Assembly (NCBI GenBank): GCA_963789715.1
Contig: CAWBLQ010000011.1
Span: 9,263-73,262, forward strand
From: Candidatus Binataceae bacterium
Lineage (GTDB): Bacteria; Desulfobacterota; Binatia; Binatales; Binataceae
Direction of reading: 5' to 3'
DNA length: 64,000 bases
The position numbers and the translations under genes were made by a program. Under the pieces are notes generated by a model. The model was not told the origin of the DNA and did not search any database. It was given only the letters and a program-made list of their open reading frames with translations. Positions 1 through 64,000 of this stretch are shown piece by piece; within the stretch, counting starts at the first letter, position 1; each line of letters begins with the position of its first letter.

Positions 1-8330: not shown

Positions 8331-9179
8331 ATGGCCAAGCTCAAGGGCAAAGTTGCAATCGTAACCGGCGCGAGCCGTGGCATCGGCAAGGCAATTGCGG
8401 AACTGTTCGCCAAAGAAGGCGCGAGGGTCGTGTGCTCGGCGCGCACGCTCAAAGAGGGCGAGCATCCACTGGAAGGATCGCTCGAGACCACAGTTGCCGG
8501 AATCAAGAAGGCGGGCGGCGCGGCCGAGGCCGTCACCTGCGACGTCTCGTCGGAAGCCGACTGCGAAAAACTCGTCGACGAAACGCACAAGCTCTACGGA
8601 CCGGTCGACGTACTGGTGAACAACGCGGCGCTGACCTACTTCATCGAGGTGAAGGATTTTCCGCCCAAGCGCTGGATGCGATCGTTCGCGGTCAACCTTC
8701 ACGGCCCGTTCATGCTGAGCCATTTGGCGCTCAAGGACATGATCCCGCGCAAGTCCGGATCGATCGTCAACATTTCGTCGGGCGCGGCGATTGGACCCGG
8801 CCGCGGACCTTACAAGAGCGCCACCGTCTTTCGCGGCGGTGTATGCTACGGGGCAGAGAAGGCCGCGCTCGAGCGCTTCACGCAAGGACTCGCCGAAGAA
8901 GTTTACGGCGATGGAATCTCGGTGACCTGCGTATCGCCATCGCAGGTCGTCGCGACTCCGGGCACGGTGCATCATCACCTCGTCACCGGACCCGACGATC
9001 CTACCGGCGAGCCGGTTGAATGGATGGCGCAGTCGGCGCTGATTCTCGCCACCGAGCCGCTCGACAAGGTGACGGGGCTGGTGACGTACAGTCAGCCGCT
9101 GCTCAAGGAGTTCGGCGTGAAGGTGAACAGCGTCGGAATCGGTTTCGATCGCAAAGGCAGCGGCTACAGCCTGATCTAA
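8331..9179 (+). CDS. SDR family oxidoreductase
   Basis: It has a TGASRGIG Rossmann motif, an NNAA motif and a catalytic YxxxK equivalent. Confidence 0.85.
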   Translation: MAKLKGKVAIVTGASRGIGKAIAELFAKEGARVVCSARTLKEGEHPLEGSLETTVAGIKKAGGAAEAVTCDVSSEADCEKLVDETHKLYGPVDVLVNNAALTYFIEVKDFPPKRWMRSFAVNLHGPFMLSHLALKDMIPRKSGSIVNISSGAAIGPGRGPYKSATVFRGGVCYGAEKAALERFTQGLAEEVYGDGISVTCVSPSQVVATPGTVHHHLVTGPDDPTGEPVEWMAQSALILATEPLDKVTGLVTYSQPLLKEFGVKVNSVGIGFDRKGSGYSLI

Positions 9180-9204
9180 CCGCGCGCAGGACGTTTCTGT
9201 TTTC

Positions 9205-12200
9205 TCAGGCCGCCTGCGGGATTCTGAGCGAGATGATTCGCGAGACGCCCGGGCGATCCATCGTGACGCCGTGAATCTGATCGGCGCGCTGCATGGTGCG
9301 CTGGTTGTGAGTGATCACGATGAACTGCGAGCGCGCTTTCAGCTCTGCCATCAGCGTGGTGAAGGCCGCAAGGCTGAACTCGTCCAGCGGCGCGTCAACT
9401 TCGTCCATCACGCAGAACGGGCTGGGGTTGAGCAGGAACAGCGAGAAAATCAGCGCCATCGCGGACAGCGCTTTCTCGCCGCCTGACAGCAGCCCGATTT
9501 CCTTGACCTTCTTGCCCGGCGGCTGCACCAGCACGTTGACGCCCGCGTCGAGCACGTCGCCGGCGTCGGTCAATTCGAGCCGTCCCTTGCCGCCGCGCAG
9601 CAGCTTGGGAAACAGCTCGGCGAAGTTTTTCGCCGCGCCCTCGAAGGTCTCGGCAAAGCGTTTTCGCGCCTCGCGATTCAGATGGGTGATCGTTTTGGTC
9701 AGATCGTCGAGCGCACTCTGCAGATCGGCGCGCTCGGCGCCGAGCACTCCCGCGCGTTCCTCGAGCTCCTTGACCTCGCTGTCGGCGGCGAGGTTGACTT
9801 CGCCGATTCGTTCCAGCTTCGCGCGCAACTCGACGAGCCGCGCGTCGTCATCGGCCGCAACTCTGCCGTCGAGCGCGGGAATTATATCGGCCGCCATCGC
9901 GTCGAACTCGGCGCCGAATTTCTCGACAAACGCGCGCGCCAACTCCTCGCTGAGCGCGCGGGCGCGTTCGCGCTTGAGGCCGCAATCGGTCGTTTCGGCT
10001 TCCAGAGCCGTCAAGCTCTCCTGCGTAGTCTTGTAATCCGCGCGGCGCGACTCCAGCTCACGCTCGGACGCTTCGCAATCCGCGCGCAGCCGCGAAAGTT
10101 CCGCTTCGAGATCGGTCTGGCGGGCGCGCGCGGCCACATCCTGCGCGGCAAGAGTTTCGAGTTCGCGCTCGAACTCGGCGCGCTCGGCGTGCGAGCGTTC
10201 CAGAGTTGCGCGATGCTCATCGATCTGCGCTTCGAGCGCGTCCGCCTCGCGCCGCGCGTGCGCCAGTTCGCTTTCGAGGGCGCCGAGGCGCGACTTGCGC
10301 GCTTGCGCTTTCGAGGCTGCTTCGAGCATCACGGCGCCAAGCTCTTCCGCCACCGCGCGCATCGACGCTATCTCGCCGACCATCACGCCCAGCCGCGCGC
10401 GCGCCTCCTGCTCGAGCTTCGCCAGCTCTTCCAGCCGCGCGTTGGACGCGATGACCAGGTCCGCGAGCTCGCCGAGCCGCCGGCGCGAATTGCCGCCGTG
10501 AGCCTCCGCGAGCGCCATCGATTGCTCGGCGCGGGCCAGCGCGTCACGGCATTCGTTAGCAGCTCGTTCCGCATCGCGGGCCGCGCTGCGTCCCTGCTCG
10601 AGCCCGGCGTCCGCGCGCTCGCGTTCAGCGCGGACCGCGGCGAATTGGCCGACCCGCGTGCGATGCTCCTCTTCGGCGCGCGCCAGTTCGCGCGTTTCTG
10701 CTTCGATTGCGGCGACGTCCACGGCGGCGTGATTGTCTTCGGCGCTGCCGCCGCTGATCATTCTGCCCGGCCACACCAAGTCGCCCTCGCGCGTTACGAA
10801 AACGGTACCGCGGCCGTTGAGGTTCGACGCCGCCAGCGCGGAATGCAGATCGTCGGCCAGCATCACATGACCGAGCATCGCTTCGGCCACTGGCGAGAAG
10901 CGACGCTCGACCTCGAGCATGTCGACCAGCCGTCCGGCGATACCCGGCGCGTCGATCGACGGATGGGCCGCAACGGCAGCGTCGGGCTCCTGCACGAAAT
11001 CCATCCGGCCCGCCCGATTTTCCTTGAGGATATCGATTGCGCGGATCGCGAATTGCGGCGACTCGACGATCACCGCGTCCATCTGATTGCCCAGCACGGC
11101 TTTGAGAGCCGACTCCAGCGCGAGCGGCGCTCGCACGACCTGCTTAAGGATCGCAGGATCGACGGCGGGACGATCGCCGTTGAGGGACTCGAGGATCGTG
11201 CGGAGCCTCAAATCGACGGCGTTCGACGAATTGTCGGAATGAAGTTCGCCGCGCGCGACCAGCACGGCGCGCATCGAATTGACGCGCGCGGTCAGATGGT
11301 CGAGCGCAGTGCGCGCCTCGATCTCGCGCTCGGCGGCCGCGCGCCGCGATCCTTCGAGCTCGGCCGCCGCCGCGCGCGACGCTTCCAGGTCGGCTTCCGC
11401 CGCGCGCATCGATTCGCGCGCAGCTTCGAGCGCGGACGCGAGCGCAGGCGTTTCGACCGCGGCCGCGGCGAGGCGATTTTCGAGATCCGCGCGCTCGCCG
11501 GCCAGATCGCCCAGCCGGCCGCGGATTACGGCCGCCTCGCGCACGACGTCGGACAGGTCGTCCTTGCATTCCTCTCCGCGGCGCTCGGCGTGCTTGAGCT
11601 GGTTGTTGGCGGCCTCGTGCTTGAGCGAGATTTCCTTGAGGGCAGCGTCGGCGTCGCCGCCGCCGGCTGCGATCTCGCGCGCCAGCGTCGCGCCGGCCTC
11701 GGCCCGATTCGCGCGCGCCAGCGTCGCGTTGGATTCGAGATCGACGAGCCGCGCGCGCAGATCGACTTCGAGCTGTGCGGTCGCGTCGAGCCGCCGCTGC
11801 AGAAATGCGCGCGTGCGTGCGCGTTCATTGGTTCCGGAATGAAGATTCTCGAGCTCGCGCTGAGCGCCGCCCAGCTCGGAGCGCGCCGACTGCGCGGCCG
11901 ACGCGGCCGCCTCGACATCCTCGCGGATAGCGGCGGCTCCGGCGCGCGCGGTGTCGAGCGCGCTCTTCAGCTCCGCGTCGCGGCCGGTCTGCGTCGCCAG
12001 CTCTTCGCGCTGATCGAGCAGCCGTCGCGCCGCGGCGTAGCGCTCCAGCTCGCCGAGCTCCGCCTTGACGACCTTGTAGGTCTCGGCTTTCCTTGCCTGC
12101 CGGCGGGCGAAGCTGAGTTGACGCTCGATTTCGCTGAGTACGTCGTCCACGCGCGCGAGATTTTCCTTCACGCGCTCGAGCTTGCGCTCGCTCATCTCGC

Positions 12201-12732
12201 GCCGGCCCTTGAACAGCGACAAGCCGGCGGCTTCCTCGACCAGAGTGCGGAGCTCGTGCGGCTTGGCCTGGATGATTTCCTCGATGCGGCCCTGCTCGAC
12301 GAGCGAGTAGCCGCGGCTGTGAATCTGCGCGGCCATGAAAAACTCGGTGATGTCCTTCAAGCGGCACGGAATCTTGTTGAGCAGGTACTCGGACTCGCCC
12401 GAGCGATAGGCGCGCCGCGTCACGGCGACCTCGCTGAGGGCAGAGTACGGCTCGGGAAGCTGGCTGCCTTCTTCGGCCTCGAGCACGAGTGAAACCTCGG
12501 CCATTCCGGCGGCGGGATTGGACTCGTTGCCGGCGTAGATAAGGTCCTCGATGCTCTTGCCGCGAAGGCGGGTCGGCGCCTGCTCGCCGAGGACCCATCG
12601 GATCGCATCGACGACGTTGGATTTGCCGCAGCCGTTGGGGCCGACCACTGCGGTCATCCCCGGCGCAAAACTTATCGTCGTCGAATCGAGAAAGGACTTG
12701 AAGCCTAGTAATTCAAGGCTCTTAAGACGCAT
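9205..12732 (-). CDS. smc: Chromosome segregation protein SMC
   Basis: It is 1175 aa with an N-terminal Walker A (GPNGCGKSNVVDAIRWVLGEQ), long coiled coils, a hinge, and a C-terminal signature and Walker B (LSGGEKALSAMALIF...VMDEVDAPLD). Confidence 0.95.
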   Translation of the reverse strand: MRLKSLELLGFKSFLDSTTISFAPGMTAVVGPNGCGKSNVVDAIRWVLGEQAPTRLRGKSIEDLIYAGNESNPAAGMAEVSLVLEAEEGSQLPEPYSALSEVAVTRRAYRSGESEYLLNKIPCRLKDITEFFMAAQIHSRGYSLVEQGRIEEIIQAKPHELRTLVEEAAGLSLFKGRREMSERKLERVKENLARVDDVLSEIERQLSFARRQARKAETYKVVKAELGELERYAAARRLLDQREELATQTGRDAELKSALDTARAGAAAIREDVEAAASAAQSARSELGGAQRELENLHSGTNERARTRAFLQRRLDATAQLEVDLRARLVDLESNATLARANRAEAGATLAREIAAGGGDADAALKEISLKHEAANNQLKHAERRGEECKDDLSDVVREAAVIRGRLGDLAGERADLENRLAAAAVETPALASALEAARESMRAAEADLEASRAAAAELEGSRRAAAEREIEARTALDHLTARVNSMRAVLVARGELHSDNSSNAVDLRLRTILESLNGDRPAVDPAILKQVVRAPLALESALKAVLGNQMDAVIVESPQFAIRAIDILKENRAGRMDFVQEPDAAVAAHPSIDAPGIAGRLVDMLEVERRFSPVAEAMLGHVMLADDLHSALAASNLNGRGTVFVTREGDLVWPGRMISGGSAEDNHAAVDVAAIEAETRELARAEEEHRTRVGQFAAVRAERERADAGLEQGRSAARDAERAANECRDALARAEQSMALAEAHGGNSRRRLGELADLVIASNARLEELAKLEQEARARLGVMVGEIASMRAVAEELGAVMLEAASKAQARKSRLGALESELAHARREADALEAQIDEHRATLERSHAERAEFERELETLAAQDVAARARQTDLEAELSRLRADCEASERELESRRADYKTTQESLTALEAETTDCGLKRERARALSEELARAFVEKFGAEFDAMAADIIPALDGRVAADDDARLVELRAKLERIGEVNLAADSEVKELEERAGVLGAERADLQSALDDLTKTITHLNREARKRFAETFEGAAKNFAELFPKLLRGGKGRLELTDAGDVLDAGVNVLVQPPGKKVKEIGLLSGGEKALSAMALIFSLFLLNPSPFCVMDEVDAPLDEFSLAAFTTLMAELKARSQFIVITHNQRTMQRADQIHGVTMDRPGVSRIISLRIPQAA

Positions 12733-12898
12733 GCTGCCTTCGCCTCCACCACACCACCACCACGTCAGCGAAAAGTTTATCCTAAACTACCCACAGAGGG
12801 TCAAGAGGACACGCAACATATCGTGGGTTGCGGGACCGATATCCACAGCGAGTTGTGGGGGGCGGCTGGGGATAGCCGACTTTGCAAACAGCGGAACG

Positions 12899-13552
12899 CT
12901 AATCCTGGATCAGCTCGGTGTTCCAATAGGCGCTGTCGACCTGCGACAGGTACGGCATCCATTCGCGGTAGCGCCGTAGGCTGAACATCTCGGACGAAAA
13001 CGGCGTCCATTCGGGGCGGCGCGGCCGGCGGAACAGATGCATCCCGGCCTCGTCAGGCGTGCGGCCACCCTTGCGGCGATTGCAGTGATGGCAGGAGCAC
13101 ACGATGTTCTCCCACGTCGACATTCCGCCGCGCGAGCGGGGGATAACGTGGTCCAGGTTGAGCTCGGTGCGGGGCAATTTCTTGTGGCAGTACTGGCAGG
13201 TGTTGCCGTCGCGGGCGAAGATGTTGAAGCGCGAGAATCGCACGTGACGCTTGGGCACGCGCTCGTAGGCCGTCAGCAACAGGACTCGAGGCACGCGGAT
13301 GAAGCCGTTTACGATCCCGAGCCGCTCGTGCTGAACTTCGATCGACAAATCGCGCCAACTGTCGAAGTCGAAGGTGTGATACTGCTCATCGACAGCCTTC
13401 GCAACTCCCTGATAAAGCAGGGCAAACGCGCGTTTTACGGAGGTTACGTGAACCGGCAGATATGAGCGATTGAGAACGAGGACCTTGCTGTTGAGCAGGC
13501 CGGCTCCCGGCAGACTGGGCGCAACCATGGTGGCTGCAGCAGACATCCCCAT
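12899..13552 (-). CDS. HNH endonuclease family protein
   Basis: The N-terminus is LVLNRSYLPVHV and the HNH motif is CQYCHK...LDHVIPRSRGGMSTWENIVCSCHHCNRRKG. Confidence 0.75.
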   Translation of the reverse strand: MGMSAAATMVAPSLPGAGLLNSKVLVLNRSYLPVHVTSVKRAFALLYQGVAKAVDEQYHTFDFDSWRDLSIEVQHERLGIVNGFIRVPRVLLLTAYERVPKRHVRFSRFNIFARDGNTCQYCHKKLPRTELNLDHVIPRSRGGMSTWENIVCSCHHCNRRKGGRTPDEAGMHLFRRPRRPEWTPFSSEMFSLRRYREWMPYLSQVDSAYWNTELIQD

Positions 13553-13798
13553 GACGAGTATCGGCCCCCGGATAGCATGTCAAGATACTACAGGATTAAA
13601 AGCCTGTTATTGATGCGCTAATCACGCTTGCTTGCGGAGGTCGGGCGTGCCTCGTATGATCCTGAACAAGTTGCTGACGGGAGGGGTAAAACGATGTCCC
13701 ACCAGACGCGGGTGTTTTTCCAGGCGCTCGCGGCGCCCGCGTGACAGCTTCCGGCGGGTCGCGATGTTATCGTATAAGCCGGAATAGAGAGTCCATCG

Positions 13799-15448
13799 GT
13801 GAAACGAGAAATCGCAATCAACGCGTCTGCACTGGAGGTGCGGGTCGCGCTGCTCGAAGATAACGAGCTCGCTGAATTCTACCTCGAGCGCAATCGGCAG
13901 GTCGGGCTGGCAGGCAACATCTATAAGGGCAAGGTCACGCGCGTGCTGCCCGGGATGCAAGCGGCGTTCGTCGATATCGGGCTGGAGAAGGCGGGCTTCC
14001 TGCACGTCTCGGATTTTCACGACGGAGTTTCCGCGCTCAACACCGTGGCGGAAGTGATCGGCGAAGAAGACGTCGAGACCGAGCCGATTGGCGACAACGA
14101 GTTTGCCGACGCGGAGCCGAGCGCGGCTGACGAAGCCGCGGCCACCGACAACGGCGACGAAATCGCGGCGCGGCCTTCGCGCGGACGGCGCCGCGGTCGC
14201 GGCCGGCGCAGCCAGGCGCCGCAGCGCTCGCGGCTTCCCATCGAGCAGCAGTTGCGGCGCGGCCAGGACATCATCGTTCAGATCGCCAAGGAACCGATGG
14301 GCACCAAGGGCGCGCGGCTGACGTCGTCGATTTCGCTGCCGGGGCGCCACCTGGTCTACACGCCGACGAGCAATCACATTGGAGTGTCGCGGCGAATCGC
14401 GAGCGCCGAGGAGCGCGCGCGGCTGCGCGCGGATGTGGGAGAGCTCAGGCCGCCGCAAGGCGGTTTTATCGTGCGGACCGCGTGCGAGGGCGTCAGCCGA
14501 CGCGAAATCCAGCGCGACGTCGCCTTTCTGACCAAGCTGTGGGGCTCGATTCTGCGCAAGCACGAGAGCATGGCGCCCGCGTCGATCCTTTACAGCGATC
14601 TCGACGTGGCGTTGAGAATCGTGCGCGACCTCTTTTCGAGTGAGGTGGACCGGCTATGGTGCGACGATCCGACGACCTACAGCCGGGTCGTGCAGTTCGT
14701 GCAGAACTATATGCCGCGGCTGCGGGCGCGGGTGGCGCTGCATGACGGGCCGACGCCGCTGTTCGATCGGTTTAATATCGAACCGCAGATCGAGCGCGCG
14801 CTGGACCGCAAGGTGTGGCTCAAGTCGGGTGGCTACCTGGTTTTCGATCAAGCTGAGGCGCTGACCGCAATCGACGTGAACACCGGCCGCTTCGTCGGGA
14901 AGCGCAACCAGGACGACACCGTCTTCAAGACCAACCTCGAAGCGGTCGAGGAAGTAGTGAAGCAACTGCGGCTGCGCAACATCGGCGGCATCATCATTGT
15001 TGATTTTATCGACATGTCGCGCGAGAGCGATCGCAAGAAAGTCAGCGACGCGCTGGCGATTGCGCTCAAGCGCGACAAGGCGCGGACTTCGGCGCTCAAG
15101 ATTTCAGAGCTGGGGCTCGTCCAGATGACGCGCAAGCGCACGCGCGAGAGCCTGGAGAAGCTGCTGACCGACACGTGCCCGCGATGCGACGGGCGGCGCG
15201 TCGTCAAATCGGTGCCGACGCTGGCGGCGGAAGTGCTGCGCGGAATTCAGCGCGAGGCGGTCTCCAAGTCCGCGGGCGATATGCTGATCGCCAAGCTTAA
15301 TCCGGAAGTCGCGCGCTACCTGTACGACCACGGCGCCAAAGACCTCGAGACGCTCGAGCAGCGGCTCAGGACCAAGATAGTGCTGCGATCGCACGACGGC
15401 ATCGAACTCGGCGCATTCGAACTCGCCCACGCCCCGGCCGCCGCCTAG
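13799..15448 (+). CDS. rng: Ribonuclease G/E family endoribonuclease
   Basis: It has an S1 domain (GNIYKGKVTRVLPGMQAAFVDIG) and an RNase E/G catalytic core (TAIDVNTGRFVG...). An acidic/Arg-rich insertion lies near residue 90-140. Confidence 0.9.
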   Translation: MKREIAINASALEVRVALLEDNELAEFYLERNRQVGLAGNIYKGKVTRVLPGMQAAFVDIGLEKAGFLHVSDFHDGVSALNTVAEVIGEEDVETEPIGDNEFADAEPSAADEAAATDNGDEIAARPSRGRRRGRGRRSQAPQRSRLPIEQQLRRGQDIIVQIAKEPMGTKGARLTSSISLPGRHLVYTPTSNHIGVSRRIASAEERARLRADVGELRPPQGGFIVRTACEGVSRREIQRDVAFLTKLWGSILRKHESMAPASILYSDLDVALRIVRDLFSSEVDRLWCDDPTTYSRVVQFVQNYMPRLRARVALHDGPTPLFDRFNIEPQIERALDRKVWLKSGGYLVFDQAEALTAIDVNTGRFVGKRNQDDTVFKTNLEAVEEVVKQLRLRNIGGIIIVDFIDMSRESDRKKVSDALAIALKRDKARTSALKISELGLVQMTRKRTRESLEKLLTDTCPRCDGRRVVKSVPTLAAEVLRGIQREAVSKSAGDMLIAKLNPEVARYLYDHGAKDLETLEQRLRTKIVLRSHDGIELGAFELAHAPAAA

Positions 15449-15586
15449 TCTCGTTTCGCGAAACGGTGCTACGCTGGTTTAAGTGGCTGTGCCCGAGGGC
15501 TGTACCTTTCTGAGTAGTCAATTGAGTTCACCCGCGCGAGCATTATGTTGCGAGTGATTAATCGGACCGCCGCAGGTGAATAGCTA

Positions 15587-16081
15587 TTGAATACTAGTAA
15601 TCGGCAACTCACTCTGCGCGGAGCGCTCGCCCTGATGAGCCTGGTTCTCGCTGCGTCATGCGCGACGCGCCAGGAATTGCCCCAAGCGCCGCTGCCCGTG
15701 GCGACGGCGCCTGCACCTGTGCCGGCGACGCCGCCGCAAGTCAGCACCAAGCCGCGAACAGTCAGGGCGTCCTTTCAAGGCAATGAGCAAGCGGGGCACC
15801 TGACGGCTAACGGCGAGCGCTACAACCCCGACGAGTTGACGGCGGCATCCAAGGTTTACCCGATTGGCTCCACACTGATAGTAACCAATCCCAAGACGGG
15901 CAAATCAGTTAAGGTGCGGGTCAACGATCGCGGACCACACGTTCGCGGCCGGAGTTTGGATCTCTCCGCGCGCGCGGCAGAAGAACTCGGGATTACTGAT
16001 CAGGGAGTTGCGCGGCTCAAGGTCAAGCGCGTCGCTTCCGAACCGGCGCAACCCGATCGATCGACGGCCTCCTCCCCATAG
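15587..16081 (+). CDS. rlpA: RlpA-like septal lytic transglycosylase lipoprotein (DPBB domain)
   Basis: It has a lipobox (LAASC) and a double-psi beta-barrel motif (TAASKVYPIGSTLIVTNPKTGKSVKVRVNDRGP). Confidence 0.72.
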   Translation: MNTSNRQLTLRGALALMSLVLAASCATRQELPQAPLPVATAPAPVPATPPQVSTKPRTVRASFQGNEQAGHLTANGERYNPDELTAASKVYPIGSTLIVTNPKTGKSVKVRVNDRGPHVRGRSLDLSARAAEELGITDQGVARLKVKRVASEPAQPDRSTASSP

Positions 16082-16152
16082 ACCTAATTTCTCGGCTCAC
16101 ACGGTGTAAGCGCGGCTGAGCAAGCGCGAGAGGATTGTCGGGGTTCGAATGT

Positions 16153-16186
16153 GGTAGTGTCCCAATTTTCAAATCGGGACACTACC
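16153..16186. terminator. Bidirectional terminator-like hairpin between the convergent rlpA-like and Gly/Tyr-rich genes
   Basis: GGTAGTGTCCC-aattttcaaatc-GGGACACTACC is a perfect 11-bp stem. Confidence 0.45.
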
Positions 16187-16206
16187 GACTAAAAGGCTTC
16201 GCGCTA

Positions 16207-16557
16207 TCAAAGTCCGAAGAAGAGACTTATGCCTTGCGGCGGCGGAGCGTCGTATCCCGGACCAGACCCATAGTAGTAGTCCGGATCGGGCGCCGCGTAG
16301 TAGTCCGGCTGAGGCGCGTAGTAGTTGTCCACCACAGTTGGCGCATAGCCGCCGCCGTGGTAACCGCCGCCGCGGTAGCCGCCGCGATTGCCGTTATCGT
16401 GATGCTGATCGCCGCCGCGATTGTTACCACCGTGGTGTTCGTCGGCGCGAGCCGGTCCGACCCCGAAGCTGCCAATCACGACAGCAAGCCCGATGGCCGC
16501 CGCAATCCTGGCGAGCTTGGAGCGCAATTCAATTTTCGGTTTAAGCGATACTTGCAT
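16207..16557 (-). CDS. Secreted Gly/Tyr/His-rich low-complexity protein
   Basis: The ATG at 16557 follows a GAGG motif. It has a signal peptide (MQVSLKPKIELRSKLARIAAAIGLAVVIGSFGVGPARA) followed by GGYRGGGYHGGGY, DYY and PDYY repeats. Confidence 0.5.
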   Translation of the reverse strand: MQVSLKPKIELRSKLARIAAAIGLAVVIGSFGVGPARADEHHGGNNRGGDQHHDNGNRGGYRGGGYHGGGYAPTVVDNYYAPQPDYYAAPDPDYYYGSGPGYDAPPPQGISLFFGL

Positions 16558-16589
16558 AACGACACAACCTCGCGGGATCGAATCCCGCT

Positions 16590-17108
16590 TCACTTTGATG
16601 CGGTCTGTTTGGCCGCCGAGACCTTCTCACGGCTGCGGAACATAGAGTCGGCGTTCTTCTTCTGCGCGTCCGACATCGTGTTGTAGAGAGCCTCGAAGGG
16701 CGGAACGAACTTCTTCATTCCATCTTCGTGCGCCTGGATAACTGACTCATAGGACTTGATGACATCGACAGCGCTCATCGACTGCGCGTCTGAAGCCCGC
16801 TGTTTCTGCAGGTCGATCATCGCCTGAGCATTCTCGCGCATCACCTGGGCAAGATTGTCCCATTGCGGCTTCTGAGCAGCGGTGATGTGGAGTTTCTTGT
16901 GCAGCTCCTTGATACGGGTCTCGACGGCGCTGCTGCTACCTGCAGACTCCGACGCCGGGGACGCCATCGCCTGCTGTGACGAGGCCTGCGGAATGGTCTC
17001 GCTCGAGGCCGCAAACAAAGGGCTGGCGAGAACGATAGCGCCGAGCAGAGTTGCCGCGGCGCTGGCAGCGCGTACGGCAGGATGAGTGAAAGAGATCATG
17101 ATTAACAC
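16590..17108 (-). CDS. Periplasmic LTXXQ-motif (CpxP/Spy-like) protein
   Basis: It has a signal peptide and two helical Q-containing motifs (HITAAQKPQWDNL, MSDAQKKNADSMF), which is weakly Spy/CpxP-like. Confidence 0.4.
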   Translation of the reverse strand: MLIMISFTHPAVRAASAAATLLGAIVLASPLFAASSETIPQASSQQAMASPASESAGSSSAVETRIKELHKKLHITAAQKPQWDNLAQVMRENAQAMIDLQKQRASDAQSMSAVDVIKSYESVIQAHEDGMKKFVPPFEALYNTMSDAQKKNADSMFRSREKVSAAKQTASK

Positions 17109-17359
17109 TCCTTGTCAGTTACGATTGCTGAAACGTTTAGACTTTCGCGGTTAACTTCGGGGCCTCTGCCAGTCTCTCCTAACGTCGACGCGTTTGCCAT
17201 CTGCATTCGGCCAGGGACGTGCTCCGCAGCACAGTCATGTGTGTAATCCAACTTAGTATTCACAGGACGGTTCCTCATATAACGCAATTCGACTCAACAG
17301 CGATTCCTGCGGATGTATTTCGGTTGGCGGGAGAGTACAACATCAATAGGAGTCTGAAT

Positions 17360-17698
17360 ATGAAATACACATCCAATTTCTCAGTGGCTATTTGTGCCGG
17401 TGTTGCGCTGATATGGCTGGCCGGCTGTGCGCCGACTACTCACGTCACGGAGACCACGACGACCAGGCAATACGATACTACCAACCCGCCGATCGTGATG
17501 GCGCCGGTCGCGGACGCAAACACGACCACGACCACTCAATACAATGACGGCACCGTGCAGCGGACCTACACGCAGCCAGCTCCGTACGTCTCTCCGTATG
17601 TCTCTCCCGATCAGAGCACTACCACGGTAACGACCGATGGAAACGACGGAACGGTACAGAAGCGGACCACGACGACGTATGAGTCGTCGCCGTATTAG
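17360..17698 (+). CDS. Thr-rich lipoprotein
   Basis: AGGAG precedes the ATG at 17360. It has a lipobox (LAGC) and a Thr-rich tail. Confidence 0.55.
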   Translation: MKYTSNFSVAICAGVALIWLAGCAPTTHVTETTTTRQYDTTNPPIVMAPVADANTTTTTQYNDGTVQRTYTQPAPYVSPYVSPDQSTTTVTTDGNDGTVQKRTTTTYESSPY

Positions 17699-17750
17699 CA
17701 CTCGTCAAGTACGCAGCGATTGAGCTGGAGAATGGGCAAAGGAGAATGTC

Positions 17751-17900
17751 ATGTTGCTATTGATTATAGTTTTGGTTTTGTTGTTCGGCGGCGGCGGTGG
17801 CTATTATGGTTATAGTAACTACGGAGCCACCGGAGGTTTAGTACCGCTGGTTCTTGTCGTGCTGGTGATCTGGTTGCTGGTCGGCCGTGGCGGAATTTGA
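17751..17900 (+). CDS. 49-aa hydrophobic small protein (absent from the ORF track because it is under 60 aa)
   Basis: GGAG precedes the ATG at 17751 with 7-nt spacing. The product is MLLLIIVLVLLFGGGGGYYGYSNYGATGGLVPLVLVVLVIWLLVGRGGI. Confidence 0.4.
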   Translation: MLLLIIVLVLLFGGGGGYYGYSNYGATGGLVPLVLVVLVIWLLVGRGGI

Positions 17901-17960
17901 CGGTCTGGTTACGGCGGGGCGGTTCGGTGAGAGAGTGCCAGCGCCCAGGGAGCAGCTCGG

Positions 17961-18158
17961 GTGACACTAGTCAATATAGTAGTGATCCTGGTCGTAGTCG
18001 GTTTGGTGATGTGGCTAATCAATACCTACATCCCGATGGCCGGGGCTATCAAGAGTTTACTCAATATCGTTGTGTTCGTGGTGGTGTTGATTTGGATTTT
18101 GCAGACCTTCGGATTGATCGGAGCGATACCCGGACTCAAGATGCCGGCGTTGAAGTGA
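17961..18158 (+). CDS. Small two-helix membrane protein
   Basis: It is 65 aa and highly hydrophobic (LVNIVVILVVVGLVMWLINTYIPMAG...). Confidence 0.4.
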   Translation: MTLVNIVVILVVVGLVMWLINTYIPMAGAIKSLLNIVVFVVVLIWILQTFGLIGAIPGLKMPALK

Positions 18159-18411
18159 TCGGCGTAAGCCTGCAGATGGACCTCGAGGTAAATAGCAAAG
18201 CAACAAATCAAGCGCCTCAAAAGCGATCATTCTTCCAGCAACCGAGCGGCGTTCGTCGCAAGGTGATGGGTGAAACGGCGGGCATCCGGGAGACTCCCCC
18301 CTCCCTCGGTGCCCGCCAAATATTTCAGTGTTCAACCGTTTAATTGTCAGACTGAAGACATCAAGCAAAAACCGACAACCATACATCGTAAGAGAGCAGG
18401 AGCAGGAAAAA

Positions 18412-18651
18412 ATGACACTCGAAGAAACCGCGAATTCCACCACTCGAAGCGCAATGGACCAGGGCCGTCAAGCTGCAGACAAAGCCACGCAGGCAGTCAA
18501 AGACGGCTACGACGCGGCGCAGCAATTCGTCAAGGACAGGACCGTTGACCTGGACCTGAGAGAGTTGGTGCGCCGTGAACCGTGGCTCGCAATCGCGGCT
18601 GCGTTTGCGGTCGGCTACGTCGCGGCGCAGATCGTTCGTCGCGTTTCCTGA
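18412..18651 (+). CDS. DUF883 (ElaB/YqjD-like) C-tail-anchored membrane protein
   Basis: AGGAGCAGGA precedes the ATG at 18412. It has an N-terminal helical region and a C-terminal TM anchor (REPWLAIAAAFAVGYVAAQIVRR), which is typical of YqjD/ElaB. Confidence 0.55.
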   Translation: MTLEETANSTTRSAMDQGRQAADKATQAVKDGYDAAQQFVKDRTVDLDLRELVRREPWLAIAAAFAVGYVAAQIVRRVS

Positions 18652-18689
18652 GCGGGCGCAGGCGGATGAATAGTTCAGCGGAGACCACC

Positions 18690-19007
18690 ATGGCGGATGC
18701 GGATGAGAGGCTGCGTCGGCGCGAGCGGGATATCGGCGAATATGTCAGGGAGGAACCGCTGACGGCGCTGGCTATAGCCAGTGGCGTCGGATTCATCCTC
18801 GGCGGAGGCGCCAACAGCCGCATCGGGCTTGCGCTGCTGACTATAGTGGGACGAATCGCGCTGCGCGGGGCAGCCACCAGCTTCATCGTCGGCCTGGTCA
18901 CCGGCAATCCCGACAACCGAAAGGCGGACCGGGCAAAAGCTCGCGGCGGGAGCTATCGCAATGGAAACCATGACGACGGAAGAACAGATTTCCGCGATCC
19001 AGATTGA
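18690..19007 (+). CDS. Small membrane protein (YqjD-cluster member)
   Basis: GCGGAGA precedes the ATG at 18690. It has central TM helices (LTALAIASGVGFILGG...LLTIVGRIALRGAATSFIVGLVTG). Confidence 0.4.
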   Translation: MADADERLRRRERDIGEYVREEPLTALAIASGVGFILGGGANSRIGLALLTIVGRIALRGAATSFIVGLVTGNPDNRKADRAKARGGSYRNGNHDDGRTDFRDPD

Positions 19008-19254
19008 ACGCGACGACGCGCGCCAGGACCTGCGCGACACCTTGGCCGAGGTCAACGACAAAGTCGTACGCGTCGAAGGCGAGATGCGTCCCGACCATGT
19101 GATCGAGAGCCATCCGGTTGGAGCGTCGTTGATCGCCGGCGCGTTGGGCTTTCTGTTCGGCTCGATCTCCAATAGCCGCGGCGCGGGTCCAGTCATGATT
19201 GCGGCGCTGATCGGCTTCGCGATCTCAAAGCACGCGTCAAACGGTCAGGGCTAG
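18961..19254 (+). CDS. Small tail-anchored membrane protein
   Basis: It has an N-terminal coiled region and a C-terminal TM (SLIAGALGFLFGSI...VMIAALIGFAI). Confidence 0.4.
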   Translation: METMTTEEQISAIQIERDDARQDLRDTLAEVNDKVVRVEGEMRPDHVIESHPVGASLIAGALGFLFGSISNSRGAGPVMIAALIGFAISKHASNGQG

Positions 19255-19268
19255 AGCGCTACGAAGCC

Positions 19269-19631
19269 ATGACAGAAAAACAGTTACAAACCACCAACGG
19301 CGCGCCGGGGACCTTGCAGGATTGGCCGACGCTGGTGGGCCGGGCGGTGGACGACGTAACGCGCATCCTGCAGTCCGAGGCTCATATATTGCAGGCGAGC
19401 ATCGGCGGGGCGCTGGAGACGCGACTAGCTAATGCAATAGCTACTGTAACTGCAATCGCAGTGATGATTTGCGGCGCGGTATGCATACTGTGCGGCGCGA
19501 TACTGCTGCTTCATGAATGGCTGCCGCTGTGGCAGGCGTTCGGAATACCGGGCGTCGGCATCTTGCTGGTCGGGATCGCGTGCTACGCAATCATAAGGCC
19601 GCGAGCCGTGCACCAATCCACGGAGTCATGA
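19269..19631 (+). CDS. YqjE-like (DUF1469 / holin superfamily III-like) membrane protein
   Basis: It has two TM helices (IATVTAIAVMICGAVCILCGAILLL and VGILLVGIACYAII). The topology and size match YqjE-like proteins. Confidence 0.45.
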   Translation: MTEKQLQTTNGAPGTLQDWPTLVGRAVDDVTRILQSEAHILQASIGGALETRLANAIATVTAIAVMICGAVCILCGAILLLHEWLPLWQAFGIPGVGILLVGIACYAIIRPRAVHQSTES

Positions 19632-19635
19632 ACGA

Positions 19636-19863
19636 ATGAAGCCCATAGTAATAGTCGGAGTGATTATCGCCCTGCTCGGATTGTTGGGGCTGGCGATTCC
19701 GGAGTTCACGACCAACGATACCAAGAACGTCGTGACACTTGGCGACTTGAAGGTCCAGGCCACAGAACCGACTTCGCACAGCGTCCCGCCGATCGTGGCG
19801 GGCGCGGCGATTGTCATCGGCCTGGTGCTGGCCGGCAGCGGCCTCTACCAAAAATCCTCATAG
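19636..19863 (+). CDS. Small membrane protein
   Basis: It is 75 aa with two hydrophobic segments. Confidence 0.4.
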   Translation: MKPIVIVGVIIALLGLLGLAIPEFTTNDTKNVVTLGDLKVQATEPTSHSVPPIVAGAAIVIGLVLAGSGLYQKSS

Positions 19864-19880
19864 CGCCTCGCTTTCCGTAG

Positions 19881-20807
19881 TCATGCCGGGTCGGCGACCG
19901 AGGTGGCGGCGGCGATTTGGGCTGCGTCGCGAATCTGTCCGAAGTGGATTTTGCCGAGATCGAATTCCTCGAGCGCCTTGATCATGCTGGCCAGCGCCGC
20001 CTTGCAGGTCGGAAGGTTTTTTCGCGCGCGCGTGAGCGGATTGGATCGCGCGACGATGAAGTTCTTCAGATAGGGATGCATGAGGCCGCGCTTCTTGCCC
20101 GCGGCCACGAGTTCGACCGCCAATTCGTCGGCGCGCTCGACCTGGGCCGCACGTTCCTCGCGATCTTCAATCGCGTCCTTGAGCGGCTTGGCCAGGAACC
20201 CGTCCACGCGGCTGAGCAGGGACGCGTAGACGCCGCCCGAAAACCTGGGCTCCTTTTCATAGAGCAGCCCGAGCGTGATGAAATGCGCGCGCTCGAACTC
20301 GAAGGAGAAATCTTTCTCGACGGACTTGGGGCGTTCCTCGAGACGCGCGCGATACATCCGGATGACCTCGAGCGCCTTGTCGCGCAGGTTGTGAGCCTTC
20401 TCGGTGTTGAGCGCGAGGATCTGAAAGGCGACCTCGGGATCCGGTATCACAATCGCGGGAATCATTTTGGCGCCGGACTTTAACGCCGCAGCGCGGCGAT
20501 GGTTGCCGTTGGGAGTCCAGTAGGTTCCGGCGGAGTGAACGGCGACGATCGGCTCGGTGAAGCGGTCGAGCTTCTTCATCACTTCTATCATCCGCTTGAG
20601 ATGCGCCGGCGAGAGGTCGCGTTGATACGGCGTCGCGTCCACTTTCGCCAGCGGCAGCATCGCGAACAGATGCCAGTGATCGCCAATCGGCTCCTGATAG
20701 GCGGCCAGCGCCAAGCCGCCGTCGGCTTCGATCGTCGCCGCCAATTCAGTTACCGCGGCCGGGAGTTTTGCGCCGCGCGGAGCAATCGCTAATTCCACCA
20801 TGCTCAA
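19881..20807 (-). CDS. ParB/sulfiredoxin-like nuclease domain protein
   Basis: It has a ParB-N-like motif (TPNGNHRRAAALKSGAKMIPAIV). Confidence 0.65.
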   Translation of the reverse strand: MSMVELAIAPRGAKLPAAVTELAATIEADGGLALAAYQEPIGDHWHLFAMLPLAKVDATPYQRDLSPAHLKRMIEVMKKLDRFTEPIVAVHSAGTYWTPNGNHRRAAALKSGAKMIPAIVIPDPEVAFQILALNTEKAHNLRDKALEVIRMYRARLEERPKSVEKDFSFEFERAHFITLGLLYEKEPRFSGGVYASLLSRVDGFLAKPLKDAIEDREERAAQVERADELAVELVAAGKKRGLMHPYLKNFIVARSNPLTRARKNLPTCKAALASMIKALEEFDLGKIHFGQIRDAAQIAAATSVADPA

Positions 20808-20845
20808 GCTTGTAGTGGATGGACGGCCTCGCGGACAAACGGAGA

Positions 20846-21499
20846 TTACTGCGGAGCAGCGGCGCCGCCGACCGCGACGATATGAAAGCGAACCGTCGCT
20901 TCGTCGCCGGCCAGGATCGCGTGGAACAACACGCCGGGAACCTTGACGCCGAAATCTTCGTAATTGAACTTCACCTCGCCGTCGCCCGCGAAGACGCCGT
21001 CCGGGCTGAGGGTCGCGTGGACCGACATGGTCATGGCGTGCGCTTCGCCGTGAAGAGTAAGGAATCCGGTGACGATCGCGGTGCCTTCGCGCGGATTGGT
21101 CATCACGATCCCAACGACGCTGTTGCTCTCGAATCCGATAGTAGGGAATTTGTCGGCCTCGAGGGATTTTTCGGTGACGGATCGATCGCGCGACGAATTG
21201 CCGCTGTTGTAGCTGCTCGCGTCGATAAGGATTCTGACCTTCGCGGTGCCCGAGATGTTGGCGGGATCGCCGCTGACCGCGCCATCGATTATGCGGAAGG
21301 TCCCCGTAGCGCTGCCGCGAATGAACGCGGCCGGCTCCGCGACCGACACGCTGACCGTGCTCCGGTCGGCGTCTATTTTGAATCGCAGCGTGGCCGCGCC
21401 GGCGGCATCCGTCTCGATAACAATCAGCGCGAATGCGCCGGCCAGCGCAATGGGCGCGCGCGTGAGGAAGGCGCGAAATTTATCTGCGGACCTTTTCAA
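20846..21499 (-). CDS. YceI-like periplasmic protein
   Basis: It has a YceI-like core (ATLRFKIDADRSTVSVSV..., KFNYEDFG). I inferred a TTG start at 21499 that gives a signal peptide. The upstream part of the 394-aa track ORF is Arg-rich junk overlapping the permease gene. Confidence 0.7.
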   Translation of the reverse strand: MKRSADKFRAFLTRAPIALAGAFALIVIETDAAGAATLRFKIDADRSTVSVSVAEPAAFIRGSATGTFRIIDGAVSGDPANISGTAKVRILIDASSYNSGNSSRDRSVTEKSLEADKFPTIGFESNSVVGIVMTNPREGTAIVTGFLTLHGEAHAMTMSVHATLSPDGVFAGDGEVKFNYEDFGVKVPGVLFHAILAGDEATVRFHIVAVGGAAAPQ

Positions 21500-21525
21500 T
21501 TGGCAAGTGCTCCATCGTCGTGCGA

Positions 21526-23265
21526 TCAGCCGAAACGGCGGCGCGCGATTGCGACGCCGATAACGGTATAGATGATTCCGAATCCGAAATTGACGGCGGT
21601 GGGAACCAGCGCGCTTGACGCAGCGAGGTTGCGGATCATCAAATCGTTGAAGGCGCGCATCGCCCACGTGGTCGGCAGCGCGAGGGCCAGCTGCTGCATC
21701 CAGGCGGGTTCGAAGTCTATAGGCCACCAGCAGCCGCCGATCGCCGCCATCGTCATGATCACGATTGCACCCACGGGCAGCACGGCGTCGCGCGTCCGTC
21801 CGATTCCGGCGACGATCAAGCCGAAGGCCGCGCCCGCGAAAGCGATCGCCCCGGCGGGAAGTAGAAGGGCAGCCGGTGTGCGGCCGAGTGAAATTCTGAA
21901 CAACACGTATCCGGCGGCGAACAGTACCGCCATCTGAACAAACCCGACTACGAAACGGGCGAGCAGCTTTCCGGTGAGCGTCGTCGACAGTGGCGCCGAC
22001 GCCGAGCGCAGGCGTTCCAGAGTGCCCCAATCGTGCTCGTCGATCAGCGCCAACGACACGCCCATCAACATCCCGATCAAGAGAAAGGTTACGGCGAAAC
22101 CCGGCACCTGGAGATCGAAGGCGTTGAATCCCGCGAACTCGCCGATTTCCCTGCCAGCCAGATCTACCTCCGTGAGCCCGAGCGTGCCGGGGATCGCCAG
22201 GTTGGGATCGATTACCGGCACTTCGGGAATGGTGACGAGCGGAATTTTTGGCGCCGCCGGCAGCTCGGGCAGGTTGAGATCGATCCGCGGAATAGTAAGC
22301 GCGCCTTCGAGCCTGCTCCGGGCGTCCCTGAGATCTGCGACGGGTGCGAGCTTGATTCCGCCGAGATCCAGATCGGCCGGCGGAGTCGGCATGGAAGGCG
22401 GCGCAGGGATATCGGCGGCATGACTGCCGGCCAGTTGCTGCAGCTGGCCGAACCAGGTCTCGAACTGGCCGTGCGCAATCTCGAGGCGGTTCAGATAGTC
22501 CTTGAGCTCATCGAGTTTCGCCTGCTGCGCGGCGGTGTCGGCGTCGAGTTTGCGCTGGATACGATCCAACTCGGTGTCAAGCGCAAGCCTGGTTCGATCG
22601 CGCGCGTTGGTCAGAGCAGTCTCGAGATGCGCGTGAATCCGCGCAGCAGCAGCAGCTCGCGATGCGGTGGCTTGCGTGGTGAGGCGGGCGGCTTCGGCGC
22701 GCGCTTGCGCGGCAGAGTCGCGCGCCCGATCGAGCTGGGAGGTCAAGCTGCGAGTCTGCTCGGCGGCCTGACTGCGCGCCTCAGCGGCGGCGCCGGCGCT
22801 GATGTTCCTGCACATCTCCGCAAGGGTCAGCTCGATCTTTGTCGTTTGCAGATACTTAACCGGATCGGTGTAGAGAATGAGCCGTGCGGCGCGGCCGTGT
22901 TCGATCGCGCCGGTGGTTCCGGGAGGAATGACTATTCCTACCACCGCCAGTCTTCGCTCGCGGACGGTCTGCTGCATGTCGGCGCGGCTCGAAGAACGAA
23001 TGACGGACAGGTCGGGCTGATGCGCGATGGCGTCGAGGATCGCGTGCGCGACGGCGCCGTGGTCCTCGTCGAGAACCGCCACCGAATATTCGCCGCGCGG
23101 AGCGGTTCGACCGCCGTAGATTTTCGCCAGCGAGAAACCGGCGGCCGCGATGACGGCGATCGGCGCGACCAGCAGCATAAACAAGCCGACGCGATCGCGA
23201 CGGATGAGCAGGAATTCCTTGCCAATCGTCAGCCACACCGCGCGCAGCATCATCACCTCAAGCAA
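21526..23265 (-). CDS. ABC-2 family transporter permease with a large extracytoplasmic coiled-coil domain
   Basis: The N-terminus (KEFLLIRRDRVGLFMLLVAP) and the C-terminal 5-TM region are typical of ABC-2 permeases (YhhJ/YhgE-like). Confidence 0.8.
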   Translation of the reverse strand: MLEVMMLRAVWLTIGKEFLLIRRDRVGLFMLLVAPIAVIAAAGFSLAKIYGGRTAPRGEYSVAVLDEDHGAVAHAILDAIAHQPDLSVIRSSSRADMQQTVRERRLAVVGIVIPPGTTGAIEHGRAARLILYTDPVKYLQTTKIELTLAEMCRNISAGAAAEARSQAAEQTRSLTSQLDRARDSAAQARAEAARLTTQATASRAAAAARIHAHLETALTNARDRTRLALDTELDRIQRKLDADTAAQQAKLDELKDYLNRLEIAHGQFETWFGQLQQLAGSHAADIPAPPSMPTPPADLDLGGIKLAPVADLRDARSRLEGALTIPRIDLNLPELPAAPKIPLVTIPEVPVIDPNLAIPGTLGLTEVDLAGREIGEFAGFNAFDLQVPGFAVTFLLIGMLMGVSLALIDEHDWGTLERLRSASAPLSTTLTGKLLARFVVGFVQMAVLFAAGYVLFRISLGRTPAALLLPAGAIAFAGAAFGLIVAGIGRTRDAVLPVGAIVIMTMAAIGGCWWPIDFEPAWMQQLALALPTTWAMRAFNDLMIRNLAASSALVPTAVNFGFGIIYTVIGVAIARRRFG

Positions 23266-23295
23266 CCCAAGCCGTTGGCGTGGGACATATCATTT

Positions 23296-24246
23296 TCATG
23301 GCGCGTCGCGAAGCGCGTGGCCGGTGAGTTTGAGGAACGCGTCCTGGAGATTGGGGCGATGGACGTGGAATTCGACGACCTCGTCGCCGACCTCGCCGGC
23401 GCGGCGAATCACGTCGGGCACCTGGTCGAGCGTGCGCAGCGTGGCCGCAGCCGCGAAACCGTCGAGCACCTCCCATGGCAGCTCGCTGACGCCGGTGATT
23501 CCGTTGGACCATCCGGGCGCCAACGCTTTCTTGGTCATGATTTCGATCCGCGGTTCGGTCCCCGCCAACGCGATCAGTTCGCGGTCGGTACCCTGGGCGA
23601 CTATTTTTCCATGATCGATCAGTACGATCCGGTTGCATAGCCGTTCAGCTTCTTCCATGTAGTGCGTGCTGTAGAGAATCGCGCCGCCAGCTTGCGCGGC
23701 GGCCTCGACGACCGCGAAGATCCGTCCGCGCGATTGCGGATCGACGCCGACGGTTGGCTCGTCAAGCATGATCGCCGCCGGGGAATGCATCATTCCGCAA
23801 GCGATGTTCAACCGGCGCATCATGCCGCCGGAAAATTCGTTGACCACGTCGCCAGCGCGATCGCCGAGGCCAACTTCCTCCAGCAAAGTGCGGGCATGGC
23901 TGAGCGCGTCGCGCCAGGCCATCCCCTGGATCCGTCCCCAGAATAGGAGATTCTCGAGCGCGGTGAGAGTGGGATAAAGAGCGAGCGACTGCGGCACCAG
24001 GCCGAGGCTTCTGCGGGCCAGGCGCGGCTCGGTGGCCAGATCGTGAGTCGCAATCAAGGCGCGGCCCGAGTCGGGAGCGATCACGCCCGACAGAATCGAG
24101 AGCGTGGTGGTCTTGCCGGCGCCGTTGGGACCGAGCAGGCCGACGATCTCGCCGGCGTTCACAGCAAACGATACGCCGTCGAGCGCAACGCGACGGCCGT
24201 AGCGCTTGCGGAGATCCTCGGCGCGGATCATGGGGCCCGAGTTCAT
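23296..24246 (-). CDS. ABC transporter ATP-binding protein
   Basis: It has Walker A (GLLGPNGAGKTT), an ABC signature (FSGGMMRRLNIA) and Walker B (IMLDEPT). Confidence 0.9.
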   Translation of the reverse strand: MNSGPMIRAEDLRKRYGRRVALDGVSFAVNAGEIVGLLGPNGAGKTTTLSILSGVIAPDSGRALIATHDLATEPRLARRSLGLVPQSLALYPTLTALENLLFWGRIQGMAWRDALSHARTLLEEVGLGDRAGDVVNEFSGGMMRRLNIACGMMHSPAAIMLDEPTVGVDPQSRGRIFAVVEAAAQAGGAILYSTHYMEEAERLCNRIVLIDHGKIVAQGTDRELIALAGTEPRIEIMTKKALAPGWSNGITGVSELPWEVLDGFAAAATLRTLDQVPDVIRRAGEVGDEVVEFHVHRPNLQDAFLKLTGHALRDAP

Positions 24247-24286
24247 CGACGATGAACCACGGAGGCGCGGGATTTCAGGTCGGCAT

Positions 24287-24679
24287 TCAGCGGTAACTCA
24301 CCATCTCGAGCAGGTTGCCGTCGGGATCGAGGAAGTAGATGCAGTCGTGATCGCCCCAATCGATAGGCGCGGCGCTCTCGACTCCGGCGGCCGCGAGGCG
24401 CTCACGCGCTCCGGCAAAATCGGCGGCCTTCACCTTGAACGCATGATGACCGCGGCCGAGCGGGTGAGCGATGATCGATAAGCGTGCCGCGTCGTCGAGC
24501 GGCGGGCGCGGCACCTCGAACAGGGCAAGGTTTTGGCCGCCGCAATCGAGCAAAACCTGATCGCCGAAACGGTTAACGACTTGAAGTCCCAGGACGCCGG
24601 TGTAGAAGCGCTCCGCGCGCGCAAGGTCCGCCACTTCGATGCCAAAATGATCGAGCCGCTCGAGTTTCATCGCGGGCAC
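24287..24679 (-). CDS. VOC (glyoxalase/bleomycin resistance) family protein
   Basis: It has an LDHFGIEV...HHAFKV...IYFLDPDGNLLE pattern. Confidence 0.85.
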   Translation of the reverse strand: MPAMKLERLDHFGIEVADLARAERFYTGVLGLQVVNRFGDQVLLDCGGQNLALFEVPRPPLDDAARLSIIAHPLGRGHHAFKVKAADFAGARERLAAAGVESAAPIDWGDHDCIYFLDPDGNLLEMVSYR

Positions 24680-24708
24680 CGGATCAGATTATCCACGAGT
24701 GCCGATGA

Positions 24709-27099
24709 TTAGGAAGATGCGGCTAGCGAGCGACCCTCGAGGTCGAGCCGCTTCGATGCGACTACGCGTTCCTTCTCGCTGCGGATGAAGGCGGGATCGA
24801 AAGTGACGATCAAGACGGGCAGAATGGTCATCGCACCGAGCATCGAAACGAACATCCAGACCGCCAGCAGCAGGCCCATTTCGGCGTCGAAGCGGATACT
24901 CGACCAGTACCAGAACAAGACCGACGCGACGAGCGTCAGCGCGGTGAAGGCGACCGCCTTGCCCGAGGTGATCAAGGCGATATAGGTACTCTCCTTGAGC
25001 TCGTGGCCGGCGGCAAGTTCCTCGATAATCCGGCTGACTATATAAATGGAATAGTCAATCCCGAATCCGACGCCGACAGTGACTACCGGCAGAGTATTGA
25101 TATTTATGCCTATGTCGTGGGCGCCCATGTAGGCATTGATCGCGGCATTAGCGAGCGCGAGAGGGAATAACAAGTAGAGTCCAGCCATGAATGAGCGATA
25201 GGTTATGAGTATTATTATGTAGATAGTAGCGAAGGCGAGTACGTTGAGCAAAAGATCATTGTCGATGATTTCCTGATTGGCGGCGGCGAGCTCGCCGATG
25301 ATTCCGGCGGCGAGAGAAAACGTCACGCCGCGCACCTGATGCTCGGGCTCGGCGAAGAAGCGCTGAGTGCGCAAGACGATCCGTTGGACGTTTTCACCCT
25401 CGCGATCCTTGGTATACACCGTCATCTGGGTGGCGTCGCGCCGCGGCGTGATGATGTAGGCGGTCGAGAGCGGCGACGCGCCCGCCAGCAGTCCGCCGAG
25501 CAACTGTCCGGTGCCGCGTGCGGTGGTCGGCAGCACGTTCCACTTGGGCTGGAACTCCCTGAGCGCGGAGCCGCCGTTGGACACCAGGTCGGCAACCGAG
25601 AATGTGCGCCCCACCGCGGGATCGCGTTCCATGTAGCGCTCGTACTCGTCCATGACGTGGTAGAGCTTGGGGTCGTTGAGCGATTCACGCCTGGCGAGTT
25701 CCGCGACGACGACGAACTGCTCGATCGCGCCGAACTCGCTCTGGATCGCGGCCATCGAGCGGTTGTACGCCGAATTGGGCCACAGGATCGGCGATTCAGA
25801 CGACGGATCGCCGACCTTGAGGCCGGACCAGAAAAAAGCGCACAGCGCGATCACCGCGACGGTAGCGATGAAGGTGGCGACCCGGCCCGTTCTTTCCAGC
25901 ATCGGCCTGGCGGTCGACATCAGCATTCGCTTGAAGAAGCCGTGCTCGCGGCGCTCGATCACCTCGATGCGCGGCGGGTCGAGGTAGTAGTACACGATGG
26001 GATTGAGGATCAGCTCGCTCACGATGATGGCGGCGATCCAGAAGCTCGCGGTGATCGCGAGTTTCTGCAGAAACAGCACCGGCACCAGCAGGATGACGAG
26101 CACACCGAACGCGTCGGTCAGAATTCCCGAAAGCGATGGAACGAACAGCTCGGAAAACGACGACAGGATGGCCTTTTCCTTGTCGCGCAGGCGGTAGAAC
26201 TCCTCGTAGTACCGATCGTGCATCTGCACCGAATGGCTGACGGCGCGCGCGGTTATCAGGAACGGGATGACGAGCACCAGCGGGTCGAGTCCGAAGCCCA
26301 CCAGGCGGATGAAGCCGAGGCCCCAAATTGCACAAATAACGCCGGAGATCGTCGGCCGCAGCGCTCCCCGCCAATCGCGAAAATAGAGATAGAGCAGGAT
26401 CCAGACCGCGAGCACGGTGGCGACAAAGATCCAGAGAAATTCCGGCGTGTAGTGATACACCCAGCCGTAAAGGATCGGCTGTCCGCCGTAGTAGATATGC
26501 ACCGTCGCGTCGCGCTCGGGGTCAACGACGATGTGCCGAATCTCGTCGAAGATGCGCGTGTAGTCGAGCCGCGATTCGAGGAAGCTGCCCTCGATCACCG
26601 CCGCCCGGTCGTCGAGCGAGACGAAGCGGCCGAAGATCACGCCGGGATTTTTGTGGACGTTGCTCTCGAGTTCCTCAAGGTCGCCGGCGGTTTTGGGAAT
26701 GTCGCCGTTGGGCAGTATGGGCGTATTGAGAATCACCCCGCCGGCCAGCGGACGGAAATAGCTCGAGGTCGAGATCGAGCGTACCGAGCCATGCTGGATG
26801 CCGTAAACGAGATCCATGTCCTGCGTCATCCGGACGATCTTCTTGATGATATCGGAGGTGTAAATCGTCCCCTCTTTCGCCTCGATCATGATCGTGACGT
26901 TGTTGACGCTGCCGAAATACTGATCGTACTTGTGCGCGACCTGGATGAACGGATGGTTCTGCGGGAGCAGGTCGCCGAAGCTGGTGACGAGCTGGGTCTG
27001 CGCCGCGTAGTAGCCGAAGAAAGCGGTGAGCACGCCGACGACGCCCAGCACGATGAAGCGCCGGCGCAGAATCCATTCACCAAAACGGTACCAGGTCAT
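24709..27099 (-). CDS. MMPL/RND-superfamily exporter
   Basis: It is about 796 aa from the ATG at 27099 and has two 6-TM bundles with large periplasmic loops, which is COG1033-like. The upstream part of the 855-aa track ORF is Arg-rich junk. Confidence 0.82.
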   Translation of the reverse strand: MTWYRFGEWILRRRFIVLGVVGVLTAFFGYYAAQTQLVTSFGDLLPQNHPFIQVAHKYDQYFGSVNNVTIMIEAKEGTIYTSDIIKKIVRMTQDMDLVYGIQHGSVRSISTSSYFRPLAGGVILNTPILPNGDIPKTAGDLEELESNVHKNPGVIFGRFVSLDDRAAVIEGSFLESRLDYTRIFDEIRHIVVDPERDATVHIYYGGQPILYGWVYHYTPEFLWIFVATVLAVWILLYLYFRDWRGALRPTISGVICAIWGLGFIRLVGFGLDPLVLVIPFLITARAVSHSVQMHDRYYEEFYRLRDKEKAILSSFSELFVPSLSGILTDAFGVLVILLVPVLFLQKLAITASFWIAAIIVSELILNPIVYYYLDPPRIEVIERREHGFFKRMLMSTARPMLERTGRVATFIATVAVIALCAFFWSGLKVGDPSSESPILWPNSAYNRSMAAIQSEFGAIEQFVVVAELARRESLNDPKLYHVMDEYERYMERDPAVGRTFSVADLVSNGGSALREFQPKWNVLPTTARGTGQLLGGLLAGASPLSTAYIITPRRDATQMTVYTKDREGENVQRIVLRTQRFFAEPEHQVRGVTFSLAAGIIGELAAANQEIIDNDLLLNVLAFATIYIIILITYRSFMAGLYLLFPLALANAAINAYMGAHDIGININTLPVVTVGVGFGIDYSIYIVSRIIEELAAGHELKESTYIALITSGKAVAFTALTLVASVLFWYWSSIRFDAEMGLLLAVWMFVSMLGAMTILPVLIVTFDPAFIRSEKERVVASKRLDLEGRSLAASS

Positions 27100-27136
27100 T
27101 GCGTTCTCCGCAGTCCTCTGGTTCGCGCGTTCGCGC

Positions 27137-28315
27137 TCAACCCTGGCAGAAGCGCCACGTCTTGCCACCGTCCTCGGTGTAAAGGATCGTGCCGTAGCCG
27201 ACGATCCATCCGTGCTGTGCGTCGAAGAACCGCGCCTGGCTGAGCGGAAACGGTATCGCCGGCACCGACGCGTCATGCGCCCACGCGCCGTTGGGCTGCA
27301 GGCGCAGCACGGTGCCCGTCAGTCCGGTGGTGATTCCCTGGTCGCCGCCAAACAAATCGATCGAGAACAGCGGATCGCGCGCCGGAATCTGCGGCGCTCC
27401 CGGGATCAAAGCGTCAGGCGCCGCGCCCGGCTTGTCCGCCTGGTGTACAAAGCGCCAGCTCTTGCCGCCGTCATCGGTTTGTATCACCCATCCCTCGAGT
27501 CCGCACGCCGCGCCATGCTTTTGATCGCGGAACGAGACGCTGAAAAAAGTCGGCAGCAGAAAATCGGCGAAGCGCGGATCGTCGTTGGGCGTGAGCGCAC
27601 GTTTCCATTGCGGCAGCAGCGATTGCTGCTGCTCCTGCCAGCTCTTGCCGCCATTGTCGGTCGCCCAGATTCGCCCGAGCTCGCCGACCACCCAGCCGTG
27701 ATCGACATCGAGAAAACTCGCGCTGTAAAGCACCGGCTCCTCGTACGGCAGCGCGTAGTCGGCCAGTTCCCCCGGAAAGAGCCGCTGCAACTGGCGCTTG
27801 GTGAAACTCTCGCCGCCATTGGTCGTGCTCAACACCAGCGCGCGGTCGCCGACAAAGTAACCATGCAGCGCGTCGGGAAACGACAGGCCGAAAATGAACA
27901 GGTGCGTTCGCGAGTTAAGCCGCTCCCACGTCTGGCCGCCGTCGCGCGTGCGCATCACGAGGCCGTCCTGCCCGCACAGGTAGCCGTTATGATCGTCGGT
28001 CATCTGGATGCCGAAGATGCCCAACTGGCTGCCAATGTCGATTCGCTTGAAGTGACGGCCGCCGTCCTCGGTCAGCAGCACCTTGCCCCGATCGCCGACG
28101 ACAAACGCGCGCGTCGGGCTGGTCGGCCATACATCGAAAAACTTGTCGGTCAGCGTAATGTTGCGCAGCGGCAACGGCGGCATCGCAACTTCGCGATGAC
28201 ACGCGCCGGCGGCAAGCGCGATTAGCACAAATAGCGTCTTGATTAAGCGGTATGCGCGGAGGTTTCGCTCCATTCGGCCCGATCCCAAGGAAAAATTTGC
28301 TCTATACTCAAGCAA
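27137..28315 (-). CDS. Ycf48-like / BNR-repeat beta-propeller protein (photosystem II assembly factor homolog)
   Basis: It has repeated DGGxxW and TxDGGxTW motifs (TEDGGRHF, TRDGGQTWERL, TNGGESF, TDNGGKSWQEQ, TDDGGKSWRF, TEDGGKTWRF). A possible signal peptide follows M15. Confidence 0.75.
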   Translation of the reverse strand: MLEYRANFSLGSGRMERNLRAYRLIKTLFVLIALAAGACHREVAMPPLPLRNITLTDKFFDVWPTSPTRAFVVGDRGKVLLTEDGGRHFKRIDIGSQLGIFGIQMTDDHNGYLCGQDGLVMRTRDGGQTWERLNSRTHLFIFGLSFPDALHGYFVGDRALVLSTTNGGESFTKRQLQRLFPGELADYALPYEEPVLYSASFLDVDHGWVVGELGRIWATDNGGKSWQEQQQSLLPQWKRALTPNDDPRFADFLLPTFFSVSFRDQKHGAACGLEGWVIQTDDGGKSWRFVHQADKPGAAPDALIPGAPQIPARDPLFSIDLFGGDQGITTGLTGTVLRLQPNGAWAHDASVPAIPFPLSQARFFDAQHGWIVGYGTILYTEDGGKTWRFCQG

Positions 28316-28367
28316 ACCCGCCAGCTTAGCAAGTCGTATTCTGAGGGCAAAAAAATCGGCCGTAAGT

Positions 28368-29564
28368 TTACAGGTCCGCCAGCAACAGGCCGGTCAGGTA
28401 CTCGCCCTCGCCGTGACCGAGCAGCACCGGGTGGTCCGGGCCGGGTCCAAGATGCGCGATCAGGCGAAGATTGCGGCCCGCGTTGGACGCGGCGAATCGC
28501 ACGGCGCGGATGAAATCGTCGGCGCGGAAGTGCGTCGAGCACGAAAACGTCATGAACCGCCCGCCCGGCGCCAGCGCGCGCATCGCGACCGAGTTGAGCT
28601 CGACGTAAAGGCGGCCAGCGCGCTCCGCGTCGCTTCGGCTACGCGCCAGCGGCGGCGGGTCGACGACGATCAGATCGAAACGATCTGGCGTCTCGGCCAT
28701 GAACTTGCCGGCTTCACCGTGAACGAACTCGACGGCGCCCGCGGGATGCTCGTTCAGCTCGAGATTTTGGCGCGCCATTTCGAGCGCCCGCGCCGACGTA
28801 TCGACCGCGACGACGCGGCTGGCGCCTCCTGCGATCGCCGCGAGCGAGAATCCGCCCTGGTAGCAGAAAGCGTCGAGCACCCGCGCGCCGGACGCGATCG
28901 CGCTGAACAATGCGCGGTTGTCGCGTTGATCCAGGAAGTAACCGGTCTTCTGGCCGTGCTCGAAATCAATTTTGATCTTGATTCCGTTCTCGGCTGCGAT
29001 CGTCTCCGTCAGCGCTTCGCCAGCCAGAACCGCGGCGCGATCGTCGAGGCCTTCCTGCTTTCTCACTGCGCCGTGGCTTCGTTCAATGATCGAGCGCGGG
29101 TGAAGTAGTTCGTTCAGCGCGGCAGCGATCGTCGCGCGCATTCGGTCGGCGCCCGCGGTCAGGATTTGCACGACGAGCACATCGCCGAACCGATCGACGA
29201 CCAGGCTTGACAACCCATCGCCGTCGCCGTTGACGAGCCGGTAGGAGTCCGTATCGGCGCGGATGAAGCGCCGCCGAAGCTCGAGCGCTCCCTTCAGCCG
29301 GCGCGCGACGAGTTCTTCGATTGCGGGCGCCTCTCCCCACGCCAGCATCCGGATTGCGATCGTCGTCGCGGGGTTGCAGTAACCGACGCCGAGCAGCGCG
29401 CCCGCCGCGTCATGCACCGTGACGGGAGCACCGGGTTCAGGCGATGGCGGTTCAATCCGATCGATTGCTTGCGAGAAGATCCACGGATTGCCGCCGCGGA
29501 CCGGGCCCTCCCTGCCGCGCTTGAGGATTGCGCGCGCCAGCGGCGCGCTCACCGCGCCGGCCAT
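28368..29564 (-). CDS. rlmI: 23S rRNA (cytosine1962-C5)-methyltransferase
   Basis: It has PUA-like and SAM-MTase domains (GARVLDAFCYQGGFSLAAIAGGASRVVAVD, DLIVVDPP). Confidence 0.85.
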   Translation of the reverse strand: MAGAVSAPLARAILKRGREGPVRGGNPWIFSQAIDRIEPPSPEPGAPVTVHDAAGALLGVGYCNPATTIAIRMLAWGEAPAIEELVARRLKGALELRRRFIRADTDSYRLVNGDGDGLSSLVVDRFGDVLVVQILTAGADRMRATIAAALNELLHPRSIIERSHGAVRKQEGLDDRAAVLAGEALTETIAAENGIKIKIDFEHGQKTGYFLDQRDNRALFSAIASGARVLDAFCYQGGFSLAAIAGGASRVVAVDTSARALEMARQNLELNEHPAGAVEFVHGEAGKFMAETPDRFDLIVVDPPPLARSRSDAERAGRLYVELNSVAMRALAPGGRFMTFSCSTHFRADDFIRAVRFAASNAGRNLRLIAHLGPGPDHPVLLGHGEGEYLTGLLLADL

Positions 29565-30088
29565 GGCGGCTCGCCGGCGCGGGCGAAGTCGCCGCTGCGG
29601 CCGCCGCGTTTTGCGACCAGCCGGACGCCGCCAATTTCCATCGCACGATCGATTGCCTTGGCCATGTCGTAAATCGTCAGCGCCGCCGCACTCACCGCGA
29701 CCATCGCTTCCATCTCAACGCCAGTGCGCGCGTCGGTCACGGTGCGAGCCTGGATTTGGATCGCGGTACCGGCCGGATCGGGCCTGAAATCGACCTCGAC
29801 CACGTCGAGCGGAATCTGATGGCAGAGCGGAATCATCTCATGCGTGCGCTTTGCCGCCATGATTCCCGCAAGACGCGCGGCGGCGAGCGCCTCGCCTTTT
29901 TTGAGTTTCCCGCCGACTATCGCTTGAAGCGTCGCCGGCGCCATCCGGACCTCGCCGCGCGCGATTGCCTCGCGCCGCGTGACCGGCTTTTCGCCGACGT
30001 CGACCATCCGGATTTGCCCGCGGGCATCGAGATGCGTCAGGTGCGGGGACGCGGTGCGATGCGACCGGGATTGTTTCTTGCCCGCCAT
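29549..30088 (-). CDS. moaC: Cyclic pyranopterin monophosphate synthase
   Basis: It has a LTHLD...MVDVGEK...IPLCH MoaC signature. Confidence 0.9.
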   Translation of the reverse strand: MAGKKQSRSHRTASPHLTHLDARGQIRMVDVGEKPVTRREAIARGEVRMAPATLQAIVGGKLKKGEALAAARLAGIMAAKRTHEMIPLCHQIPLDVVEVDFRPDPAGTAIQIQARTVTDARTGVEMEAMVAVSAAALTIYDMAKAIDRAMEIGGVRLVAKRGGRSGDFARAGEPPWPAR

Positions 30089-30191
30089 CGAAGGAAGTGG
30101 TTAGAGCTTATGTTGACCGCCCGCGCATATACAATAAACTCTTGATTCTCAGTTCAACCAAACATCTCAAACGATTGCGCAGACGGTTCAT

Positions 30192-31130
30192 ATGGCTGAC
30201 GAAATCAACAAGGTCGTAATCCTCGGCTCCGGTCCCGCCGGACTTACGGCGGCGCTCTATACGGCGCGGGCCAATCTCAGTCCGCTGCTGATCGAAGGGC
30301 ACGAACCGGGCGGCCAGCTCACCATAACCACCGACGTCGAGAACTATCCGGGCTTCGAGCATGGTATCCAGGGCCCCGAGATGATGGACGTGTTCCGCCG
30401 CCAGGTGACTCGCTTCGGCACGCGTTTCCTGAGTGGCGCCGTGAGCGAGGTGCGCTTTAACAAGCGGCCCTTTGAGCTGGTCGCGGACGGCAAAGTGATC
30501 AAAGCCGAGGCCGTGATCGTTGCGACCGGCGCGACCGCCAAGCTGCTCGGAATCGATTCGGAAAAACGCCTGATGGGTTACGGCGTGAGCGCCTGCGCCA
30601 CCTGCGACGGCGCATTTTTCAAGAACAAGGACGCGATTGTGGTTGGCGGCGGCGACACCGCGATGGAGGAAGCGACCTTCCTGACCCGGTTTGTCACCAA
30701 GGCCACCGTGGTGCATCGCCGCGACTCGCTGCGCGCGTCGAAGATCATGCAGGATCGCGCGCGCCGCAATCCGAAGATCTCGTTCATCTGGGATTCAGCG
30801 GTCGAAGAAATTCTCGGCGAGCAGAAGGATGGCGTGCGCGCCGTCAAGTTGAAAAATCTCAAGACCGGCAAAATCACCGATATGAAGACCGACGCCGTGT
30901 TCGTCGCGATCGGCCATAATCCCAACAGCGCGCTGTTCAAGGGCCAGCTCGAGATGGACGAGATCGGCTATCTGAAGGTGAAAGCGGGCTCGACCTACAC
31001 CAACATCGATGGCGTGTTTGCCGCCGGCGACGTCGTCGACAGCGTATATCGTCAAGCGGTCACGGCCGCAGGCACGGGGTGCATGGCGGCGATCGACGCC
31101 GAGCGATGGCTCGAAGCGAAGGGCGAGTAA
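30192..31130 (+). CDS. trxB: Thioredoxin-disulfide reductase
   Basis: It has FAD and NAD(P) motifs and the redox-active CATCDG. Confidence 0.92.
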   Translation: MADEINKVVILGSGPAGLTAALYTARANLSPLLIEGHEPGGQLTITTDVENYPGFEHGIQGPEMMDVFRRQVTRFGTRFLSGAVSEVRFNKRPFELVADGKVIKAEAVIVATGATAKLLGIDSEKRLMGYGVSACATCDGAFFKNKDAIVVGGGDTAMEEATFLTRFVTKATVVHRRDSLRASKIMQDRARRNPKISFIWDSAVEEILGEQKDGVRAVKLKNLKTGKITDMKTDAVFVAIGHNPNSALFKGQLEMDEIGYLKVKAGSTYTNIDGVFAAGDVVDSVYRQAVTAAGTGCMAAIDAERWLEAKGE

Positions 31131-31175
31131 GCGTGGGTTATCGGCGAATCGTTACGCCCAAAAGGTGAGGTGACC

Positions 31176-31397
31176 ATGCGATCGATTCGCCATCCGCTGA
31201 GCGGCGCGCTTTACGACCGGCAACCCGACGGCACCGTCCGCGTCGAGAAGGACGGCCGCGTCGGTCTGTTCCGCGCCGACGGCAGTTACATTTCGGGCGA
31301 CATCTACTCCTCGGACCCGCATATGTGCGTGTGGATCGGCGGCCGCGAGTTGGCTGCGCGGTCGCGCCATTCGGGCGATGCGACCAAACGAAATTGA
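31176..31397 (+). CDS. Small hypothetical protein
   Basis: AGGTGAGGTGA precedes the ATG. The 73-aa product has plausible composition. No homology recognised. Confidence 0.3.
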   Translation: MRSIRHPLSGALYDRQPDGTVRVEKDGRVGLFRADGSYISGDIYSSDPHMCVWIGGRELAARSRHSGDATKRN

Positions 31398-31464
31398 GAT
31401 CTTGATGGCGCTCGAGAAATGGATCGCCCGGCCGCAGCGCGCGCGCGCCTGAGGTAAAACCGCG

Positions 31465-32694
31465 ATGGCGTCGGTGAAAGAGTTCAATCCGCTTGCGCCG
31501 GAGACGGTCGAGAATCCGTATCCGTTTTATCGCGCGATGCGCGAGCAGGCGCCAGTCTACCAGGTTCCGGGCGCCGGGTTTTTTATCGTCAGCCGCTACG
31601 ACGACATCCTGTACGTGCTCGCCAACCCGCAGATTTTTTCGTCGCATCAACCGCCCGGCGTGCAGACGACGATGAGCGCGGAGGCAAAAGAAATCCTGGC
31701 CAGGGGATGGCCGCCCGTCGATACCCTGCTGACCAACGATCCGCCCGCGCACACGCGCTTTCGCGCGCTGGTGAACAAGGCGTTCTCGGCCCGCCGCGTC
31801 GCCACGATGGAGCCTGGTGTCCGAACGATTGCAAATGAGCTGCTCGATCGGTTCATCGGCGACGGACGCGTGGAACTCGTCAGCCAGTTCGCAGTCGGCC
31901 TGCCGCTGAGCGTGATAGCCGACGCGCTGGGCGTGCCGCGCACCGACATGGACAAGTTCAAGCGCTGGTCCGACGACTCGGTGGCGCCGCTCGGCGGAAT
32001 GATCACCCACGAACGGCAACTCGAATGCGCCCGCAGCCGCGTCGAGTTTCAGCACTACTTTGCGGCCAGGCTGGAAGAGCGGCGCGTCGCGCCGCGCGAC
32101 GATATTTTAACCGATCTCGTCAACGCACGGTTGGAGGGCGTCGAACCGCTGAGCATGCCCGAGATGCTCAACATCCTCGAGCAGTTGCTGGTCGCGGGAA
32201 ACGAGACGACCACGAATCTGATCGCGAGCGCCATGATGCTGCTGCTGCAGGACTCGTCGCGGATGGCGGCGCTGACGGCCGATCCGTCGCTGATTGCAAA
32301 CTTCGTCGAAGAAGCGCTACGCACTGAATCCCCGGTGCAAGGACTGTTTCGCGTTGCAACCGGGGATGCGGAAGTTAGCTCAGTGAAAATTCCCGCCGGC
32401 TCGCGAATCGTCGTGATGTACGCGTCGGGCAATCGCGACGACGCGCAGTTCGCTGACGCCGAGCGGCTGGACATTTCGCGCGACAACGCGCGCACCCATC
32501 TCGCGTTCGGGCAAGGCGTGCACTTTTGCATCGGCGCAGCCCTGGCCCGGCTCGAGGCGCGGGTGGCGCTCGAGACGATTCTCAGCAAGACGCGCAACCT
32601 TCGCTTTGCGGCGTCCCGCAATGACTTCACGCATACGCCGAGCTTCATCCTGCGCGGACTGAAGCAGCTCAACCTCGAGTTCGATCGAGCTTAA
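31465..32694 (+). CDS. Cytochrome P450
   Basis: It has a heme-binding loop (FGQGVHFCIGAALA), an EXXR (EEALR) and an I-helix (AGNETT). Confidence 0.92.
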   Translation: MASVKEFNPLAPETVENPYPFYRAMREQAPVYQVPGAGFFIVSRYDDILYVLANPQIFSSHQPPGVQTTMSAEAKEILARGWPPVDTLLTNDPPAHTRFRALVNKAFSARRVATMEPGVRTIANELLDRFIGDGRVELVSQFAVGLPLSVIADALGVPRTDMDKFKRWSDDSVAPLGGMITHERQLECARSRVEFQHYFAARLEERRVAPRDDILTDLVNARLEGVEPLSMPEMLNILEQLLVAGNETTTNLIASAMMLLLQDSSRMAALTADPSLIANFVEEALRTESPVQGLFRVATGDAEVSSVKIPAGSRIVVMYASGNRDDAQFADAERLDISRDNARTHLAFGQGVHFCIGAALARLEARVALETILSKTRNLRFAASRNDFTHTPSFILRGLKQLNLEFDRA

Positions 32695-32730
32695 GCGCCT
32701 GCGCTACAGGGTCGCCAAGCTGTTATCGCT

Positions 32731-34107
32731 GTGATAACAAAGCGCCCTATGGCGCCAATTTCTTTTCCAAAAGGATTTCTGTGGGGGACCGCCAGCGCGT
32801 CCTACCAGATCGAGGGCGGCTGCAAGGAAGACGGCAAGGGCGAGTCCATCTGGGATCGCTTCTCGCACACGGCCGGCAAGATTAAGCGCGGCGACACCGG
32901 CGACGTCGCGTGCGATTTCTACCACCGCTACGCGGACGACATCGCGCTGATGGAAGAGCTCGGCCTCAACGCCGCGCGAATCTCGCTCTCATGGCCGCGC
33001 ATCATGCCCACCGGCAAGGGCCCGGTTAATCAAAAGGGCCTCGACTTCTACGACCGGGTCGTGGACGAGATGCTCAAGCGCAACATCCAGCCGTGGGTGA
33101 CGGTCTATCATTGGGACCTGCCGCAGACGCTCGAGGATGCTGGCGGATGGCCGAATCGCGACCTCGCCGAATATTTCCGAGACTACGTCGCCGCCGTAGC
33201 CGACTCGCTCGGCGATCGCGTGAAGCATTGGATGCCATTCAACGAGCCGTGGATCTTCACGATGCTCGGCTACCACATGGGAATCCATGCGCCGGGACGG
33301 CATGAGTCGGAGAAGGCGTTTCAGGCGACGCACACCGTCAACCTCGCGCAGGGCATGGCGGTCAAAGCGATTCGCGAATCGAAGAACAAGCCGGAGGCCG
33401 TCGGCGCCGCGTTCAGCATGTCTCCGGTGCATCCGCAGACCGGGTCGCTCGAAGATCGCACGGCGGCCGAGCGATGGCATCGGTTCTACAACATGTGGTT
33501 CCTCGATACCGTGATGCGCGGCAAGTACCCGGAGGCCTACCTGCACGGTTCGGTCGAGGACCATATCGATATTCGGGACGGCGACCTGGAGGTCATCAAG
33601 GCTCCGCTGGACTTCATCGGAATCAATCTGTACACGCGGGTTGTCGTCGCCCACGATGGGAGCGATCACACGATGGGCGTGAAGCAGATCCGAACCGGCG
33701 GCGAAGAGATCACGGATTTCGGCTGGGAGGTCTATCCGCAGGCGCTCTCGGAAATGATCCTGCGCATCAGCAAAGACTACGGTGGGTTGCCGATCTACGT
33801 GACCGAGAACGGATGTTCATACGGCGATCGGCCAGGCGCCGACGGCAAGGTCAGCGACCAGCGCCGCGTGAGTTTTCTGCGCCGTTTTATCGGCGAGGTC
33901 GGACGCGCGATGAAGGCCGGCGCCGACGTGCGCGGCTATTTTCTATGGACCTTCACCGACAACTTCGAATGGGCCGAGGGATTCCAGCAGCGCTTCGGGA
34001 TCGTGTACTGCGACTTCCAGACGCAGCAGAGAATCGTGAAGGAGAGCGGCCACTGGTACGCGCGGCTCGCGCGCACCGGCGCGCTCGATTTCGACCCGGT
34101 CGTTTGA
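32731..34107 (+). CDS. GH1 beta-glucosidase
   Basis: It has GH1 signatures (FLWGTASASYQIEGG, the catalytic NEP and ITENG-like YVTENG). Confidence 0.92.
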   Translation: MITKRPMAPISFPKGFLWGTASASYQIEGGCKEDGKGESIWDRFSHTAGKIKRGDTGDVACDFYHRYADDIALMEELGLNAARISLSWPRIMPTGKGPVNQKGLDFYDRVVDEMLKRNIQPWVTVYHWDLPQTLEDAGGWPNRDLAEYFRDYVAAVADSLGDRVKHWMPFNEPWIFTMLGYHMGIHAPGRHESEKAFQATHTVNLAQGMAVKAIRESKNKPEAVGAAFSMSPVHPQTGSLEDRTAAERWHRFYNMWFLDTVMRGKYPEAYLHGSVEDHIDIRDGDLEVIKAPLDFIGINLYTRVVVAHDGSDHTMGVKQIRTGGEEITDFGWEVYPQALSEMILRISKDYGGLPIYVTENGCSYGDRPGADGKVSDQRRVSFLRRFIGEVGRAMKAGADVRGYFLWTFTDNFEWAEGFQQRFGIVYCDFQTQQRIVKESGHWYARLARTGALDFDPVV

Positions 34108-34131
34108 TCCTGTGACCCAGCCGGTGCCGCG

Positions 34132-34758
34132 ATGATCGGCGGCGAGTTCCTGATGTGGCTGCATCTGTGCGCGATGGCCTCGTACGTGGGTGCGCAGTTC
34201 GCAGTCATCTATATGCTGATTCCGGCCGCGGAGACCGCCCCCGACGAGGCCGCGCGGCGCTCGAGCCTGATCGCGGGTTTCAAGTTCTACAACCCGTTCA
34301 CGATCGGGGTGCTGGGAATTATTGTAATTAGCGGCGCGATGCGGCTGACAGATCTGAAGGCGTCGATGAAGTTCGACTACTTCGCGCGGATCGGTTCCGC
34401 GCTCGAACTGAAGCTGGGGCTCGCCTTCGTTCTCATCTTCATACAAACCTACATCACGTTTGGACTGGCGTTTAGAATCGGCCGCCAGGAAGAGGTGGCC
34501 GCACACGGCGACGGCGAGGCGTTCACCGTCGAGCAGCTGAACTCGATGCTGCGGAGAATTCGCGCGATGGTGTGGTTCACCATCGTGCTGGCGGCCGCTG
34601 TCATCTGGGTATCACTCACGATGGTTGCGCGGGCGGTGGATGAGCCCGTCACCGCATCGCGCATTTCCGCGCGCGCCGCACCTGGTCGTGCGACTCGGGT
34701 ACTCGCATACCCGATGACGTTGGCGATGCTGGCCGCGCGAGTCCACGACATGACTTAG
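34132..34758 (+). CDS. Hypothetical multi-pass membrane protein
   Basis: It has four or five hydrophobic helices. No family recognised. Confidence 0.55.
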   Translation: MIGGEFLMWLHLCAMASYVGAQFAVIYMLIPAAETAPDEAARRSSLIAGFKFYNPFTIGVLGIIVISGAMRLTDLKASMKFDYFARIGSALELKLGLAFVLIFIQTYITFGLAFRIGRQEEVAAHGDGEAFTVEQLNSMLRRIRAMVWFTIVLAAAVIWVSLTMVARAVDEPVTASRISARAAPGRATRVLAYPMTLAMLAARVHDMT

Positions 34759-34931
34759 TGCGCAAGCGTGAGCAGCGAGCCGACGATGTACGCGAGCGTG
34801 ATGATCCCGAAAAGCGCGCCCGGGATCTCGTTGAGCATGCTGTACTGCGCGAGCCGGGTCGCGTCGCTGACTTCCGCCGCCTGGTTGATCGACGCGATTC
34901 CTGCGAGCCTTTGAGTAGTGGTTGCGTTCAT
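34755..34931 (-). CDS. 58-aa tail-anchored small protein, paralog 2 of a tandem pair
   Basis: ACGGGAGGcatttgaaATG gives a strong ribosome-binding site. The product is MNATTTQRLAGIASINQAAEVSDATRLAQYSMLNEIPGALFGIITLAYIVGSLLTLAH. It is absent from the ORF track because it is under 60 aa. Confidence 0.5.
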   Translation of the reverse strand: MNATTTQRLAGIASINQAAEVSDATRLAQYSMLNEIPGALFGIITLAYIVGSLLTLAH

Positions 34932-34964
34932 TTCAAATGCCTCCCGTAATTTCTTCGGACGATT

Positions 34965-35141
34965 TCAGGCCAGCGCCAGCAAGGAGCTGACGATGTATCC
35001 GAGCGTGATCAGACCGAACACGACGCCGGGCAGTTCGCTGAGCAGACTGTTCTGCGCGAGCCGGGTTCCAGCCGTGGCTTCCGCCGCTTCGTTGGCGTTG
35101 GTGAGTACCGCGAGTGTTGCTTCGTTGGTGGTTGCGCTCAT
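34965..35141 (-). CDS. 58-aa tail-anchored small protein, paralog 1 of a tandem pair
   Basis: CGGGAGGaatctgaaaATG gives a strong ribosome-binding site. The product is MSATTNEATLAVLTNANEAAEATAGTRLAQNSLLSELPGVVFGLITLGYIVSSLLALA. It shares TRLAQ, ExPG and FGxITLxYIV with paralog 2. Confidence 0.5.
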   Translation of the reverse strand: MSATTNEATLAVLTNANEAAEATAGTRLAQNSLLSELPGVVFGLITLGYIVSSLLALA

Positions 35142-35453
35142 TTTCAGATTCCTCCCGTGCTTGGTTGCTGACAGTGGTACAGCAAGTCGGGTGCCATCTA
35201 AAAACCTCTCGATTTAACAACAACTTTCCAAAATGACTGAAGGCTGGAAGCGAGCCGCAATTGGGTAAACATCAATGAAATTAGGAGCTTAGATGAAATC
35301 GCAGAATGCGAGATTAAATCCGTCGGGATTCCATTTTCGCGCTAAGTTTCGTCTTTCGCGAATCAGCGCAACCGCCAGGCCGCAGCTATTCTACTGCGGG
35401 TCGGTGCCCGGTCGGCTCCTCTTTGATCGCTGCAACGCATCTGCGAGAGTGGC

Positions 35454-36230
35454 GTGATGCCGAGTGAGACAAATCCCGACGCGCCCCAAGCCGACGGCAA
35501 AGCTACCGGGGGACTGAAGCCTGCCACCGCAATGCTCGCTGCTGCGGACGCCGCCGCGCCCGCAGAGCATCCGCATTTCATCGGCAGCCTGGCGCTCCAC
35601 TTCGCGGAGACCGCAATCTTCCTGCTCGCCGTTGTCGGCGCGATTGCCCTGGGCCTCGGTATCACCGCCTACTTCGGCGAGCATAGCTATGTGCTCGCGT
35701 ACCTGGCGGCCTACGCAGGCTTTCGCTTTTCCGATTTGATTGTGCGCGACGATGCCGAGGATCGTCCCGCACACGAGGAGCTGAGCCGGCGTGTCGCCGC
35801 GCAGCTCCCGCTGCTGGCGACGTTCGCGGCGGCGCCGTTCGAGCGGACTTACGTTTACGGCGGCTCGGCGCCGGCGTTCGTCAGCGCGCTCGGACTGTTG
35901 CTCGAGCTGCTGGGGATGTGGCTCGCGCTTGGCGCACGCGTCCAGCTCGGATTTTTCACATCCGGCAGGACGGCCGAGCATCCGGTGCTGGTCAAGCGCG
36001 GCTTCTATCGGTACATCAGGCATCCGATTTACGCGGGGACATTTCTGGTGACGTTCGGCTGGACGCTCATCTACGGGGCGCCGGTCACGGCGGTCTTGAC
36101 GCTGATAATCGGCGCGATTTTGGCGCAGCGCCGGATGAAATCCGAAGAGGCTGCGATGCGCGCCCGATTCGGCGAAGAATACGACGCTTACCGGCGCGAG
36201 ACGGACGCGCTGGTTCCGGCTATCTGGTAG
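35454..36230 (+). CDS. Isoprenylcysteine carboxyl methyltransferase (ICMT)/phospholipid methyltransferase family membrane protein
   Basis: It has a C-terminal ICMT signature (VKRGFYRYIRHPIYAGTFLVTFGWTLIYG...EE..M...FGEEYDAYRRE). Confidence 0.8.
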   Translation: MMPSETNPDAPQADGKATGGLKPATAMLAAADAAAPAEHPHFIGSLALHFAETAIFLLAVVGAIALGLGITAYFGEHSYVLAYLAAYAGFRFSDLIVRDDAEDRPAHEELSRRVAAQLPLLATFAAAPFERTYVYGGSAPAFVSALGLLLELLGMWLALGARVQLGFFTSGRTAEHPVLVKRGFYRYIRHPIYAGTFLVTFGWTLIYGAPVTAVLTLIIGAILAQRRMKSEEAAMRARFGEEYDAYRRETDALVPAIW

Positions 36231-36245
36231 CCTGGCAGTCGGTCC

Positions 36246-36440
36246 ATGAAGCCCCGTGCCGCAGCCGCGCTCGCACTTGTGCTCTTCGTGGTTGGCTGGG
36301 TTGCGCTGTCCATAGTCAATCAGGGCGCATCGGCGAGTCCCTCTTCAATCGGGCTCGTCGCGGTGATTGTGTTTCCACTCGCGTTTTTGGTCCGATTGAT
36401 CATAAAGATCCGTAGCAGCAAGTCAGACCGTCCCGGCTGA
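36246..36440 (+). CDS. Small membrane protein
   Basis: It is 64 aa with two hydrophobic helices. Confidence 0.4.
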   Translation: MKPRAAAALALVLFVVGWVALSIVNQGASASPSSIGLVAVIVFPLAFLVRLIIKIRSSKSDRPG

Positions 36441-36472
36441 TTCCGTTCTGGTCCACTTCGTCCCGGCTGGTC

Positions 36473-36491
36473 GGCACTGGTTCAGTTTGAA
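36473..36491. repeat. Left 19-bp terminal inverted repeat of a 431-bp element
   Basis: GGCACTGGTTCAGTTTGAA matches the reverse complement of 36885..36903 (GGCACTGGTTCAGTTTCAA) at 18 of 19 positions. It is preceded by GCTGGTC (36466..36472). Confidence 0.7.
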
Positions 36492-36888
36492 TAGGCCGGA
36501 AGTCGTGAAGATCAAAGGTTTCTGGTGGTGGGCGCTCGTGATCCTCTGCGCTTCCAGCGCACTGGATGGTCCCATTTTCCTGTTAGGCCTAGGGCCATTG
36601 GTAGGCTGGCCCGGGTTTGAATTTTCTCGACATGTCGGCGACGAGACCACCAAGCTCGTAATCGCGTTGCAGTTCTTAGGCGCCGCAATCGGATTTGCCA
36701 TCGCAGAAGCAATTGCCCTTCGTCAAAAGAAGGTCTGGCGCCTATACGTCGCTTGTGTACTGACGTTTCCAACGGCGTTAATGGCCTTCCTGAACACGTT
36801 GGAGGTCGATAGTTGGATCCTTTTGGTTTCAATCGTGTTCCTGCTGGCAGACGGGGCCGTGGGAATTATGCGCGCGGCCAAAATTTGA
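36487..36888 (+). CDS. Hypothetical membrane protein carried inside the inverted-repeat-bounded element
   Basis: It is 133 aa with four hydrophobic helices. The TTG start (36487) lies inside the left IR and the TGA stop (36886) inside the right IR. Local GC content is lower than the flanks. Confidence 0.5.
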   Translation: MNRPEVVKIKGFWWWALVILCASSALDGPIFLLGLGPLVGWPGFEFSRHVGDETTKLVIALQFLGAAIGFAIAEAIALRQKKVWRLYVACVLTFPTALMAFLNTLEVDSWILLVSIVFLLADGAVGIMRAAKI

Positions 36889-36903
36889 AACTGAACCAGT
36901 GCC
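36885..36903. repeat. Right 19-bp terminal inverted repeat of the element (a degenerate extra copy lies at 36941..36960)
   Basis: TTGAAACTGAACCAGTGCC is followed by a second GCTGGTC copy at 36905..36911, one base after the IR. Confidence 0.7.
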
Positions 36904-36967
36904 TGCTGGTCCAGCCTAATCCGGCATTTTCTCCCGATGATTTGAAACTGACCGACTGCCTGTAGCT

Positions 36968-37582
36968 TCAGCGGCGGCGGGCTTTGAGCTGGCAGGGGGT
37001 GTGCGAGCAATAGTTGTCGGCAGCGGCGACGCTTACGAACTTCGCGCCGCATCCGGCGCATTCGCGAATTGATTCGCCTGGCTTTAGCAGCGCCTTCAGC
37101 TCCGCCTCCACGACCGAGTCGTCGTTCTTCGAGCCTCGCGTCTTTCGCTGGTCTGGCGACGCTCCTTCGGCAATGAGTCGGCCGTTCGCGCCCATCAGGG
37201 CGAGTTCGTCGGCGCGATTGTTGGTCGCGTCGGTGTCGTGGCCGCGGACCCATTCGAATCGCACGGTTCGCGCCGCGACTTCGGCGTCGAGCAGCTCCCA
37301 CAAATCGTGATTCTTGTTGCGCTTGTAATGCAGCGTCATCGAATCCACGACGTACTTGCTGTCACTGCGCAGAACAACCTGCGCACCGGCGGGAGTTGCG
37401 CGCAGGCCCTCGATCGCGCCCGTCAACTCCATCCGGTTGTTGGTGGTCGAAGGATGACTGCCGTTAAGCTCGGTCACGACGCCGGCGGGGTCGCGCACCA
37501 CCACGCCCCATCCGCCGGGCCCCGGGTTGCCGATGCAGGAGCCGTCGGCATAGACGAGGTATTCGCGAGACGAGAGTGCCAC
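36968..37582 (-). CDS. rnhA: Ribonuclease HI with a C-terminal Cys-rich extension
   Basis: It has an RNase H core (YADGSCIGNPGPGGWG, MELTGAIEGL, RGHD), plus about 50 extra C-terminal residues containing CAGCG...C..TPC. Confidence 0.85.
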   Translation of the reverse strand: MALSSREYLVYADGSCIGNPGPGGWGVVVRDPAGVVTELNGSHPSTTNNRMELTGAIEGLRATPAGAQVVLRSDSKYVVDSMTLHYKRNKNHDLWELLDAEVAARTVRFEWVRGHDTDATNNRADELALMGANGRLIAEGASPDQRKTRGSKNDDSVVEAELKALLKPGESIRECAGCGAKFVSVAAADNYCSHTPCQLKARRR

Positions 37583-37591
37583 GGGCGGATT

Positions 37592-39052
37592 CTAGCTGAG
37601 GCCGCGAGCTTTTCGCAGCCGCGCGAACCACTCGAGGTATTGCCGCGCCGTGCGATCCCACGAGAAATCCGAGGCAAAGCAATTTGCCATCAACCGGCGC
37701 CACGCCGCCCGGTCCTTGAATGTCGCGGCCATGCGGAGCAGCGCCGCGACCATCGCGGCCTTGTCGAAATTCCCGAAGACGAAGCCGTTGCCGGTTCCCG
37801 CCGCGGGATCGAACTCGCTGACGGTGTCGCGCAGCCCGCCGGTGGCCCGCACCACGGGCGCGGTGCCGTAGCGGAGCGCGTACATTTGCGTGAGTCCGCA
37901 GGGTTCGAATCGCGACGGCATCAGGAACGCGTCGCTGCCGGCCTGGATTCGATGCGCCGTGGTTTCGTCGAACGCTATTATCGCGCGAAGTTTGTCGGGG
38001 TAGCGGGACTCCGCCTCTTTGAAAAATCGGTCGAGCACCGCGTCGCCGCTGGCGAGCATGACGAGCTGCAAATCGATGCGCATCACGGCGTCGAGCGCGT
38101 CCGCGAGCAGGTCAACGCCTTTTTGCGCGGTCATTCGGGTGACCATCCCGACTATCGGGGAATCGTCGCGGTGCGGCAGCTTGAGTGAATCACGCAAGTC
38201 GCGCGCGCACACGCGCTTGCCGTCGGGCCTGGCGGGCGAGTAGGTCGCGGCGAGCGCGCGATCGATTGCGGGACTCCATTCGTTGTAGTCGGCGCCGTTG
38301 AGGATTCCGACGAAATTTTCGCCCTTGTCGAGGAGCACTCCTTCGAGGCCAAAGCCGAGCTCCGGGTCCGTGGTAATTTCGTGTGCGTAGTTGGGGCTGA
38401 CCGTCGACGCGCCGTCGCACAGAACGAGCGCGCCCTTCATCAGGTTCAGGTGTCCGTAGAATTCCAGGTAGTCGGGCGAAAAATACGGCGGGTCGAGATT
38501 CAGCAGCGCGAAGTCCTCGCGTTTGCCGATCCCCTGGAATGCAAGATTGTGAAGCGTGAAGACCGAGAGCACGCGCTTGAAGCTGGGACGCAGAGCGTTG
38601 TCGGCGCGCATCGCGATCGGCGCGGCCGCAGAATGCCAGTCGTGCGCATGGACTACGTCCGGCGCGAGGATCTCGGCCGACGCGAGCGCGGCGGCGCGGC
38701 CGAAGAAGATGAAGCGCCGCATGTTGTCGGGATAGTCGTTACCGTTCTCGCCGTAGATTCCGCGCCGCCGGCCGAAAAATCCGGGATGGTCGATGAGGTA
38801 CATCGGCACGCCATGCGGATCGGTCGCGCGCAACACCGAGAAGCGCTCGACACCGGCGTCGAAATGGATCGGGATATCGCGCATCACGGGCGCGGTCTCG
38901 ACGCTCTCGACGAGCGAGGCGTAGCCGGGCACGAGCAGCGACGGTTGCTCGCCGGCGTCCTGCAATGCGCCAGGCAGGGCGCCGATCACGTCGGCGAGGC
39001 CGCCGGCTTTAGCATGAGGGGCGGCTTCCGCCGCGACGATCGCTATCTTCAC
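37592..39052 (-). CDS. glgA: Glycogen synthase
   Basis: It has the MKIAIVAAEAAPHAKAGGLADV N-terminus and a GT5 fold. Confidence 0.9.
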   Translation of the reverse strand: MKIAIVAAEAAPHAKAGGLADVIGALPGALQDAGEQPSLLVPGYASLVESVETAPVMRDIPIHFDAGVERFSVLRATDPHGVPMYLIDHPGFFGRRRGIYGENGNDYPDNMRRFIFFGRAAALASAEILAPDVVHAHDWHSAAAPIAMRADNALRPSFKRVLSVFTLHNLAFQGIGKREDFALLNLDPPYFSPDYLEFYGHLNLMKGALVLCDGASTVSPNYAHEITTDPELGFGLEGVLLDKGENFVGILNGADYNEWSPAIDRALAATYSPARPDGKRVCARDLRDSLKLPHRDDSPIVGMVTRMTAQKGVDLLADALDAVMRIDLQLVMLASGDAVLDRFFKEAESRYPDKLRAIIAFDETTAHRIQAGSDAFLMPSRFEPCGLTQMYALRYGTAPVVRATGGLRDTVSEFDPAAGTGNGFVFGNFDKAAMVAALLRMAATFKDRAAWRRLMANCFASDFSWDRTARQYLEWFARLRKARGLS

Positions 39053-39187
39053 GTTCGCAATGCGAGGAACTGGAAATTTGGACCCTCACCCGCGCCGGAG
39101 GCGCGGCCTCTCCCTGATAGAGAGAGGCTAAGAAGGATTCGGGTTCCTGCGCAGCGCTCAGGATGACACAAAAAAGGAAGTTCTTCC

Positions 39188-41635
<2,448 letters not shown>

Positions 41636-41784
41636 TGGTCATCGGACCTCGCAGGGAGGGAACCGCGCCGCACCTTCCCCGCAACCCAAATTTCACCGTA
41701 ATATACGGAGGTGGCGCAGACAAGGTTACCTCTTACTTAAGAAGCTAATCACGGTGACCGGCTCGCGCTACTGACGGAGAAAAG

Positions 41785-42210
41785 TTGACAAATATTGCAT
41801 TTGATAAGCTATTCAGCGAGGAAGAAGCCAACGAGCTGATTCCGCGGCTGGAAATTTTGTTGCGTCAGCTGCAGATGCAGGCGACGTCGTTGCGCGCGCG
41901 GATCGAGGAATTGGCGGTCACTGATCCGTCGATTTTGCACTCGGCGATGAGCGAAATCGTCGGCCGTTACCCCGAGCTGCGATCGTTCGCGAGCAACATG
42001 GCCGACGCCGCCGAGCAAATCGAGTCCTTCGGCTGCATCCTCAAGGACATCGACCTCGGCCTGATAGATTTTCCCTACGACGCGGGCGACGAAGTCGTTT
42101 TCCTGTGCTGGCAGTTCGGCGAGCCGCGCGTCGTCGCATGGCACAGCGTCAACAGTGGATTCGCGGAGCGCCAGCCGCTGCCGGGCGCGCCCAACCGCTG
42201 GCTCAACTGA
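41785..42210 (+). CDS. DUF2203-like protein
   Basis: Its N-terminus is FSEEEANELIPRLE, and it is 141 aa. Confidence 0.55.
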   Translation: MTNIAFDKLFSEEEANELIPRLEILLRQLQMQATSLRARIEELAVTDPSILHSAMSEIVGRYPELRSFASNMADAAEQIESFGCILKDIDLGLIDFPYDAGDEVVFLCWQFGEPRVVAWHSVNSGFAERQPLPGAPNRWLN

Positions 42211-42226
42211 AGAGCAGGCACTCCGA

Positions 42227-42697
42227 ATGATTCTGGTTTTGTCAATTTACCTGGCCGCACTTGGATGCTGGCTCGGCGGAATTGTCTTTTTCTCGTTCTT
42301 CACCGCGCCTGCCGTCTTCACGGTGCTGCCGCGCCCGGAGGCGGGCCAACTGATCAGCACAATCTTCCCGCGCTACTACACACTCGGCTACATCGTGGGG
42401 ACAATCAGCCTCCTGCTCGCGATCTATCTCACGGCAGCGCGCGGACCGCGGATATGGTGGGGCGCGACTGCGCTCGCGCTGGCAATCGGACTCGGAATCA
42501 CCTTTTATGCGGGCATGATTATTCTGCCGCGCGCCGACGCGCTCCGCACTGTCACCGAAGATCCCAATCCCGACCCGGCGCGCAAGGCCGAGTTCGACAA
42601 CCTGCATCACATGTCGGTGATTCTCAATGGCACGGTGCTGCTGTTGAACGTCGCCGCTGTGGTTGGCACCGCGGGAGCGCTGACCGCGCGTGGCTGA
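42227..42697 (+). CDS. DUF4149-like four-helix membrane protein
   Basis: The ATG at 42227 follows GAG. It has hydrophobic helices with conserved FFSFFTAP and RYY motifs. Confidence 0.5.
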   Translation: MILVLSIYLAALGCWLGGIVFFSFFTAPAVFTVLPRPEAGQLISTIFPRYYTLGYIVGTISLLLAIYLTAARGPRIWWGATALALAIGLGITFYAGMIILPRADALRTVTEDPNPDPARKAEFDNLHHMSVILNGTVLLLNVAAVVGTAGALTARG

Positions 42698-43454
42698 GCA
42701 TCGTTACAAGGCGGTCGTGATCGACTTGTTCGACACGCTCGTCAACTGGAATCCCGACGCGTTGCCGCTGATGGAATTCCGCGGGCGCGGAATTCGCAGC
42801 ACGACCCCGTTGCTCTACCCGGCGCTGGAAGCGGCGCTGGGTGAGCGCTTCGACCGGGTGAGATTCTCGGAGGCGCACGCGGCGGTTTACGCCGAGATAT
42901 TCTCCGAGCGGGCAAAATCCGACGCGATCGAGATAACCTGCCTCGAGCGCTTCTCACGCACGCTCAAAAAGCTCGACGTCGATGAAGACCAGGCGGCGCC
43001 GCTCGCCGAAAATCTGCGCCGCATCCACATGGCGACCGTGCGCGAGGTCACCAAGGCGCCGGCCGCGCGCGTCGACGCGATAAAGAAAATCGCGAAGCAC
43101 CTGCGCGTCGGCTTGATTTCCAACTTCGACGATTCCGAGACCGGCCACCTGATCATGCATGACACCGGCATCCGCGGGCTGTTCGACGCCGTGATTATTT
43201 CGGCCGAAGCCGGCTATCGAAAACCCAACCCGCTCATCTTCAAAAAAATTCTCGACGCGATGCGCCTTGAGCCGGCTGATATCCTGTTCGTCGGCGACAC
43301 CCCGCACGACGACGTGCTTGGCAGCAAGGGCGTCGGGATGCATTCGGCGTGGATTCGCACGCGCGGCCGCGACCTGCCAGCCGGAATCCCCGCGCCGGAC
43401 ATCGTCATCGCCGACCTTGCGGAACTGCCCGACGCGCTCGGCCTGCAGGAATAG
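42690..43454 (+). CDS. HAD superfamily hydrolase
   Basis: It has motif I (VVIDLFDTL), motif II (ISNFD) and motif IV (FVGDTPHDD). Confidence 0.75.
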   Translation: MAEHRYKAVVIDLFDTLVNWNPDALPLMEFRGRGIRSTTPLLYPALEAALGERFDRVRFSEAHAAVYAEIFSERAKSDAIEITCLERFSRTLKKLDVDEDQAAPLAENLRRIHMATVREVTKAPAARVDAIKKIAKHLRVGLISNFDDSETGHLIMHDTGIRGLFDAVIISAEAGYRKPNPLIFKKILDAMRLEPADILFVGDTPHDDVLGSKGVGMHSAWIRTRGRDLPAGIPAPDIVIADLAELPDALGLQE

Positions 43455-43473
43455 TACAAGCGGCGCGGTTTCG

Positions 43474-43953
43474 ATGAAGCGGCGGCAAGTAGTAGCGGTC
43501 ATCGGCGCGGGTGACGCGCCGCGCGCCGTTTGCAAGCTGGCGTTCGCGCTCGGCCGCGAGATCGCCCGCCGGGGCGCGGTGCTGCTGAACGGCGGGCGCA
43601 CCGGCGTGATGGAAGCGGCGGCGGCCGGCGCGCGCAAGGAAGGCGGTCATACGATCGGAATCATCCCGGGTCACGATCGCCGCGATGCGAACCGCCATAT
43701 CGAATTCGCGATTGCAAGCGGAATCGGGGAGGCGCGCAACGCCGTAATTGTCGCGAGCGCCGACGCGGTAATCGCGCTGGCCGGCGAGGGCGGCACTCTC
43801 GCCGAGATCGGCTTCGCCAAGAAATTCGGCAAGCCGATCGTCGCGCTCGATTCATGGCCCGAGATCGGCGGGCTGCGCCGCGCCGGCAGCCCCGTCGACG
43901 CGGTCGCGCTGGCACTCAGGCTTGCCAGGTCAAGTTCGCGACGGAGAAAATGA
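43474..43953 (+). CDS. LOG/TIGR00725-family Rossmann-fold protein
   Basis: The product reads VIGAGDA...GAVLLNGGRTGVMEAAAAGARKEGGHTIGIIP...VIALAGEGGTLAEI. I used the internal ATG at 43474. Confidence 0.6.
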   Translation: MKRRQVVAVIGAGDAPRAVCKLAFALGREIARRGAVLLNGGRTGVMEAAAAGARKEGGHTIGIIPGHDRRDANRHIEFAIASGIGEARNAVIVASADAVIALAGEGGTLAEIGFAKKFGKPIVALDSWPEIGGLRRAGSPVDAVALALRLARSSSRRRK

Positions 43954-44364
43954 ATGGCCGCTCACGATCGAAGCCCTTTTATCCATGCACTGGAACGCGC
44001 GCCGTTCGCCAGGACGCTGGGGTTGAAAATCGAATCGGCCGCCAACGGCGACGCGACGGTGCGGATGCCCTTTGATCTGCGCATCCTGAACGAGGGCGGC
44101 CTCGCCGCTCCTATTCACGGCGGCGCGATCGCCGCGCTTGCCGACGTGGCCGCGTGCGCCGCGGTATGGAGCCTCGCTGCGACGACGCGCACCGCGACCA
44201 TCTCGATCACGGTGAACTACACGGGTTTCGCCGTGAAGTCCGATCTGGTCGCCCGCGCGCGGGTGAAGCGCACCGGCAAGCGGATCGCGAGCCTGACGGT
44301 GGAGGTCGCCGACGGCTCAGACGCCCTGATCGCCGACGCGCTGGTCACGTACAAGATCGCGTGA
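43954..44364 (+). CDS. PaaI-family hotdog-fold thioesterase
   Basis: It has HGGAIAALADVA and a hotdog core. Confidence 0.8.
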   Translation: MAAHDRSPFIHALERAPFARTLGLKIESAANGDATVRMPFDLRILNEGGLAAPIHGGAIAALADVAACAAVWSLAATTRTATISITVNYTGFAVKSDLVARARVKRTGKRIASLTVEVADGSDALIADALVTYKIA

Positions 44365-44432
44365 CGGCGGAGCGCATCGATTAGTCGAGTCGCCTGGCTT
44401 AGAATGGAAGCCGGCCAATTTTCGCGCGGCGC

Positions 44433-45206
44433 TTGCAGGATTTTTTCGTGTCATCGACTCTGGATAACATTCTCCGCGCGGCCGCTCCGCACGGACTCAA
44501 TCTGGTCGCAGCGATTTCCGTCGCGCGCTACGACGCTACGGTCAAGAAAATTTCGCGCGCCTCGGCGATCGATCCGCTGGCACGCTCAATCGTTGTCATC
44601 GGCAACGGCGGTGGCGCGCTCTGGGGCGCTCTCAAGGCCCACGTGGTGCGCCATCCGGGATGGTGGAATCGCGACAACCCGCTGGACGATTTCACCCGCG
44701 AAGTGGTCGAGCGCGACATCGCCGCCCCCATCCGCGGATCGGGCGCGCGATGCATCTCCGTTTACCCCTTCATGAACAACGGCCCGACGCTCAACTTCAT
44801 CGAGCTCGGCAAAGTCGCAGGCATCGCGGGGCCGAGCATCCTCGGCGTAACGGTGCATCCGGTATACGGACCCTGGATCGCATTTCGCGCCGCGCTGTTG
44901 CTCGACGAAGAGCTCGATTCACCGGGCGACGCGCTAGGCTTCGACCCATGTCCCCGATGCATCGCCCGCACCTGCATCCCGGCCTGTCCGGCCAACGCGG
45001 TAAGCCTCGAATCCGGATGGGACATCCCAAAATGCCTGACCCATCGCGTCGAGGCAGAGCCGGATTGCGCTCAGCGATGCCACGCTCGCGCCGGCTGCGT
45101 GCTAGGCCCCGAGCATCGCTACCCGGACGACGAGCTCGCGTATCATCAGATGCGCGCGCTGCGCTCGATGCGCCCGTATTACGAAAAGCACCTGAAACCC
45201 CGCTGA
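44433..45206 (+). CDS. Putative iron-sulfur cluster-binding protein (QueG/DUF1730-like N-terminal region plus a Cys cluster)
   Basis: It has a C-terminal CPRCIARTCIPACPANAV plus further Cys (C..RCHARAGC). The N-terminus is LDNILRAAAPHGLNLVAAISVARYD. Function uncertain. Confidence 0.55.
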   Translation: MQDFFVSSTLDNILRAAAPHGLNLVAAISVARYDATVKKISRASAIDPLARSIVVIGNGGGALWGALKAHVVRHPGWWNRDNPLDDFTREVVERDIAAPIRGSGARCISVYPFMNNGPTLNFIELGKVAGIAGPSILGVTVHPVYGPWIAFRAALLLDEELDSPGDALGFDPCPRCIARTCIPACPANAVSLESGWDIPKCLTHRVEAEPDCAQRCHARAGCVLGPEHRYPDDELAYHQMRALRSMRPYYEKHLKPR

Positions 45207-45286
45207 GGATTTCGCGGTCTTATGCCGCTTCCCCAAGTTTGGCATCGCAAATTAAGTAAGTTATTTTTGCGCGGAGGTTTTGGAAG

Positions 45287-46051
45287 ATGGCTGTCACGCT
45301 CGAGGTTCGCGGACACGTCGCGATTTTGACTATCAATCGGCCCGAGGCTCGCAACGCGGTCAACGCGGACGTCGCCTCGGGGATGGAAGCGCGCCTCGAC
45401 GAGTTCGAAGCGAACCGCGGCCTTTGGGTAGGTGTGGTAACCGGCGCGGGCACCGTCTTCAGTGCGGGCGCGGATCTGAAGGCGATTGCGTCCAGCGGCG
45501 GCGCCGGACTCGGAACCCAACGCGGCGGCTTCGCCGGATTGGTCGCACGGAGCCGCACCAAGCCGCTGATAGCAGCGGTCAACGGTCCGGCGCTGGCGGG
45601 CGGATGCGAGATCGCGCTCGCGTGCGACATGATCGTCGCGGCCGAAAGCGCGCGCTTCGGACTGCCGGAAGTGAAGCGATCGCTGGTGGCCGCGGCAGGC
45701 GGCCTGTTCCGGCTCCCGCGCGCGATCGGAATGGCGCCAGCGATGGAAGTGATTCTAACCGGCGATCCAATCCCGGCCCGCCGCGCCTACGAGCTGGGGA
45801 TGATCAACTACGTCGTACCCGACGGCAAGGCGCTGGAGTCCGCACTGGAACTGGCAGCGCGAGTAGTCGCCAACGCACCAATCGCGGTCCACGCCAGCCG
45901 CAACCTCGCAGCCCGCGCCTTCGTCGACGACGACGCCTCGATCTCGCGCGACACGATCACCGAGTTCCAGCGAGTCCTGCAAACCGAAGACGCCAAAGAG
46001 GGCCCCCTGGCCTTCATCGAAAAGCGCGCGCCCAAATGGAGGGGGCGCTAG
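45287..46051 (+). CDS. Enoyl-CoA hydratase/isomerase family protein
   Basis: It has a crotonase fold with AAVNGPALAGGCEIALACD. Confidence 0.9.
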   Translation: MAVTLEVRGHVAILTINRPEARNAVNADVASGMEARLDEFEANRGLWVGVVTGAGTVFSAGADLKAIASSGGAGLGTQRGGFAGLVARSRTKPLIAAVNGPALAGGCEIALACDMIVAAESARFGLPEVKRSLVAAAGGLFRLPRAIGMAPAMEVILTGDPIPARRAYELGMINYVVPDGKALESALELAARVVANAPIAVHASRNLAARAFVDDDASISRDTITEFQRVLQTEDAKEGPLAFIEKRAPKWRGR

Positions 46052-46248
46052 CGCGCTGCATAAGGACCCTCATCTTTATCCTCTCCCTAACAGCACCTCA
46101 CCCCGGGCGCGGACGCCGTTCCCTCTCCCGCTACCGGGCGAGGGTTAATCGGTACTCAAGAGACGTAGAGGGAGAGGAGACAGACGCGTCGGCCTAAGTG
46201 TAGGAACACCCGTGACCATGCAGATATAATCCAGCCCCGAGTACGCCG

Positions 46249-47223
46249 ATGCCATTTCCAATCAATCGTCCGCGCCGCTTGCGGCGCACCGAAACAATCC
46301 GCCGCATGATTCGCGAGACGCGCTTGTCGCCCGACGACCTGATCCTGCCGATGTTCGTGTGCCCCGGCCGCGGCGTGAAGAAGCCCGTCGAGTCGATGCC
46401 GGGCGTCGCGCAAATGTCGGTTGACAATATCGTCGCGGAAGCGCGCGAGACGTGGGCCGCCGGCGTCCCCGCCGTCATCCTGTTTGGAATTCCCGAACGC
46501 AAGGACGCGCAGGGCAGCGAGGCATGGAACGACAACGGCGAAGTGCAGCGAGCGATCCGCGAAATCAAGGAGCGCGTGCCCGGCCTGGCGGTGATCACCG
46601 ACGTCTGCATGTGCGAGTACACCGACCACGGCCACTGCGGGGCGCTTAAGGGCAACGACGTCGACAACGACGCGACGCTGGAGCTGCTGACGCGATCGGC
46701 GCTGTCGCATGCGCGCGCGGGCGCCGACATTGTCGCACCGTCGGACATGATGGACGGGCGCGTCGGGGCAATCCGTTCCGCGCTGGACAGCAACGGCTTC
46801 AGCCACGTCGCAATCATGGCGTACTCGGCGAAGTTCGCGTCGGCATTTTACGGCCCGTTTCGCGAGGCGGCGGAGTCAGCTCCGAAATTCGGCGATCGCC
46901 GCTCGTACCAGATGGACCCGCCCAACGGCGACGAAGCGATGCGCGAAGTGGCGCTGGATTTGGAAGAGGGCGCGGACATCGTGATGGTCAAGCCCGCGCT
47001 GCCGTACCTGGATCTGATCTGGCGCGTGAAGCACGAATTCAACGCGCCGGTAGCGGCCTACAACGTCTCGGGCGAGTACTCGATGATCCGCGCGGCCGGA
47101 ATCAACGGATGGATCGACGAAGAACGCGCAACGCTGGAAGTCCTGACGGCGATAAAACGCGCGGGCGCCGACCTGATCCTGACCTACTTCGCCAAGGATG
47201 TAGCGCGCAAACTTCGAACCTGA
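46249..47223 (+). CDS. hemB: Porphobilinogen synthase
   Basis: It has active-site lysines and the MVKPA motif, plus a Zn/Mg-site region. Confidence 0.9.
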
Positions 47224-47238
47224 AGGCCGCTGCAGTTT

Positions 47239-47712
47239 TCAGACATCCATTTGGACGACGTGGGTTATAGAATCGGGTAAAGCATTCAAGCCGGTTCGCA
47301 GAAACGACGGATGCAGATGCAAGTCCGCCAGCGCGTCCAGCCGGTGCCATCGGAAGATTAGTTGCGTGCCGTTTTCTTCCTGACCGTAAAATTCCCTGCT
47401 GAGATCGAGCTCGGCCGCGTCGAGCGGCGTTACCAGATACAGGAATCCGAGCTCGTGATGCCGGCGGCCCTCGTGAGTGAAGAAGTTTTCGAGCACCCAC
47501 ACGAGCCGATTGATTTCAACCTGCAAGCCGGTTTCCTCGCGCATCTCGCGCAGCAGCGCGCGGTCGGCGAGTTCGCCGATCTCGACGTGGCCGCCGGGGA
47601 GGAACCAGAAATCGTGAGGCTCGACGCGGAGCAGAAGAACGTGATCGCGGTGGAGTACGATCCCAGCGACGCGGAAGTCGAACAGCCAGCCGTTGCGCTC
47701 GAAGGCGATCAT
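47239..47712 (-). CDS. NUDIX hydrolase
   Basis: It has a Nudix box (GGHVEIGELADRALLREMREETGL). Confidence 0.8.
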   Translation of the reverse strand: MIAFERNGWLFDFRVAGIVLHRDHVLLLRVEPHDFWFLPGGHVEIGELADRALLREMREETGLQVEINRLVWVLENFFTHEGRRHHELGFLYLVTPLDAAELDLSREFYGQEENGTQLIFRWHRLDALADLHLHPSFLRTGLNALPDSITHVVQMDV

Positions 47713-48926
47713 CTCACGGTCTCAGTGAGTGGCCGCGGCGGCAGGGTCAGCTTGCCGAGGACGGCGGGCGCGCGCGCGCCGGTGACGCTGGGGATATTGC
47801 CCTGGCGGCCGCGCAGCATCTGGTAGCCGAGGATGGCAAACGCGACGGCCTCGAGCGCGTTGCCGTCAACGCCGACGCCGGCGGCGGTGAGTACTTCGAG
47901 GTCGGGAAGGTCGCCGGCGATCATGCGCATCAAGGTGGGATTTTGCGCGCCGCCGCCGGTGACGATCAACTGATCAACGGGACGCGGCAAGATGAAGCGG
48001 CGGCATGCGTCGGCGACCGAGCGCGCGCTGAGGGCGGTGAAGGTCGCGAGCAGATCGTGGTCAACGATTCGCATGCGGCGGGCGTCGGCGACGATGCGGT
48101 CGAGCAGCCGGGGACCGAACTCGTCGCGGCCGGTCGATTTTGGCGGTGGGCGGCGAAAGTAAGGATGTTGCATCAGCTTCGCGAGCAGCGGCTCGCTGAC
48201 GTGGCCGCCGGCCGCGATGCGCCCGTCGCGATCCATCCGCAGGCGGCCGCCCGAGATTCGCGACGCGAGCGCATCGATCATTCCGTTACCCGGGCCGGTG
48301 TCGAATGCGATCAGATCGGGGTCGCCGAGGCGCGCGCGAGGCGGAAGGTAAGTGGCGTTACCGATGCCGCCGATGTTCTGCACGATGCGGGCGCGCGCGG
48401 GGTCGGCGAAAAGCCAGAGATGGGCGAGCGGGGCGAGCGGCGCGCCCTCGCCGCCGAGCGCGACGTCCATCGCGCGGAAATCGTTGACGACCGCAACGCC
48501 GGTGGCCGCGGCGATGACGGCGGACTCGCCGAGCTGCATCGTGGAGGCGAGCTGACCGCGGGCCGCGCGGCGCGGTGGCAGATGAAAAAAGGTATGGCCG
48601 TGCGAACCGACGAACGCAACGTCGGACAGGGCGGTGCGCGAGCTTCGGGCGATCCCGATTGCGGCGCGCCCAAACTCGCGGCCGAGCGCGAAGTTGAGCG
48701 TGGAGAGCGCAGCCGCGCCGATTTTTTCGTCGGCGGAGGCGGCGAGTAATTCTTTGCGAAAGCGCGCGGCGTACGGAAAAATTTGAAACGCGATCAAGCG
48801 CGCGGGCGGATGGGAACGCTCGTCGAGCTCGACGACGGCGGCGCTGACCCCGTCGTGCGAAGTCCCTGACATCAAGCCGATCGCGAGAAGTCTTCCGCGC
48901 TCGAGTCTAATCGTGATTGCGCTCAT
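47709..48926 (-). CDS. anmK: Anhydro-N-acetylmuramic acid kinase
   Basis: It has GLMSGTSHDGVSAA at the N-terminus and an ASKHA fold. Confidence 0.85.
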   Translation of the reverse strand: MSAITIRLERGRLLAIGLMSGTSHDGVSAAVVELDERSHPPARLIAFQIFPYAARFRKELLAASADEKIGAAALSTLNFALGREFGRAAIGIARSSRTALSDVAFVGSHGHTFFHLPPRRAARGQLASTMQLGESAVIAAATGVAVVNDFRAMDVALGGEGAPLAPLAHLWLFADPARARIVQNIGGIGNATYLPPRARLGDPDLIAFDTGPGNGMIDALASRISGGRLRMDRDGRIAAGGHVSEPLLAKLMQHPYFRRPPPKSTGRDEFGPRLLDRIVADARRMRIVDHDLLATFTALSARSVADACRRFILPRPVDQLIVTGGGAQNPTLMRMIAGDLPDLEVLTAAGVGVDGNALEAVAFAILGYQMLRGRQGNIPSVTGARAPAVLGKLTLPPRPLTETVR

Positions 48927-50178
48927 CTTTATCGAGGTCCGGATCGTCAGATTCGGTTTCGTTGTCGCCGAGCGATTCCTGCGAATCGTCGGGACGACTC
49001 AAGCGAAGCATCTCGATTCCAGCAAGAAGCATTCGCATGCCGGAGGGAAAATCGAGCGCGCCGGAGTCGTCGTGCGATTCCGGCTCGATGATCACCTTGC
49101 GCCCGCGATGCCATTGGACGAGCAGCATCCGATGACCGAGCTGGCGGCCGGTGACGCGATCGATCGAGAAATCGCCAAACATCGTGGTGGTGCGCAAATC
49201 GGAGAATGCGGCGCGCAGCATCGCGTCGTCGGGGCGGCCGGCAGCGGCGAGCGCGGCGGCGGTCAGCACGCCGGCGGCGTAGATCTGCGCGGCAGGATAG
49301 TCGGGAGAATCGGCGGCGCCGGCGGTGCGCATGCGGCGCGCAAATTCGGCGGGCGTCGGGCCGAGCGCGGGCTGTAGATCGATGGAATCCTCCCACTGCG
49401 AAGGGCCGACGATTCCGTCCGCCAGTTCACCGAGGTCCGATGCGAAGCAGCGCACGCCGGCGGCGACGCATCCGAGCACCGGGATGTCGAGACGGGACTC
49501 CGCGACCGCGCGCATCACGGCGACGTCGTGTTCATAGCTGCCGGCGCTGGCGAGGGCGTTGACGCGGTTGCGCGCGAGTGCGGGGAAGAGCAGCGCGGGC
49601 GTCGAGGCGGGGTCGAATGCACCGTTCCATTTCACGCGGACGCGGACACCGCGGCGGCGAGCGGCGCGTTCGCCGGCGGCGCGCTCGAAGCCGGATCCAA
49701 CCGCGCGAGCGAAGGCCGACTTCGACGCCACCAGCGCGACGCGCTTGCGCCAGAGCTTGAGTTGGGTCAGCAGGCGAACGAAGCCGCGCAAATAGTCACT
49801 CGCGGGACTGAGTACTCCGACGATCATCCTGTAGCCGCGCTCGTAGAGTTCGTCGCCGGCGCCGCCGTGATTGACAAAGAGGCGGCCGGATTGTTCCGCG
49901 ATGGCCGCGGCGACGCGGGTAAGGCGATTGGAGTATGGGCCGAAGATTATGTCGGCGCGGCGATCTGCGCAGAGCGAGCGATAGATCTCGGCGCATCGCG
50001 CGGGATCGCTGGCGTCGTCGTGGCATTCGAGCGCGAACTCACATCGCTCGCCGGCGATGCGGAGCGCGACCCCGGCGTTGGCGTCGGCGGTGAACAAGCG
50101 AACGGCGAGTTCGGCCTGCCGGCCCATCGGGGAATATTCGCCGGTGAGAGAGAGCGAGAGGCCGATGGTTATTTTCAC
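48907..50178 (-). CDS. Periplasmic-binding-protein type I (LivK-like) domain protein with an acidic C-terminal tail; no obvious signal peptide
   Basis: It has a PBP1 pattern (ITIGLSLSLTGEYSPMG) and a C-terminal DDSQESLGDNETESDDPDLDKDE. Confidence 0.6.
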   Translation of the reverse strand: MKITIGLSLSLTGEYSPMGRQAELAVRLFTADANAGVALRIAGERCEFALECHDDASDPARCAEIYRSLCADRRADIIFGPYSNRLTRVAAAIAEQSGRLFVNHGGAGDELYERGYRMIVGVLSPASDYLRGFVRLLTQLKLWRKRVALVASKSAFARAVGSGFERAAGERAARRRGVRVRVKWNGAFDPASTPALLFPALARNRVNALASAGSYEHDVAVMRAVAESRLDIPVLGCVAAGVRCFASDLGELADGIVGPSQWEDSIDLQPALGPTPAEFARRMRTAGAADSPDYPAAQIYAAGVLTAAALAAAGRPDDAMLRAAFSDLRTTTMFGDFSIDRVTGRQLGHRMLLVQWHRGRKVIIEPESHDDSGALDFPSGMRMLLAGIEMLRLSRPDDSQESLGDNETESDDPDLDKDERNHD

Positions 50179-50193
50179 GGTAGCGAAGCAGAG

Positions 50194-51048
50194 TCAGGGC
50201 GCGACTTCGGCGATGCCGCCCTTGATGACGGCCTGGCCGCTGGGATTGAAAGTCTCGTAGTCGAAAACTATCCGGCCGTCGTGCTCGCCGCCGCACCAGA
50301 CTCTGGTGGTGATCGTCTGGCCGGGCAGTACGGGACGGGAGAAGCGCACGCGCAGGCGCTTGAGTCGAGTGGGGTCGCCGGCGCAGAGTCTGTCGATCGC
50401 GACCTTCGACGTAAACGCCATCGTGCAGAGGCCGTGCACGATGATGCCGGGCAGGCCCGCCATCTTTGCGATATTTTCATCGACATGGATCGGATTGCGA
50501 TCGCCGGACGCCTCTGCGTAGCGGAAGGTCTGATCCTTGTCTATGGTTTGCGCGACCGAAAAGATCGGCTCACCGCGATCGGGCTCGGCGGCGCGCGGTT
50601 CCCGCGACGCAGCGTCGCGGTTTCGAGCGCCGCGAATAAAAGCAATGAAGAGTGTTTTCTGGACGGGTTGCCCTTTCTGGTTGGCGGCGTTCAGCTCGAC
50701 GGTCACGGTCTCGCCGGTGGCCTTGGTTTCGATCGAAATGACTTTTGCGGTGGCGCTGACAACGTCGCCGGGCCGCATTGGATTTGGAAACGCCATGTCC
50801 TGCTCGCCGTGAACGAGGCGCAGCAGGTCGGCGTGCAAGTCGGGATCCATCACAGCTTTCATCACGGCGTCCCAACTGACGGTGACGCCGAACATTGGTG
50901 GCGCGACGATGCCGCCGGGGAGGCTCGCGTCGAAGAACGCCGGGTTGTCGTCGTTGTACGCGCGCGCATAGTTCTGCATCGCGGCGAGGGTGACGTTGGT
51001 CGTGACGGGAGGAAATTGGCGGCCCACGCAGGCTTTGTTCAGCGGCAT
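50194..51048 (-). CDS. MaoC-like (R)-specific enoyl-CoA hydratase / dehydratase (double hotdog)
   Basis: It has NPIHVDENIAKMAGLPGIIVHG. Confidence 0.85.
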   Translation of the reverse strand: MPLNKACVGRQFPPVTTNVTLAAMQNYARAYNDDNPAFFDASLPGGIVAPPMFGVTVSWDAVMKAVMDPDLHADLLRLVHGEQDMAFPNPMRPGDVVSATAKVISIETKATGETVTVELNAANQKGQPVQKTLFIAFIRGARNRDAASREPRAAEPDRGEPIFSVAQTIDKDQTFRYAEASGDRNPIHVDENIAKMAGLPGIIVHGLCTMAFTSKVAIDRLCAGDPTRLKRLRVRFSRPVLPGQTITTRVWCGGEHDGRIVFDYETFNPSGQAVIKGGIAEVAP

Positions 51049-51104
51049 CGATTGGCTCCGATGGATGATGCTCTCGAAGTGTTCCCCGTTTCGTTGATCG
51101 GCAA

Positions 51105-52256
51105 CTAACTTATCTCGCGGCCGCCGATGAACACCGACTTCAACTCTAGCGCCGGGCTGAGCACGATTAAATCGGCGCGCGCGCCGACCTGAATGCGGCC
51201 GCGATCGTTGGCGCCAAGGAGATTGGCGGGGTTGGTCGCGGCCATCACGGCTGCATCGCCTATGCTGACGCCGGCTTTTTCGACCATCAGGCGGACGCCG
51301 TCGAGCAGCGAGATAATGCTGCCGGCGAGCGTGCCGTCATCGAGGCGCGCAGCGCCGTCGCGAATCGTCGCGCGCGCCCGCCCGACATGTTTTTCACTGT
51401 CAGAGGTTTTTGCGAGCGCGACTTTGTCGGTTACCAGGACGATGCCGTCTTTGCCGCGGGCCGTGCATGCGAGACGGAGGATCGCGGGATGCACGTGTAC
51501 GCCGTCGGGAATGATCGCGGCGAGTGCGGGCGACGGCGCGAGCGCGGCGGCGACCACGCCGGGATCGCGATGGTTCAACGGGCGCATCGCGTTGAACAGA
51601 TGCGTGAACATGCGGGCGCCGGCGGCTATGGCGGCGTTCGCCTCGTCGAACGTCGCGTTAGTATGGCCGATGGAAACGACTACGCCGCGCGCAGTAAGGC
51701 GACGAATCGCATCGAGCCCGCCGGGCAACTCGGGCGCCAGCGTGATCAATCGAAGCGCGTCCATCGCGAGTACTCGCTCGAAGGCTTCGCCGCGCGGTTC
51801 GAGATTGAGCCTGGGATGTGCGCCGAGGCGAAGCGACGAGATGAACGGACCCTCGAGATGCATCCCGAGGATGGCGGCCGCGTCGGCGGAGTTATCGCGG
51901 CGCGAATTTTCAAAGGCACTGGCAATCGACTCGTGGACATGTGTGGTCTTTTCAATTGTCGCGGTGACGGCGGTCGGCATCCAGGCAGTGACGCCTTCAA
52001 GCGCAAGGGAGCGGCCGAGAGTGGCGAGTGCGTCTGGCGACGCGTTCATGACGTCGATGCCGTGCGAACCGTTGACCTGAAGATCGACCAGGCCGGGCAG
52101 GATGTAGTCTCGGCCGGCGTCGTCCGACGCAGGCTCGAGCGCGGTTATCCGATCGGTGAACGTGAGGCGCCCGCGAATGAGAGAGCCATCGGGCCGGGCG
52201 ATACAGCCCGACAGTTTGCCGCCGCGCGGATTCGCCGATGTCGGCCCGGCGGTCAA
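51105..52256 (-). CDS. nagA: N-acetylglucosamine-6-phosphate deacetylase
   Basis: It has LPGLVDLQVNG and the amidohydrolase metal ligands. I chose the TTG start at 52256, which overlaps the TGA of the upstream small ORF (ttgA). The longer 424-aa reading overlaps that ORF. Confidence 0.75.
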   Translation of the reverse strand: MTAGPTSANPRGGKLSGCIARPDGSLIRGRLTFTDRITALEPASDDAGRDYILPGLVDLQVNGSHGIDVMNASPDALATLGRSLALEGVTAWMPTAVTATIEKTTHVHESIASAFENSRRDNSADAAAILGMHLEGPFISSLRLGAHPRLNLEPRGEAFERVLAMDALRLITLAPELPGGLDAIRRLTARGVVVSIGHTNATFDEANAAIAAGARMFTHLFNAMRPLNHRDPGVVAAALAPSPALAAIIPDGVHVHPAILRLACTARGKDGIVLVTDKVALAKTSDSEKHVGRARATIRDGAARLDDGTLAGSIISLLDGVRLMVEKAGVSIGDAAVMAATNPANLLGANDRGRIQVGARADLIVLSPALELKSVFIGGREIS

Positions 52257-52504
52257 TTCGCGCCGAATCGCTCCGCGAGCAGACGCGAGAAGCGCGGCAG
52301 ATACACGAGGTCGAAGGTTTCTTCCTTCCCGGGAAACATCGCAACCGCGGCGCCCTTGAGCGCGAGGACGTGTTCCCATCCCAGTTCGAGCGTCATGTCA
52401 TTGTCCTGCGCGATAGTTGCGAAGGTCAGCTCGACCAGGAAGCGCAGCCGGCGGATCATTTTGTTCTCATGCTCGATTTTCGATGCACGGTCGTCGTCGG
52501 CCAT
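52253..52504 (-). CDS. 83-aa hypothetical protein translationally coupled to nagA
   Basis: GGAGAA precedes the ATG at 52504. The composition is protein-like (MADDDRASKIEHENKMIRRLRFLVELTF...). No homology recognised. Confidence 0.5.
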   Translation of the reverse strand: MADDDRASKIEHENKMIRRLRFLVELTFATIAQDNDMTLELGWEHVLALKGAAVAMFPGKEETFDLVYLPRFSRLLAERFGAN

Positions 52505-52623
52505 GAGTGGTTCTCCGTATGGGTAGTCGTGAGTCGGCATTATATCATCGAAGCGAGCAGCGATCATGGGCAAAAACGGCGGACTTGTCTCGCTTGACCG
52601 AGGATGCCAACCTCTAACGCGCC

Positions 52624-53610
52624 GTGAGCCCCGTCCGCCTCAAAAGCAGCTTCATATATCTAGCTAACGCGGTGAACGATTTGCGCGGTAATTGGTCGGT
52701 GCTGGCGGTGGTGCTGGCGCCGTTGCTGCTGGCGGCGGCTTTGTGCCTGCTACCGGACGCGTTGAATCTGCAATATCGACTAGCCGCGACCTTTGAGCCG
52801 GGATCTCAAAATATCGGCTACACGCAGGTGCAGAGCGTCGACGCTCCCGACAAACACGCGCCGCTGCAAGAGCCACAGCCGTTCTCGCCGTGGGTCACCA
52901 ATGCGCTCCACGTGATCTTCGGCCTGCTGACGCTGCTGGTGACGCTGATTACGTTGTGCTCGCTCAAGAGGATCCAGGCGGGAATCCGGGAACCGACGAT
53001 TATCGGCGAAGCGATCGAAGTTTACCGGCGGTCGATTCAGCTTGCGCCGGGGTTCATCTGGGTGACCGTCCTGCAACTCCTGGCGCCGGCGGCCGGGCTG
53101 TTCCTGTTCCAGACGACGTCAACCTACATGCCCGGCTCGGTCGGCGTGTGGGCATATATCGCGCTGGTGTTGATGATCATCGTCGGCGCGATCATCTACG
53201 CGTGGTTGTACTTCGCGCAGTTCGCGTTGATCTTCGACGGAAAGCATAGCTGGCACGCATTGCTGTTCAGCCGTGACCTGATGCGTAAGCGCTTCTTCAA
53301 AGTCGCGACGCGGATCGTGGTTTTTCTCGCGGTCTGGTCGGGATTCAACTCGTGGGCCGCGGGGGCATTTGTGGTGGTGAGCCTGCTGTTCGGCCCGGTC
53401 GGGGTGGTGACGGGTTTTCTCGGGACGACGATTTTTCTTGTCGATCTCGCCGAGATCAGTGTGAACTTTACGACCACAGCGTTCCTGGTCGCGGCGGGAC
53501 TGCGCCTCTACCAGGATTTGACGGCGTCGCAGGCTGCCAGGAGTCTCGACGCCGCAGCGCAATCCGCGGCCATGCAGGCCACCGCGCAACTGCCGGAGGC
53601 CGCGGTCTGA
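52624..53610 (+). CDS. Hypothetical polytopic membrane protein
   Basis: It has about six TM helices. No family recognised. Confidence 0.6.
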   Translation: MSPVRLKSSFIYLANAVNDLRGNWSVLAVVLAPLLLAAALCLLPDALNLQYRLAATFEPGSQNIGYTQVQSVDAPDKHAPLQEPQPFSPWVTNALHVIFGLLTLLVTLITLCSLKRIQAGIREPTIIGEAIEVYRRSIQLAPGFIWVTVLQLLAPAAGLFLFQTTSTYMPGSVGVWAYIALVLMIIVGAIIYAWLYFAQFALIFDGKHSWHALLFSRDLMRKRFFKVATRIVVFLAVWSGFNSWAAGAFVVVSLLFGPVGVVTGFLGTTIFLVDLAEISVNFTTTAFLVAAGLRLYQDLTASQAARSLDAAAQSAAMQATAQLPEAAV

Positions 53611-53634
53611 TACGGCAGCGCCGGGATTAACCGG

Positions 53635-54225
53635 TCAGTTGGAAGTTGCGGGGGCGGGGCTGGCTTGCGCGGGTTGGGCGGCGGCGGCGACGCCGAGGTC
53701 GTTGAGAATTTCGATCGCGTGGGTGGAGGGATCGACGCTCGGATAGACTTTCAGAACCTTGCCATTCTCGTCGATTACGTAGGTGATGCGCCGATCGAGG
53801 CCGAGGATCGGGATTCCGTTTGCGGCGCCGTAGGCCTTTGCGATCTTCTTGTCGGGATCCAGCAGGAGCGGGAACGGCAAACTGTTCTTGCGGATGAAAT
53901 CCTTGTGCGCTTCGGCGGAGTCGATGCTGCATCCGAGGACAACCAGGCCGGCGTTGGTGTAGCGCGAGTAGCCGTCGCGGAACGCGCACGCCTCCTTGGT
54001 GCATCCCGAGGTCTCATCCTTGGGATAAAAATAGAGGATTACCTTTTTGCCGTGGAAGTCGGCGAGCGAAACCGGAGCCTCAGTTTCGCCGGTTACCATC
54101 TGGGTGCTGAACGGCGGCGCGATCTGCCCTTCCTTGATCAATTCGGCACGTGCAGTTCGCGGGCGCAGCGCGACGCCGACGACGATGACTGCGATTGCGA
54201 TTAGTCCGACGGTGAACATTTTCAT
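53635..54225 (-). CDS. bcp: Secreted peroxiredoxin (Bcp/PrxQ-like)
   Basis: GGAGGGGAAGG precedes the ATG at 54225. It has a signal peptide and a thioredoxin fold with the peroxidatic FYPKDETSGCTKEACAFRD. Confidence 0.8.
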   Translation of the reverse strand: MKMFTVGLIAIAVIVVGVALRPRTARAELIKEGQIAPPFSTQMVTGETEAPVSLADFHGKKVILYFYPKDETSGCTKEACAFRDGYSRYTNAGLVVLGCSIDSAEAHKDFIRKNSLPFPLLLDPDKKIAKAYGAANGIPILGLDRRITYVIDENGKVLKVYPSVDPSTHAIEILNDLGVAAAAQPAQASPAPATSN

Positions 54226-54349
54226 GCGAGTCCTTCCCCTCCAGCACTTAACTGCGAACAAGGGCGGAAGGTTCCCGGGTTCAGCGGAACCCTCGTCTAC
54301 CCCGCCAGGCTCGGCTTTCCGATAAGGCGAGAAAGGGGCGACGTAAATC

Positions 54350-55207
54350 TCACCCGCGCCTGAATTTGGCCTGGCGTTCGGCTTCGAGCGCGTCAGCGAC
54401 TTCGCGCGCCGGCCGCTCGGGCATCCATCCCCTGGTGTAGTCGATGTCTTCCCAGGATCGATCGTTGGCGTCCCAGACATAGGGCAGCTCGACGATTGAT
54501 CCGGGAGCGCTGATAGCCTCGAACGCGCGCATCGCATCGGCGACGATTCGGCGCTGCAACTCGGGTTGATCGGGCGGGCCGGTCTGATGGCCGAGGGGAA
54601 AATTGACGAACACCGCGCGCGGCGGCTTCACGGATTGCGTGATGTCGAGCGCCGACGTCATCGAGAGAGTGGGAATTCCCGCTGCCTCCACCGCGCGCGC
54701 GATCAGTCCAACGGACTGATGGCAGACGGGTCATGCGGGGACCAGGAAGAAGGCGTCGGCGCGGGCGCGTTTCAACTCGTCAATGATTTGCGGTGCGAGT
54801 TCATCGCGGACTTTGCGCGCCGAGTAAATTCCGCCCATGAAGCTGAACGCGGGATCGACCAGCGCGCCGATCACGCCGGCCGCTTCAAGCTCCCGCATCC
54901 GCTGCAGCGGGAAGACGCAGTTGGCGTCGCGCTCGGCGTCGCGGGTGGGATAGCCGAAGTGCCACACGCTGAGCTCGTCGGGTCGGGCGTGAATCGGGAT
55001 GCGGCGATACGACGCGTCCTCGCGATGGAAGCGCGGCTGATCGCGATACATGATTCCGCCTGAACTGATCATGGCGATCCTGCATTCGGCGACCGGCTTG
55101 GCGAGCGGCGTGAACGGCGTCGATTCATTCTCGACCCATCGGTAGGGAGTGAAATCGCTGTAGAGATCGCGCGTGCGTGGAATGTATGCGACCGGCATGG
55201 CTTTCAC
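54350..55207 (-). CDS. GrdB/PrdB-family (glycine/sarcosine/betaine/D-proline reductase selenoprotein B-like) selenoprotein; selenocysteine at the in-frame TGA 54731..54733
   Basis: Track ORFs 54731..55207 and 54350..54691 are in the same frame, separated only by a TGA. The joined product reads ...DAFFLVPA-U-PVCHQSVGLIARAVEAAGIPTL...PRAVFVNFPLG, with a U-x-x-C motif. The flanking blocks (NCVFPL...ELEAAGVIG...FSFMGG, then U..CH.S...GIPT...PRAV) match my recollection of PrdB/GrdB. Confidence 0.7.
54702..54720 (-). promoter_or_regulatory. SECIS-like stem-loop 11 nt downstream of the in-frame UGA
   Basis: On the mRNA the sequence is UGA-cccgucugcc-AUCAGUCC-guu-GGACUGAU, an 8-bp stem starting 11 nt after the UGA. 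Confidence 0.45.
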
Positions 55208-55261
55208 TCTATCACGATCGCGAGCACGACGGCTTGCGCGCGACCGTCGCGCATATCCTTG

Positions 55262-55740
55262 TGTCGCTCATGGCGTGGCCGTCCTGGTCGCCGTAGCCGT
55301 TGGCGTTTTGGTTGCCGTTGCAGTCCTGGTCGCGGTAGCCGTTGGTGTCCTGGTTGCCGTAGCCGTCCTGGTCGCCGTAGCCGTCCTGGTCGCCGTAGCC
55401 GTAGCCGTCCTGGTTGGCGTTGCCGTCCTGGTCGCCGTAGCCGTCGCCGTCCTGGTTGGCGTTGCCGACCTGGTCGGCGTGGCGGTTGAAGTAGCAGTTG
55501 GCGTTTCCGTCCGGGTTGCGGTTGCCGTAGTAGTCGCGGTTGCGGTTGCCGTCGCGGTTGCGGTCGCCGTCACGGTTGCAGTCGCCGTCGCGGTTGCGGT
55601 CGCCGTCCGGGTTGCGGTTGCCGTCGGAGTCGCGGTCGCTGTTGCAGTTGCCGTCGCGGTCGCGGTTGCGGTCGCGGTCGCGGTTGGAGTCGCGGTTGGA
55701 GTCGCGGTTGCCGTCGCGGTCGGGGTCGGGGTCGGGAACG
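55262..55740. repeat. Cryptic simple-sequence tract with (GCN GTN)n periodicity encoding the (Thr-Ala)n and (Thr-Pro)n tail of paralog C
   Basis: It runs about 480 bp with 6-nt to 18-nt periodic units (gccgtagccgtcctggtc and the like). Confidence 0.7.
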
Positions 55741-56476
55741 GATCCACGAAGCTGCAATTGCAGACGCCTTGTCCGCTACCCAGCGCTACGACCCCGGCGC
55801 ATGTTTCTGGCAGTCCAGCGAGTTCCCCCGCATCCGGAGTAGTGGTCGAGAAATTCTGTTCGGTGACCTGAGTATTCTGTACGTGAGTCGCCCAGGCGAC
55901 CAGTGGATTGGCACTCGGAGTCAGCCTTCCATCGGAGGTGCCGCCCGCGGTCGGATCGCAGCACATGCCGGTGCTGGGGTCGCAACCTTCGTAGGCAGGA
56001 ATCTTCAGCGGGTTTGGAGGTTGAAGGGCATTTGGCGCGACCGACAGAATACGGATCGACCCGTTGCGAAGAACTTGCCCGCTGGCCAACGGGTTCTCCG
56101 CAAGATCAGGGGTGACGCTGAGCTCCAACAGACCATCGGCGGTCAGCGGGCATCCGCAGCAGGACTGCAGCGCCTGGTCGGTATCGAAGACGTAGATCAT
56201 CGCGCAAGTTTCGCCCTCTCGCAGCTCCAGGCTGGTGGCGGTTGAATTTCCCTCGAAGGGCGCCGTGATACTGACGAGACCCTGTTGAAACCCTCCGAGG
56301 TGGGCGTTGCTGAAATAGTTCTGCAACTCCGGCCCGGCCTCCTCGGACTCCGCCGCCGCCATGCGTGGCCACGCCGACGTCGCGATGGCCGCGGCCAGAA
56401 GAATCATTATGGTTGTGTTGAGAACTCTATTACGTAAATGCATTCTTGTGATCGACACCAACAGCGCTCGGTCCAT
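55268..56476 (-). CDS. Secreted Cys-rich domain protein, paralog C: conserved 8-Cys domain at the N-terminus, then a long (TA/TP/TR)n low-complexity tail
   Basis: It has a signal peptide (MHLRNRVLNTTIMILLAAAIATSAWPRMAAA) and a domain about 50% identical to paralogs A and B (ELQNYFSN...CAMIYVFDTDQALQSCCGCPLTADGLL...GSIRILS...CDPSTGMCCDP...QGVCNC). The alternative starts are GTG 56485 and ATG 56443. Confidence 0.8.
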   Translation of the reverse strand: MDRALLVSITRMHLRNRVLNTTIMILLAAAIATSAWPRMAAAESEEAGPELQNYFSNAHLGGFQQGLVSITAPFEGNSTATSLELREGETCAMIYVFDTDQALQSCCGCPLTADGLLELSVTPDLAENPLASGQVLRNGSIRILSVAPNALQPPNPLKIPAYEGCDPSTGMCCDPTAGGTSDGRLTPSANPLVAWATHVQNTQVTEQNFSTTTPDAGELAGLPETCAGVVALGSGQGVCNCSFVDPFPTPTPTATATATPTATPTATATATATATATATATATPTATATRTATATATATATVTATATATATATATTTATATRTETPTATSTATPTRSATPTRTATATATRTATPTRTATATATRTATATRTATATRTPTATATRTATATKTPTATATRTATP

Positions 56477-56918
56477 GCGCAGCACTGCTCGCTGGAATTC
56501 GCTCCCCGTCTTGCGGAAATCGGCGTATCGTTAGTCTTCCCACCGAAATGTTCAGGTGGCGTGTGGCTGCATATCATGAATACCGCTAGCTGTGTCAATC
56601 CGATCGCGTCGATCGACGCGCGAACGGCGACCAGTTAGACCATTGACTGAAAGAAGCCGGCGTGAATAACGGATTTTCAGACACTTCAAGAGATGAGTAG
56701 TTCACGCCTGAGACGGAAATGCGGGTCAAAAATGAAAATTGTGTTTAACGCCGTTCGCTGATGGGTGCTGGTGGGTCTCGCGAAGATTCGGGTCGAAATT
56801 CTGCGCGGGAATCTTGCTCACCAAACCACTCGCGCCTTTTTCAAAAGCTGATCTCGCGCATGCGGCATGTACCGATCCGATGCAGGTTTGCAAGCACCGT
56901 GGGCGGCGCCGAAGCCGG

Positions 56919-57929
56919 CTACTTGAAACGCGGCAGCACCTCGGCGCCGAATCGATCCAGCGAGCGCCGCGCCTTGGCGGGATCGAGTCCCGGCAACTGC
57001 GTCACGACGATCAGCTCCGTCATCGGAGTCGTGGCGAGTATTTCGTCGAGCCGTGCGGCGACCTCGGAGGCCGTTCCCAGCACGCTGGTGCGTCTGAGAC
57101 GGTCGGGGTCGGGGCGAATCAGCACCTTGCTCTGGTCAGCGGTGCCGGCCGCCGCGGCGAGCCATTTGCCGTAGAGCTCGGCCTGGTACATCAGCGCGTC
57201 GCGCGTGTCGCGCCACGCCTGTTCTTCGCTGTCGGCGATGTAAACCACGCGGCTGTTGACGATGCTGAAGCGCGCCGGGTCCTTGCCGGCGTCCTTGAGC
57301 GCTTCGAGGTAGATGCCAATTTCCCTGCGGCCGCCGACGCATGCGAACGACAAATCGAGCTCGGCTGCGCGCCGAATCGATTTTGCAGCGCCGGCGCCCC
57401 ACAGCAGCTCGGGATGCGGCTGACTAACGGGCCGCGGCAGCACGCGCGCGTCGCGAAACTTGAAATATTTGCCGTCGAAACTGAATCGCTCGCCGCTCCA
57501 CGCCAGTTTGAGAATCTCAATGGTCTCGAGCGTGCGGCCAAGGCGCTGCGCGCGCGGCACGCCGAAGCCCTCGAACTCCTCGGCGCGGTAGCCGAGACCA
57601 ATTCCGAGCCGGAGCCGGCCGCCCGAGACTACATCGACGAAGGCAGCATCCTCGGCAAGCTTCAGCGGATGATAAAACGGCGCCAACAGGACGTAGGTGC
57701 CGATGCTGACGCGCCTCGTGCGCGCCGCGATAGCCGCGGCCGCGGGCATCAGCGCGGGCAGGTAGCCGTCGTCGGTGAAGTGATGCTCGGTGAGCCAGAT
57801 GGAATCGAAGCTGAGCTGCTCGGCGGCCTCAACCTGCGCAAGCGATTCGCGGTAGAGATCGCGAAATGACACAGTCGAGCCTGGCGGATTGCGGAAATCG
57901 AGCTGATAGCCAACTTTCACCTTGTGCAC
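56919..57929 (-). CDS. LLM-class (luciferase-like) flavin-dependent oxidoreductase
   Basis: It has a TIM-barrel LLM pattern (SFDSIWLTEHHF...LLAPFYHPLKLAEDAAFVDVVSGGRLRLGIGLG). Confidence 0.85.
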   Translation of the reverse strand: MHKVKVGYQLDFRNPPGSTVSFRDLYRESLAQVEAAEQLSFDSIWLTEHHFTDDGYLPALMPAAAAIAARTRRVSIGTYVLLAPFYHPLKLAEDAAFVDVVSGGRLRLGIGLGYRAEEFEGFGVPRAQRLGRTLETIEILKLAWSGERFSFDGKYFKFRDARVLPRPVSQPHPELLWGAGAAKSIRRAAELDLSFACVGGRREIGIYLEALKDAGKDPARFSIVNSRVVYIADSEEQAWRDTRDALMYQAELYGKWLAAAAGTADQSKVLIRPDPDRLRRTSVLGTASEVAARLDEILATTPMTELIVVTQLPGLDPAKARRSLDRFGAEVLPRFK

Positions 57930-57959
57930 GATTCACCTCATGGCGGAAGCCGCGACGCG

Positions 57960-58739
57960 TCAGCGTGCGGCGAGACCGCCGTCGACGATCAATTCCGTGC
58001 CGGTGATGTAGGACGCGTCGTCGGAGAGGAGGAAGACGATTGCGTTTGCGATTTCCCACGGCGTGCCCTGGCGGCGCATCGGGATTCGTGGGGCGACGGC
58101 GCTCTCGCGGTCGCCGACGAGGCGGCGCACCATCGAGGAATCGATCAGGCCGGGCAGGATGGTGTTGACGCGGATGTTGTCGCGCGCGTGCGAAACCGCG
58201 GCCGAACGCGAGAGTCCCAGCAGCGCGGCCTTGGTCGCCTCGTACGAAATCTGCGAGTTACTGCGCATCGCGGCCAGCGACGAAACGTTGACTATGGCGC
58301 CGCCGCCGGCTTTCGCGATCTCAGGCACCGCGTACCGCATCATCAGGAAATGGCTGCGCAGGTTGACGGCGAGCATCGTGTCGAACTGCTCGGTGCTGGT
58401 CTTCAACAGATTGCCGCCGATCGCGATGCCGACGTTGTTCACGAGCAGATGGAGCGCGGAGAACGCGCGCGTCGCGGCTTCGACGGCGCCGCGGCATTGC
58501 GCTTCGATGCTGACGTCGGCGGCGACCGCGTCGGCACGGCCGCCTTCGTCGCGAATTGCGGCGGCGGTCTGCTGCGCGAGCTCGAGCGAGCGATCGGCGA
58601 CTATCACGGCCGCTCCTTCGCGCGCGCACATTATCGCGGTGGCGCGGCCGTTGCCGATGGAGAGCTTGTCGCCGGCTTTCGCCGGTCCGTCCGCGCCGCC
58701 GCCGACGATTAACGCTACCTTGCCCGTCAGACGAGCCAT
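57960..58739 (-). CDS. SDR family oxidoreductase
   Basis: It has GKVALIVGGG, NNVG and YEATKAAL. Confidence 0.85.
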   Translation of the reverse strand: MARLTGKVALIVGGGADGPAKAGDKLSIGNGRATAIMCAREGAAVIVADRSLELAQQTAAAIRDEGGRADAVAADVSIEAQCRGAVEAATRAFSALHLLVNNVGIAIGGNLLKTSTEQFDTMLAVNLRSHFLMMRYAVPEIAKAGGGAIVNVSSLAAMRSNSQISYEATKAALLGLSRSAAVSHARDNIRVNTILPGLIDSSMVRRLVGDRESAVAPRIPMRRQGTPWEIANAIVFLLSDDASYITGTELIVDGGLAAR

Positions 58740-58757
58740 GACTTGCCTCCTTGCTTC

Positions 58758-59759
58758 TCAGACCGCGGCAGGTCGCGCGGTTGGAAAGCGCCGGACGTAT
58801 TGCAGGAAACGCACGAGCGCGCGGTCGGCGTCGATGAGCAGGCCGTCGTGAAAGCGGATGGTCTGCATGATGGGTTCGTCTTCCTGGATCAGGCGGCGAA
58901 AGAATGCCTCGCCGATCTGGAGCCGCTGCTCACGCTCGGCGTCGTTGCCCTCGGCCTTGGGCGTCGCGGTAACCGACCATCCGTGAGTGCGGCCGTCGGG
59001 TGTCGGCGTCCCGGTCGCCATCGAGAGAATCGCCATGCCGCCCAGGCGGCCGGCCAGCGCGATCGTGTTGGTTCCGGTGACGCGGATTCGCTGGTCGAAA
59101 ACGCCGAGGTTGGGATCCTCGAAGCGCACGTCGTACTGGATGCGGTAGTCGCCGACCTCGATCGCGTCGGGATCGCATTCGATCTTGAGGCCATGCAGCA
59201 CGCGCAGATGCTGAAAGTCCATCGAGTTGGTGAAGGGCACCCACGGCTCAACCGGCAGATCGAATGCCTCCGCCGTGCGGATGTCGAGGTCGGGCTCTGC
59301 GTAGCCGACAAACTCGGGCACGTCGAACAGCGGCGTGGTCCCGTTGAATGCCCAAATCAGCCCCCACTTCTCGGCGGTCGGGAATTTGAACATCCTGGCG
59401 GCCTTGGGAATTTTCTCCGACGCGGGAATTTTCGTGCATCCGCCGTCGGGGCCATATTGCCAATGATGGAACGCGCATTGGATGTCGTTGCCGACGACTT
59501 TGCCCATGCTGAGGTCGGCGCCGAGATGACGGCAGTATGCGTTCATCACGACCGCCTGGCCGTTCTCGCCGCGATAGGCGATTGCACGGCCGTCGAGGAA
59601 GTCGCGGCCGATGACTTCGCCGGCGCCGACTTCGTCCGAGCGCGCGATCGCGTACCATGATTGATGGAATCCAGCCTGGGGTTTACCGCGGCCGCCGCCT
59701 GCGCGAGCTCTGGCGGTGCGGGCGCCGTGGGCGCGCGGTGAAGCGGTCGTGGATGCCAT
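58758..59759 (-). CDS. Rieske [2Fe-2S] domain oxygenase (KshA/aromatic ring-hydroxylating alpha-subunit-like)
   Basis: It has a Rieske CRHLG...CAFHHW motif and a C-terminal catalytic domain. Confidence 0.85.
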   Translation of the reverse strand: MASTTASPRAHGARTARARAGGGRGKPQAGFHQSWYAIARSDEVGAGEVIGRDFLDGRAIAYRGENGQAVVMNAYCRHLGADLSMGKVVGNDIQCAFHHWQYGPDGGCTKIPASEKIPKAARMFKFPTAEKWGLIWAFNGTTPLFDVPEFVGYAEPDLDIRTAEAFDLPVEPWVPFTNSMDFQHLRVLHGLKIECDPDAIEVGDYRIQYDVRFEDPNLGVFDQRIRVTGTNTIALAGRLGGMAILSMATGTPTPDGRTHGWSVTATPKAEGNDAEREQRLQIGEAFFRRLIQEDEPIMQTIRFHDGLLIDADRALVRFLQYVRRFPTARPAAV

Positions 59760-59793
59760 CGCGGGGACCTCCGATAGTCAGTGCGTGCAGCAC

Positions 59794-60666
59794 TCAGGCG
59801 GCTGCGGCGGTTGCGGATTTCGAGTCGAATTTCGGAAGCTGGACGAAGAACAGCACGCAGTCTTCCACCACTTCAAGTTCGCGGCCGGTGTCGGCGGGAT
59901 CTACGCGGAACGCCGAGCGAGCGTCGAGCACCTCGCCGGAGGCAACGTCGCGAATCGCGCCGCGCTCGACGAACAGGAGTTCGGGTGCGCGATGCCGATC
60001 GACGCTGTGGCGCGCGCCGCGCGTGGCGCGGATCTGGCCGATATTCACAGCGCGCTCGCCGAAGGTGGCCATGTGCTTCAACTCGAAGCCGGGGTCGCGC
60101 GTCGCAAGCCATCCGAAGCCTTCGGGATGAATGACCACCGGCTCCTCGTAGCGGGGCGGCGGATACTCGACGGCGCGCCCGTTGACATGCTCCCAAATCG
60201 CTTCGTAGCCGTCTTTGCGAATGACGCGGCCGTCGGGAGTGCGGCGCGTGAAGACACCGCCGTCGAATTGCCCGAGGTCGCACATTTTTTCGTAGCCCGC
60301 GTTCAACTGCTGATAGCTCATGAAGCCGTAGCCGGCTGAGCCGCCCATCTGGAGCAGCAGCACGACCGATTGGCTGGTGTCGGACTGCGGTCCGTAGAAG
60401 GTTCCCTCGGGAAAATAGCCGACGGCGCCGGCCTTCAGATCTTTGCCCGGCGCGAAGTTCATCGCGCCTTCGAGGCAGAGACGGACCTGGTCGAAGTTGT
60501 GGCGATGGCGCGGGGTGAAATAGTCGCCGGCCGTTCGCACGATACTCAGCTCGAAATTGTCGGGCGCGCCGGGCGTGCCCTGCAGCAGGCGTTTGAAGTC
60601 GATCCCACCCGAGCGATGGCCCGAAACCGCACCCCATTCAACGTCGGCCGCGTGTACCGTCTGCAT
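59794..60666 (-). CDS. Cupin (bicupin) domain protein
   Basis: It has cupin-like beta-strand segments with His residues (PRHRHNFDQVRLCLEG). Confidence 0.55.
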   Translation of the reverse strand: MQTVHAADVEWGAVSGHRSGGIDFKRLLQGTPGAPDNFELSIVRTAGDYFTPRHRHNFDQVRLCLEGAMNFAPGKDLKAGAVGYFPEGTFYGPQSDTSQSVVLLLQMGGSAGYGFMSYQQLNAGYEKMCDLGQFDGGVFTRRTPDGRVIRKDGYEAIWEHVNGRAVEYPPPRYEEPVVIHPEGFGWLATRDPGFELKHMATFGERAVNIGQIRATRGARHSVDRHRAPELLFVERGAIRDVASGEVLDARSAFRVDPADTGRELEVVEDCVLFFVQLPKFDSKSATAAAA

Positions 60667-60706
60667 AGCTGTGGGGTTAGCGCGGGCGGACGCGCCTCGT
60701 CAAGGA

Positions 60707-61300
60707 TCACGGTGCGTTCGACGCGGGATGGTGATCCTTCAGGAGCGCGCCGCAGGCCGCGATGGCGGCGAGGACGCCGTCGGCGACGCGGCCGGCCTTC
60801 ACCGTTGCCAGGAATCTATCGACGATTTTGTTCCACGCTCCGGCGGGCGCGAGGGCGTGGGTCTCATGGTCGGCGACGATCTCCACGTAGCGCTCGCCGA
60901 GCGACACAAATAGCAGGATTAGGTGCCGCTGCTCGGGATTTGCGAGCACGTGCGCGTTGAATTCGCGATGCGCCAGTTGCCATGCGTGAGCATGCTTGAC
61001 GCGCTTCGGTACGATCGAGAGGCGGGCCGGCAGCCATTCGAGCGGCAGCATCGTCAGAGCCAGGAACCATAGTTGGATCATGATCACGGTGCGGCTCGCG
61101 ATATCGGGCCGAATCAAACTGACGAGCCCGCCCAGCAGAATTGCGCCGATCGCGGCCCACGCGACCGGATAAAGGGAATAGCGATCGCTGACGCGAGTCA
61201 CGACGACGCAAAAGTCGGCGGCTGTATCGTGCTTGATCGCGGCCATCGCGGCGTCGATGCGCTCGTGCTCATCGGACGTGAATGGCCGTTTCTGATTCAC
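60707..61300 (-). CDS. TPM-domain protein (second TPM of the LemA module)
   Basis: The GTG start at 61300 overlaps the upstream TGA (GTGA). The N-terminus is FTSDEHERIDAAMAAIKHDTAADFCVVVT, which is TPM-like, followed by a hydrophobic region. The longer 233-aa track ORF reads the Gly-rich tail of the upstream gene in another frame. Confidence 0.6.
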   Translation of the reverse strand: MNQKRPFTSDEHERIDAAMAAIKHDTAADFCVVVTRVSDRYSLYPVAWAAIGAILLGGLVSLIRPDIASRTVIMIQLWFLALTMLPLEWLPARLSIVPKRVKHAHAWQLAHREFNAHVLANPEQRHLILLFVSLGERYVEIVADHETHALAPAGAWNKIVDRFLATVKAGRVADGVLAAIAACGALLKDHHPASNAP

Positions 61301-62094
61301 CAGCTTCCCGAGGCGCCGCCGCCGCCGAACGATCCACCACCGCCGGAGAAGCCGCCGCCACCGGAAGATCCTCCTCCAGAAGATCCGCTGGACCATCCAC
61401 CGGACCATCCGCCACCGCCATACCTCATCCAGTCATGCGGGTCATTGCGATGCCTGAACCAGGCAACCAGGAAAAATCCCCATGCGCCAAAGAATAACAC
61501 GCACCAGATGACGAGCCCCACGTATGCCTGCCACGGAGCCGACAAGAATGGAATCGGCGTCGGCACTGGTGCTGGGCTGATCGGGTTCCCGCCGAGCACC
61601 TGGAGTATCGACGTGGTGCCGGCGAGGATGCCGGCGTTGAAGTCGCCGCGCTTGAAGCTGGGCAGGATGTTGTTCTGGATTATCGTCGCGCTGATGGCGT
61701 CGGTGAGTGTTCCTTCGAGGCCGTAGCCGACCTCGATGCGAACTTTGTGCTCCTTGGGCGCGACGATAAGCAGCGCGCCGTTGTTCGTGCCTTTCTGCCC
61801 GATGCCCCAATGGCGGCCAAGCTGATAGCCGTAATCCTCAATCGTATATCCCTGTAGCGACCCGAGCGTGACCAGCACGACTTGTTGGCCGGTTGCGCGT
61901 TCGTGGTCGGCCAGCATGAGGGTGAGTTTGCCCACCGTGTAGGAGTTGAGGACGCCTGCATCGTCCACTACTCGGCCGGTGAGCGGCGGAAATTTCGGCC
62001 CGGAGGCGAGGGCAGGTGACGCGAGGATCAGCAGGAGAATGAGCCACGCCCATCGCGCGCCGGAGAGATCCGCGCTTGCGCAGCGAGAGCGCAT
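61297..62094 (-). CDS. TPM-domain (YgcG-like) membrane protein with a Gly/Ser-rich C-terminus
   Basis: It has a signal peptide, a TPM domain (LTGRVVDDAGVL...LLIVAPKEHKVRIEVGYGLEG), a TM helix and a GGGWSGGWSSGSSGGG tail. Confidence 0.75.
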   Translation of the reverse strand: MRSRCASADLSGARWAWLILLLILASPALASGPKFPPLTGRVVDDAGVLNSYTVGKLTLMLADHERATGQQVVLVTLGSLQGYTIEDYGYQLGRHWGIGQKGTNNGALLIVAPKEHKVRIEVGYGLEGTLTDAISATIIQNNILPSFKRGDFNAGILAGTTSILQVLGGNPISPAPVPTPIPFLSAPWQAYVGLVIWCVLFFGAWGFFLVAWFRHRNDPHDWMRYGGGGWSGGWSSGSSGGGSSGGGGFSGGGGSFGGGGASGSW

Positions 62095-62696
62095 CAGAAT
62101 TTGACCTGCGGCACCTGCTGGCTTTGCTCGGAGATCGTGAAAGTCTCGCGAACTTTCATATCAGGGTAGAGGATCGATGCCACCCATCGGCCTGGAATGG
62201 TCCGGAGCGTGGTGTTGTAGTCCTGCACCGCGAGAATGTAATCGCGGCGCGCCACCGCGATGCGATTCTCGGTGCCCTCGAGTTGCGATTGAAGCGCAAG
62301 GAAATTCTGATTCGACTTGAGGTCGGGGTAAGCCTCGGCAACCGCGAGCAGGCGGCCAAGCGCGCCCGTAACAGCGGCCTGGTTCTGCTCGAACTCGTGA
62401 AACGCCTGCGGGTTCGACAGGATGTCCGCTGGAAGCAGCATCTGGGTCGCATGCGCGCGCGCTTCGGTCACCTGGGTCAGGACATTCTGCTCCTGATGGG
62501 CATAGCCCTTGACCGTCTCGACAAGGTTCGGGATAAGGTCGGCGCGCCGCTGATACTGATTGAGCACTTCGCTCCAGGCGGCCTTCACATTCTCGTCGAG
62601 GGTCGGGATTTTGTTGATGCCGCAGCCCGCGAGTCCGCCGACCACGATTCCGAGAGTCGCCATGCGAGCCAGCACGCGAGCGTATTTGAACCGCAT
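62094..62696 (-). CDS. lemA: LemA family protein
   Basis: It has an N-terminal TM/lipobox and LemA helices (AAWSEVLNQYQRRADLIPNLVETVKGYA...AVARRDYNLAVQDYN-like). Confidence 0.85.
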   Translation of the reverse strand: MRFKYARVLARMATLGIVVGGLAGCGINKIPTLDENVKAAWSEVLNQYQRRADLIPNLVETVKGYAHQEQNVLTQVTEARAHATQMLLPADILSNPQAFHEFEQNQAAVTGALGRLLAVAEAYPDLKSNQNFLALQSQLEGTENRIAVARRDYILAVQDYNTTLRTIPGRWVASILYPDMKVRETFTISEQSQQVPQVKF

Positions 62697-62811
62697 CAGA
62701 GCGACTCCTTCCTGAAGGCTGCGGCGGGATTAGCGCGGGCGCACGCGCCGCGTCAAGAGAACTCGGGAGCGGCCGCGCGCGCGGAGTAAAGCGGGAGAGC
62801 GACGCGTGGGT

Positions 62812-63339
62812 TCAGGCGCCTTCGCGGCTCTTGAAACGATGCTGCGGCTCGGGCGGCATCGTCAGCAGCTCGCGAGAATAAATCTCACCGAGATATTCGA
62901 TGAGATTGCGCATCGAGACTACCGCGGTCGGGTGACCGGCGTCGTCGACGAGCGGGATATGGCGGAACCCCTCGAGCACCATCTTGCTCAGCGCGAACGC
63001 CACATTCGCGTCGGCAGGGAGCGTGAAGGGATCAGGAGTCATCGACGCGGACACTGGAGTGTGGATGAGGTCGATTGGCTGGCCCGCCACCTTCATCAGG
63101 ATGTCGCGCTCGGTGAAGATGCCGGCGAGCCGCTCGTCCTCCATGACCAGCACGCACGCGCGCCGCTCCTGCTGCATCAGATGGATCGTGTCGGCGAGAG
63201 TGGTCGAGGTGGTAACGGTCAGTGGCGGCTGCGAGACCACCTCGCTCAGCGCAGTGTTGGCAAGTGCGGACTCGAGAACTTGGGGGCCGGGATGTTCGTC
63301 GTCCAACAGCAACTCGCGGTCATCGTCGTCGCTAGGCAT
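62812..63339 (-). CDS. CBS domain pair protein
   Basis: It has two CBS motifs (VLVMEDERLAGIFTERDIL and HIPLVDDAGHPTAVVSMRNLI). Confidence 0.8.
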   Translation of the reverse strand: MPSDDDDRELLLDDEHPGPQVLESALANTALSEVVSQPPLTVTTSTTLADTIHLMQQERRACVLVMEDERLAGIFTERDILMKVAGQPIDLIHTPVSASMTPDPFTLPADANVAFALSKMVLEGFRHIPLVDDAGHPTAVVSMRNLIEYLGEIYSRELLTMPPEPQHRFKSREGA

Positions 63340-63440
63340 AAGTCAGCCCTCCGATGCCAGTATATCGAGAGCCTATAGCCTAGGCGGTTATCAAACTTAG
63401 GGCAAAGGGCGCGGTGCGCGCGACTCGCGCGGACGCGCGG

Positions 63441-64000
63441 TTACTTCGCCGACACGATCATTTCCTCGACGTCGCGCAGGCGATCCTTGCCAAAGAAGAT
63501 CTCGTCGCCGACGTAAAAGGTCGGTGAGCCGAAGGTGCCGCGCGCAACCGATCGATTGGTGTTCTCGAGCAGTTGGTCCTTGACCGGCTGGGTCTCGATC
63601 AGCTCGAGGATTCGCGCGGCCTCCAGTCCCGCCTCGTCCAGCGCCGCGCGGAACACGTTGGGGTCGTCCATCTTTTTGGGCTCAGCCCACATATTGCGGT
63701 ACATCTCGTCCACGTAGCGCTCGAATAGGCCGAGCGACCGCGCGGCGATCGCTCCGCGCATCATCGTCAGTGTGTTCACCGGAAAAAATGGATTGCTTTT
63801 GAACCTGGTAATCCCAAGCCGCTTGATGAAGCGGGTCGTCTCCAGCCGCTCGTACTCAGGCTTGTTCTTGATCCCCGCCAGGCTTTGCGCCGGCGAGCGA
63901 TTGTTGGTCATCTTGAAAACGCCGCCCAGCAGCACCGGCACGTACTCGAACTTCACGCCCGTGCGCTTTTCGATTTCAGGAATTACGAGGTGGCTCAGAT
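63441..64000 (-). CDS. 2-hydroxychromene-2-carboxylate isomerase / DsbA-like thioredoxin-fold protein (N-terminus beyond the window end)
   Basis: The frame stays open to 64000 (…LSHLVIPEIEKRTGVKFEYVPVLLGGVFK…). The C-terminal GSPTFYVGDEIFFGKDRL is typical of HCCA isomerase/DsbA-like proteins. Confidence 0.65.
   Translation of the reverse strand, partial: LSHLVIPEIEKRTGVKFEYVPVLLGGVFKMTNNRSPAQSLAGIKNKPEYERLETTRFIKRLGITRFKSNPFFPVNTLTMMRGAIAARSLGLFERYVDEMYRNMWAEPKKMDDPNVFRAALDEAGLEAARILELIETQPVKDQLLENTNRSVARGTFGSPTFYVGDEIFFGKDRLRDVEEMIVSAK

Follow-up and report, generated by a model that had tools for sequence, protein, structure and literature searches.

A probable stand-alone PrdB-like selenoprotein gene with an in-frame UGA codon and a SECIS-like hairpin in a Candidatus Binatus-type genome

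Gene organization and the in-frame UGA codon

The analyzed 64-kb stretch of DNA (further referred to as the window) belongs to a Binataceae genome with 63% GC, which agrees with the non-clostridial high-GC host presumed from the sequence alone. Two annotated ORFs on its minus strand, 54731..55207 and 54350..54691, have a common frame with one TGA (54731..54733) between them, and the region 54350..55198 is, at a probability of about 0.9, one gene for a stand-alone PrdB-like selenoprotein of the GrdB/PrdB superfamily (PF07355) in a Candidatus Binatus-type genome (Table 1). The joined translation around the UGA reads ...DAFFLVPA-U-PVCHQSVGLIARAVEAAGIPT..., in a longer excerpt ...ADAFFLVPA-U-PVCHQSVGLIARAVEAAGIPTLSM..., with LVPA-U-PVCHQSVGLIAR as the peptide spanning the Sec; the immediate context, LVPA-U-PVC-HQS, contains the U-x-x-C motif claimed in the initial sequence-only reading in the form of U-P-V-C. 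The start was placed at the ATG and not at GTG 55207, the homologues opening with MPVAY or MPIAY. Two further in-frame-TGA candidates in the window, at 34105 (plus strand) and 50196 (minus strand), were merely adjacent genes sharing a frame and were rejected. Scanning for promoters and terminators around the PrdB-like gene gave nothing above background.

Table 1. Positions of the features discussed, in the window and, for tRNA-Sec, in the loci of three related genomes
Feature	Position	Strand	Remarks
PrdB-like selenoprotein gene (predicted), complete	54350..55198	minus	282 codons including Sec; ATG at 55198; stop TGA at 54350-54352
In-frame UGA, predicted Sec codon (U of U-P-V-C)	54731..54733	minus	TGA in 81/81 Binataceae
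U-P-V-C redox motif (predicted), Sec and Cys three residues on	54722..54733	minus	from translation
SECIS-like hairpin	54698..54724	minus	lower stem of 3 bp (54724-54722 / 54700-54698), 1x1 internal loop
Upper part of the hairpin	54720-54713 / 54709-54702	minus	8-bp stem; apical loop GUU 54712-54710
Bcp/PrxQ-type peroxiredoxin, hydrophobic N-terminus	53635..54225	minus	downstream, 124-nt gap; PF00578, E = 1e-35
Cys-rich 405-aa protein, hydrophobic N-terminus, long Pro/Thr/Ala repeat tail	55268..56485	minus	upstream
LLM-class (luciferase-like) oxidoreductase	56919-57929	minus	Pfam; upstream, same strand in 39-44 loci
SDR	57960-58739	minus	Pfam; upstream, same strand in 48-61 loci
tRNA-Sec, L031	1253-1344	minus (locus orientation)	RF01852
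tRNA-Sec, L041	3894-3985	minus (locus orientation)	RF01852
tRNA-Sec, L068	3055-3146	minus (locus orientation)	RF01852

Conservation of the UGA among relatives

The genome scan recovered 80 species-level MAG loci of Binataceae / Candidatus Binatus with 69–91% identity, making 81 sequences together with the window. The position of codon 54731..54733 was occupied by TGA in all 81 species genomes, in contrast to the terminal stop of the same gene, which was TGA in 29, TAG in 26 and TAA in 26 of them. A codon fixed as TGA in 81 lineages next to a terminal stop that varies evenly is therefore no ordinary stop. The C-terminal half past the UGA remained in frame and was 75–94% identical in the Binataceae loci. 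Between the TGA and the GTG annotated as the start of the downstream ORF lie 13 codons that were conserved near-perfectly in the 81 Binataceae sequences and are therefore coding; around the TGA, FFLVPA*PVCHQSVGLI had a single P-I-C variant in the 81 sequences. Since TGA also ended 30 of the 50 genes in the window, being the commonest ordinary stop there, a reassigned genetic code is excluded.

A metagenome scan with distant truncated forms as seeds yielded 83 further diverse sequences. TGA was present at the Sec codon in 77 of these 83, with a read-through of 85–130 codons where the contig allowed, and four others with sequence at this codon had either TGC (L089, L090, L165) or TGT (L088). Thus, the proposal that the two annotated ORFs constitute one selenoprotein held, and the outcome that would have spoken against it, i.e. 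orthologues present as two genuinely separate genes lacking a conserved U/C codon, was not encountered. These comparisons show strong selection to retain the UGA at 54731-54733, with the in-frame translation running on for 126 codons behind it.

The SECIS-like hairpin

The stem-loop that had been noticed 11 nt past the UGA was recovered as AUCAGUCC-GUU-GGACUGAU (window 54720..54702), its stem opening with nucleotide 11 behind the UGA. Folded as a single sequence, it was modestly better than the shuffles (z = -1.72), which by itself is no proof, so the case rests on the comparison with relatives. In the Binataceae, the codon entropy of the stem codons for H, Q, S, G and L was 0, 0, 0, 0.23 and 0 bits, respectively, against a mean of 1.11 bits in the 124 other columns in which the amino acid is conserved, just one of which was equally low, while the loop Val codon (GUN) used all four third bases. 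The near-invariant H-Q-S-V-G-L is encoded by the stem-loop itself (54702-54720, minus strand), so the protein and RNA constraints overlap in this stretch. Covariation was not visible within the Binataceae alone: the upper stem is invariant there, and compensatory changes can therefore be seen solely in more distant members of the family.

A set of 70 diverse sequences was used for the covariation analysis. Pair 18-28 was G-C in 54 and A-U in 15 of them, the exchange being achieved by two synonymous changes (CAG>CAA and CUG>UUG); pair 19-27 was U-A in 56 and A-U in 7, and pair 15-31 was U-A in 48 and C-G in 5. Over the 70 sequences, 90.8% of the stem cells paired, compared to 20–39% when the 3' partner was slid. 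Compensatory cells, with a change on both sides, numbered 33 against 8.6 ± 2.3 in the shuffles, and the covariation score was 0.185 against 0.103, neither value being reached by any of the 500 shuffles. The G22 and U23 opening the apical loop were invariant in the 70 sequences. In the Cys forms L088 and L089, on the other hand, the stem was broken despite an identical or similar peptide (HQSVGL in L088, HQNAGL in L089), from which it follows that the nucleotide conservation reflects an RNA constraint tied to Sec. By the combined evidence of the frozen synonymous sites, the covariation and the loss of the stem in the Cys forms, the hairpin is evolving under RNA-level constraint in the Sec forms only, in line with the SECIS-like element originally suggested.

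The SECIS of E. coli fdhF is a hairpin located in the coding region directly 3' of the UGA, with G-U in its loop. The hairpin found here resembles this type in being intragenic and placed right after the UGA, with the stem at 11 nt and G-U starting the loop. It differs in the size of the apical loop, which is 3 nt as drawn and 5 nt if the closing C-G opens, and in having no evident bulged U. Its position and G-U loop fit a bacterial SECIS, and binding of SelB is predicted by this analogy. Within the whole window, Rfam at gathering thresholds matched two tRNAs and no SECIS family.

Cys homologues, motif variants and structural model

The search of 1.84 billion representative proteins gave 1,638 related clusters at 50% identity, the best 149 of which were inspected. 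Among these best 149 representatives, 59 had CxxC at the aligned motif and 34 ended exactly before the U position. The comparison with orthologues having Cys at the Sec position, proposed as a check in the sequence-only reading, could thus be made with full-length proteins such as P0002 and P0242; the motif region of P0002, with Cys at the Sec position, is LLVPVCPVCHQS. A further homologue, P0104, had Thr at the Sec position.

Several other database proteins, including P0297, P0372 and P0281, have W or G at this position (W-P-V-C or G-x-x-C). Most likely, the depositing pipeline had used code 4 or 25 to translate the TGA. In the metagenome loci L139, L141, L142, L144, L146, L152 and L153, the Sec forms have U-P-L-D, with Asp replacing the second Cys. 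Because the second Cys is missing from this subgroup, a selenenylsulfide cycle is not possible there and is not universal in the family, which points to a different chemistry of the U-P-L-D forms within the PrdB-like family.

An AlphaFold (AF2) model made for the Cys homologue P0002 (pTM 0.80) has a Rossmann-like alpha/beta domain, in which strand 148-152 and the N-terminal end of helix 156-171 flank the first Cys of the motif. A position of this kind, between a strand and the start of a helix, is usual for redox-active CxxC/UxxC motifs. The PDB contained no entry related to the PrdB-like protein by sequence and none specifically by fold.

Family membership

The proposed membership in the GrdB/PrdB family passed the HMM check against PF07355 (GRDB: glycine/sarcosine/betaine reductase selenoprotein B superfamily) with 43.1 bits at a cutoff of 22 (E = 4.4e-11), and the homologues of the protein carry a precomputed PF07355 annotation. 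The best NCBIfam match was TIGR04483 (PrdB) with 166.1 bits (E = 8e-49), covering positions 20-236 of the 238 in the model and residues 32-247 of the joined protein, so that the alignment crosses the TGA; this score is below the equivalog cutoff of 300 bits. With TIGR01918 (glycine/sarcosine/betaine/D-proline reductase selenoprotein B subfamily) the score was 59.6 bits, just under the cutoff of 65.45, and with TIGR01917 (GrdB) it was 56 bits, far under the equivalog cutoff of 602, with model positions of about 219-422 aligned. The models of GrdB, GrdF and GrdH (TIGR01917, NF040794 and NF040795) matched with their C-terminal halves at about 56 bits.

PrdB is the 26-kDa selenoprotein subunit of the clostridial D-proline reductase (Kabisch et al., 1999, as cited in PMC1088965 and PMC13188914); in a 2026 review (PMC13188914) D-proline reductase is listed as TIGR04483 with a UxxC motif, the prd genes are described as normally operonic (prdB-prdC), and the motif of GrdB is given as UxxCxxC. 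The protein described here is homologous to PrdB over nearly its whole length, shares the U-x-x-C and is similar in size, with an additional C-terminal tail of ~35 aa. It differs from PrdB in the sub-equivalog score, in having neither prdA nor any other prd gene nearby, here or in the relatives, and in its high-GC Binataceae host, which leaves a role in D-proline reduction unsupported. The selenoproteins B of the glycine, sarcosine and betaine reductases (GrdB/GrdF/GrdH) belong to the same superfamily and have Sec at the equivalent site. In contrast to the ~430-aa architecture of GrdB, however, the PrdB-like protein is devoid of the N-terminal ~200 residues, there is no third Cys in its U-P-V-C-H-Q-S, and no grdA/C/D/E is found nearby.

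Gene neighborhood

The usual gene order in the Binataceae was SDR - LLM oxidoreductase - (GST) - PrdB-like - MAPEG - Tpx - BluB/cobalamin genes, forming a block on a single strand with short gaps. At least one of GST, MAPEG and Tpx adjoined the PrdB-like gene on the same strand in 72 of the 81 genomes. The downstream slot held Tpx in 57 relatives, for example in L003 and L006 (NF001808, 215 bits); in the window this place, where MAPEG-Tpx usually sits, is taken by a Bcp/PrxQ-type protein, i.e. by another peroxiredoxin subfamily, which scored 102–105 bits with the PrxQ/Bcp models, under their cutoffs. The Cys-rich protein encoded upstream had no match in Pfam or NCBIfam, and its gene has the appearance of a lineage-specific insertion that separates the selenoprotein gene from that of the LLM oxidoreductase. 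Long spurious ORFs in other frames, at 55173-55871 (plus strand) and 55212-55757 (minus strand), arise from the repeat of this Cys-rich protein. Both the Bcp-type peroxiredoxin and the Cys-rich protein, pointed out as neighbors in the sequence-only reading, are real, but each was present at the PrdB-like gene in 0 of the 80 related Binataceae loci, which makes them uninformative, and they were rejected as conserved functional partners. A downstream nitroreductase was also rejected as a partner, being BluB (TIGR02476, 247 bits) of the cobalamin cluster in the Binataceae. In many Binataceae, BluB, CobT-like and CbiB-like genes come after the PrdB-like/MAPEG/Tpx genes, and cobalamin riboswitches were located at the same loci as these genes in L031 (11934-12098) and L068 (17983-18143).

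The absence of grd/prd partner genes and the stand-alone character of this member of the reductase family, both noted before, stood up: there was no prd or grd gene in the window region 32.7–64 kb (Pfam), no prd, grd or sel gene among the recurrent neighbors in the 80 Binataceae loci, and none, PrdA included, in the distant contexts sampled. The neighborhoods of 68 diverse Sec-form loci contained no universal partner; the distant Sec forms adjoin CoA-transferases, acyl-CoA ligases, a molybdopterin oxidoreductase or a nitroreductase, with no link to peroxiredoxins.

Farther along the minus strand of the window, a LemA gene followed by two TPM-domain genes lies at 60707-62696, and the edge of the window is taken up by a DsbA-like thioredoxin-fold gene (63441-63956); parts of this block are syntenic in 5–16 related loci. 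One MAG, MFD00731.bin.1.188, contained two copies of the PrdB-like selenoprotein gene (L004 and L007) on different contigs and in different upstream contexts, which are either true paralogues or the product of a mixed bin.

Selenocysteine-decoding machinery

The sequence-only reading had made its proposal dependent on a Sec-insertion machinery in the genome, and this was borne out in part. On the positive side, three related genomes (L031, L041 and L068; Table 1) have tRNA-Sec at a distance of 2.5–7 kb upstream of their PrdB-like orthologue, the calls being made by ARAGORN and Rfam RF01852 (72 bits vs 47). The window itself contributed nothing: tRNA-Glu and tRNA-Gln were the only tRNAs in its 64 kb, tRNA-Sec was not found there, and no selA/B/D gene was present in the region 32.7–64 kb (Pfam). 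None of the ORFs flanking the tRNA-Sec in L031 was sel-like by inspection of the translations. Since tRNA-Sec is present in three related Binataceae, the lineage decodes Sec; for the organism of the window, Sec decoding is inferred from these related genomes.

Evaluation of alternative explanations

The TGA might be a true stop separating two genes, or a nonsense mutation in a pseudogene, and the public gene callers indeed deposit the two halves separately; the single-sequence fold, with its z of only -1.72, is also compatible with this. Against it stand the TGA found in 81/81 and 77/83 sequences and never replaced by TAA or TAG, the conservation of the downstream frame as protein, which extends to the 13 codons ahead of the presumed GTG start, the full-length Cys forms and the covarying hairpin, by which the true-stop reading is already effectively refuted and its probability has become negligible. 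Readthrough of the UGA by near-cognate or suppressor decoding that inserts, for example, Trp, Cys or Gly, with the hairpin merely stimulating it, would need no selenium and would be consistent with the W or G in some database entries and with the Sec machinery not being visible in the window. This explanation is very improbable, however, since the W/G entries are best explained by gene callers run with codes 4 or 25, genes in the window end more often in TGA than in any other stop, the Sec position swaps specifically with Cys in a CxxC redox motif, tRNA-Sec is present in three related genomes, and both the spacing and the G-U loop agree with a bacterial SECIS of the kind generally known from fdhF.

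Within the selenoprotein reading, the protein could belong, as its PrdB subunit, to a genuine reductase of D-proline (or of another amino acid), with a PrdA-like pyruvoyl partner and electron-transfer proteins encoded elsewhere in the genome. PrdB is indeed its best and nearly full-length family match (TIGR04483, E = 8e-49), the homologues are labeled as D-proline reductase PrdB by JGI, and D-proline reductase is listed with U-x-x-C as well (PMC13188914). At 166 bits the match is, however, far under the equivalog cutoff of 300, and no prdA/C/D/E/F-like gene was found in the window region 32.7–64 kb, in the 80 related loci or in the distant contexts, despite the normally operonic organization of prd genes (prdB-prdC; PMC13188914), so that this possibility is regarded as unlikely, although less remote than the two preceding ones.

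Possible function

In the stand-alone selenoprotein reading, the hairpin would act as the SECIS recruiting SelB with Sec-tRNA(Sec), resulting in recoding of the UGA, as in the established bacterial Sec decoding. The Sec and Cys of U-P-V-C, which would be located where a helix begins within a Rossmann-like alpha/beta domain, may cycle between the selenol/thiol and the selenenylsulfide, as in PrdB. With no PrdA pyruvoyl subunit or other prd/grd gene alongside, either here or in the relatives, the protein would most likely be an autonomous selenol/thiol oxidoreductase and not a D-proline or glycine reductase.

In the Binataceae, the flanking GST, MAPEG and Tpx genes (a Bcp-type peroxiredoxin in the window) weakly point to some connection with glutathione or peroxide detoxification. 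As an indication of a thiol/peroxide redox role the synteny is weak, since it comes from one bacterial family, in which shared ancestry alone could explain it. The broader idea that the orphan PrdB-like selenoproteins form a class of autonomous selenol/thiol oxidoreductases on a Rossmann-like fold, working in the Binataceae together with GST, MAPEG and Tpx/Bcp, is accordingly put forward as a speculative one that may well turn out to be wrong. If true, the orphan PrdB-like proteins might, for example, be the reductant recycling GST/MAPEG enzymes and peroxiredoxins, and the exchange of the peroxiredoxin in the MAPEG-Tpx slot of the window would reflect selection for that partnership.

Relation to known selenoproteins and consequences for annotation

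Stand-alone PrdB-like UxxC selenoproteins, of which this is one from a Candidatus Binatus relative, are a kind known since 2005. The survey of the Sargasso Sea reported 42 such genes (Zhang, Fomenko and Gladyshev, 2005, PMC1088965), and 235 Sec forms and 110 Cys forms of PrdB were given for GOS (Zhang and Gladyshev, 2008, PMC2398784); in these two accounts the family ranks among the most abundant known marine selenoprotein families. The listing by Zhang et al. (2006, PMC1794560) includes PrdB selenoproteins of Anaeromyxobacter and Geobacter and groups them with homologues of thiol-based oxidoreductases. These proteins of marine and soil metagenomes and of Anaeromyxobacter and Geobacter share with the present one the pfam07355 domain, the UxxC motif, the occurrence of Sec and Cys forms side by side and the non-clostridial hosts, and nothing essential sets the member from the Binataceae (Candidatus Binatota) apart from them. 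As far as surveyed, the accounts of the family in PMC1088965, PMC2398784 and PMC1794560 do not mention the local GST-MAPEG-Tpx synteny. The literature surveyed assigns no function to the stand-alone PrdB-like family, and no solved structure resembling it was found; a literature search for selenoproteins in Binatota or Binatia returned nothing relevant.

The finding leaves the knowledge of selenoproteins unchanged; its value lies in correcting the annotation and in pointing to glutathione and peroxiredoxin systems, a link that is testable and weakly supported. For a first biochemical test, the 158 Sec-form sequences with SECIS, the matched Cys forms and the GST-MAPEG-Tpx context provide a guiding data set. 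The annotation error is a recurrent one: the N-terminal halves (~156 aa) are labeled PrdB or selenoprotein B family by JGI/NCBI and the C-terminal halves (103–128 aa) are deposited as 'hypothetical protein', so that hundreds of Binataceae and metagenome records consist of a truncated 'PrdB' and a separate 'hypothetical protein'. As the gene is split in the public records, the use of selenium by a widespread soil lineage has gone unrecorded. The W/G entries produced under code 4 or 25 would be another form of mis-annotation of the same PrdB-like family.
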